50,761 bases of DNA, taken from NCBI GenBank assembly GCA_040143965.1, contig JASJQH010000017.1, positions 1 to 50,761 on the forward strand. Direction: 5' to 3'. Source of the stretch: Basidiobolus ranarum. Taxonomy: Eukaryota. This document shows, one piece after another, positions 1-50,761 of the stretch (position 1 is the first letter of the stretch; each line of letters begins with the position of its first letter). A model generated the notes under the pieces. The model saw only the letters and a program-made list of their open reading frames with translations. It ran no database searches and was not told the DNA's origin. A program made the translations under genes and the position numbers.

Positions 1-1157
1 ATAATAACCTCCATATTGTTTAAGATGTAATGAACAATCTCTACTGCACACTCTTGACGATTCCAAAAATCATTCTCATCCAAGTATCTATTCAACTTCA
101 GGTAAATATAGAGGAATTATTCGATTCAACGATTAATACAACATACCTAAATAGATATCTGCTGGTTAAGCCAACATTGGCAGCATTAGCGTTGTTCAGA
201 AGAGTTTTGAGGCATGACAATGCAAGCTCGTTAATATCTTCATCAGCTGTTTCCTCAGAATCTATGCTGTGACAATCTTGAGGTTTAGAATCACTAATTT
301 TGGCATCATTCCTAAATTGATGTTTTAATATCCAGCTTGTTAGAAAAGTGTACTAGTCATTGATATAACATACGCAGGATTCAAAAGGTTCACGTCAAGC
401 TCGGCGATGTCAATGTTGCATAAGAATGAAGGTAGAATAATACCAAGATGTTTTTTGGTATACGATGTCTTTCCAGAGGGCGAAGAGACGAAACTAGAAA
501 GAGCTCTCAACCCAAGTATACGCATTCTTAATCAACAAATACAATGAGTCAACAAAATCGATTAAAGCTAAACTGTCGGATGGTTACCTTCTGTTTACAT
601 CCGGAGAAGTGTCTAGACACTGACACCACTCACTGTACTTTGCTAATAGAACCTCTAGTAACGAAGATAATTCATTATCAATACCTAGAGAAGAACCGTC
701 GTAGGTTGAGCAAAATAAGCAGAACTATTGTGAAAGAAAAGAATAATAAGCTCTTTGCTCGAATAAATAGATAGTCTGTAGTTGGGTAAGTAGAACATAC
801 AGTTTGAACGGCAGCCACCATAGAATCGTAAACCTCAGTTTTTAAGACCATAGTAATGGAGTTCAAAACACCTTTAGCAAACAGGTTGACATCTCGAGTG
901 CAACCACGCAATAATTCGTTCCATATTGCTAGTGATACCTCGACATCGGTGAGTTTTCTTCTATTTGCGTCATGAGCCACTCGCTTTTCTAAGTAACGCG
1001 CAACCTTAAGTAATTTAACTGGTCTAGAGCTAGCGTAAAAAATAAGGTAGGAAGTTTCACTAGGCTTAGGGCCCTTTTGGGTAGTTTGTCGAGGGTAGCA
1101 GTTTTCTATTAACTTGGCGTGTTTAGTGAAAATCAAGTGAGTTACCGAGCGCACCAT
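1..1157 (-). CDS. EFR3: EFR3 plasma-membrane PI4-kinase scaffold protein, 5' part, multi-exon, runs off the window start
   Basis: The N-terminus KHAKLIENCYP...PKPSETSYLIFYASSRPVKLLKVARYLEKRV matches the conserved Efr3 N-terminus. Exon 1 is 1157..801, followed by a GTATGT donor. A downstream exon reads MRILGLRALSSFVSS. Confidence 0.9.
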
Positions 1158-1904
1158 GATGGTAATACTCGGGGATGGTTGAAATGAAATGGAGAATGTA
1201 CTTAAGTTGAAGGGATATTAAGCTAAAAAAGTTGTAGTAATAGTTCTATGAAGAAACGCAAGAGATAGTCAAAGTAATTAATTTGGCAAGTATACAAGAA
1301 TAACTCAAACGAAAAGAGCCGCGTACTAGAAACCTGTCTATTGTTGATTGGGAAGTACAATTGAGAAAATGGATGGTATATAATTCAACTAGTGACACTC
1401 GAACTAAAATAGAAGCATGCAAGATATATGGGGATGGAAAGGAAATATCTAGCAATTTATCTACAGCTGGAAGCTGCACATCTCTTGCATTGATTCATCT
1501 TATGCTTACCAATGAATTGAAGCCGATTGGAAGCGACTGATATCAGAGTTCATCCAAAAGCTACAACTGGTACAAGTGATAGATTGATTTAATTTCAATA
1601 TATTTGATGCGGCTTCAAGCTCGACCTGATTCAGCATAGCCAACTCATATCCGAAATAAACAGTCCGTTCACCCGACATCTTATCCTAAACGGGCGTTGT
1701 TTGCTTCCTGCCCTAAGTAAAACCGATTAGTTAAAATATCGAGTTCTTTGAGTTTTAATTTGCTGAATTCTAGATTGAGGTAAATGAGTACACAACTCAT
1801 ATGAAAATACTTATTTATAAGTCAAATGATATTGAAATGTTTTAGAATAGTCATATGACTTTATTTATATATACATTAAACAACTCTAGTGAGGGTGAGA
1901 TATC

Positions 1905-4142
1905 TCACATCATCCATAAGGGTTGGGCATCATCGATTTCTTCCCAGCTGTACTTCGCTGTTGCATTTTTGGCTGGTTCTTGCTCATTTTCAGAGACTAC
2001 CTCATCTTCTTGGAAAATATTCCAAACTTGAAAGCTTTCTTCCTGTGACTGGAATCTTGATGTTACCTCATTACCCTCCGGTTCAACAGCCGTGTACTTG
2101 TTTAGCCAGCCCAATACTTCGTGATGCCAACGAATTGAGTTGCTGGGCTTAAGAGTCCAATGGTTTTCATCAGGGAAATACAGTAGACGAGATGGAATTC
2201 CTTGACGCTGAAGAGCGGTGAAAGTAGATAAACCAGCACCATCTACAATTCTGTAATCCTTACCACCATGTATGACTAGAGTGGGAGTAGTCCATTTATT
2301 GACATACTTGGAAGGTGACCAGTGTTGATAGACTCGTTTTGCCTTTGGATCCCATGGTGTACCTCCAAAGTCAAATTCGGGGAAGTAAAGCTCCTCAGTA
2401 GTGTAGTAAAGGTCAATAGTATCAAAAACTCCATCATGATTAACAAAACAATTGAATCGCTTAGTATGTCCATTTAGCCAGTTAATCATGTAACCGCCAT
2501 AGCTAGCTCCTAAAGCGCACATACGGGAACTATCAATAAAGCTATATTCATCGAGAACATAGTCTAGTCCCATCATTAGATCGCGGTAAGGCGCTCCACC
2601 CCAATTCTTATTAATTTGATCGGTGAATTTTTGCCCGTATCCGGTAGATCCTCGTGGGTTGATGGCAACAACAACGTAACCAGCAGAGGCATAGATTTGT
2701 GGGTTCCATAGGAAGTTGAATCCATCGGTCCATGCACCTTGAGGCCCACCATGTATTAAAAATGCTAGAGGATACTTTTTCTTGGGATCAAAATCAATCG
2801 GCTTGAAAATAAATCCATGAACGCTATCCCCGTAGCTTCCCTTGAACCAAAACTCTTCCGGTTTAGCCATGTACACGTCTTGAAGTTTGCTCTTATGAAG
2901 ATCTGTATGTTGAGCGATTCTTCCGCTTCTAGGAGATATGGTAAACACCTCAGCAGGGTAGGTGAAAGAGCTCATCATCATAAGTAAATGTCCATAATAC
3001 CCACGGAAAGGAGTCAACCCCCAAGCGTAATGATCTTGTGATAGTCGAGATATGCGTTCATTATGAACGTGAATCGAAAATGTTTTTGCTTTTCCCTCTT
3101 CTTCAGCGACAACATACAATATTTTCGAGTCCTTCGACCAACTCAGACTAGAAGGACTGCGATCCCAATCCTCAGCAACATATCGGCGCTGATCGCTACT
3201 TCTATCATACAGGACAATTCGACGGCGATCAGCTTCATAGCCGGGAGTTTCCATCTGTAGCCATGCCAAATATTTACCATTAGGTGAATAAGTGGGAGAA
3301 GAACAAGCTCCACGATTGGACTCAGTGAGGGTAGTTGGTTTTTGATCTCCAGATATGGGAGCTACGTATATTTTAGTGTCTGTTTCCCATGCTTGATCTC
3401 TTCCAGGTTTTTTAGCCAAGAATGCAATTTCGCGACCGTCTGGAGAAATGTCATAGTCATGAGATCCGCCAAAAGGTTCGACAGGGGATTCTAATTGTGT
3501 TTCTTGCATAATATTTACAGGTCTTGATGATAGATTAAAGGCGTTACGCTGTCTTTCTATGCCAACCGTAAATATTTGGGCCTTTTTGTTTTGTATAAAG
3601 TGATCCCAATGACGAACAAAAAGTTCATCAAATACCAGTGCCGAATCAACTTTCGTAGATTTTTCGTGGTCCAAACGAGCAGCCTCTTCCATGGAGCCAT
3701 CTTCGTATACCGAAGAAGTAAAAGTTAATAACGACTTGTCAGCATTGTACTTGATATTAGCAATGCCGGTTGGAAACTGGGTAATTTGAACTGGCTCAGT
3801 ACGTGCAGTAATCGAAACAGACCATAGTTGGGAAGAGTTTGAACGATCCGAAATAAAACCAACATTAGAAGAGTCTAACCAAACAGGCTCTCTATCTCCA
3901 TATGTACTTGGGGCAGTGAGAGATAGAACCTTGCCAGTAACAAGACTTAATAATTCGAGATTTCTATAGAACTTGCTTTCTTCAATAGAATAACGCCCTT
4001 TACTCAGCACAGCCCAGTGTCCATCTGGCGAAGGTATAGCAGCCGATGGACGGTCAAGACTTACCAAATCCTCGATGGTGAAGGGCCGAAGGGCAGACAC
4101 TACTGTTGCAAACGCAAAGCAGCAATAATTTGGCCACCTCAT
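1905..4142 (-). CDS. DPP5: Secreted dipeptidyl-peptidase V (peptidase S9 family), intronless
   Basis: The first ATG is at 4142 (MRWPNYCCFAFATVVSA, signal-peptide-like), followed by a beta-propeller region. Catalytic-domain motifs are IHGGPQ, NPRGSTGYG, GASYGG (nucleophile Ser), HGGKDYRI (Asp) and FPDENHW (His). Confidence 0.92.
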   Translation of the reverse strand: MRWPNYCCFAFATVVSALRPFTIEDLVSLDRPSAAIPSPDGHWAVLSKGRYSIEESKFYRNLELLSLVTGKVLSLTAPSTYGDREPVWLDSSNVGFISDRSNSSQLWSVSITARTEPVQITQFPTGIANIKYNADKSLLTFTSSVYEDGSMEEAARLDHEKSTKVDSALVFDELFVRHWDHFIQNKKAQIFTVGIERQRNAFNLSSRPVNIMQETQLESPVEPFGGSHDYDISPDGREIAFLAKKPGRDQAWETDTKIYVAPISGDQKPTTLTESNRGACSSPTYSPNGKYLAWLQMETPGYEADRRRIVLYDRSSDQRRYVAEDWDRSPSSLSWSKDSKILYVVAEEEGKAKTFSIHVHNERISRLSQDHYAWGLTPFRGYYGHLLMMMSSFTYPAEVFTISPRSGRIAQHTDLHKSKLQDVYMAKPEEFWFKGSYGDSVHGFIFKPIDFDPKKKYPLAFLIHGGPQGAWTDGFNFLWNPQIYASAGYVVVAINPRGSTGYGQKFTDQINKNWGGAPYRDLMMGLDYVLDEYSFIDSSRMCALGASYGGYMINWLNGHTKRFNCFVNHDGVFDTIDLYYTTEELYFPEFDFGGTPWDPKAKRVYQHWSPSKYVNKWTTPTLVIHGGKDYRIVDGAGLSTFTALQRQGIPSRLLYFPDENHWTLKPSNSIRWHHEVLGWLNKYTAVEPEGNEVTSRFQSQEESFQVWNIFQEDEVVSENEQEPAKNATAKYSWEEIDDAQPLWMM

Positions 4143-5135
4143 GACAGTTAGAAATAAGTTAAATGGAGTAAGATCTTTAAGAAAGCAGTTATAAGAATGA
4201 CAAATTAGTGTCCGTAGCGCCACTCATATTTATATTTATAATCAAGTGTCCACGCGTTTTCAGGCTCGTCATGACTCACAGGGAAAACATAATTTGTAAC
4301 ACAGCCACCGTCAACGTGATTGTTATCTTAAAAAGGAAAACCAAGAGCTGATTTGCTCCTGTTCACTGAATGAGTTCCCAAAAGAGACGACATCCAGAAT
4401 GCAACAAGGGATAAATTATTACGATAGAAGTGAGTTTAAGGGGCAATGAGCTTCACGGAGCAAGACCTACCTCACATGGGCATTTGATACGATTGTAGTT
4501 GAAGCCTACCACTAGCCTACGAATAGTGATATTTTGTGAAAATGCAACACGTATTATTTCAGGCGTTCTAGTCCAAGAGATTAGAATATTCACAAGGATT
4601 CGCCATGGTTAGGAATCGTGGTAGTATAATAATTTCAAGAATTTTTGAGGCTTATACTGATCATCAGAATCACCTAAAAGAATCTTTATTCGTCAACTGG
4701 AACCAACAATTAAAGAAGACATAGATTTGATTGAATATAAGACAAACTCGACTATGATGCGAGAAAGATACCAAGTTTGATTTGTAAAAGTCAACCAAAA
4801 AGCATGACATCGAAAGAAGAATCACAAATCTAACTAGAATTAAGATTTGATAGATTCTGATAGAAAAGATGTTATATGATAGTGAAGTACATATTTTCCT
4901 GATCCAATGGCATATACGAATTGGCAGCGGTGGAAAAGAACCTGTATTAAACATTCGGAATCAAAGGCGCTAAATGAAGTTGTGGTTAAATCATATTTTT
5001 CCCTAATGTAAATAAACGGGATATTCTGGGGATAGTTGCATGCGATTAAGACATAAAATAGCTTCCATTTCAACTTACGGCCACACTTCCTACTCCGCTT
5101 AGCATCAAACCGCTTCCACTTTGTAAGGTTGCAAA

Positions 5136-5765
5136 TTACCGGCGACGTACGGAAAGTGATTCCCAAGAATTACTCATAACATTACCACCTTGATGGATGT
5201 TAGGGAATGACCAACGACGTCCAGTAGGAGGTCCGTTTGTGGGAGATGCCTGAGGTTGATTTAAGTATGTATTGTGGCGTTCAAATTGGCGTATGTAAAG
5301 CGACCATTGAGAAAATTCCTCTGAAGATACATATGTATTGTACTTGATCATAGTAAGCAATTTGGTCTCCCATTGATTAAGAATATCCAGGGATAGTCCA
5401 CTCAACTGACACCAAGTACGGTTGGCATAGGTACAGTCCTCAAGACTTTTATGAGCCAGTACAAGTGCCGCTAGGAACAAATTGAATTCGAAATCCTGCT
5501 CTTTTCTTAGCACTCCAGCGAATTCTTTGATCCTTTGGACATATTTCAAAGCTAGGTATACTGTTGCGGTGGATATGGCACTCTTTGTAACTACATTGTG
5601 GCAAAAGTGGGTAAAAAAGGCGCCTGATACTCGACACGACCTCTCTTCCTGCTTGTGAAGCATAGTAAACATCAGTTCAGAAGCCAACTTCGATAACGAG
5701 TAAACCTTCTCCTTTGAGAAAGTGGCTAACTGTGCTTGTTCGAATGGAAGAAGATTGTACATCAT
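5136..5765 (-). CDS. Pho80/Pcl/Clg1-type cyclin-box protein, single exon
   Basis: TVYLALKYVQRIK...LFLAALVLAHKSLEDCTYANRTWCQLSGL...LNQWETKLL...YVSSEEF follows the fungal Pcl cyclin pattern. The first ATG is at 5765. Confidence 0.8.
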   Translation of the reverse strand: MMYNLLPFEQAQLATFSKEKVYSLSKLASELMFTMLHKQEERSCRVSGAFFTHFCHNVVTKSAISTATVYLALKYVQRIKEFAGVLRKEQDFEFNLFLAALVLAHKSLEDCTYANRTWCQLSGLSLDILNQWETKLLTMIKYNTYVSSEEFSQWSLYIRQFERHNTYLNQPQASPTNGPPTGRRWSFPNIHQGGNVMSNSWESLSVRRR

Positions 5766-6738
5766 GATTATGAATAAAGATATCAAGCAGATTGGGAGAG
5801 TTAGTAGGTTTGTCAGCAATGAGATTGGATTAAATTACAAAATTGAAGAGAACTCCAAGTATATGTTTCGTTCTTATCAAAATATATAAACTAGAAAAGA
5901 CTCCGTAGATACAGGAGCTCACCTAGAAACCCGGTATTTTGCACCTCGCAATACTATACATTTTTTAACAATAACATAAATCAATATAGTCGGTGTTTCA
6001 TTGCACTTTCCCTTCGCCAACATCTACCACTGATGCAAGTTTGACTGAAATTGAACTACATTGTTTATCTCCTAAAATTCACCGGCCCCAGTCTTAAGAA
6101 CCTAATCTCTCACTTACCTCTTAAGGTGTTGTAACAGCTTCATGCAGAGCTGTTGATTGTAAACTCTTTAACATTACGTCTCTTTTGTTTGAATCCATGT
6201 AGCCTCCAGATTGCCTTTCCCATCGTTTGTTTTCATCTTGCATGAACCATTCCGATGACAAAAATCCAGTCACACACTGGCAATGAGTTGATGTTATGTG
6301 TGGCTGATTTATTTGATCATTCATTGGAGTGGTTAAGAAAGCAACCTCGCAGCTAAGAGAATCAAAATAGATTTATTAAGATATAATATTACCATCTACT
6401 AATATCTTCTAGAATGAAATTAGAGCTACTACCTTTGAAGCGAAAAAGACAAAAAAACTCATCACCAATATTTATCGAAACAAATAGAGAAGTCGAAGAA
6501 AAACTGAGACTTTAAAAATTATATGCATAAAAAAGACCCGAAAAAAGGACATTAGTTAACTGTGGAACTCGACTGATGTAGGAATGCCCACTTGGTAGCT
6601 ATTTAAAAATTACTAAATCCCAACCTCTGAGATCTCCTTCGGGGCCGTTGAATTTAGAAAGATAAACAAGGGATTCTAATTAACTTTGAACACGAAATAG
6701 GGTAGAAGAGTGAATATAGTTATTCTGGGATATGTCTA

Positions 6739-7879
6739 TTATTCTTGCGGAGATTGGTGTGGTTGCCCTTGCCCCGGTGTCGTATAGGCAGCTCCGGTGG
6801 GTGCACGCATCTGGTATTGCTGAGACTGCTGCATCTGCTGTTGGAGTTGTAGTTGGTACTGTTGAAGCTGTTCCTGAGTAAACTACACAAGAAAATAGTT
6901 AACATCAATGAGATGAAATGAGGATATAGCTTAGATAATTGACACTTACCTGCTGGTAATACGCCGGATCAATCACACGTTGGTCTACAGCAAGCCCCTT
7001 TAAATAAGGTGTGAGTATAAAATACAGATAAACTAGGAAAGACCCTAACTTACTCCTTGATATGGTGAAAGTCCAGCAGCTTGGTAGTAAGCAGCATAAG
7101 CATTGGGATCATAAATATCCGACTAGATATGCAATTCAATTAGCAACACGCAGTCTAAAGCCGCTTTGAATAGCAAGATAACTTACTTCTTCTTTGGGTC
7201 TTTTGGCCTTGGATAAGTCTTCACGAGGAACAATATCAATGAGAAAGTCGAATTGATCTGATTTACTCACTGCACTTGCCACGTCACTTCGTTGCAAAGT
7301 GCGACGCTTATTTTCTTCCGCGTGCATCCAGGCACGCATCGTTATCTCAGTAATGAAAATTTCGCAAGCTTTGGAGAACAGTATGGGCGCCTAGAAACGT
7401 ATTAATCAACTCAATTCTCACAAAAAACGGAGCAATACAGCTAATAAGATATCTTACTTCGGCACTGATCATCTATAAAAAATGGTTAATATCTTGCTTA
7501 ATGATTATGTGGGTATAAACATATTTGAATCATGGATTCAAAGTTACTCTACCTTCACATCCTCATCGGTTTTCATAACTTTTTTAATTCTAGCCAAAGG
7601 GAGAGGGTGCAACTTGAAGTCGGAGTCGTAGGTTTCCGCGATAGATACTTGACTTGCCCAAAAGTTCTGCAGGAATTGATCCTGTTGGGAGAGCTGTTGG
7701 TTTGTAGTTTGAACTTGTGGTTGAGTATGACCAGTAGCTACGTGTACTGTTGTTGGTTGTTGAATTTGAGATTGAACTTGTGGATATCCAGCGTTGGCGA
7801 CATGTTCTATCCCAGAGTTTGTAAGAGGTGACATATTTTGGTAAGGTAACTGACCAGAGGTGGTGACAGGTAAAGACAT
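6739..7879 (-). CDS. HAP5: CCAAT-binding factor subunit NF-YC/Hap5, 6 exons
   Basis: The spliced histone fold reads [78 protein letters not shown]. The N- and C-termini are Gln-rich and the TAA stop is at 6741..6739. Confidence 0.95.
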
Positions 7880-8114
7880 TGAAGCAGTAGTCTAGGAACT
7901 CACTAACACAACGTTATTGGACTTGTAGAAGTATAAAATAATAAATGGGAACTATCGAAACCTGTATACGCCCAACTCTCGGAAAAGCAGATTCTATAAG
8001 GTCTTGGTTTTTAGATCACATAACGCGCTTTATTTAAACAATACCCTACAAAATCTGCAGTAAGACGCGCTCATATTTTTGTGAACTATGACTTCAAAAT
8101 GAGGATGGATTTGT

Positions 8115-8123
8115 AGCCAATCA
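8115..8123 (+). promoter_or_regulatory. CCAAT box (AGCCAATCA) in the HAP5/dUTPase divergent promoter
   Basis: The 9-mer matches the NF-Y consensus RRCCAATSR. ACGCG cores lie nearby at ~8023 and ~8065. Function is not shown. Confidence 0.4.
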
Positions 8124-8431
8124 TATGCGCATTCACACAATTAATATCAGAAAAAACGAAAACCACAATGTTTCAGTATACATTCTCCACCATTGCTTAT
8201 ATTTTTGATAGAAAACGATTGATACTTATAATGCAAGATCCAATCTGTCGTACATAAAGTTAGTTAAATCTTGCTCACTTGATAGTTAAATTTAAGAGGC
8301 GAGTTGAATACAAGTAGGGTCAACCGCAATTTAAAGAATCTGAATAAGGAAAATAATTGTTTGTTGATTTCACCAATACTTCCCGTGTCGATATCGTGTT
8401 TTCAATATTTCTGCTTCCATAAATACTGCCC

Positions 8432-9156
8432 ATGTTTTCTTTAAAATTCAATTACCTTCAAACTTTCGGGAAACCCCTATCTTCTTACTACAGAACAGTT
8501 TCGTCCGGCATTATGGGTTCTAATAACATTGTTTCTACTGACTGCGATGTCAAGGTGTTAAAACGCAAATATTCTTCAGAGCCAAACCCTACTCCTGAAA
8601 AGATCGCAAATCTCAGGATAAAAAAACTCAGCGATAAAGGTAGAGCTCCTGTTAGAAGCAGTGCTGGGGCTGCCGGTTATGATTTGTTTAGGTAAACATA
8701 ATATTCAATTGCTTTGAAGTACCAACGTTCTAAACTTATTATGCAGTGCTGAAGAGGTTGTACTTGAGCCTCATTCTCGTGCAGTTGTCAAAACTGATAT
8801 TAGTATTCATGTTCCTCATGGAACATACGGTAGAGTCGCACCTAGAAGCGGGCTTGCTGTCAAAAATTTCATTGACGTAGGTGCTGGAGTTGTCGACGAG
8901 GATTACAGGGTATTTATTTTTGTGCTTCGTATATATATATCGCATCATGTGGCTGATATTAGTTTATCATTATTAGGGTAATCTTGGTGTAGTTTTATTT
9001 AACTTCCACAAGGAGGAGTCTTTCAAAATCAACGTTGGTGACCGTATTGCCCAATTGGTTTTGGAGAGAATTGTTACACCCGATGTTGAAGTAGTTGAGG
9101 AGCTAGAAGATTCTGTTCGCGGTGCTGGTGGTTTCGGTTCTACTGGCAAAAACTGA
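8432..9156 (+). CDS. DUT1: dUTP diphosphatase (trimeric dUTPase), 3 exons
   Basis: All five dUTPase motifs appear after splicing: [35 protein letters not shown] and [10 protein letters not shown]. There are two in-frame ATGs (8432 and 8513) and a TGA at 9154..9156. Confidence 0.96.
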
Positions 9157-9298
9157 TTCACATTTGGAAAAGTGTATCTTCTTGTAAATACATCATTTTT
9201 ATTTGTGAACATTTTTAAGTAATAAATATTCGTTTCCAAAGTTCATTGTGTGTTCAAAATGATAACTATTACTTTGTAACATATTGACTTGGTAATAC

Positions 9299-9783
9299 TT
9301 AATTCTTCAAGAAGTAACCATATCGAGCGGTCATGATTAAACTGTAATGATATGAGAGTAAGTTTGACGTTATCAATGACAATTTTAAGTAATTCTCACC
9401 TAAGAAGTGTAATTAGCCCAGCGGGCATCAATTTTCTACCGCGGTAGTATTTCTTTCCCATGATCCATAGAAGTGTTGCACTCACACCTATAGACACACT
9501 TTAGCGACTTCTCATAGTAATTACACGTAAGTAGAGAAATGAATATAATCATTTACCAAAGGCAACATAGGCATCCTTTGTATTCTCGCTAACTCTGGAA
9601 GCACCATACGCGATAAGCCCACCAAAAGCAACTCCTGAAGCTAGGGAGGGCGTACTTCCTGGGCTAAAGTTAATATACACTTGGTGAAATATTTATGGAA
9701 GTATATATACCTGCTTTAACATAGCCGATAATTCCTCCAGCAGCAACAAGAGTTCCATATCCATAGCCAAGGTAGTCAGTCAT
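9299..9783 (-). CDS. TMEM14: TMEM14-family small membrane protein, 4 exons (absent from the ORF track)
   Basis: The spliced product is MTDYLGYGYGTLVAAGGIIGYVKA|GSTPSLASGVAFGGLIAYGASRVSENTKDAYVAF|GVSATLLWIMGKKYYRGRKLMPAGLITLLS|LIMTARYGYFLKN*. GGIxGYxKxGSxPSL and KxMPAG are family hallmarks. Confidence 0.9.
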
Positions 9784-10117
9784 CGTAGATATAAAAGTAG
9801 AGAAGTGAAACTAGTTCAAGTTGATGTGTTAAGAGCAATCGAAGATAGGGCTAAATACATTCACAATACTGAGACGTAGCCATGTCTAGATTTACCAACT
9901 ACTAGCAATTTTATGCAGTTCTTTTTTAAAATCGATATTTAAGAGTTTTTCCGTGCTGTTCATGAAAATAAGATGGAATAGTTCGATAACATCTAACTGT
10001 TGAATTTTCATCACTTTTAACAGATTGAAAAGTCGGTCACATATTGTGTAAGTACATGGATTTTGACTTTTAATTCTATTAAGTGAAAGTCGTATAGACA
10101 TTGACTTCACAAATTCA

Positions 10118-13100
10118 ATGACCAAGGTAGGAGTGTATGGAAAGTATATCTACAAAGAAAATAAATCTAAAGCAGGGACTATTTAGCTTTCAGAAACTAA
10201 TCGAGCCGGTTTGGATGAGAATGTGGATTGTTATACTTTAGTTAAAACCCTTTTACAAGAGGTAAAGATTAAAAGTTCGATTTGTCAAGTTTCAAGAGAG
10301 AAGTCAAGAATTCATAACGAAAATAAACTTCTACTTCTAAATAAACGATTTTAGGCTACTTCAAAATCGACAACTGTTCGATATACAACATACAGTAAAC
10401 TTATATGGCTACTTAAAGTATACCTCTTAGTTCCCTGTTCTTTTTATCCTTTTCCAACTTCTAAATTCCGCTTCTATTTAGGTTAAAAATCTTCGTACGG
10501 TAAAACCCGCCTTGGATCAGCTAAAATCCTACACTTCCACTTTGATTCTTGAATTATCCGATCGACAATATTTAATTCGTAAAGCATGCCTAGAATTGAT
10601 CGCCTGGATAAGTGTTATTTCTTGGAGTGAACAGGCTCTCGAAAAGATAGTAGATCCTAGAGTGCTTACTTCAAGAGAGCTACAAATGATTATAGGGAAT
10701 TATGCGCTAGACGCAGATCCACGAGTTCGTCAAGTATGTAGTCTAGTGTAACTTTTTGTAAGTGGTATAAATAGTCGAACAACCAAGTAATAATATATAC
10801 CTATGAATATATTTTAGACTTCCTTACATACTTTGTATCAATTACATTTGCGTGGATATAGATTGGATTTAATTATATATCGACTGAGTTTATCCGCTTT
10901 AAAGGACGACTTTGAAGAAGTTAGAACCGAAGCATTGCAACTTATTTGGTACTATTTTACGACATTCGTTACGTGATTTATCATAACTCACTCGAATGTC
11001 TTTTCGTAGGGTACTGAGTACTACATACCCGGAGCACATGGTTCGAGTCCCACATGAAACGGTCAATGAACAAATTCGACTTGTAGACGATGCATTTGTT
11101 AAAATCTGTGATATGGTCAACGATATATCCATCAAAGTTCGAACCAAGGTATTCATGGGAATATAACGCCTTATTTTTATGCAGTTTCTGAATTTTTTCT
11201 AGGCGTGTAGTATAATGGGAGGTTATCGTTACGTCGATTTCAAATTTCTTTCTCAAACTTTTAGTAAGAAAGTCATGTCACATTTGAAAAGACCAACTCA
11301 CAGAACTGTCGGAGGCGCCCCAGCACCTAAAGGAAAGCAAGTACGTATACCTCATTTTGAAGTCGACATGATTCTGGGAATGCACTAATATCATGGATAT
11401 TTGTAGAAAGGAAAGAGTATACCCACACCTGAAGGTGATTTGGATGTTGAGTCAGATGAGTTCAGATTGTTAGATTCTGGCGCTTGTGGTGCATTCATTC
11501 ACGGACTTGAAGATGAGTACCAAGAAGTACGAAATGCTGCAGTAGGTTAGTTCTCGCTTCAGATACGTGTTTTCGTGATTTTGTTATTCAAAAGTTTTGT
11601 TTGTTGTGTAGACTCTATTTGCGAGTTGTGCATGTATTCTGAGGAGTTTTCTGCTCGTGCTGTTGATTTCCTTGTAGGTAAGTACAATTATGGTATCATT
11701 GACGATACGTTTGTGAATTGTTGTAACTTTTGAAAACTTTCTTTAGACATGTTTAATGATGACATTGACCACGTTCGCCTAAATTCCATCAACAGTTTGC
11801 GGAAAATTGGTAGTAAATTCCTAATTAAACTAGATGCAGAGCAGTTGCAAATTGTACTTGGAGTATTAGAAGATGCTAATAGAGTAGTGCGAGAGTCCGT
11901 CCATGGAATGCTAAAGTATGCTTAATGTTACGAATATTGTATTGTCCATTTATTAATAACATCCATTAGGGTTGTTATCATGGAATCCGGAGGATGCATC
12001 ACCATGTTTCTTGAGGCTTTGATGAATAATATGAACAGATATCCGAAAGATCAAGTATCCATTTATAAATGCTTTAGAGTAGTAGGTCAGCGACATCACG
12101 AGATGATTGGTACGTAAAGTTGCTTATCTACTGTAGATGGTATCTTCCAATGGATCCTACTTAAGAGTCTCACATTAATTCCTACCACAGAATCACAGGT
12201 ATCGGATCTGCTTAAATTGGACCGCGTTTTTATGACTCGCGAAGCCAACCCAGATGACCCGCAATGTAACTATCAATTAGACACCATCACACACATTTTA
12301 CTTGGTTGACTGAAGATATCAATTAGATGTTGGCCACTTGATTTTGGTTATGAATGCTGCACTCAAAAATACCAGAATCTTACCGGTACTTCCGAAATTT
12401 GTTTATAAACATTATCCATACCTCCAGAGCAAATTCCCTGGCTGTTTCCCTGATGTAGAGGTACTGATTTGCCTTAGCTCTGAGATCTCTGATTAGTTAC
12501 TGACAGATTACAAACCTAGCCTTCAGGAACGGTGGTACAGGCGGAAAAGAATACATATGGATGTCGAAAGCTAGATGACATGAATTCTGATGGTAACTGG
12601 GTTACATTTAGGGATAATTTGATATGCAATAGAGTTTAATTTATCTTGAATCGACATAGCACACGTTACGGACTTTACCAACAGAGTTTTTGCCAGAGTT
12701 CAGGAGATCTATGAGACCATTTTTGTGAGCAAGCATCTGGATGTAGACATAGTTATTGAGAATTGTACAAGGTTTTTCGTCTCTCTATTATTGTGATATA
12801 TGTATTTTCATTCTAATAGCAAGTTTATTGTAGAGATCTTGGTTACATCAATCAACTCAAACCATTGTTCGTTGGAAAAGCCAATTTTTGTATATTGCTA
12901 TTAGAATGTTATACAATTATAGTTCATGTAAGTACGAAGTATATCGTTGTGTGTGAAGCTTATATTTATACTCGTCGCTTTTACAGGCCAAAAAAACCCA
13001 CATGCAACTAGGTTTTATGAACATGGCACCACAGTTAGCGTCCAATTTACTAGAGCTTTCTTATCGTTTGGAGAAAACGTTTCTTGGTTTAACTGGAACC

Positions 13101-14170
13101 ACTAAACTTGACGTTATACACATTCGATTGTTGGCCAACATTTTGTGGCTTATTGGATCGCTTAATGGTAGCAGCAGGTATAGTATGGGACTTACTTCCT
13201 CAGAGCATGCAGTGTAGCTAACTTTGCAATAGCCAATTCAGTCTACAAGAAAACGTGCAATTATTCGTGAAAAGAATTACTTATCTGCAAAAGTAAGTTC
13301 CATTTCGATATACTCTTGATACTTTTTTACTGACAGCATGTGGCGTATCTAGGATTTCAAGACAGGAAGGCATATGTCTTACCAGCCTTGATCATTTGAA
13401 GTCCGAGCTCATCAAAATTGAAAACTCACCTAATCCCAATTATCTTTTCTTACTACTACCGCACATTATGGTATATTCGAGTTTTTCTTATTGAATCTAC
13501 CCGCTTGATGTGCGATAATATTTACGAGATGATCTATAGGAATTTACTTTACTAATGCCCGACCTCAAAAGCACCATCAAACAAACCACTGGTGAAATAC
13601 TTTCACCTACTTCTAATCCAGAAAAACCAGTGGAATACTTGTCAATCATACCGTTAAGAATACGCATTGAGGCGGAGCTATTCAATGTAGTTGATGTTGG
13701 AACAATCGGCATCCAGGTACCGTTTTCCCATTCTATAGTTGTTGTAAGTAATCAGTGGTTCTAACCGTCAAATAGGTCACATATCCGGATAGATCTATAG
13801 AGTACTTTTGGCCTTCTTCGTCTAAATTCATCCCAGTACGTCCATATTGTTACAAATTAAATACTAAACTAGACATCAAGCAAAATGCGTGGACAGGTAA
13901 GCCAAGAGCAAATATTCACCCTCGCTTGTAATGCTTTACTTACTTTCTACGGTTGCTTTCTTATTAGCCAATTGCTACATTGAGTTTCATTTGATCAAGT
14001 TAATCGAACCTGATATTCCCAAGTATGATAATTTAATTTTGAACCAATGTAGAAGGCACCAGATACAACACACCATCAATTCGAAATGCTTGGTAATTCA
14101 GATCACGAACGAACCGTTGAAATATCATATCTCCCCCAAGTTAGGTTTCACTCATATCAGGAGCCACTAA
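10118..14170 (+). CDS. INTS4: Integrator complex subunit 4 (HEAT repeats), ~19 exons; start position uncertain (about 9880-10120)
   Basis: Spliced segments QIRLVDDAFVKICDMVNDISIKVRTKAC...FLSQTFSKKVMSHLKR and LLDSGACGAFIHGLEDEYQEVRNAAVDSICELC...AVDFLVDMFNDDIDHVRLNSINSLRKI closely match animal INTS4 motifs as I recall them. The last exon ends at TAA 14168..14170. Confidence 0.88.
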
Positions 14171-14557
14171 ATGACTCGGAAATAAACAAGCCTTACATTG
14201 CTATCCACGGCTGTTCAACATTTTTTGTTCATTGCGGTGGCGTAAAAGAGAATTCAGTACATCGAATATACTTATAATTCAGGGGATGGGCAAGTGAGTG
14301 CTAAAAACGCCACTTTAAGTCACGTTGATTCCATTGTTAAATGTGTGTATGTGAAGGTAGATCAATTCAACTTAGTCCTCTACAATGTACAGTCGACAGG
14401 TACCATGTTTATTTTTCGTGATATGTATTTGGAATGCGAAATGTATGAAAAATTGATGGTTTCTGGGAGAATTATATGATCAAAGACATGTGAAATAACA
14501 TTCGAGAATTTTGGAAATTAAAAGTGTATGTTAAATATACTTCTGGAAGCTCTCTTT

Positions 14558-17064
14558 TCAATGATGAGGGCCGCACATGTGCTCACGAATAGGACAGGCT
14601 AATGGGCTGGCATCGCCAATAGTCACTTGATGATCTTGTCCTTGGAATCTATACGAAATCTTGAGCTGCTTACGAGAGCCAAAACAAGGATCGTAGAATC
14701 CAATGATATTGGCCTATTTGTGAAGATAAAAACATGGATTTTAGGCGATGATCAGGGTTTAAGAGAATCAAACGGTTCTTACCTTGGAATGGCCACCAGC
14801 AATAATCAACTGAGAGTTATTGACCAAAGCTTGAACAGCTATGGTTACATCGGCGATGTCCAATTCATTTTCACTATCAAAATTACCGTATAAAGCTTGA
14901 CCAACAACCAAACCTAGCGATCAAAAACAATGATTGAATGATTAGGAGATGGATGAAGGAGGATAGTCCAATTTGAAGTACCATTCTTAGCTTCCTCTTG
15001 CTGTTGTTTACGAGTAGCTGATTCCTTCATGAGTCTCATAGCATCGACCGCTTCTTTTTTACGTTCTTCTAAATACTCGTTGTGATGATTTCTAAGGAAT
15101 TCGATTTTTCTAAATAAAAAGATCAGGTTTAGCCATTGGGTATTTCTCAACATGCGATCTACGCGTAAATTATTACTCAATCGCTAAGCGTTTTCTTCTA
15201 GGAGAGAGCCAGGTTCTATCCAATAAATAGAAGGCGGCAGAAGGAAGGATGATGGCCCAAAAGGTATGACGGATATCAAACTCGGGAGACAATATAAGAG
15301 GGAGTGTTAACCGTTGACCAAGACGACTCAGCCTGAATGGAAAATTGGATGTCAGTGCAATGCAGGAGAGTCTTGAGAATAAATATATACAAACCTTAAT
15401 TTAAGAGTAACACCGCTGGCATTTCCGGACTCTATTGCGAGTCCTACCCGATTATGCTCGGAGACTTTGGTATCTCCGCCAACGGCAGCGATTACTCCGT
15501 TGGTTGCGCAAATGAAAGCAGCACGAATCTTGGTGGCAGCATTCAGCTTCTTGGTATAGTCAATGGAGATACGTGATGTCCCAGCACTGGCCTAGATAAA
15601 GAGATCGTTAGCGTGCAAGCGATATAGCATCATTCACTTTATCCATTTAAATTACTTGAAGCTCAAGAGAGTATCTGCTGTTAAGGTTTTGCTTCGATAC
15701 ACCGACTGCGGCAGTAGAGTACTCCTGCTCAAAATCAAATACGTTGCCGTAGTATTCTCCCCATGGGCCAATGCTATATTGTCCAGACTTGTATTTGACG
15801 TATCCTGTTGTTTCTTCACCAATACGTCTTCCGGCAGTTAGCCGAAGTACAGGAGGAGCGCGCCATGTGTTGGTATAAGTCTCACCCATCAGAAAACTAT
15901 TGGCTGAGATGGTACGGAATACTTTGGCACCAATCAATTTGGGATCAAACAAAGAGGTAGTAAACTGCACAAGTGCAAATGTGTTAATCAGGATGAAGAG
16001 ATCCAAAGCATGAGTCTATGGTTTTACCTCAGCCCATAAGTGCGGATTAAAGGTGTGCCGAATAGTACCGAGAATATTTCCACTACCCATTCCTTTCCTT
16101 GAGTTCATGTTACCACGTAAAATAACTTGCGTTTTGTCCGAGATATTGGTCTGGTTCCAAATAGATTGGATTATGATCGTTTGAGACATACATGGCTGTT
16201 ATACAATAAATACCTGGATTGAATGCTTGAGCTCAAGCTGACTAATGTCACATTTGGAAACTCGGTTTATAAAGCCTGGTTCATGATAGCGTGCAAAGGA
16301 TGGATCGAACATGGGGGATAGATCCAGACCAAGATTGATTTGGCTCTAATTGTCAGGAGATTGTTATAATCCCGTCGATGAGACAAATAAGCAGGGATAC
16401 TAACCTTAGTATTGACGATGTTTTCCAATTCTCGTTCACGTATCTTCTGCACCATGCGCTCGTATTCCTCCTCCATCTTCAATATCAGTGTAAGCAGATC
16501 GAGGTATTTGGACGCCAAATCTAATACAGAATCGAACATACCTCCTTAGGGGTTTTAATTCTCGGGCCAACCTCATAGGTACTATTGAGACCTTGCTCTC
16601 CATACTTGTCATAGATAGAACGCTTAGCTACAGTGCTTAGTACTATATGCCATTTGAGGTTGAGGTGTATAAGTCTCTGTAAATAATCAAATATAGGAGT
16701 TTAACAATAAATACCATCATAAGCACGTTGCACAGCCACAAATCTAACTTGTGCTAGATCTTTAAGTTCTTGTTCAGGATAATTATTAGGATGGAGAGAA
16801 GAGCATGCGTTTTTGTATGCAGTTTCAATCTCCTCTACGGATGCCTATTGGTTAAGCATATAAGTTTTTTCTTCGAATTGGTAAAATAGTAACAGAGATT
16901 TAAATATTGAGAATAGATGTTCTTCGTACCGTTCTGGAAATGTTTAGTAGCCCATAGTAATCATTCTCTGGAGTTCTTAATGACTTTTGAAAGTCGAAGT
17001 TTTGCTCATCCAAGTCGTGTTCAAAAGTATCACTAACAGTTTCTGGAGCAAGTAAAGGATCCAT
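14558..17064 (-). CDS. DNAJC11: DnaJ homolog subfamily C member 11 (N-terminal J-domain plus C-terminal DUF3395-type domain), multi-exon
   Basis: The N-terminus reads DYYGLLNISRT|ASVEEIETAYK...HPN...AYD|VLSTVAKRSIYDKYGEQGL...RIKTPKE|MEEEYER. The C-terminus reads DVTIAVQALVNNSQLIIAGGHSK|ANIIGFYDPCFGSRKQLKISYRFQGQDHQVTIGD. Confidence 0.88.
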
Positions 17065-18781
17065 TGTTTTGTATATGGTGGTTTGTTCACCAACACTTGA
17101 CTTTCGGTTCAAAGTAACTCTGCTTGAAGCAATAAATTTGTGCAGTCCACGCAGGAAATTGGGGGAGATCTAGGTTGATTAAAATAATCGGAGTAAATTG
17201 TTGTTTAAAACATCCATTTCGTGGATAAAAAGCGGTTAAAAAGTATTAAATCGAGAATTCATGGAATCCTCCAAATCCACTTAATGCAAGCTAGTAGTTG
17301 TGGTATTTCTTTCTTACCATCAGAGCCATTGAGGATTACGCGAGTATGTTGTCAATGCAATACCTGAAACTCAGAGAAACAAAAAATTTCCTCTCTGACC
17401 GAATTGGTTACCAAGATCTGCCACTATGAGTAAAGAAAAATGCGTAAGTGCCACAATGACGATATAGTTTGGTGTAATTCTTAATATCTGCATCCTACCC
17501 CCACCTGCTTTAGTGATCTCCTCGTTAGTCAGGAGAGCCATGTTGACAGGATGGCTACGGTCGATACGGAGGAAATTAATCCGGATTGAGTCGGAGTAAG
17601 AAGTTGTGAAAATAACGGATCCTAGCGGCGTCTAAAGATTTGCACATCATGATCCTCAGCTATTCGGTTCATTCGGTGAGTACCTGTAGTATATCTAGAT
17701 TTTTTTGATCAGTGCGCAACATCTAAGTAGCTGGGACAAGAAAAAATGAAGCCTGTAGTAGGGATCTATTATTGAGGGAAGTAGGGATAGGATGTCTCAC
17801 TTCCGAGGTTATACAATTGGCAGATATAGTAGAATATCCACAATTCATGTCTAAGCCGCACAGAAATAGCGCTTCTCACCTTGTGTCAGCTACTTGAAGT
17901 CAGACTTTGCCATTATTGCTAAGACTAACAGGTTAGAGGAGCATCAACCATTTTCACAAAGTCTGGAGATGTTTCAAAATTAATACTCAATCACTGAAAC
18001 TTTATATTGTATTATTAAGCTGGTATTTCCAAACTCGATGCCAAGTATTTAGAGTTGGACCAAGTTTTTGAATAGATATGTAAATTAAAACTATTGCCTT
18101 TGAGGATATCCTGGAAAGACCACAATCACTATTGTTTAAGGAGGTGGGGAAGCTTGGTTGGTAGATAGGGATTCTGATGCAGGTATGCCGTGGACACGCG
18201 TAACTAGGGTACAGGCAAGATGTAACCTGAGAGTGAATGGTCGTTGTTGGATAGCACAAAGTTGTTCAAGAGCTTTGGAGAGAGTGTGGTATGGGTTTCT
18301 ATATTAGACGTGTATATTAGACGTGATAGACACCATCTACATGATGTCTCATACTGGAGTAGCTCATATCAAGCCCATCTAGTAGTTGCATTGATATCAA
18401 GTTTGAACACAAACCCATCTTATGGTTACATTGACATCCTGGTTTGAACACAACTATTACGTATAAGTGGTGTAGGTTGATGAATAATAATTGATCGTAA
18501 TCAAAAAATAACTTCATTGAATTAGTTGTGAAGTAAGCCACATGTAATAACATACTTCTTGAGTTATATTACACTAAATAGTACATTAATGTTGTAAAGG
18601 GAAGTCTGAATCTCACGAAGTCAGACGGAGGGAAGGATTGAAATTAACTTCTGTCCATCCAGGCGTGAAAAGAAGATTATGAAAGATGCTTTCCATAAAA
18701 ATACATATATAATACATCGAAAAATGAATAGGTTGAAGCTGAAGGAATCAACATATGTAAATTTCATAGAAGTTGCTCAGC

Positions 18782-19585
18782 TCATGAATAATCCTTCATG
18801 TTATCGAAGTTTTCTCCTTTCATGCTTGCATGTAGCTTTGCGTGACGACGAAGGTTGGAAAGGACGGAGAACTGGCTATGACACCCCTCCTCAAGACATA
18901 CAAATGGTTTTTCACCAGTGTGTGAATAGGTGTGTGTCTTTAATGAACTAGGTCGCGCAAACCGTTTTCCGCAAAAGGTGCATTGGTATGGCTTACGAAT
19001 GGTAGTTGGCATTGGTTTAGATGGACCAACAGCCAAAGGGAGTGCTCTCCTAAAGCTTGTAAGATTATCGTTGAATGTATCTGTAAAGGATCCATCTGGA
19101 ATCCTTTGCAGCCCAAAGAATCCTGAGCTAGAGTCGACTTTTTGTATCTTTGTATTGAGGGTCCCATCATGTTGTTCTACATTGTAATCATCGGACTTTC
19201 TCTTTCGCTCATGATGTTGACGCAAATAGTCGAATCCATCGGGGGATGATGGAGTTGAAGATAACGATGATGTCGAGCCAGAATATGCCTCTGAAGGAGA
19301 GGATTTTGCTGAACCGCCTAGAATATTGGCGTCGCAATTACAGCCAACTTCACAGCATCCAAAGAGGCTTAAAGTCCTGTGCTTTTGAGCAAGATCAGGA
19401 TTCAAAGATTTGTCAAAACCAGCGTGAAGGGGAGAAATTAGAATCTGAGGTTTGAACGAGGGTGCAGCGATCTTGGCATGCTGTAGATATTCTTTGAATA
19501 ACTCTGGGAAAAGTGAACGCGGACTAGGTAGTATTGGAGAATCCATCATTTCCTCTCGATTCTGTTCGCATTGTGAGAATCTCAT
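18782..19585 (-). CDS. FlbC-like two-finger C2H2 transcription factor, single exon
   Basis: YQCTFCGKRFARPSSLKTHTYSHTGEKPFVCLEEGCHSQFSVLSNLRRHAKLH has the RPSSL/SNLRRH finger pair typical of FlbC-type factors. The middle is Ser-rich and the N-terminus has an LPSPR motif. The first ATG is at 19585. Confidence 0.88.
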   Translation of the reverse strand: MRFSQCEQNREEMMDSPILPSPRSLFPELFKEYLQHAKIAAPSFKPQILISPLHAGFDKSLNPDLAQKHRTLSLFGCCEVGCNCDANILGGSAKSSPSEAYSGSTSSLSSTPSSPDGFDYLRQHHERKRKSDDYNVEQHDGTLNTKIQKVDSSSGFFGLQRIPDGSFTDTFNDNLTSFRRALPLAVGPSKPMPTTIRKPYQCTFCGKRFARPSSLKTHTYSHTGEKPFVCLEEGCHSQFSVLSNLRRHAKLHASMKGENFDNMKDYS

Positions 19586-20405
19586 TGAATAATAAATGTA
19601 GAAGAGTTGATAAAGCAGATCTTGTGAGTTGGTAGAGTGATGGGGATTCCTATTATATAGCAACAGCAAAACAAGAAATCGGATTTCTCCAACTCCATGG
19701 CCCCTATGCTCTGTATCAAACCTTTCCCCTTGGCCACATGCCACTTGAGGACGGATAAGCAAGTCTAGTTGGAGATGGATCAGTACTACTTCAATTTGAA
19801 GTACAATGTTTAAATCAACGTCAATGTAGTGAGCCTTCTCCTACAATTCTCTTAATTATGGTTGACTTCAATCTTCCCTTTTTTGCCATGAAAAGGATAA
19901 TCACAATTGCAGTCCAAAGCGTGACTTAATTGATGGAGTACAATCACAACGATCGTCATTAACGATTTTAACAAGTGAAAGGGAGACACCATTGCTGAAA
20001 TTGAAAAAAGCTACATAGTCCCTCTTACGATGCTAACTTGAGATAATACGAGACAATATGCAAATAATGGGGCTGTTTCTACCGAAGGGCTATCAAACCT
20101 TCAGCGCGCCTCCCATGTAGACATTACAGCCGGTTTCTGAGACAGAGTGATAAAGATCCATCTCCAGATCAAGCTTCGGCAAATTGTCGTGATCACGGTT
20201 ACTTTAAAATCGCATGTGAAGCGTAAGCCTGTTTAGTAATAAACAATAAGTCTCCTCAATTGCCTTGTATGGCCAAAATAAATAAAGGAGATGCAACGTG
20301 ATTCGATTGGTCGAGCTTCACTGAGCATAACAAACAAGCGACCATTTGCTAGTCTTCAAACTGTCCCTGTTGCTAGAGTGAATCATCCCCTAAGGCCCTC
20401 GCTGG

Positions 20406-20465
20406 GATCAGGCAATCTTTATAGTTACTTAGATCAGGCATCTTTATAGCTACTTAGATCAGGCA
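20406..20465. repeat. Imperfect 25/26-bp tandem repeat, about 2.4 copies
   Basis: The units read gatcaggcaatctttatagttactta / gatcaggcatctttatagctactta / gatcaggca. Confidence 0.85.
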
Positions 20466-21444
20466 CTATCACAATAATAATCCAACCTCAATATGGCTTG
20501 GATCAGACAATCTCCATAAATTTGCATATTCCTGCGTCTATTGACTGGACTCGAAAACTCGGATAAACAAGAAACATCAAATGCTGTATGTATACTATCT
20601 AATTAGCATTCGAAGTTCAAGCACATACAGGATTGAGATAAACGGTTAAAATGAGATTTAAATACAATCACACTTAGAACACCAGCAAATAACGACCTGT
20701 CCATTTGACATATTTCCTAAAGATCTCCCTTCCGAGCATCTAGTTAGCTCCATCAATGGTGATCATTGAAAAATATCCATTTCGATTCTAGCTAATTGTT
20801 TAGCCTAGCCCTGGCCCTTTGAGCCATAAACCTGCCTTAGTACTGAATTAATAATCTACCTGCGTCAGGGCTGTATGTCAACAAACATGCGACTTGTTCT
20901 GGGGTTTATTGTTGGTAAATGTTAAATCTGAAGGGATCTATAGACATTTCCTATCGAGTGATTTGCGATAGTGATCTGACGATATAGCTGTGATATGGAG
21001 AATAGCGCCAGCAACATCCGCTTTGTTGCATGTAACCTGGATATCCGAGTTGATTCAGTAAATCCAGTTGCTTAAAAATGCTGAATATACATGAAGAGTG
21101 TCCAGTAGAGAGCCATTATACTCTGGAAAGAAAATAGTGCCTGCTATCTAACTTGCTTGTGACCAGCATTTTGCCATGTATAGAAGACCAACCAGTTCCG
21201 AGTACGATTCTCATCAAGATAGTTCTTCCCAAATGGAACTTACCAGTACTAGGATTTGAACTCGGGTATTGAACTCGGGTATTACAATGATTACTGATTC
21301 AACATTAGCTAACAGGATATAAAATATTACGGGCTAATCGGATATGCCCGCTTTACATCCACCCAACTATTCGGCATTGCTGGGGAGAAGTACACAGATG
21401 GAGCGATTGTTCCAGGACATGTTTAGCCATCAAATTGGATTAAA

Positions 21445-21540
21445 TAACGACTACTCTCAGCACTCAGCGCTCATTGTACCTCACTCTCATCCTAACGACT
21501 ACTCTCAGCACTCAGCGCTCATTGTACCTCACTCTCATCC
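21445..21540. repeat. Perfect 48-bp tandem duplication
   Basis: taacgactactctcagcactcagcgctcattgtacctcactctcatcc occurs at 21445..21492 and again at 21493..21540. Confidence 0.95.
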
Positions 21541-22264
21541 ACTGGATGTGGAAATATTTAGTAAAATTATATCTCCCTATGGCTGTTTATGTGCTCAATG
21601 TGTTCGTTTGATATATTGCTATAGAAAGGAAGGGCTGAAATATGTTTCAGGCCTTGAAATTCATTTTATACAAAATGGATAGTGTCAAATCCCCTTTGAA
21701 GTCATTTGTATTCGATGACTTCTTATCTGCAGAAGCTTGTTCTTACTTACGGTATTCAACACTCGATACACTTAATTAGTGGCTGAGTTTGTTCTTTAAT
21801 CCTTGTTCCCACGCAGAGAAAATCTTTAATGGATCAGCCAACTACATTGCACCATAATATTCAATAAATTAATGCAAGACAGCTCTAATTATGTGCTGAA
21901 TATTTCCTTCAATTTAACCTAAAAACACGCTCAGTGATATTACCAAACAAGATATCTAATCCAATCCTTCTGTAAGACTCTTGCTAAACCTCTTCACAAG
22001 CCCGGATTGAGTGAGTCTCTTTTATTGTGACCCTTAAATAGTTCAAAACGAACTAGTTACCAATGCTTACGAATTCTGGAATCATTCCCCCACAAATCAA
22101 CACATATCTAACATTTAGCCAATTTGTTAGTTCGTAGCTTAGACTATGTACTTACAAATCAACTTGTATATAGAAACTATGCACTTATAAAATCAATATA
22201 GATGATAAATTATATATTTACTTGAATAAAGCACCACAATGTAAGTGCAGTGACCATAATATCA

Positions 22265-22925
22265 TTATTCGCTGGTCCTACGGTTCTTATTCGAATCAAG
22301 CTCTTCTTCAGATCCAATAGAGGCCTTCCGTTTCTTTGCCAATGTTACTGCACTTAAAGAATCGTCAAATTGAGTTTCTTCAAAATCCTCATTAGTATCT
22401 TCAGTAACTTCGTCTGTGCCATTAGCTTTAGATTTGCTCTCCTTTTTCTCTTTCATCAAACGCCGGTATTCTGTCGATTTGAGGCGTGTAAGTAAAACGG
22501 TGCTTAATGGAAAGTACTCAAAAGCTACTTTACCTGCTAGTTCGAGCTCGAGCTTTGGGAGAAAATCCGAAAATTCTGCGGTGCTTAAACCTTGTAATAC
22601 ATTATTGGTTGTGATGGTTTTCTTCGTTCCTGCATGCTCATTTGCGCTACGTTAGAGAGTTAAGGAAGTGTAAATGAAATCCACAAAAATCACTTCGAAA
22701 CCATAAAATAAGGATACATCGCTGTCAAATAACTAATAAATACAACTGCTGCTTTAGATATTGCTGACTTGGCTTCTCTGTTAATGATACTCCCGGAAGG
22801 TAACTTAAAATTAGTAAATACCAAGCACAAACTTCGAGACAAATATTAATTCAAATACAGACATCTTCCTTGGCAATGTCTACCAGTACAGATTTCGGTA
22901 GTTCGAGTTTGTCAAGAGGTAACAT
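22265..22925 (-). CDS. DPB4: DNA polymerase epsilon subunit 3 / CHRAC17 histone-fold protein, 4 exons
   Basis: The spliced product begins MLPLDKLELPKSVLVDIAKED|LPSGSIINREAKSAISKAAVVFISYLTAI|ANEHAGTKKTITTNNVLQGLSTAEFSDFLPKLELELAE|YRRLMKEKKE and continues into an acidic tail. Confidence 0.88.
22647..22717 (-). other. U12-type (minor spliceosome) GT-AG intron, intron 2 of DPB4
   Basis: The 5' splice site is GTATCCTT and the branch site TTCCTTAAC ends 12 nt upstream of the intron end. The intron is 71 nt, phase 2, and its removal restores the frame (AT|C = Ile). Confidence 0.9.
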
Positions 22926-23387
22926 GTATATATATATATAGCAGCAATAGTTGCAGTTGGTAAGATTACAGTAATTTTGAGCTTAAGGTCGTTTGTTTAT
23001 ATTTACTGTATGACTGCTTAATACTTGCTACATATGTTGATTAAGCCGGTGGTTTTTTTCAGTTTCAGATTTAGTACTATAAATGGTGGTTATTTGAGAA
23101 AGTGAAAGATTGCCATGCGCCAGACACATACTGACTAAATGGAAAGACAGACCAATTACATCAGAATTATTCAAATAATTCCAGTTACAGACGATTCTCT
23201 ATGGAGAGTAGATTATCCATTTTGTTAGCGTAAAACCCAATCAAAAATTCTCAAATTTTCGAAGGAAAATTTTTCATGATTAAACTTGGACAAGTGAACT
23301 CAGATCCTTTGCACATCTTCGTTCGTATATTGCCCGCCCACTCCTCCTCAATATATATCACTACTTGTACGTATACACACCCATATC

Positions 23388-24243
23388 ATGTCTTTTACTT
23401 CTGAGGATAACGGAGAGGCTTTCCCTCAACAAAACTACGCTAGTAACGAATTCAACCAAGAATCTGTGAACGTCAATGACTTTCTTGGTAATATGGATGT
23501 CAACTCCAATAAGTTGCACCCCATTTCTGCCTTTGGAGGAGTTGAATATTTGTTCCTTGATGAACAAGGCTCGAATGTAAACGTTGGTCAAAAGCCTGTC
23601 GCTGGTGCCTTGCCTAGTAGAGGTTGGAGTGATGATCTGTGTTATGGTACCGGTACAAGTTACCTATTCGGTATGTAATCCTTGTTTATATATTCTATAG
23701 CGTGATTTCCCCTTCATATATTTATTCATTTTGTGTATTATCTAAAGGTCTTACCGCTGGCGGTGCATGGGGTCTCATGGAGGGTCTTAGAAAGCCCGAC
23801 GGTAACAGTTTCAAGTTACGTGTAAACTCCGTTCTTAACTCATGTACTCGACGTGGTCCTTTCGTTGGTAACTCTCTTGGAGTTATTGGTAAGACACTTA
23901 CATAGTTCTTTGCTTCCAACACCCTTACTAATCCACTTATTTATTAGCTATGATGTATAATACCTTCAACAGCTCTATGGGAGCTGCTCGTGGTAAGCAT
24001 GATATGTTCAATAGCATTGGTGCTGCCGCTATTTCTGGAGCTATTTTCAAATCAACAGGTTCGTAGACATATCTTTCATCCATGATTGTTTGAAAACTAA
24101 CTTGCGATATTTCTCTAGCCGGTTTCCGTGCGGCTGGTATCTCTGGAGGCATTTGTGCAGCTCTTGCTACTGCCTGGAACTTGGGACAGGAGGCTATTGA
24201 GAAGATTCCAGAATTCTTCAAGAGCGACCCACAGTACGCTTAA
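23388..24243 (+). CDS. TIM23: Mitochondrial inner-membrane translocase subunit Tim23, 4 exons
   Basis: The spliced product contains ALPSRGWSDDLCYGTGTSYLF|GLTAGGAWGLMEGL...LRVNSVLNSCTRRGPFVGNSLGVI|AMMYN...RGKHDMFNSIGAAAISGAIFKST|AGFRAAG. Confidence 0.95.
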
Positions 24244-24820
24244 GATGTCAATAAGATCTTTTTACCATGAATCTGTATACACAATTGCATTTTAATAAAC
24301 TCCTCATCTAATTTCGTTCTGTTAGAAGCATACAACTAGTGATTATGAATATCTTTCTACTCTTACACCTTAGCTACCATTCACTTCAACTCGTAATCAA
24401 TATGATCTAATACAGATGGGATGTGACTAGCTTAGTTGCAATCATTTCAAACAGAAAGTGAAACACCACAGCCGGATATATAGATTTGTGTCAATTCATC
24501 GCTTTACGGTTTCATGATCAATCTCAAATCGCTGTTGGGCAAAGTGAAACAGTGGCATTTCCTCAGTAATAAACCAATATATTAGCGCTTGGTTGGATTG
24601 CTTTTTAATTTCTTGGTCGAAACGGATAGTGACTTGGTATTTGGGCGGAGTCTTTTGTGAAGGTAATTCGAGGAGTACTCTTTATCAATAGTATTCTACT
24701 TTACACTAGATTTGTGGTAAAGCGGTTCTTGTTCTACGGACCTATGCTACAGAAGTCTTTCGAAGAAATCAGATTCGAGCGACCTTTCGATCTTGGTAAA
24801 GGTATCAGGATTTGGTCCGA

Positions 24821-26640
24821 ATGATAACCACAAGGACTCCTTCTCTAATAGGAAGTCCTAGGAAATTCTGTTTGAGAGTCTGGTTTACTTCGTGGTGTTT
24901 GACATGCTTGATTCTTGTATTGCTAAAACTGCCTATTACCTGTGGAAATAAAAGTAGTACGAGAAGCAAAGTCCGTCCGTTAGAAAGAGTGGACCTAATA
25001 GATGTGGATACTGTCGAATATGGCTTCGTATCTAATGCAACATGGGTACCACCTGAAGACTGGAAATTCACTGCCAATGCACTTTCTGCTTCGCAAAATA
25101 TGTTTGTTATTGAGGATTTCAAGTGCACTAATATAAACACCAAAGAAGATGTTTGTGCGAAAATTCGGAACGCCTACGACAATGCGGGCCAACGAATAAC
25201 CGCCGTACTTGATATTAAATCACCAATATCAGTTCAAGTCAACATAAGGTACATCTTTTCTTACTACCGCTCTTCTCCGTATTGATTTTAATGTTTCTAG
25301 ATCAGGAGATTCTGTGAATCTAAGTTGAGCCGACTGTGTAAATCAAATACATTGGGTCAGGCAAGTGCCGCCTCCTACTGGGCCATGGAGGGATTCGAAG
25401 AGAACTCCATAGATCCGAATTACATGTATCCCCAGGTATATGCATGTTAGATTTGAAGTTTATGGTTCGTTGCTAACTCTAAACAACTAGGCCTTAGTCA
25501 AGCAGCTTGGGGTTCAATTTGCCTTTTCTAAGTTTGATATAATCGCTGGTAAGTAAGGCTTGGACCTATTCTTTGCGTATATGTTACTCATCCGCAATAA
25601 TCTCAGAGCATAACTCGGATCGACGTAGTTCTGTCTGGTTTCAGGTAATAACAATCCACTAGTTGAGCTTTCGTGACCTATAGCACATCGATATTAAAGC
25701 ATGTTTGAACTTTCTTTAGGAAGACGGGCCAATCAAGTCCAACCAATATGAGTTCGAATATATAGGTATTTTCTGACTTAATTTACAAGCGTGGCCTACA
25801 ATTTTAACACTGTACATTTAGTACTTCACGAGCTGCTTCATGGTTTAGGTAAATCAACTACTGCCCCTCTCTAAACATCAAATAAACTAACAGCAACGGA
25901 TTCTAGGGTTTGCTTCTTCTTGGAATAAGTATGTTGATGGATTCAACATGATCACACCTCCACTAAAAGAGGACGAAAATGGCTCTGGAAAGCTAATGGG
26001 CTTTCGTAAATTGAACATTTTTGACAAATATTTGGTGACGGGAAAGGAGAATCTTCACTTGAGCAATTACGAAAAACTTATGATAGAATCAACAAATGCA
26101 ATGTCTTCTTTGCCAAAGTTAGAGTGGATGAAAGCATTTGGCCAAACCTCCGGTGGTCTCGCAGCTCAAACTTTATTCAGCTATGTAACAGTCTCTAACG
26201 GACTCATTTTCTCATTTCCAAATGAAGAGGTTGATTCTTGGTCCAATGAAACGGACTCTGAGAATGTCACTGGTAGTGCTATAGAAACAGGGCTTTCACT
26301 CTACAGCCCAGCCCCTTTTACGAGAGGTAGTAGTATTTCCCATTTCGATAGTGAAAAATACAAAGGAACTTCGGAATTTCTTATGCGACCCAGTGCTGAA
26401 ACCGGGGCACAATTAGATCGGCCCGAGCTAGGTTTAGTTGCGGGTGCGTTTGGCCCAGGGATTTTGAAAGTATTTAGAGCACTGGGGTACAAATTAAAAG
26501 AAGACCCGCAATTCGCCCCACGCTCAGCTCCTCAAGTCATTACTTCGGCGTGCCGAACACTGAGGAGTAATTTTTCATGGAAGTATAGTCTTATATTGGT
26601 TACCATTAATTTAAGTTTCACCTTTGTACGTAGTCCCTAA
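24821..26640 (+). CDS. Putative secreted or membrane-anchored HEXXH zinc metalloprotease-like protein, about 7 exons
   Basis: The N-terminal segment is hydrophobic. Spliced motifs include LGQASAASYW, YMYPQALVKQL, YEFEYI|VLHELLHGL|GFASSW, a distal LYSPAPFTRGSSISHFD and EFLMRP (possible Met-turn). The C-terminus is hydrophobic. Confidence 0.7.
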
Positions 26641-27484
26641 TACAAATCCAAAGCGAATAAATAAAATCATCGCCTCCGCTCATGTAAAACGTGTTAAAGC
26701 GCCACAGAGCGTCTGTATATCGGAAGACAAGTACAGAGTGGTATAGTATTTACTTGATGGTCAATTCCAACTACGCTATAGAACGGTGTAAGAGATACAC
26801 CGCAATTTGGAGACACACTAAAGTCGATATATATCAGTCCTCCAACATGATCTTCACACCAATACCATGCCAAAATGGTATTCTGGGTAGCACAGTATCA
26901 TCAGCTGACAACATCTCAATCAACGATGTGGTACAACTCAAATATAAACAGCTCAGCAGTCTCCATTTTTGTTTGTTCATTTGTTACGTAAAATCCTGGT
27001 AATCAAAGTGAAATTCAGTTCGTAACAACCCTTGATGAACGCCGAATGCTGAATGTTGAATGCTCCGTTCAGCTCCAGAAGAAGATTCTATGTATTTCAT
27101 GACAATTGGCAAACAAACCTTCCATGATCCCAGAGTTCAAGTGCAATAAGATGGCAAACAGGCATTTCATTGGACTTACGCCACACATTCACTATGTCCT
27201 AAAGAATCATTACCTGGCATTTTCTACTGTTTTATTGGCTACTATTTTTATCACACGTGACCGTTATAGCCAGCATAGTTGGTGTAGATTTATGGAGGGA
27301 GTTCATGTAGCAGTCAAGATCATTATTATTTCCAGAAGGGCTACACAATTATTATACTCCTCAGCCAGGAGTAATCATCCGTTGATTAACTATATTCTTT
27401 ACTATCTGCGGCTGCATAAAACCACATCTTTATTCATAACGATATTTCTGCTCTAAAAACCTCACAATACTATCACATATACTA

Positions 27485-29625
27485 ATGGATCTTGGCCTAT
27501 TCTATCAGACCTCTGGTGCGCTTGAGCTAATGAACGAACATCTGTTGAAAGGTATTTAAAATGGATATATTTCTGTGTTTTAATAATTATTGATCTTATT
27601 TTGGAATCTTTCTATCTTATAGAAGACTATGTTCCTCCAGTTCATGTCTCCTCAAAGGTAAGCGTTAGACTTTTAAAGTCACTTTGAGACTCCTTAATTG
27701 ACCTTTGTCTTATTTTTACAGATGGAGGTAACGACTGAGGATCTTCAGGAAGGAATTGATATGGTACATGAGCTTATTGTATTATTTTATCAAAGCGTCT
27801 CCTGAAAGTATATACTTTATAGCAAGGAATTTCTTGGGAATACTCACATTTTAACCGCGAAGCACTGCGCCGCGAAAGGTTAGTAGGAATAGATCTACTA
27901 TCCTATTGAACAGTATTTGTCTAATCACCATTTTTAGAATCGAAAAATACTACAATTATCGTAGCCTTTCTACGACACGAGAAAGCATTCTCAAGGTTTT
28001 TACTTTTGTTATAGTTCACTCTTTCGAAAGGTATTAATCGTTTTGAAATATATAGGAGTTGTCCCCCATGCGGACCGATGGAAACTTTCTTAAATTTAAT
28101 TACGCCTCTCTTCGAGATACATGCTCGATCACTCACTTTCAATTGAGAAATTTGTTGTGGGCAACTAGCAAAAACGACGTTTATTATACGTGTAAGATAC
28201 TGAACTAACATAGACATTCGTAATCATCATACTCGATATATAACTTCTATTCAATTTTAGCGGAATATGGGATTGAACACTGGTCTCCAATTTGCAAGAA
28301 CTCACAAACTGTCATTGACTTTAAAGGGCATTCAGATTTAATCAATTTTAAAGCAAGTAGCTTGGTTTGTAAAGAAAACCTTATACTCGTAGGAGGTGAT
28401 ATTTAAGACATAAACTTGAGGGGATTTCAGTTCTCTAACTTTTGATCCAGGCTTCAATGGGGAGATCCTTTGTAAAAATGTTAATAACGAGGATGGCTTT
28501 CGTTCTGGTGTAGTGACCCAGAATTTGAATGGAATCACTAATCACCTGGATATCTCGGAGTCACGTAGTGGAGGTTTGAATCATATCTCAGGGCTACGTA
28601 TCTCATCAATCTATATTTATGCCTGACTTTGTATAGCACTTCAAGCGATTATCTCCAGCAATGACTGCTGTGTGCGCATGATGGACTTGGAAACGTTTCA
28701 AATAACAAATACATTTGAATTCGAATGGCCTGTCAATGTAACAACACTGTTTTTAGACCATTGACTTTTATGGAATTCTAGCTTAACCTTTACCTATTGA
28801 ATAAGTGTGCCGTCTCGAGCCCTGATAGAAGATTACTCTCAGTCGTCGGTGATGATACTGATTGCTCAATTTTAAATGCTGAAACTGGGGAAGGTAAGTC
28901 ATCTTGTAATAATTTACTGATACATGGCATATTCATATTGACCACTGTTTAAGTCATCCACACGCTATCAGGACATGTCGATTATTCATTTGCCACCTGC
29001 TGGAGCCCTGACAGCCGAACACTAGCCACTGGAAATCAAGGTTTGTTCCCCTTTTCTAGGAAGAAGCAGGCATGTTATATCAAGCGCTAACTTGTGCCAT
29101 TCTTTCGCGTTTTTAGACATGACAGCAAGGTATGCAGTTGGGCCATTGAATCTTTAATGTATGCAATGATTAACAAATGTGAGTAGATTGTACGATACAA
29201 GATATTTTGCCAAGTCTTTTTCGCTTTTCCAGACACAGATGGCTGCGGTTAGATCATTACGATTCTCACCGGATGGTCGATTCTTGGTGGTCGCAGGTAT
29301 GGATACTATTGGTTCTCCACTGAAATATCCCGAAATACTCAATTAAGTAATACCTTAGAACCTGCGGATTTTATTCACATCCTGGATGCACATTCATTCG
29401 ATCGTTCTCAAGTGATAGACTTTTTCGGAGAGATAGCAGGCATTAGTTTCCCGGAGGGAGAATCGGACTCGTTGTTTGTCGGGGTGGTTGACGATGATAC
29501 TGGGTAAGATTCTGCAGTGGAATTGAAGCAAATATCTTGTCTAACATGAACCATTCAGATTCAACAGTTGTATCTTGGAATTCACAACGGACAGACTGAA
29601 TTCGTTGGCTCAACTCTGCGTATAG
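27485..29625 (+). CDS. WD40-repeat protein (DUF2415-type family), about 13 exons, absent from the ORF track
   Basis: Spliced segments are GIDM|QGISWE, SITHFQLRNLLWATSKNDVYY, VG|GFNGEILCK, GITNHLDI, ISSNDCCVR, WPVN|CAVSSPDRRLLSVVGDD, LSGHVDYSFATCWSPDSRTLATGNQ|DMTAR, AVRSLRFSPDGRFL, EPADFIHI and DFFGEIAGISF. Confidence 0.85.
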
Positions 29626-29816
29626 GAAGGAACAACTCTCATCAAGGTCCTGTATGCCAGGAAATGGTGGGAAAATCGAGGGAGTCGAGGCTGTGATATT
29701 AGAAGTGTACAAAATTATTTGATTTACATATTTTGTGTGGAACATTAGCGAATTGTTTATTAACATTGGTAATAAAGGTTGAATATTCGAGTGAATATTC
29801 CAAAATCCGGACCGAA

Positions 29817-30804
29817 TTAACTGAAATAAGCTAGAAATTCCTCTTCCTGGAGAATTCTACCGTAGCAAGTGGAGTCAATATTTTCACTCATGTTCATGAA
29901 AATCGAGAGATTCATGCTGCTCTCTAGTATGGGATGTCAATACACTGGGTGGTACCGATATGAATGATGCATGGATCTCTTACCTTGTGTAGAAATCGGT
30001 TCATATGTAGGAGGCGGTTTAATCCAACCAGATTCGGTCCTCTAAATCTCAATTAATCAATATGTGGATTGAATTACGAAAATCTCCAACTTACCATATG
30101 ACTACGGTCAGAAGCAAAGGTAGTGAGATAAACATCAGCTGGAATGACTCGATATTTTCTATTAAAATGGCTTAGTTGGGCTTGATAAGAGAGGAGAAAG
30201 TAACTAACAAACTGACCGCTGAAATATTTGCGGTAATGAAATCGTCGAAGGAATAGTATATTCACAATAATCCTTAAATGAACAAGGGAAAGGTAAAATT
30301 GTATCGAAATCATATACAGAGCTAAATAAATTGTGAAGAATGAGGTTGAGTTTAGCGAAGAATTCATGTGTTCTTGTCAAAGACCTTACCTTGGAGTCCC
30401 TTTCCATATCAAAATAACATGATAGTCCTTTATGATTACTGTATCATTAATCAAGTGTATGCAAAATGAGACTGATTTGGTCTTCGACTCACCCATACTA
30501 CTGGGTATCCAGTTTCTCCACTTGCTTGAGACCACAAGGGAATCTATCAAGAAATTCTCCATAAATGTTTGTAGATAAAGCGAAACTGGTATAGAATAAA
30601 CTTTGGGCTTGCCTTCTTTTCTTCGTTTGAAATGAATGTCACATATACATTATTTAAACTTCCTTCATTCTCCAATATGCGTTTACATAAAAGATATATA
30701 TTCTCTTCGCAGTAGCAACTTGTGTAAGTACAGATTTCTTTTGCAGGCTGATAAGCTGAAATGATAGACATATTGAATATGGAAATAAGGGAAGATGGTA
30801 TCAT
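29817..30804 (-). CDS. NTAQ1: Protein N-terminal glutamine amidohydrolase (WDYHV1), about 7 exons; start at 30804 or 30771
   Basis: Segments YTSCYCEENIYLLC, FISNEEKK|IPLWSQ, VVW|DYHVI, VYDFDTILPFPC, FASDRSHM and WIKPPPTYEPI are present, including the Cys-His-Asp triad motifs. Confidence 0.92.
30544..30612 (-). other. GC-AG intron, intron 1 of NTAQ1
   Basis: The junctions read AAG|GCAAGC...TTGATAG|ATT. This phase-0 donor gives the conserved ISNEEKK-IPLW junction, and unspliced read-through hits a stop. Confidence 0.75.
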
Positions 30805-31199
30805 TTAGATATTTTATGGGTGGTGAAAATCATCAATAAATCATGTTCACCATTGTATTACCTTCATTTGTAAAATACAAGTTATTTTGAAATGGTTAAA
30901 GTAGCTCATTTTATGGATACGATGTGTATTGTGTTGTGGTGAGGTTACCGCAATAACGCTTCTTTGATATAAATAAGCAGCCATCGAACTTTAAGTTCTT
31001 AGAAGGAACCTACACTACCAATGAAAAAAAGAACTGGTAGTGTTCGTCAAATACTCAATAACTAAAGATTGTTCAGCTTTATTGAGGATTAAGAAAAATC
31101 AGATAATAGTACTAATAACTTTACAAATAAGTAACACCAAGTGTTCACCTACTTCATTTTTTTTATATAATCATAAACATGTAATACAATTTCAAGGTA

Positions 31200-31805
31200 T
31201 TAGCGTTCTTCAGCCCATTCATTTTCTTTACGGATTTGTGCTTCTTCCTCTGGTGTAAAATCGTTAACAATATTGAAGGTCTTACGAATTTCCTCTGGGC
31301 TTTTCCCCTTGATAATATTCGCCACAGTTTTACATCCAACATCGCTGTAAATATGGATAGTATTAGAATGAATAATTAATTCTGAGAATAATATTTAGCT
31401 TAACTTACAGTAAAGGTTTGATATCAAGATAATTGGCGGCAAGAATAATTGCAAATAACATCTCTTGGTCTACATCAATGTATTTACGATCCCACTCATC
31501 AATATCATCACTACGTTTTGGTTCGTCGGTATCTTCTTTAACCACAACTGGGTCGTTACGATGATATTCACAATATTCAATAACCTAAAAAATAAGGATG
31601 TTAGTATTATGAAGTTTGAGCTTTCAATAGTCAAATATGGAATCTAACTTACCTTACGAAGAACATTTCCAGTAACATTAGGTAAAGGTATAGGCATATC
31701 ACTTTCTCCGACATCTTCTAACATATTTTTAATAAGCATAGAACGTTCAGCTACTTCCTTGTCCACTTGGAAGGTTTCCTCATCAGAACTTTTTAAAATG
31801 ACCAT
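31200..31805 (-). CDS. SKP1: SCF ubiquitin ligase subunit Skp1, 3 exons
   Basis: The spliced product reads [31 protein letters not shown]...[21 protein letters not shown]...[64 protein letters not shown]. Confidence 0.97.
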
Positions 31806-32220
31806 TCTATAGTAATAACTATACTGAAACAAGGAAAGAAGACTATAATTAACACCTCGTCTCCACCACAAACTTGATATCTAAATATGCGTGTGCACCC
31901 TGCCGTCATCAATGCCCCCAAAATCTTATTGGTGATTTAGATGGGAACAAAATATAGATTTAAATATATGCAAGAAACTGATTACAGTGTGTGTATTATT
32001 CCAGACTGAACGGACCCTACTAACAAGTTCAATTTAAGGTTAAGGAATAGGAATGGGAAAAGACGGGGGCGAACGGGATAGGACGGGACAGAATGTACTG
32101 TTACTGTGAATATTATTTTGATTTGGACTTGAAACCAAAAAATTTCCTTTAAATTGAATCGAATAAATAGAGTTGGACAAAGAAGTCAAGAAGTAACTTT
32201 ACCAAGTAGTTGAAATATCC

Positions 32221-33405
32221 ATGAGAACACCAAATTTTCGATATTTCGTGGGAAGTAGTTGGTTACCTAAGGTACCAAGAACCATAAAGAATGCTCAAGT
32301 TCCGGGAGTACCCAAACTTGCCATTAATTTGACCGAAAAAATTCAATTACCTGGCAAGGTAGATGCTGGTGAAGACGCGCTTTTTGAATCTCTAACAGCA
32401 ACACGTGCAGTTCTAGGTAACTCAAACACTTTCACCAATTTTCTTCTAAAAAAACCTCTCATGACAATGTTTAACAACCAACCCATTTATTCAAGGTGTT
32501 GCTGACGGTGTTGGTGGTTGGGCTGAGGTTAGTCCTTTTTGAATAGATGTTTTCCTTTAATTATATCTTAAATAACTTGGAAAAGTCAGGTGTAGATCCG
32601 GCTGTATTCTCTTGGACACTCATGAATAACTGTAGTGAAATAGCAGAGTTAAAGCAAAACGCTTCACTTCACCCAGGAGACATTTTATCTCAGGCATATA
32701 AAAAATTGCTCGAGGAAGGGAAGGTGGATGCAGGTAATCATTCGATCCTTTCCAGAATTCCCTCCAATGGAATCTCTAACAAAGCGTTGAATATTTCAGG
32801 GAGTAGTACAGCTTGCCTCTTAGGACTTTCTAAAGCCACAGGTAATATGGAATCGGCCAATCTTGGTGATTCTTCGTATTTAATCATTCGTGATGAGCAA
32901 GTACTATATCGCTCGAAAGAACAACAGCATTATTTTAATTGCCCATATCAGCTCACTGTACTCCCCAAAGATCACCCGAATCGCGATAATTACTGTCTAG
33001 ATGAACCATCACAAGCATTCCGTGGCTCACATCAACTCGAGGATAATGATATCGTGATCCTAGGAACCGATGGGTACTTTGATAATGTCTTCGATAGGGA
33101 CACCATATCCATCATGAAATTGATCAAGAACGAACTGAAAGGATTTAATGAAAATTCTGAAGATCAAGGAACGCTGAATGGTGTACAAAAGATGGCTGAA
33201 ACTCTAACTTTTGTCGCTAAACGATTGGCCATGGATAGAAGAAGAATATCGCCCTGGGCTAGAGGCGCTCGTGCGGCAGGAGCCCACAATGAGATCGGAG
33301 GGTAAGTAGAGGTGTGATCTTTTCTTCTTGTTCTTCTTTTAATATCTTCTTGGTAGGAAACTCGACGACATCACAGTTATGGTCACTTTAGTTCGTGGGA
33401 ATTAA
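32221..33405 (+). CDS. PTC7: PP2C-family protein phosphatase Ptc7 homolog, 5 exons
   Basis: Motifs DAGEDA, L|GVADGVGGWAE, GVDPAVFS, A|GSSTAC, ANLGDS, EQQHYFNCPYQL, GTDGYFDNVF and GG|KLDDITV are all present. Confidence 0.92.
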
Positions 33406-33462
33406 GATCCAAGCATGTAGAATAGATTCATTTCAAACTCAAACGAACACTGCATACACTCA

Positions 33463-33534
33463 TTATTAATGGTCATGGAGTGCACTTTAGAAGGTTGTTA
33501 TTAATGGTCATGGAGCGCACTCCAGAAGGTTGTT
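33463..33534. repeat. 35-bp tandem duplication with 3 mismatches, between convergent 3' ends
   Basis: The copies read ttattaatggtcatggagtgcactttagaaggttg and ttattaatggtcatggagcgcactccagaaggttg. Confidence 0.9.
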
Positions 33535-33635
33535 CCAAGCAAACTTACACATCGTTAAATAAATACACCTCGATTGAACGGAAGATGAATTGATTTACTA
33601 GAAGGCACAGTCAATTGCAAGTAAATATAAGGAGT

Positions 33636-35603
33636 TTATTTGGTCACGAGGATTTTCTTCAAATCTTTGTCAGTGGGATATTCTACTTGTCCAGTAGTAG
33701 TATGAAGTGATGTAAGTGGTGGAACTGGCTTCGATGATTCAGCCAGGTATTTGGTAAACACTGGGGATACAGGTGTTCTATCTAGGCTTTTTTTCTGAAT
33801 GGTTGGGGATGGAGGGGCGGAGAAGGATCTACTTGCTTTGGAGGGATTCAAACGAGGCGATGAGGGTGCTGAGCTCACTTTTGCTTCTTCATATGGTATG
33901 ATCTTAATTGGTGCCGGCTTATTCTTCTGATTTTTACCATTGGAACTGATATCAGTTGAGGAAATGGGCCCGCTTTCATTCCAGAAGCTAGGATTTATGA
34001 CAGATCGTCTTTGAGGCTTTGGTGATGGCTGAGACTGAGACTGAGGCTGAATACCCCTAGCTGGCTCGTCTTTGGCCTTTCGGCCCGCTTTGCCTCGTAG
34101 CTTTTTCATTAGTTGTATTGGTTTAAAGGGTCGCATGAAGTGCTTTTGTTTGGCTGGATGTTCCTCAGTAGCTGATCGCTCTGACGGTAAAACAATCGGT
34201 GCAAGGGGTATTATCGGGGGCACTTTAGAGGTGGAGGGGATACCAATGGCTGAATCTATATCTTGGGACAAGGGCGGCTCCCTTACTTCCTCTGTTTGTG
34301 GGCCCACAGCGTTCTCTAGCATTCTTTCTTTACCCATAGCGATCGCTTCTATATTACATTTATGAAATAAGCTCCAATGACTATAATATGGGATTTGTAT
34401 CGAAAAAGACAGTTACTTTTGTTTCTCAGTGTCTTCCGTCTCCAAGAAATAAACAAGGTAATTATAGTTAGAGCTACCACTCCACCTAATACGGAAAATC
34501 CGATAATTATATTTCTTTTATCCTCAGTGCTTTGACGATCGACCGGGGTTGATGATTGGCTGGGTGGAATGGTCCCTACTGATTGTACAATTAGTTTAGA
34601 GGATTATAGTACTGCGAATTGGTACTGCTGATCACTTACGTGCACATGATTGCAAATTCTCTATTCCAGTGCAAATTGCTGATACATTGGATGACTTGCA
34701 TGACCACTCGTTTGAGCCACCAAGATCACAATGAGCACCTTGCTTCTCCATCTGAATGTTGGGCACTTGGCCAGTGAAATTATTTCCACGCAGACCACTG
34801 AAATATTCCATCAGATTAAAAAGAAAGTTATGAGGCGTAGATCAAAGTATGCTTTACATGTAAGTGGCAGATCGAAGTTCACTGATGGCCGATGGTATAC
34901 TACCACTAAGTCTATTTTCATTGAGATTTCTAGAGAGGATGGTAAGCATGAAAAGTACCCCCTTGGAAATGAGCGATGGAGAACTTACATGTATTTCAGT
35001 GGAAGCTGAACTAACTCGGTGGGAACAGATCCGATGAATTGGGACCGGAATATAGAGCTGTACTTGAATTATTCAGCAATATACCCAATCAATAGAAATA
35101 TCTTATTTAGACTTACAAAACTCTCAATCGTTTTAAATTACCAATGGACGCCGGGATATTGCCAGTAGTTCGCGTGTTGATCAGGGATCTTGAGAATAGA
35201 AAGAACGTAAGAATGTTGTAACAATTGAGGCGAAAGAACCCGATCTACTCACAAAACTCTAAGACGTCTCAATTTGCCTATATCCGTAGGTAAAGTACCG
35301 CCAAGATTGTTGTCGATGAACATTCTAAATTCAGAGTTAGCTCAGGAAACGGAAGCATAAAGATTTCTATACACACAGTTGCTCCACACGGTCATGTTTG
35401 CAAACTACGCCAAACCAAGTACAACAGTCCTCGTTAGTTGCATTCTCCCAGCCTTGCTTATTATGCCAATCTGAAGGGCCAAGTAGGCTGGGGTAAAAGA
35501 ATCGACGCAAGTAGGTGCAGTCATGCTTGTTAGCAACCACTCTATTCCAAAATTGAACATAAACCAAAAAAGTGACCAAGCTAAAGTTCGAAAGGAGCAG
35601 CAT
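33636..35603 (-). CDS. Type I membrane LRR receptor-like protein (signal peptide, LRRNT, about 5 plant-type LRRs, Cys-rich cap, TM helix, Pro/Ser/Lys-rich cytoplasmic tail), 8 exons, about 514 aa
   Basis: Exons 35603-35377, 35324-35253, 35188-35117, 35057-34989, 34929-34858, 34797-34640, 34578-34417 and 34348-33636 all have GT-AG borders and join in one frame (1545 nt). Motifs are DCCTWFGVVC, NNLGGTLPTDIGKLRRLRVL, GNIPASIGNLKRLRVL, LNENRLSGSIPSAISEL and LRGNNFTGQVP. The TM helix IIIGFSVLGGVVALTIITLFISW is followed by RRK. Confidence 0.85.
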
Positions 35604-36160
35604 AGGTTCAGCTTATAATACAAGGATTGAAATCTCTTCTCACACGGCCACTTAGCTGATTATATAATGAGAATATGTTATCAGGGATTCTAGTGTTTTA
35701 TCGAGTATTTTATCGAAATCAAGATTTTTAACAGAGGATCTACATGACTATGCAATGTGCAAAGCAGAAATTAATGCTATTTACTACATCTACCTGCTCA
35801 AGTACTCCCCAGCTTTCAGGCGATGATTCCGAGATGACCGTTCTTGCTGACGAAGCAGGTGTAAGTAATCTTATGCGTCAGTTGCCAACGTGAAATCAAC
35901 GCATATATCGCCAGAAGGCTTCTTCAGAGGACTGATGTCTATGTAGAATAAGCAAACCCATCATTGAACTATGCAAGAAGAGCAGGTTGAAATGACCCAC
36001 CCCATCTAGGGATAGAGTCAACATGATGTGCTACAGAAATCCAAAAAGGGGTCATTACCATATTGTACATTTGTGGTGAAGAAAATAGATTCGTTGGGGG
36101 AGGGGCAGGGAAGAGAATAAGTTCCCTACTGTAACTACGTGTTGTGAAAATGTACTGTCA

Positions 36161-37604
36161 CTATATGAATCGTGGCATGAAGATCGTCAAGGTAGCGATC
36201 CACACTACCAGTATGAAAACAAGATTATATGCGCTGGCAGAACTCTCTGCTTGGTAGAACATCTTAAAGGGTTGAAATAATCGGGTGAAATTGTGGTTAG
36301 TTTGATAGCCAGCCAGTAGGTCATTTGAGGCTTTGAGATATTCGGGATTTTGATAAATCAGGTAGGCTGTCTGCAGACTCCTGGCATAGATGACGGTGGA
36401 ATTAAATCCACCTATATTTGAATATGGCCAACTACGTGGATTGCGCGCGTAAGGTAAAAGGTAGTCAATTGCTTTCCGGATACTGCGACCATCTGGAGTT
36501 TCGTAATGCCATAAATCCACTCCCACCCTGGATGCCAGTGAAGCCAACAGTACCAGTCCGTTGAGGTTGAATACAGAATAGAACCAGGAGGCTGCACGTG
36601 CTGTCTCATGAGGCTGCGATCCGTCCAAAGCTATCTGAGAAGCAATACGCGCCAATGTGGCATTTTGTGCCACTTTAATGGCCAAATCTTTGCGATTAAG
36701 AAAGATCGCGATTGACATATATTGACAATCAAAGTAGGTGGCTAAAAAAATTGTAAAATTTGAGACGAATTGTAACAAAGATTAACTATCAAATTGCACT
36801 CATGTACCGTGATTATTTTGAGACATTCTTTCTAATAAACCATGCTCACTGCTATCCAGCCACGAAACGTATGCTAAAAGCCAGTTTTTGAATCCTTCTG
36901 AATCGGATGGAAGCCAGAAGCGAGAACTCTGTAAATATGGAACTACATCAAACATATCGTTAATGGGACTAAAATCGATGATTCCCGTACGACGACCTTC
37001 AACTTGTCCTTTAATGAAAGAACCAAACTGAAGATGTGGGTTCATGCGTGTGGAATTATCCAAAAACCAAGTTCGCAGGCGAGTGATCGCTTTGATAGCG
37101 TAAGTATCATTATCAAAAAAGTAGTAACTCAAGCCTAGGACCTGAACCTCTCGAACCTGTAATATCAGAGATTGGGATGAGCAAACTCACTGGGTAACTA
37201 GAACGGTGAACACGTACCAGAGAACGAAACAACTTGTAGTCTGGAACTAATTCGATTTCTGGATTGATGTGACCATCACGGCGTATGTATGGAAGACCAT
37301 CCGGGGAATTACTGTTGGGCCAGAAATATCTAGCCAGAGAAAGATAGTCATGTGGGTCGTTACTGGGGGCTAACTGGCTCTTGTTCGTCACCGAATAGAC
37401 TGCTTCATTCAAAACTGCTTTATCTGCCAATCTCTTCAAGGTAAAGAAGGCATCCTGTAAACTTTGATCATACGCTTCTTGTTGCGCTTTGTTTTCGGCA
37501 AGAATTTGAGTATTGATGCTTACATGTGAGAATATCGTATTTTGGGAATGAACCACATGCATGGCTATCAATACTAAGGCCAACCACAATGTTAGGACAT
37601 TCAT
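36161..37604 (-). CDS. Secreted, probably GPI-anchored polysaccharide lyase with an Alginate_lyase-type domain (PL38-like), 3 exons
   Basis: The signal peptide is MNVLTLWLALVLIAMHVVHS. Core motifs are APSNDPHDYLSLARYFWP...GLPYIRRDGHINPE, TWFLDNSTRMNPHLQFG, NNH|ATY and DGSQPHETARAASWFYSVFNL. The C-terminus has SSASA followed by a hydrophobic tail. Confidence 0.85.
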
Positions 37605-38379
37605 AGGCGATTTAGGTATTATATCAACGCTCTTCAGGTGAAGGATATTCTTAACTCTACAAAGATATAGAAAACTAAAAAGCAGCTTTTGAAAGTGTAA
37701 GCGCCAAGTACGAGCGTATGAGAGAGTTCTTGTTGTACAATGCTTGAAGATTTCTCTGGTCAATCGCTCAGTTAAAAAGGAATCCAACTACATTCAACTT
37801 GATACATCCAGGTTTCTTGTATGTGTAACATTGTCAGAGCTACCGATTGGAGTCTGCCAACTAGGAATTTGTTCTCGGATTAATAGTCTGATAGTTCTAA
37901 ATGAGATAAAATCCCCGGAGATGGTATTTTAATGGCATGTAACTTACATGACGTATAATATGGACGTTTAAAACTGGGTAAAGGCTTATGATCTGGGACT
38001 AGACGTAATTGAACTCTCTGTAACAGCCACACATAAGAATGGCTGAGGTTTAACGGATCATTTTGGAGTAAGTTATGCTTATCCAACCAAATAAATCTAC
38101 GCTAAAAGTCCATGATATAAGGAGACATTCAAGGGTCCTGCATATCTTCAGATTAATACTTGTTATTTTATTATCGAACATGATGTGTAGTACGAGGCTA
38201 CGGATGTGCCGATCAAATCGATTTAAGGAGAAAAGGAGATTCATACGAAGGAGAAACAGGCATGTAAAAAATTACAAATTTTGAGGCCTCGAAACTCTAT
38301 ATCTATACATGTATGTGTGCTTTAATCCAATACCTTGAGATAAAATGGTATCTAAGCTTCCTAGAGAGCTGACTAGTGA

Positions 38380-41300
38380 TCAAGCAAAATGCAACTTTGT
38401 GCGAGGATATCTAACAAAAACCTCGCGATTGGCTAACATTCCGTCAAAGAATCCCGATAGAGGATGGGAAGATAGTGTCTTTTGGAATGTATTTAAGTTG
38501 GCCATTCCGTACTGTTTAACGAATTTAAGCACGCGCACGATGAAAATCTCCACGACATTTTGATGAACTTCAGGAATCACCACCTCCTCTTCCATCATAA
38601 CTATCGTAAGCATGATAAACCAACCAAACATATATCCTTGATTATACATCTTCAGATCTGTAAGCACTACGTTGGGAGTGATATCAAGTAAGAGCAGAGT
38701 AAATAGGTTCGCTGGCTGCAGCAAATACCTATTGGAGTTTACCAGCAGGGTGGTAATTAGAGATGCACCTAACTCAGCTATAAAGACTCGTAAGTAAGAG
38801 TATACAAAAGATCGCAAGACTAAAGGGATATTTACCGGAACGTAATGCGCCTTTAGTGTTGCTTGCTCTAACCATTTCCTGAATAAACAATGGTTACTAT
38901 ACATAGTAAAAGTGCGACTACTTTACAACTCAACAAACTCACTTGTACAATAGTTCGGACAAAGAGTCTTGGGCCACCAAACTCAAGAGCATCTCGGAAT
39001 AAATCGATATCCAGATGATGAATTTTAGATAGATCCCAGGAAGAGGATTCAACGAACTTGCATCTTCCAGTTTGGACAATTGCCTCGAATGCTTGTCGAA
39101 ATCTTTTGAAAGTAGAGCCTGGATTATGAAGAGTCTCAGCAATAGCTAAAGGAATAATGGTCAGCGTATTTCGAAACTATGTATATCTAATACAATCCTC
39201 ACCGATATCACCAACTGTAAGCATTATTTTCTCTTTGACTTTCCATAATTGAGCTTCTATTTCCATGCTCGTCCCAATAGCTACAGTCACACGTTCTGAG
39301 ATGGCGCGTAGTACATGAGACGGGAATTTGTCATTAAGAAGCAAAGCTTTCAAAACTTCTGGCACTAATTGTGGGTTTTGCCTGTAATATTCCCTCAAAA
39401 AATAAGTACAAGCTGAGAGATGGATCGGAATATCTTTCAGATTACCTTGAGTGAGTTAATTCTTCGCACAAATAAAGCACTACTCCAATCAATGAGAACG
39501 AGACGGCTGGTTGGAGTAGAAGTTCAAAAGATTTGATCAAAGTATCAATATCCAACACTTTCCCGTCACATGCATCGAGAGAGGCCTCAAAGATCAGCGG
39601 CATCAGACTCAAGATATTTTGTGGAGAATACCGACTATAACATTCAATATTAGTTGCATTATCATATAGAAGCTTTGTTGATTGCACTGACCGGATAAAT
39701 TCATCCGTGAGTTCTTTCTTGACAAAGAGGGCATCGATCCATTCCCCAATACGCTCATTTTCTGAAGATGAGGCATTTGAGAATAGGGAAGTAGACGATT
39801 TCAAAAACCATGATCGGGAAAATTCCGTCGGAAACTGGAATATAGTTTCAAGCTCAGATTGTAGCTATGGAGTAATATTAGTTTCGATGGGCTTTAGACA
39901 ATTCGCATACAGCCCAGCATACCTTATATCGCTCAATAATGGTCACAAACAGAATAAAAGCATATCCGAAAGATTCGTAATCCTCAGATGTCTGCATTTC
40001 AGAAGGGACAGATCCCCATGTGTTGCAGAACTTTTCAAAGCCAGCTAATATATCCTTGGGATGCTGCATCAATACTATGGTATCTAAGAGTTGTGGATTT
40101 TCAATGAGATTCTGACACAAAAATCCAAGAGGCTTAAGTTCACTATTTTCGGTCCATGTTACGATCAGCTAAAGACTGCGTTAGTTTGTTTAAACTACGG
40201 GATTCAGTATTCTGGACCAAACCTTTTTTATGACATCAATGTGGACATCCTGATTCTCAAAGTGCGCAAGCGTTGTAAGAACTAGTCGCTCGATGTTTTC
40301 ATTTGATGGATCGTTTAAAATGGCCTGTGTAGAGGCCTCAACGCTCTAAAAGAGATGTTAAATAAACTTCTAAACAATGTGAGGATCTGACGAACTTGAT
40401 TGTACTTCATTTGATAGCAGCCCGTTAGATAATTTTTGGTCTCCTACGACACCTCCAAATATTGGATCAGATCCTATCAAATTTCTTTCGATGCAGACTT
40501 TAAATATTTCTCCTAAGATTGGTCTAAGTTTGAAAGTTACGCTCAGTAAGGATTCATCTATTGCTGATGCATCAATTATCTTACGGTTCACTTTCGTTCG
40601 ACTCTTCAGAAATAGATGTACGACAACAGTTAAGCAGCCCTTTCATACCAGATATGTGTCGTAAAGCATGTTCTAAAGCGCTTGACTAGAATAGTAAAAG
40701 ACATAAGCGCTGCGTGCGTATTATTTTGAATCTGATCGAAAGTCACTCTACCTGTGCTGGTTGTAGATCGATGGTATCACTTTTGTCTGCTCTCAAGTTT
40801 TCAAGTTTTGCTATAAGAACGGGAAGCTGGCGTAGTGTGAATACATAGAATGGATGAGTATATACCTGAAAGTGCATACCTTCACCAAAATAAAGCTCTT
40901 CCAAAGAAGTTGCAGTCGGACAGCTGCTTTATTGCGACATGACTCTGCCATACCTGTGAGTGATACCATCCATAGTTCTAAGTAGAAGAGCTGGTCGTCA
41001 CCCTTTACCATAGGAAGAAATGACTTTTTAGAATAGATGCAACTCTACTCAAATCGGGAACAAAATAGAGTTACCATCAGTCTTTGGAGTTTCTGCAATC
41101 GTGAGAGAACAAGGTTGTCGGGTAAAACAGGGCGTCGGTACATCTACATAGCCAACATAAACAAGGAAATTAAGAAAAGAATATCGATCAGGAACTTGTG
41201 ATTGTATCCTCACCAAGTGATAAACCAGAAAATACAATGAGGATGAAGGAATGCATTTTCCGTCGCTCTCATTTCGGAAGTTACTATATTGTATATATGC

Positions 41301-42466
41301 CGTATTGGTTTTGCTACCTCCATCATCTAAAACAAGATGTATACTTGATGTCAACGACATCATCGGTCGACTCTTGGTTATTTTATCTCCTAGCGACCCT
41401 AAGGCCATGCGAGTTTCAAGAATGGCTGAATGAAGAGCATCCCACATAACTTAATTGATGTAGGTAATTTTGAGTATATGTGGGGGGTGGTATTCATTGG
41501 CTGTTCGTGAAATACATACCTGAATCCTTTACAACGTATTTCAACAATGCAGGGCGTATCTTTTCATTTCCAAAAATAATGTTTAACAATGATGCTGCTT
41601 TTTCGGCATTTTTTTGTGTTTGACTTTCCGCAGCTGTTGTTGGTGGTGGTTCGGTAACAACTACTTGAAGTGGCCAATGCGGCTCGCCTATATCATCAGT
41701 GTTGTTTACATCTTTTGATGCTTTTTCATCCTCTGGCACTATAGGCCCAACAGGGCTAGTATAAGCGAGTTCTAAATCCATTCCTTCTTCGATACTGGTC
41801 ACATCTAAGGGAGGCATATCAATATCCAACTCGGGTTTATCTAAGTCCATAACTACTATATTATCGTCTTCAGGTTTGTGATCAGGAAGTTGCGAATGTG
41901 TGTAATTAGTAACATTTTGTACAATGTGGCAAAGCATGACACTGGTAGTAGCAAGTGCTTTCCAAACACTGCTATCAACATCCAGTGAGAACATTCTGAA
42001 ATTTAATTCGGTCAACGCGGCCTCAATCATAGGAAGCAGAGCACTTAACTGCGCAGGCTCAAAATATTGAGATCTGGAGTATTCCTCGGAAAATACTGTT
42101 AAAAATACAATCTCCGGTATCAAAGAATCTGAGCCTATTGCTTCCTCAAGATATTCTAGTAAAATAGGGCTAGGATTTGGAGAGGTGCGAATCGATTTTA
42201 TAAGCAGATCTTTTGATGAATTAGAATTTTTGAATGGATCAAGAGATTTGAAGAAGTGTATATATACCACATAGATCTCTAGTTTTATCTGTTGGTTCAT
42301 TATTTACTTCTTGGTCTAAGAATGTCTTGGTGAATTTCAACCACTTACAAAGAATACAAGTCAGACAAAAACAATAATGGAGGAACAATCTCGTATTGAT
42401 GGAGCTTACTTGAGAAGGAACTAGTCTTCGTGTCCATGCTTCCACCAGAATCGTTTGTAATGACAT
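38380..42466 (-). CDS. MED5: Mediator tail subunit Med5/Nut1-like, multi-exon
   Basis: DYESFGYAFILFVTIIERY and IGEWIDALF...SPQNILSLMPLIFEASLDAC...LDIDTLIKSFELLLQPAVSFSLIGVVLYLCEEL match the fungal Med5 C-terminal core as I recall it. The N-terminus is MSLQTILVEAWTRRLVPSQ. Confidence 0.75.
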
Positions 42467-43681
42467 TGCTACGTTCGATTTATATGTAGAAGTCGAACGC
42501 CCTTTCAACTAATTGATATTCCACTAGAATCATTAATTAGTAACAATTCAAATCACCTGACTACGAAACAGAACTAATTAGCTTGGTGTCAATTCATGTG
42601 TATCAAATGCCATAAGCTTAAATTGTAGGTTAGAAAAATATTCGGTGCAATATATTTGAATCTGAAATCCAATTTCGCCATAGTTTTGTGACAGTCTTTA
42701 CCTGTCTCTTCACACTAACTCTGATATGTTGTGGCAAGGAATATGTACTAGTGCAGGTGACACGAACCTGGAAGAGATATAAAACATAAAAAAGAAGCTT
42801 GCTACGGTTCATTTTACAATCAACTCTACAGGCCTCCATTTGCAAAAGGAATTTAGATAAGCAGCTATTCCCCGCAGAGCCAATGTTGTCGTAAGGTAAA
42901 ATACTTGAGGTTAGTTTCCTCGGAGCTTCGATCAAGCCACCGCTGATATTTATTATCGGGAAGTATATCAGTGTATCTTTGGGTAAGTCAAACTCCAATC
43001 ATTATTGGACAAGAAACAGTAATGAGAACTTATACTCGATCGCTTATCGCATATAACACTCCCAAATATCAGTCAGTAGCATTACAAACTCTATAGCTCT
43101 AATGCCTCATCCCTAATGCCTCATCCCTAATTTTGATATCTGAAACTTCAGTACTCTCGATGAATGAGTTTGAAAGGATGAGAAAATTCCAGTGAGCTTA
43201 CTATTGAGCTTTGTAATCTATCGAACAACGTAAAGATCATGTGAAGGCTAACAGAATGAACCCCGAATGAACCCCTCGATGTGTGATCAACCAAAACTCC
43301 ATCAAAAATGAAAGCAAGATCCCGTTTTCAAGCGACAGCAATAAGCAATTCTCGAGTTGGATGCTATTTAGACCCATGCATATAGGGATAGTTAAACAGT
43401 AATTGGAATTCATACAGTTTGTTTATCAATAATTAACGGTGACTTATTGCCTATTTGTTACACTGAACTCTACACCATGCTTCTACATAGATAAAGTAAG
43501 GATTCTTTGTTACTATATTAGTTGAATCTGAGAACGCTGAAAGATATTGAAATTGATCTGCCCTGAATATGATGATCGTTATTAACTTTTGGTGAAATGT
43601 ATAAAGTAACTGAGCTCCCTGCGAATATTGTTTTTCTGAATATTCCTGTGCCCATTTTCATTTCTGTTATTTTCAAGAACG

Positions 43682-44752
43682 ATGTCATCAAAGGCTAAGT
43701 TGAACACTTCTTTCGAAAGTATTAAAGCCCAAGGAATAGAGGCTCCCTTTACCCAAGGTGTAGCTCTGTCTCCTCTTTCTATTCCTACCAAATTCCGAGC
43801 CAGTCTATCAAGGAGAGGCCGCTCAAATTCTGCACCAAGCCAGACTACTAATGATGGCACATTGTTAGGGAGGAATTTGAAAGCTTCCCAAAATATGCGC
43901 TCAGTTTCATGCAATGAAACATTGATCAAAGACAATGAATATGAGATAGCCTCTCCTGAGTTCAATAATTCCCCTAGATTGGTGCCAACTTTGCAGAACA
44001 AAAACCTCGAGCATTCCATGGTTGTGCAATCTGTAAAATATCCAACCAGCCCATCACGAAAGAACTCTAGGATGAGAATCATGTCTGATAAGCTACAGCA
44101 AAGGCTACTTGGTAGAAAAGTCAGTAAAGATAATATATCCGCCCCTACTCTTATTATGGCTAGCTCCAATGTTCAAACTTTCGATATTGAGCATCCAGCG
44201 CAAGAGCTAAACTTCTCACAACGGTGCAGCGATTCCGGCTCACATCATTATAATATGTCAAAAGCAAAATCTCAGAACCCTTACGCTACCAAAAATTCTT
44301 ATGGATCTATAAGCACTTCACATATCGGAATGGGTTCAGCTAAAGATCAAGTTAGAGCCTTGACTTTTGCTGCCCTCAATGAACATTCCAATCAACAACG
44401 TCCAGACATAGATAGTATAGGAAACTTGGGTGCAGCTTCAGAAGTTGGACTTCCAATTTATGAGTCTGAAGCTTGTGAGCTATCTCTTTCTCATGATGTT
44501 GAGACTCTTCTTAAATTTTTGACTACCAAAACTCAAGACGACATGTATCGTGCGTCTATCTATGATTTATATGATTATTCCAGTGACGATGAAGACTCAG
44601 AGGAAAGTTCTGATCCAGACTTTAGTCTTGACTTATGTTTAGCTCAAATGATGCTCAATAGTTCTTCACCTACACCACTATTTACTCAGCCGGTTGATGT
44701 AAATACACTAGTGGAGGAGTTACCACAGTCTGCACTCACTCCTTGTAACTAG
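43682..44752 (+). CDS. Hypothetical Ser-rich, probably disordered protein, single exon, 356 aa
   Basis: This is a long ATG-initiated ORF with many SP and RxxS sites (RRGRSNS, RKNS), a short ISAPTLIMASSN motif and an acidic patch. I recognised no domain. Confidence 0.65.
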   Translation: MSSKAKLNTSFESIKAQGIEAPFTQGVALSPLSIPTKFRASLSRRGRSNSAPSQTTNDGTLLGRNLKASQNMRSVSCNETLIKDNEYEIASPEFNNSPRLVPTLQNKNLEHSMVVQSVKYPTSPSRKNSRMRIMSDKLQQRLLGRKVSKDNISAPTLIMASSNVQTFDIEHPAQELNFSQRCSDSGSHHYNMSKAKSQNPYATKNSYGSISTSHIGMGSAKDQVRALTFAALNEHSNQQRPDIDSIGNLGAASEVGLPIYESEACELSLSHDVETLLKFLTTKTQDDMYRASIYDLYDYSSDDEDSEESSDPDFSLDLCLAQMMLNSSSPTPLFTQPVDVNTLVEELPQSALTPCN

Positions 44753-46546
44753 CCATTTTTAGCAACCAAAGTATATCATCGTTTCATTCACTCTTGTACT
44801 CTCAATACTCAACCCTCTCCGCTACCTATATCAGTTCAGAACTACTTGTTAACTTCGTAAAACCCATTCCCCCGCCTCTAAGATGTTGACCGTCTCAGAT
44901 GTAAAGAGTCTAAAATGAGGAGACTGGTACAATTCTTTACATACTTTGAAAAATTTCACGACCTGTACAACTGCTCTTTGGAGATTTTCTTGTCAAATAT
45001 TTGTACGTCTTGATTATTACATATGTGAACCAAGCTGATGGGAGATTTATCTATTGAATATCCACACTTTACACTGACTTTGCTAAATATTGAAATAAAG
45101 AGGCCCATGATCTATCTAAACCCATCTCAAGTCTATCTGGATCCCCGGATTCATTTAAACCATGCTTGATTAAGGAGACTAATGTTTGAGTAATTAAGTT
45201 CTGATATGATAGTTTATTAAAAAGGAAGGGACAAAGCATTTTTTTAAAATTTAACTCAGACATTGATTCACCTCTACCCTGTGGACTCCCTTTGCTACAA
45301 TGCCAAATCATCCTTGTCATAATGCAGTAGCTAAATTAGTATCGAGTCGAATGAGGAGAGGGGTTCTTGAAACAAACAAACAATTTTAGAAGTGGCAAGA
45401 CTCCGAGAATGCTGATACCTGCTTGAATTATCCTGGAAATGAGCAGTATGACCACCAGTTACCATCCTTGCTACTCATTAAACCAAGTAGAATACCCAGG
45501 ATGACTTCCAAAGAATATTAAACCCTCTTGTGGATCGAATGTAGTTATTCCTAGCCGCGATTGTCATGATCGAACTTGGACAAATATTGTGGATTAAGTA
45601 CTAAACAAACTTGATTAATTCAACTTAGTAGCCAATGTATTAGCTCCACATTCACCACTACCAAATCATCTATTTGTTCCAATTATCGCCAAACAAGGAC
45701 AGAAGAAAGATTCCCACAAATTCTCGAGCAAACGCTGACTAATTAATTCAACTACAATCCCACCCAACCCTCTACAACGCAATACCACGAATTAAGGACG
45801 GTTACTTTCAAAGTTCCTAAAAGGGTTTAGTAGTCCACAAGAGAATAAATGATCAAGAGACCATCACCAATCAACTTAGAGGAATGTTTCACATGGGCTA
45901 ATGACTGTGACTTGGTTCGTCAACAAAAATTTTCCCCCGAGTAGCGATGAATAGTAGCGATGGATACGTCCTTGCAGCTATTCAATATATTGTTGGAGAA
46001 GCCTAACCCTAGTTATCTAGCAATTTCCATCCAGAGAGAGACTTAGAGTTCAGTCCATGACTGCGCCAAATTGGTGGATTAGAAAGGTGTGATCGCGGGA
46101 GGGGGAGCGGGGTGTGTGCTCAAATTCCATATGTTTCTGTGAAATTGTGTCCCGTCGTCATCAGGCATCCGGCCATCTGATTACTTGTGTTGAGATATCA
46201 TTGGGCCTAAAAATGGATTGTTTAAATGGTCGCAAATAATGCGTACTGATTGGTTTGGGCCCAAGTTGGATATCATCAGAAATACCTAATGGATTCGTTG
46301 GTGTATCAAGCAATTATATCAGAAATTAATTGTAAGGTACTAATCCTTGTCCAACATGATATTTCGCAGCCTTCTCTTTGGCCCTGCCTTAGATACTATC
46401 ATTACACAAGAAATAATCAACCCCTCCCCAACCGATTAAAGCCCCTCTTTTCAACGAGGCATCCTTTAAATTCAGATTTAGTCCCAGTAGGTTCTTGATT
46501 TTCTTAGAAACCACACTTATCTTCCTTTCCTTCATCAACAACGGTG

Positions 46547-49500
46547 ATGGATGATAGTTTCGTAAAGACTCCCGAAAGGGTCTTGTCAAGTTTCTCCGTG
46601 AAACCTGACCAAGGTCTCAGTACGGAAGAAGCCAATGTCCTACTCAAGAAGTACGGAAAGAACGAGTTGCCTGAAGAAGAATCCACACCGCTATGGGAAT
46701 TGATTCTTGAACAATTTAAAGATCAACTTGTAATTATTTTGTTAATCGCTGCCGCTATCTCTTTTGTATTGGCCTTTTTGGAAGAAGACAAAGATGAGTC
46801 TGGAACCGCTTTTGTTGAACCTATCGTAATTTTACTTATTTTGATCGCAAACGCCACCGTAGGCGTAATCCAAGAGTCTAACGCAGAGAAAGCCATTGAA
46901 GCCTTGAAGGAGTATTCCCCGGATGAAGCCCACGTCCTCCGTGATGGAAGAGTTAAAAAGATCAACGCTGTAGAGTTGGTCCCCGGTGATATTGTCAGTG
47001 TTTCCGTTGGTGATAAGATCCCAGCTGATTGCCGTGTTCTTGAAATCATTTCGAGCTCCATTCGTATTGATCAAGCAATTCTTACCGGTGAATCAGTCAG
47101 TGTCAACAAGCAAGTTGAAGCTATTGAAGATACCAGAGCTGTCAAGCAAGATCAACTTAACATTTTATTCTCTGGTACCACCGTTGTCCTTGGTAAAGCT
47201 AAAGCAGTCGTAGTTCAAACTGGATCTAACACCGCTATCGGAAACATTCATCACAGTATTACTTCCCAAGTCTCCGAGAAGACTCCTTTGAAGAAGAAGT
47301 TGGATGATTTCGGAGATTCTTTGGCCAAGGTTATTTCAGTTATTTGCATTTTGGTTTGGCTCGTCAATATTCGTCATTTCAACGATCCTTCCCATAATGG
47401 TTGGCTGAAAGGAGCTGTGTACTACTTCAAGATTGCTGTTGCTTTAGCCGTTGCCGCTATTCCTGAAGGTCTTGCCGTCATTATCACCACTTGTTTAGCT
47501 CTAGGAACCAAAAAGATGGCTAAGAAGAATGCTATTGTACGCTCCCTTCCTTCTGTAGAAACCTTAGGTTGTACCAGCGTCATCTGTTCTGATAAAACTG
47601 GTACCTTGACTACCAACCAAATGTCAGTTCAAAGAGTTTTAGTTGTCGAAAATGAACAAGGTCAGACCACTGAATACCATATTGACGGCACCAGCTATGC
47701 TCCTGAAGGATTAGTTAAGACTGCTCAAGGTGAAGTTATCCAAAATTTGGCTGGTACCTCACCAGTTATCAACGAACTTGCCGAAATTTGCTCTCTCTGT
47801 AATGATTCCAAGATTTCTTATGATAAGAACGCTAACCATTATACCAATATCGGAGAACCTACTGAGGCTGCTATGAAAGTTCTCGTTGAAAAATTGGGTA
47901 CCAACAACACCGGACTTTTCGAAAAACTTTCCCAAATGTCTAAGATCGATCGTGTTGCTGCTTGCAATGAATATATTGAAAAGAAAGCCAGTCGTCTTGC
48001 CACTTTTGAATTTTCTCGTGATCGTAAATCCATGTCTGTACTTGTCACTGTTGCAGGTCGTACTGCTGAAAATGAGGCATCTCTATACGTTAAGGGTGCT
48101 CCTGAATCCGTTTTGGAAAGATGTACCCGCGTTCGTCTTGGTTCTTCTAACTCTGAAGTCGAATTAACTCCACAAATCCGTGAGAGTATTCTTCGTAAAA
48201 TGAACGAATATGGTGGTAAGATGAGCTTAAGATGCCTTGGTTTAGCCTCAGTAAGTGGTGTTTCCGGTGATGTTTCCCAGTGGAACTTGAGAGATCCTTC
48301 AAAATTCATTCAACATGAACAAAACATGACTTTCGTCGGATTGGTTGGTATGATTGATCCCCCTCGCCCTGAAGTACGTGATGCTATCATGAAGTGCAAG
48401 ACTGCAGGTATTCGTGTCATTGTGATTACTGGTGATAACAAGAACACCGCTGAGGCTATTTGCCGTAAGATTGGTGTCTTTGACGAAGATGAAGATTTGG
48501 TTGGAAAATCTTACACTGGACGTGAATTTGATGATTTATCCATCCAGGAGAAGAAGAACGCTGTACTCCGTGCTAATTTGTTTTCCAGAACTGAACCAAC
48601 TCACAAGAGTGCTTTAGTCGATTTGTTGCAAAGTGCTGGACATGTGGTTGCTATGACTGGTGATGGCGTTAACGATGCTCCTGCCTTGAAAAAGGCTGAT
48701 ATCGGTATCGCTATGGGTACTGGTACTGATGTTGCCAAACTCGCTGCTGATATGGTCCTTGCTGATGATAACTTCGCTACTATTGAAAAGGCTGTTGAGG
48801 AAGGTCGTGCCATTTTCAACAACGTCAAGCAATTCATCCGTTACTTGATTAGTTCCAACATTGGTGAAGTAGTCAGTATTTTCTTGACTGTAATTCTTGG
48901 TATGCCTGAGGCTCTTATTCCTGTACAACTCTTGTGGGTCAATTTGGTTACTGATGGGTTACCTGCCACCGCCCTTGGCTTTAACCCACCTGACCATGAT
49001 ATCATGCAACAACCCCCTAGAAATGGTCGTGAACCTATTGTTGGTGGATGGATGTTTTTCCGTTACATGATCGTTGGTATTTATGTTGGTTGTGCCACTG
49101 TATTCGGTTATGCTTGGTGGTTCATGTTCTATCAGGGAGGACCTCAAATTAGCTTCTATGAGTTGACTCACTTCCATCAATGCAGCGAATTGTTCCCCGA
49201 AATTGGATGCAGCATGTTTACCAACTTGATGTCACATCGCGCCACCACCGTTAGTTTGTCTATCTTGGTTACTATTGAAATGTTCAACGCAGTCAACAGT
49301 CTCAGTGAAAATCAATCCATCTTCACCATGCCTCTTTGGAACAACATGTACCTTGTCGTCGCCATCATCATCTCCATGGCCCTCCATATGATGATTCTCT
49401 ATGTACCATTCTTTACCTCTTTGTTCTCTATCACTGCTCTTAACTGGGATGAGTGGCAAGCGGTATTGCTGATTTCGTTCCCCATCATCATCATTGATGA

Positions 49501-49561
49501 AGTCCTTAAATTTGTTAGTCGTACTTTCATCAGTCCACCTACCAAAGCCAAGATGGACTAG
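46547..49561 (+). CDS. SERCA-type P2A Ca2+-transporting ATPase, intronless
   Basis: Motifs [67 protein letters not shown] and TIEM are present, so both Ca2+ sites are retained. The C-terminal KAKMD fits a KxKxx ER-retrieval signal. Confidence 0.97.
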
Positions 49562-50655
49562 AGGGGATCGACAGCCATTTAATCAACTGAAATTAGCTTG
49601 ATTTACTTGCTTTTTATAATCATACATTTTTTGTCCTTTAATTTCATGTCAAGTACATTACTTCACAAAACATCCCCGATCTTAATGTATTCCTACAAAG
49701 TCAGCCACCACTGCGGCACCACTAAATAAACCATTCATTTGATCCTATGTTATGTTGTACCAATATTGCTGCATCTATTTGCCACACACTGGGCCGTTAT
49801 TTGAAGCGGTTACTTGAGAGCTATAAGGCTTTAAAGGTTACGCTATTTAGTCAAGAATCTACGGAATCCGCATATATAGCAAGCCAGTATACTATTCAAG
49901 TCAACCACTGGACAATTTAGGAACCACCAACAGGCCATTGTGTTCGAAAAAGGAAAATCCACTGGAAACGCGTCCAAGTGTATCTGGATTAAATAACCAG
50001 TATCTTGGAGTGGAAGCGTAACATGTGCATTATCTTTTCTTATCCAAAGAACCACCCATTAACATCAGTGTGCGATCTAGTGTGCGATCAATAGTGGTGG
50101 TTGGTAACTATCAAGATCATCTAGTGACGTACGGAGTTAATTTAAGTAAGCATCAAACTAAATTGGGATGAGCCGGATTGAAATCACTTATCTGAATCGC
50201 TTCTACGAAACCAATAAAGACATGTGGATCTGACAGATTGCATACGCATGAATTCTTTGTTTACTTCTCGTATCTTAGTCACACAACCACGAAGGCGATG
50301 GCGATGGTGATGGTGATAGAGCCAGCTCAGATACGATACCTCTCACGCACGATACCTTTCAGGTTATGGCCGTAACTGACTTTTCTCCAATATTTTGGAA
50401 AACAAAGTCAGTAAGTATTTCATATCCAATGGAAAATCCTATCTAATTCAATCGATTTTTCGAACAGAATTTGCATACGAAAATGGTGCACAGTTGCTAA
50501 ATCAAGGGTTGAAAGTAATTCTTATCGTCAGTCTTTTCAGCATCTGGAATTTGATTGAAAAATCTGAAGGCCCAGATTCCAGCGTGAATCATATAAAAGT
50601 AGAAATCTGAATGAACTGTCAAGACAAGTTAGTTTACATCTAATTATAATTTAAC

Positions 50656-50761
50656 ATGGGTATTCTTGATATTGTTCCCGCTGGTGTTGTCACTGGTGAC
50701 AACCTTAGAAAGCTCTTCGACTATGCTCGTGAACACAAGTTCGCCATCCCCGCTGTCAACT
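50656..50761 (+). CDS. FBA1: Fructose-bisphosphate aldolase class II, 5' fragment, runs off the window end
   Basis: MGILDIVPAGVVTGDNLRKLFDYAREHKFAIPAVN matches the fungal Fba1 N-terminus. Confidence 0.92.
   Translation, partial: MGILDIVPAGVVTGDNLRKLFDYAREHKFAIPAVN

Follow-up and report, generated by a model that had tools for sequence, protein, structure and literature searches.

An eight-exon gene of Basidiobolus ranarum for a predicted type I membrane protein with a leucine-rich repeat ectodomain and a genus-specific tail

Gene structure and public annotation

The window analysed is a whole contig of Basidiobolus ranarum (50,761 nt), and its minus strand carries, from 35603 to 33636, eight exons and seven introns that were modelled from the sequence as a single open frame of 514 aa. 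Exon 1 (35603-35377, 227 nt), whose start codon is the ATG at 35603-35601, codes for a hydrophobic, signal-peptide-like N-terminus and a four-Cys N-cap, its last residues providing the first positions of the first leucine-rich repeat (LRR). The next four exons, all on the minus strand like the rest, correspond to one repeat each: exon 2 (35324-35253, 72 nt) to LRR1, with an opening Met that is the start of the GenBank model, exon 3 (35188-35117, 72 nt) to LRR2, exon 4 (35057-34989, 69 nt) to LRR3, a 23-residue repeat, and exon 5 (34929-34858, 72 nt), which ends at the donor GTAAAG, to LRR4. Exon 6 (34797-34640, 158 nt) holds LRR5 and a four-Cys C-terminal cap, exon 7 (34578-34417, 162 nt) a stalk rich in Ser, Thr and Pro, a transmembrane (TM) helix and an RRK stop-transfer, and exon 8 (34348-33636, 713 nt including the stop at 33638-33636) the predicted cytoplasmic tail. 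A tandem acceptor at 34575 would shorten exon 7 to 159 nt and the product to 513 aa; both acceptors are in frame, and the GenBank model has chosen 34575. The frame of about 514 aa that the sequence-only reading had proposed, in which the open reading frames at 35367-35603 and 33636-34337 are joined via six small exons and seven junctions, was recovered, together with its order of domains.

All seven introns are bounded by GT and AG and measure 52-68 nt. A CTNAY branch-like motif lies 12-19 nt from the acceptor in six of them, a count reached by 8 of 2000 shuffles; the sole intron lacking the motif is intron 3, upstream of exon 4, while intron 7 and its donor GTAACT, the last of the gene, are the least canonical of the set. 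The intron after exon 1 lies in phase 2 and follows repeat position 4, as do the introns at the next four boundaries of LRR exons. Recent exon duplication as the source of these periodic introns was rejected because an alignment of the four exon-plus-intron units revealed no similarity extending into the introns; an old exon duplication is possible. The coding sequence has a GC content of 44.5%, the neighbouring open reading frames 38-43% and the introns 34.8%, and the composition of the coding sequence is native-like. No second copy of the gene was found in the 50.8-kb contig by tblastn.

The gene had been described as hidden, which does not hold for most of its length, as exons 2-8 are already deposited in GenBank as the 437-aa hypothetical protein K7432_000884 (P0001) and carry the UniRef name "L domain-like protein"; only exon 1 is therefore absent from the public model. 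Exon 1 aligns over 100% of its length with the N-terminus of P0002, the B. meristosporus orthologue, at 64% identity, the similarity ending exactly at the predicted exon 1 donor, and P0002 alone among five candidates was a relative of this exon. In the B. meristosporus model, N-terminus, TM and tail are joined in one protein, which is 46% identical to the B. ranarum product over 390 aligned columns and retains the TM and all eight Cys, including the four of the C-terminal cap; this identity and the kept Cys are read as a sign of selection. LRR2, the repeat of exon 3, and its counterpart in P0002 show 71% identity. The P0002 model has no LRR1, LRR3 or LRR4, and its last intron is read through; these departures may reflect mis-annotation or a real difference, and intron sequence seems to have been kept in the entry.

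The gene is older than the split between B. ranarum and B. meristosporus. At the level of sequence, the eight-exon gene in one frame is confirmed as real in B. ranarum, and two public models are corrected: the B. ranarum entry, which lacks the exon for the signal peptide and N-cap, and the B. meristosporus entry.

Predicted extracellular module, membrane segment and tail

From N- to C-terminus the protein consists of the signal-peptide-like segment, the N-cap, five LRRs, the second four-Cys cap, the stalk, the TM segment and the tail. In the 514-aa model the Cys residues of the N-cap, which contains a C-x-W-x-G-V-x-C motif, stand at 29, 60, 61 and 68, and those of the C-terminal cap at 194, 204, 213 and 222. 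The G-x-x-P signature recurs at residues 85, 109, 133, 156 and 180, at intervals of 24, 24, 23 and 24 residues, and takes the form G-x-[ILV]-P in every repeat; position 9 of the repeat is Asn in three of the five and Thr or Ser in the other two. The plant-specific (PS) LRR class is defined by a length of about 24 residues and the consensus L-x-x-L-x-L-x-x-N-x-L-x-G-x-I-P, as given in PMC5296948. Both features, tandem repeats of about 24 residues and the G-x-I-P consensus, were found here, and by this consensus the five repeats are of the PS class, as had been proposed, the class being a structural one and not a clade.

Pfam, AF2 and database searches were run on P0001 (exons 2-8) and on exon 1 separately. 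Of the Pfam families, LRR_1 was recognised at P0001 residues 68-89, corresponding to LRR4 of exon 5 (30.6 bits; cut-off 20.6), while the two families that had been suggested for the check fell short: LRR_8 narrowly, with 26.1 bits on P0001 and a cut-off of 27, and LRRNT_2 (PF08263) scored 18.2 bits on exon 1 and 17.7 bits on P0002 with a gathering cut-off of 20.7. The LRRNT_2 match is limited to the last 18 profile positions, which are the C-x-W-x-G-V-x-C part. A search of the PDB with P0001 returned 122 sequences at E <= 0.001, headed by GSO1, FLS2, RGI and MIK2, and HMMER placed P0001 residues 3-108 in register with the repeats of GSO1 and FLS2; exon 1 matched the N-cap regions of PSKR1 and BRL3 weakly (E 0.17-1).

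In the AF2 model of exons 2-8, 107 residues reach a pLDDT of at least 90 over the LRR part, with values above 90 for exon 2 (LRR1) and of 71-92 for exon 6. The PDB matches that Foldseek listed within its ranks 1-50 are all plant LRR ectodomains, and the comparison with SERK proteins that had been suggested gave TM-scores by target of 0.50-0.59 for SERK1, SERK2, BAK1 and BIR3 at 25-35% identity. The nearest Atlas clusters were those of RLP51 (0.91) and BIR2 (0.87). As modelled, the ectodomain is shown to agree in size and in predicted fold with the small ectodomains of plant co-receptors (SERK/BAK1/BIR). N-glycosylation sequons occur at model residues 54, 177 and 208.

A single hydrophobic stretch at residues 246-269, with a Kyte-Doolittle peak of 2.5, is followed by RRK, which supports one predicted TM helix and a type I orientation in the membrane, the LRRs forming the ectodomain. 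Judged by eye, the N-terminus is probably a cleaved signal peptide, with the LRR module facing outward. Pfam found only LRR families and no kinase domain in P0001, which places the protein outside the LRR-RLKs.

The tail comprises about 245 aa after the TM segment, is composed of 14% Pro, 13% Ser and 11% Lys, and is predicted to be disordered (AF2 pLDDT mostly below 50). The 236 aa encoded by exon 8 matched zero Pfam families at E <= 1, in agreement with the kinase-less disordered tail claimed earlier. An exhaustive phmmer search with the tail among 1.84 billion representatives returned two matches only, P0001 itself and P0002, the latter at 55% identity; a word-based search among longer proteins likewise gave two matches, and the best Atlas score (0.84) lay under the lead level. 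Between the two Basidiobolus species, several blocks of the tail are conserved, among them an RRxS site, a number of S-P sites and the C-terminal ~35 residues. P-x-x-P and S-P motifs are present in the tail; such motifs are short, and their conservation could have other causes.

Origin and proposed function

The label "plant-type" does not mean a link to plants. Outside Basidiobolus, the highest-scoring match by a single domain is to a bacterial, T9SS-tailed protein (P0008; 71.8 bits, 45% identity over 104 columns), and bacterial and metagenomic proteins carry a C-x-W-x-G-V-x-C N-cap followed by the same repeat type. The LRR class is not plant-only, bacteria and protists having it too. Named relatives include two fungal proteins among the 90 matches listed. 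A tree was built from 71 segments spanning LRR1-4, namely P0001 and 70 of 89 matches; the 19 left out, P0002 among them, have no domain that covers 85 or more query residues counted from the query start. P0001 sits on no branch whose SH-aLRT reaches 95, and the rows of plants and bacteria are mixed; therefore neither a plant nor a bacterial donor is claimed.

On balance, and with somewhat better than even confidence, the locus is regarded as one gene native to Basidiobolus whose product would be a type I glycoprotein of the plasma membrane, in which an LRR ectodomain and the tail would make up a sensor or an adhesion-and-signalling protein. The concave face of the LRR module would bind a protein or peptide partner, and the kinase-less tail would serve as a docking and phosphorylation platform, the candidate sites being the conserved R-R-x-S, a number of S-P sites and the C-terminal ~35 residues. 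By analogy, the protein may act like the kinase-less fungal sensors Wsc1, Mid2, Msb2 and Opy2, or like plant receptor-like proteins, and not as an enzyme.

A surface protein with a structural or adhesive role and no signalling, for instance in cell-cell or cell-wall contact during development, with a tail that anchors or traffics it, is rather unlikely. The small ectodomain, its disulfide caps and its three sequons would suit such a role, as would a tail that is predicted disordered and has no catalytic or known signalling domain, but a long tail with blocks conserved at 55% identity between species is more than a simple anchor needs.

Improbable, too, is a fungal pattern-recognition or immune receptor resembling plant RLPs, whose LRRs would recognise a molecule of microbial or host origin and whose tail would engage kinases or SH3 proteins. 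Both by sequence and by fold, the ectodomains of plant receptors and co-receptors come nearest to this one, gut bacteria surround Basidiobolus in its habitat (PMC7466969), and the P-x-x-P and S-P motifs of the tail would fit the recruitment of such proteins. Against this, the tails of plant RLPs are short, whereas the Basidiobolus tail of ~245 aa is unrelated to anything; one copy per species turned up, and the matches listed, with two fungal proteins among 90, give no hint of a family that has expanded and diversified; and LRR modules are also used in adhesion and development.

Equally little weight is given to a common ancestry with streptophyte LRR receptor genes, by ancient retention or by transfer of a gene with introns; the locus would then be a gene for a co-receptor ectodomain of the SERK/ELS kind that was fused in the fungus to a genus-specific, phospho-regulated tail to sense a peptide or protein cue in a gut or soil community. 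This reading is raised because the layouts match, a first exon for signal peptide and N-cap being followed by a 72-nt exon per repeat. According to Table S3 of PMC7496461, plant LRR-RLK II and ELS genes have LRR exons of 72, 144, 72 and 72 nt, and signal peptide and N-cap share the first exon of ELS (222 or 212 nt); the Basidiobolus exons of 227, 72, 72, 69 and 72 nt resemble this plant layout in size, the comparison being one of exon sizes, and the intron register of plant SERK genes may differ. If this reading is true, the fungal kingdom would have here its first surface receptor pathway built on a kinase-less LRR protein.

That the locus is not one gene, with either a secreted LRR protein ending before the TM or tail exon or a separately translated tail, is very improbable. 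Intron 7 and its donor GTAACT depart furthest from the canonical signals, and an in-frame ATG stands just past the acceptor, the fifth codon of the tail open reading frame being Met; however, the 34417/34348 junction is also present in the GenBank model P0001, TM and tail lie in one protein in the B. meristosporus model, conservation begins right at the acceptor, three residues ahead of the tail Met, and a TM helix with RRK that ended there would be unusual. Recent transfer of an LRR gene from a bacterium or a plant, followed by drift without function, is just as hard to credit: the nearest match by a single domain comes from a bacterium, PMC7466969 reports that 2-5% of the gene models of Basidiobolus resemble transfers from bacteria, Bacteroidetes being one source, and no other fungal relatives were seen in the searches run, but the seven introns stand against a median of 0 in the Basidiobolus candidates for horizontal transfer (PMC7466969), the GC content is native-like, the frame is intact, all eight Cys are kept in two species and the fused tail is specific to Basidiobolus.

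The preferred reading, a native sensor or adhesion-and-signalling protein, concerns an architecture that is rare and uncharacterised in fungi and so far confined to one genus. Literature searches for Basidiobolus with leucine-rich repeat and for LRR receptors in Zoopagomycota found no surface LRR protein, and a search for early-diverging fungi with LRR and transmembrane gave nothing relevant among the matches listed. The gene offers a conserved example in a culturable early-diverging fungus, one copy having turned up per species, and the combination of an LRR ectodomain of plant co-receptor size with a tail that belongs to no known family is a concrete object on which LRR surface sensing in fungi can be tested. 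Its weight is limited by its occurrence in one genus only and by an LRR class that is shared with bacteria and protists.

Comparison with known receptors and sensors

The bacterial proteins of the PS class, including P0008, the metagenomic P0017, P0047 and P0048 and the LIC proteins of PDB entries 4u06, 4u08 and 4u09, have the repeat class in common with the Basidiobolus protein, and several of the bacterial and metagenomic ones bear the N-cap motif immediately ahead of their first repeat, as it does. They differ in having many more repeats and in their T9SS sorting, fn3 or Ig-like domains, and, unlike the Basidiobolus protein, they possess no four-Cys C-terminal cap, no eukaryotic TM-plus-tail and no introns.

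In plants, SERK1 and SERK2, BAK1, BIR3, ELS and the RLP51-, RLP29- and PII-2-like proteins share with the Basidiobolus protein the C-x-W-x-G-V-x-C N-cap, about five 24-residue PS LRRs, a C-terminal cap with Cys, a Pro/Ser-rich stalk and one TM segment. Plant LRR-RLPs consist of a signal peptide, extracellular LRRs, one TM helix and a short cytoplasmic tail; the Basidiobolus ectodomain and TM fit this description, but its tail of ~245 aa is not short, and in the tree of 71 segments no supported clade joins them. The plant receptor kinases carry a kinase, whereas the Basidiobolus protein has none and its tail is unrelated to plant tails. The C-terminal cap differs as well, four Cys being present in Basidiobolus and a single conserved Cys pair in LRR-RLK II, as described in PMC7496461.

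In fungi, proteins with LRRs and a single TM segment are nearly absent, five having been counted in four species (Soanes & Talbot 2010, PMC2939053), which bears out the scarcity asserted in the sequence-only reading. The hosts are one chytrid, two zygomycetes and one basidiomycete, and the proteins, which have no other domain, are uncharacterised in that survey; Basidiobolus does not seem to have been among the fungi surveyed. An "LRR-receptor" is defined there by at least one Pfam LRR above threshold and a single TM outside the signal peptide, and the Basidiobolus protein, with LRR_1 well above its threshold and one hydrophobic segment, falls under this definition (PMC2939053). The minimal architecture is shared with these five fungal proteins, the likeness being one of architecture only.

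The fungal sensors Wsc1, Mid2, Msb2 and Opy2 have a signal peptide, a glycosylated ectodomain, an S/T-rich stalk, one TM segment and a disordered tail that recruits partners. Their ectodomains are WSC, mucin-like or Cys-rich and not LRRs, and the tail search of 1.84 billion representatives returned none of the four. The Basidiobolus protein follows the same overall logic as these sensors, with no sequence relation to them.

A single gene for ectodomain, helix and tail

A single gene of Basidiobolus ranarum encodes a co-receptor-sized LRR ectodomain, one transmembrane (TM) helix and a conserved tail without any known domain. Rebuilt from the raw sequence of the window, which is a complete contig of 50,761 bp, it lies on the minus strand and comprises eight exons (35603-35377, 35324-35253, 35188-35117, 35057-34989, 34929-34858, 34797-34640, 34578-34417 and 34348-33636), with the frame open for 514 codons. 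All seven introns (52, 64, 59, 59, 60, 61 and 68 nt) are of the GT..AG type, and in six of them a branch-like motif (CTNAY) occurs at a distance of 12-19 nt from the acceptor, a count matched by only 8 of 2000 shuffles of intron interiors. The GC content is 44.5% in exons and 34.8% in introns, compared with 39.0% in the window and 38-43% in neighbouring long ORFs, so the gene looks native in composition.

The GenBank hypothetical protein K7432_000884 (P0001, 437 aa), to which the tail ORF was 100% identical in a protein search, corresponds exactly to exons 2-8; it begins at the Met opening exon 2 and hence lacks exon 1. The junction 34417/34348, doubted in the sequence-only reading, is present in this model. 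Along its entire length, exon 1 showed 64% identity to the N-terminal end of the B. meristosporus orthologue K493DRAFT_378253 (P0002), the sole match among five candidates and a protein whose N-terminal part and tail are covered by one gene model; the tblastn similarity of P0002 to the window ends exactly at the exon 1 donor. The phase-2 end of exon 1 also falls at the repeat position shared by the next four exon boundaries, so that the join completes the first repeat in register. Orthologue identity, the joint gene model in B. meristosporus, donor-edge match and register support, at the level of sequence, the assignment of exon 1 to the LRR gene.

A tandem (NAGNAG-type) acceptor is located at the start of exon 7 (34575-34578, minus strand), where position 34578 gives 514 aa and 34575, taken by the GenBank model, gives 513 aa, the frame being preserved by either. 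A TATA-like A/T stretch (~35658-35670, minus strand) precedes the start codon of exon 1 by about 55-65 nt, and an in-frame stop is found three codons upstream of this ATG; both are consistent with a transcription start just 5' of exon 1.

P0002 shares 46% identity with the B. ranarum protein over 390 aligned columns and keeps all eight Cys (4/4 in the N-cap and 4/4 in the C-cap), along with the TM segment and a number of blocks in the tail. It also bears about 30 unmatched residues after the N-cap, has no counterparts of LRR1, 3 and 4, and reads through the last intron. Residues ~75-102 (after the N-cap) and ~228-250 (after the TM helix) are seemingly translated intron sequence, and this public model probably needs re-annotation.

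Directly upstream of the LRR gene, two adjoining ORFs (36161-37787, minus strand) matched Pfam Alginate_lyase (PF05426), one with 110.3 bits over profile positions 172-275 and the other with 37.8 bits over 1-58; they probably belong to a single alginate lyase gene interrupted by an intron. This enzyme family seems unusual for a fungus, and the gene could be a transfer candidate. Downstream, a convergent 252-aa ORF (32547-33305, plus strand) gave a sub-threshold match to PP2C phosphatase (19.7 bits against a cut-off of 20.3) and probably represents a single exon of a PP2C-like gene.

Ectodomain, membrane anchor and tail

In the 514-aa model, the hydrophobic N-terminus has small residues ahead of a likely cleavage site at about residue 24, as judged by eye. 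It is followed by an N-cap (Cys 29, 60, 61 and 68, with C-x-W-x-G-V-x-C at its end), five repeats spaced by 24, 24, 23 and 24 residues with G-x-[ILV]-P in each, a second, C-terminal cap (Cys 194, 204, 213 and 222), a Ser/Thr/Pro-rich stalk of about 22 residues, and a single strong hydrophobic segment (residues 246-269) before RRK, an order identical to that proposed from sequence only. N-glycosylation sequons occur in the ectodomain at residues 54, 177 and 208. About 245 residues extend past the TM helix, with 14% Pro, 13% Ser and 11% Lys in residues 278-514.

The five repeats fit the 24-residue plant-specific LRR consensus given in PMC5296948, in agreement with the class first proposed. As for Pfam, LRR_1 scored above its cut-off on P0001 (30.6 against 20.6 bits), whereas LRR_8 fell just below (26.1 against 27) and LRRNT_2 on exon 1 did not reach formal membership (18.2 against 20.7). 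A PDB sequence search returned 122 distinct matches at E <= 0.001, headed by GSO1, FLS2, RGI, MIK2, PEPR1 and ERL1, and only five non-plant entries (three LIC proteins and two LRRD1) were among the best 60.

The AF2 model of P0001, built on a 30-row alignment, had a mean pLDDT of at least 90 in each 10-residue block of residues 11-120, a low-confidence helix over the TM region, and pLDDT mostly below 50 in the tail. When the PDB was searched with Foldseek, all rows listed at ranks 1-50 were plant LRR ectodomains, which is partly a sampling effect, since plant LRRs abound in the PDB and bacterial LRRs of this class are scarce there. The small co-receptor ectodomains SERK1, SERK2, BAK1 and BIR3 gave the best coverage, with TM-scores by target of 0.50-0.59. 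The nearest ESM Atlas clusters were RLP51 (0.91) and BIR2 (0.87), and the structural matches included plant as well as bacterial LRR clusters (TM 0.62-0.69).

No Pfam family was detected in the tail, in keeping with the predicted lack of a kinase. Exhaustive HMMER over 1.84 billion representatives found no tail relatives outside P0001 and P0002, and no ESM Atlas match to the tail reached 0.85; by these searches the tail is a Basidiobolus-specific region. AF2 predicted the tail to be disordered, apart from a short helix and a hairpin within the conserved block at the C-terminus. Comparison with P0002 revealed conservation in blocks: a short one adjoining the last acceptor, an R-R-x-S site with N-P-S-F-W behind it, a Lys/Pro block, two S-P clusters and the last ~35 residues. 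This block-wise pattern suggests short linear motifs, which would be candidate phosphorylation or docking sites.

Relatives and origin

A word-indexed homologue search limited to lengths of 240-765 aa gave 90 proteins at E <= 0.001 from 788 candidates, which by source name or domain content were 2 Basidiobolus, 51 streptophyte, 8 bacterial (six by T9SS sorting domain, two inferred from other bacterial-type domains) and 29 unnamed; with such a search, the absence of other fungi is weak evidence. Ranking by best single domain, which strips the bonus of many-repeat proteins, placed P0002 first (80.8 bits), followed by the T9SS-tailed bacterial P0008 (71.8), metagenomic P0017 (68.6), and plants and others (46-63). 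In the bacterial or bacterial-like P0017, P0047 and P0048, the first repeat is likewise immediately preceded by the cap motif, of which P0008 has a Cys-less variant. The "plant-type" label thus holds for the repeat class but is not plant-only, and, judged by these shared caps and repeats, does not imply plant origin. The short unnamed homologues P0019 and P0020 have the same repeat class, P0020 having in addition a C-terminal region rich in Cys. Both look eukaryotic, neither bacterial nor plant, and could stem from other microbial eukaryotes that possess small LRR surface proteins of a similar kind.

A maximum-likelihood tree of the LRR1-4 segment (71 rows; 19 of 89 matches were left out, having no full-length domain match) gave no supported branch with the Basidiobolus protein, plant and bacterial rows being interleaved; the top identity among its segments was 45%, to P0008. 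According to PMC7466969, 2-5% of Basidiobolus gene models resemble bacterial transfers, with Bacteroidetes among the sources, which points to bacterial transfer, while the median intron number is 0 in the transfer candidates versus 2 in fungal genes, so that seven introns argue against a recent one. In plant LRR-RLK II genes and their kinase-less ELS relatives, the LRR exons measure 72, 144, 72 and 72 nt, and the first ELS exon of 222 or 212 nt holds the signal peptide and N-cap (PMC7496461, Table S3). The Basidiobolus exons of 227, 72, 72, 69 and 72 nt are alike in layout, as far as sizes rather than intron positions are compared.

Duplication of exons is another possible source of periodic introns. 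Alignment of four exon-plus-intron units showed no similarity reaching into introns, which rejects a recent duplication and makes any duplication old. Three origins are left standing: an old bacterial transfer with introns gained later, a link to streptophyte-like genes through transfer or common descent, and ancient retention accompanied by loss in other fungi.

Possible function and comparison with known receptors

Soanes and Talbot defined LRR-receptors by at least one Pfam LRR and a single TM helix, and found them almost absent from fungi, with five examples from four species, namely a chytrid, two zygomycetes and Postia, and no further domain in any of them (PMC2939053). With LRR_1 above cut-off and one hydrophobic segment, the protein falls within this definition, and Basidiobolus joins the short list. 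Because it lacks a kinase, the protein is not an LRR-RLK but an LRR receptor-like protein, found in an unusual host and bearing a tail that belongs to no known family. The literature searches brought up no publication on a protein of this kind from Basidiobolus or Zoopagomycota, and the supplement of PMC2939053 may name zygomycete relatives.

We somewhat favour a surface sensor or adhesion-and-signalling protein. A purely structural or adhesive role, to be set against the block-wise conserved tail, is unlikely, and a true immune receptor, as entertained in the sequence-only reading, is more doubtful still. A split gene is highly improbable, and so is a drifting transfer relic. As a surface sensor, the protein would be inserted in the membrane via secretion with the LRR part outside, the ectodomain would bind a protein or peptide partner, and the tail may transmit information or take regulation. 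Kinase-less plant RLPs and fungal sensors of the Wsc, Mid2, Msb2 and Opy2 type work through a tail without a kinase of their own, and the Basidiobolus protein may operate by analogy in the same manner.
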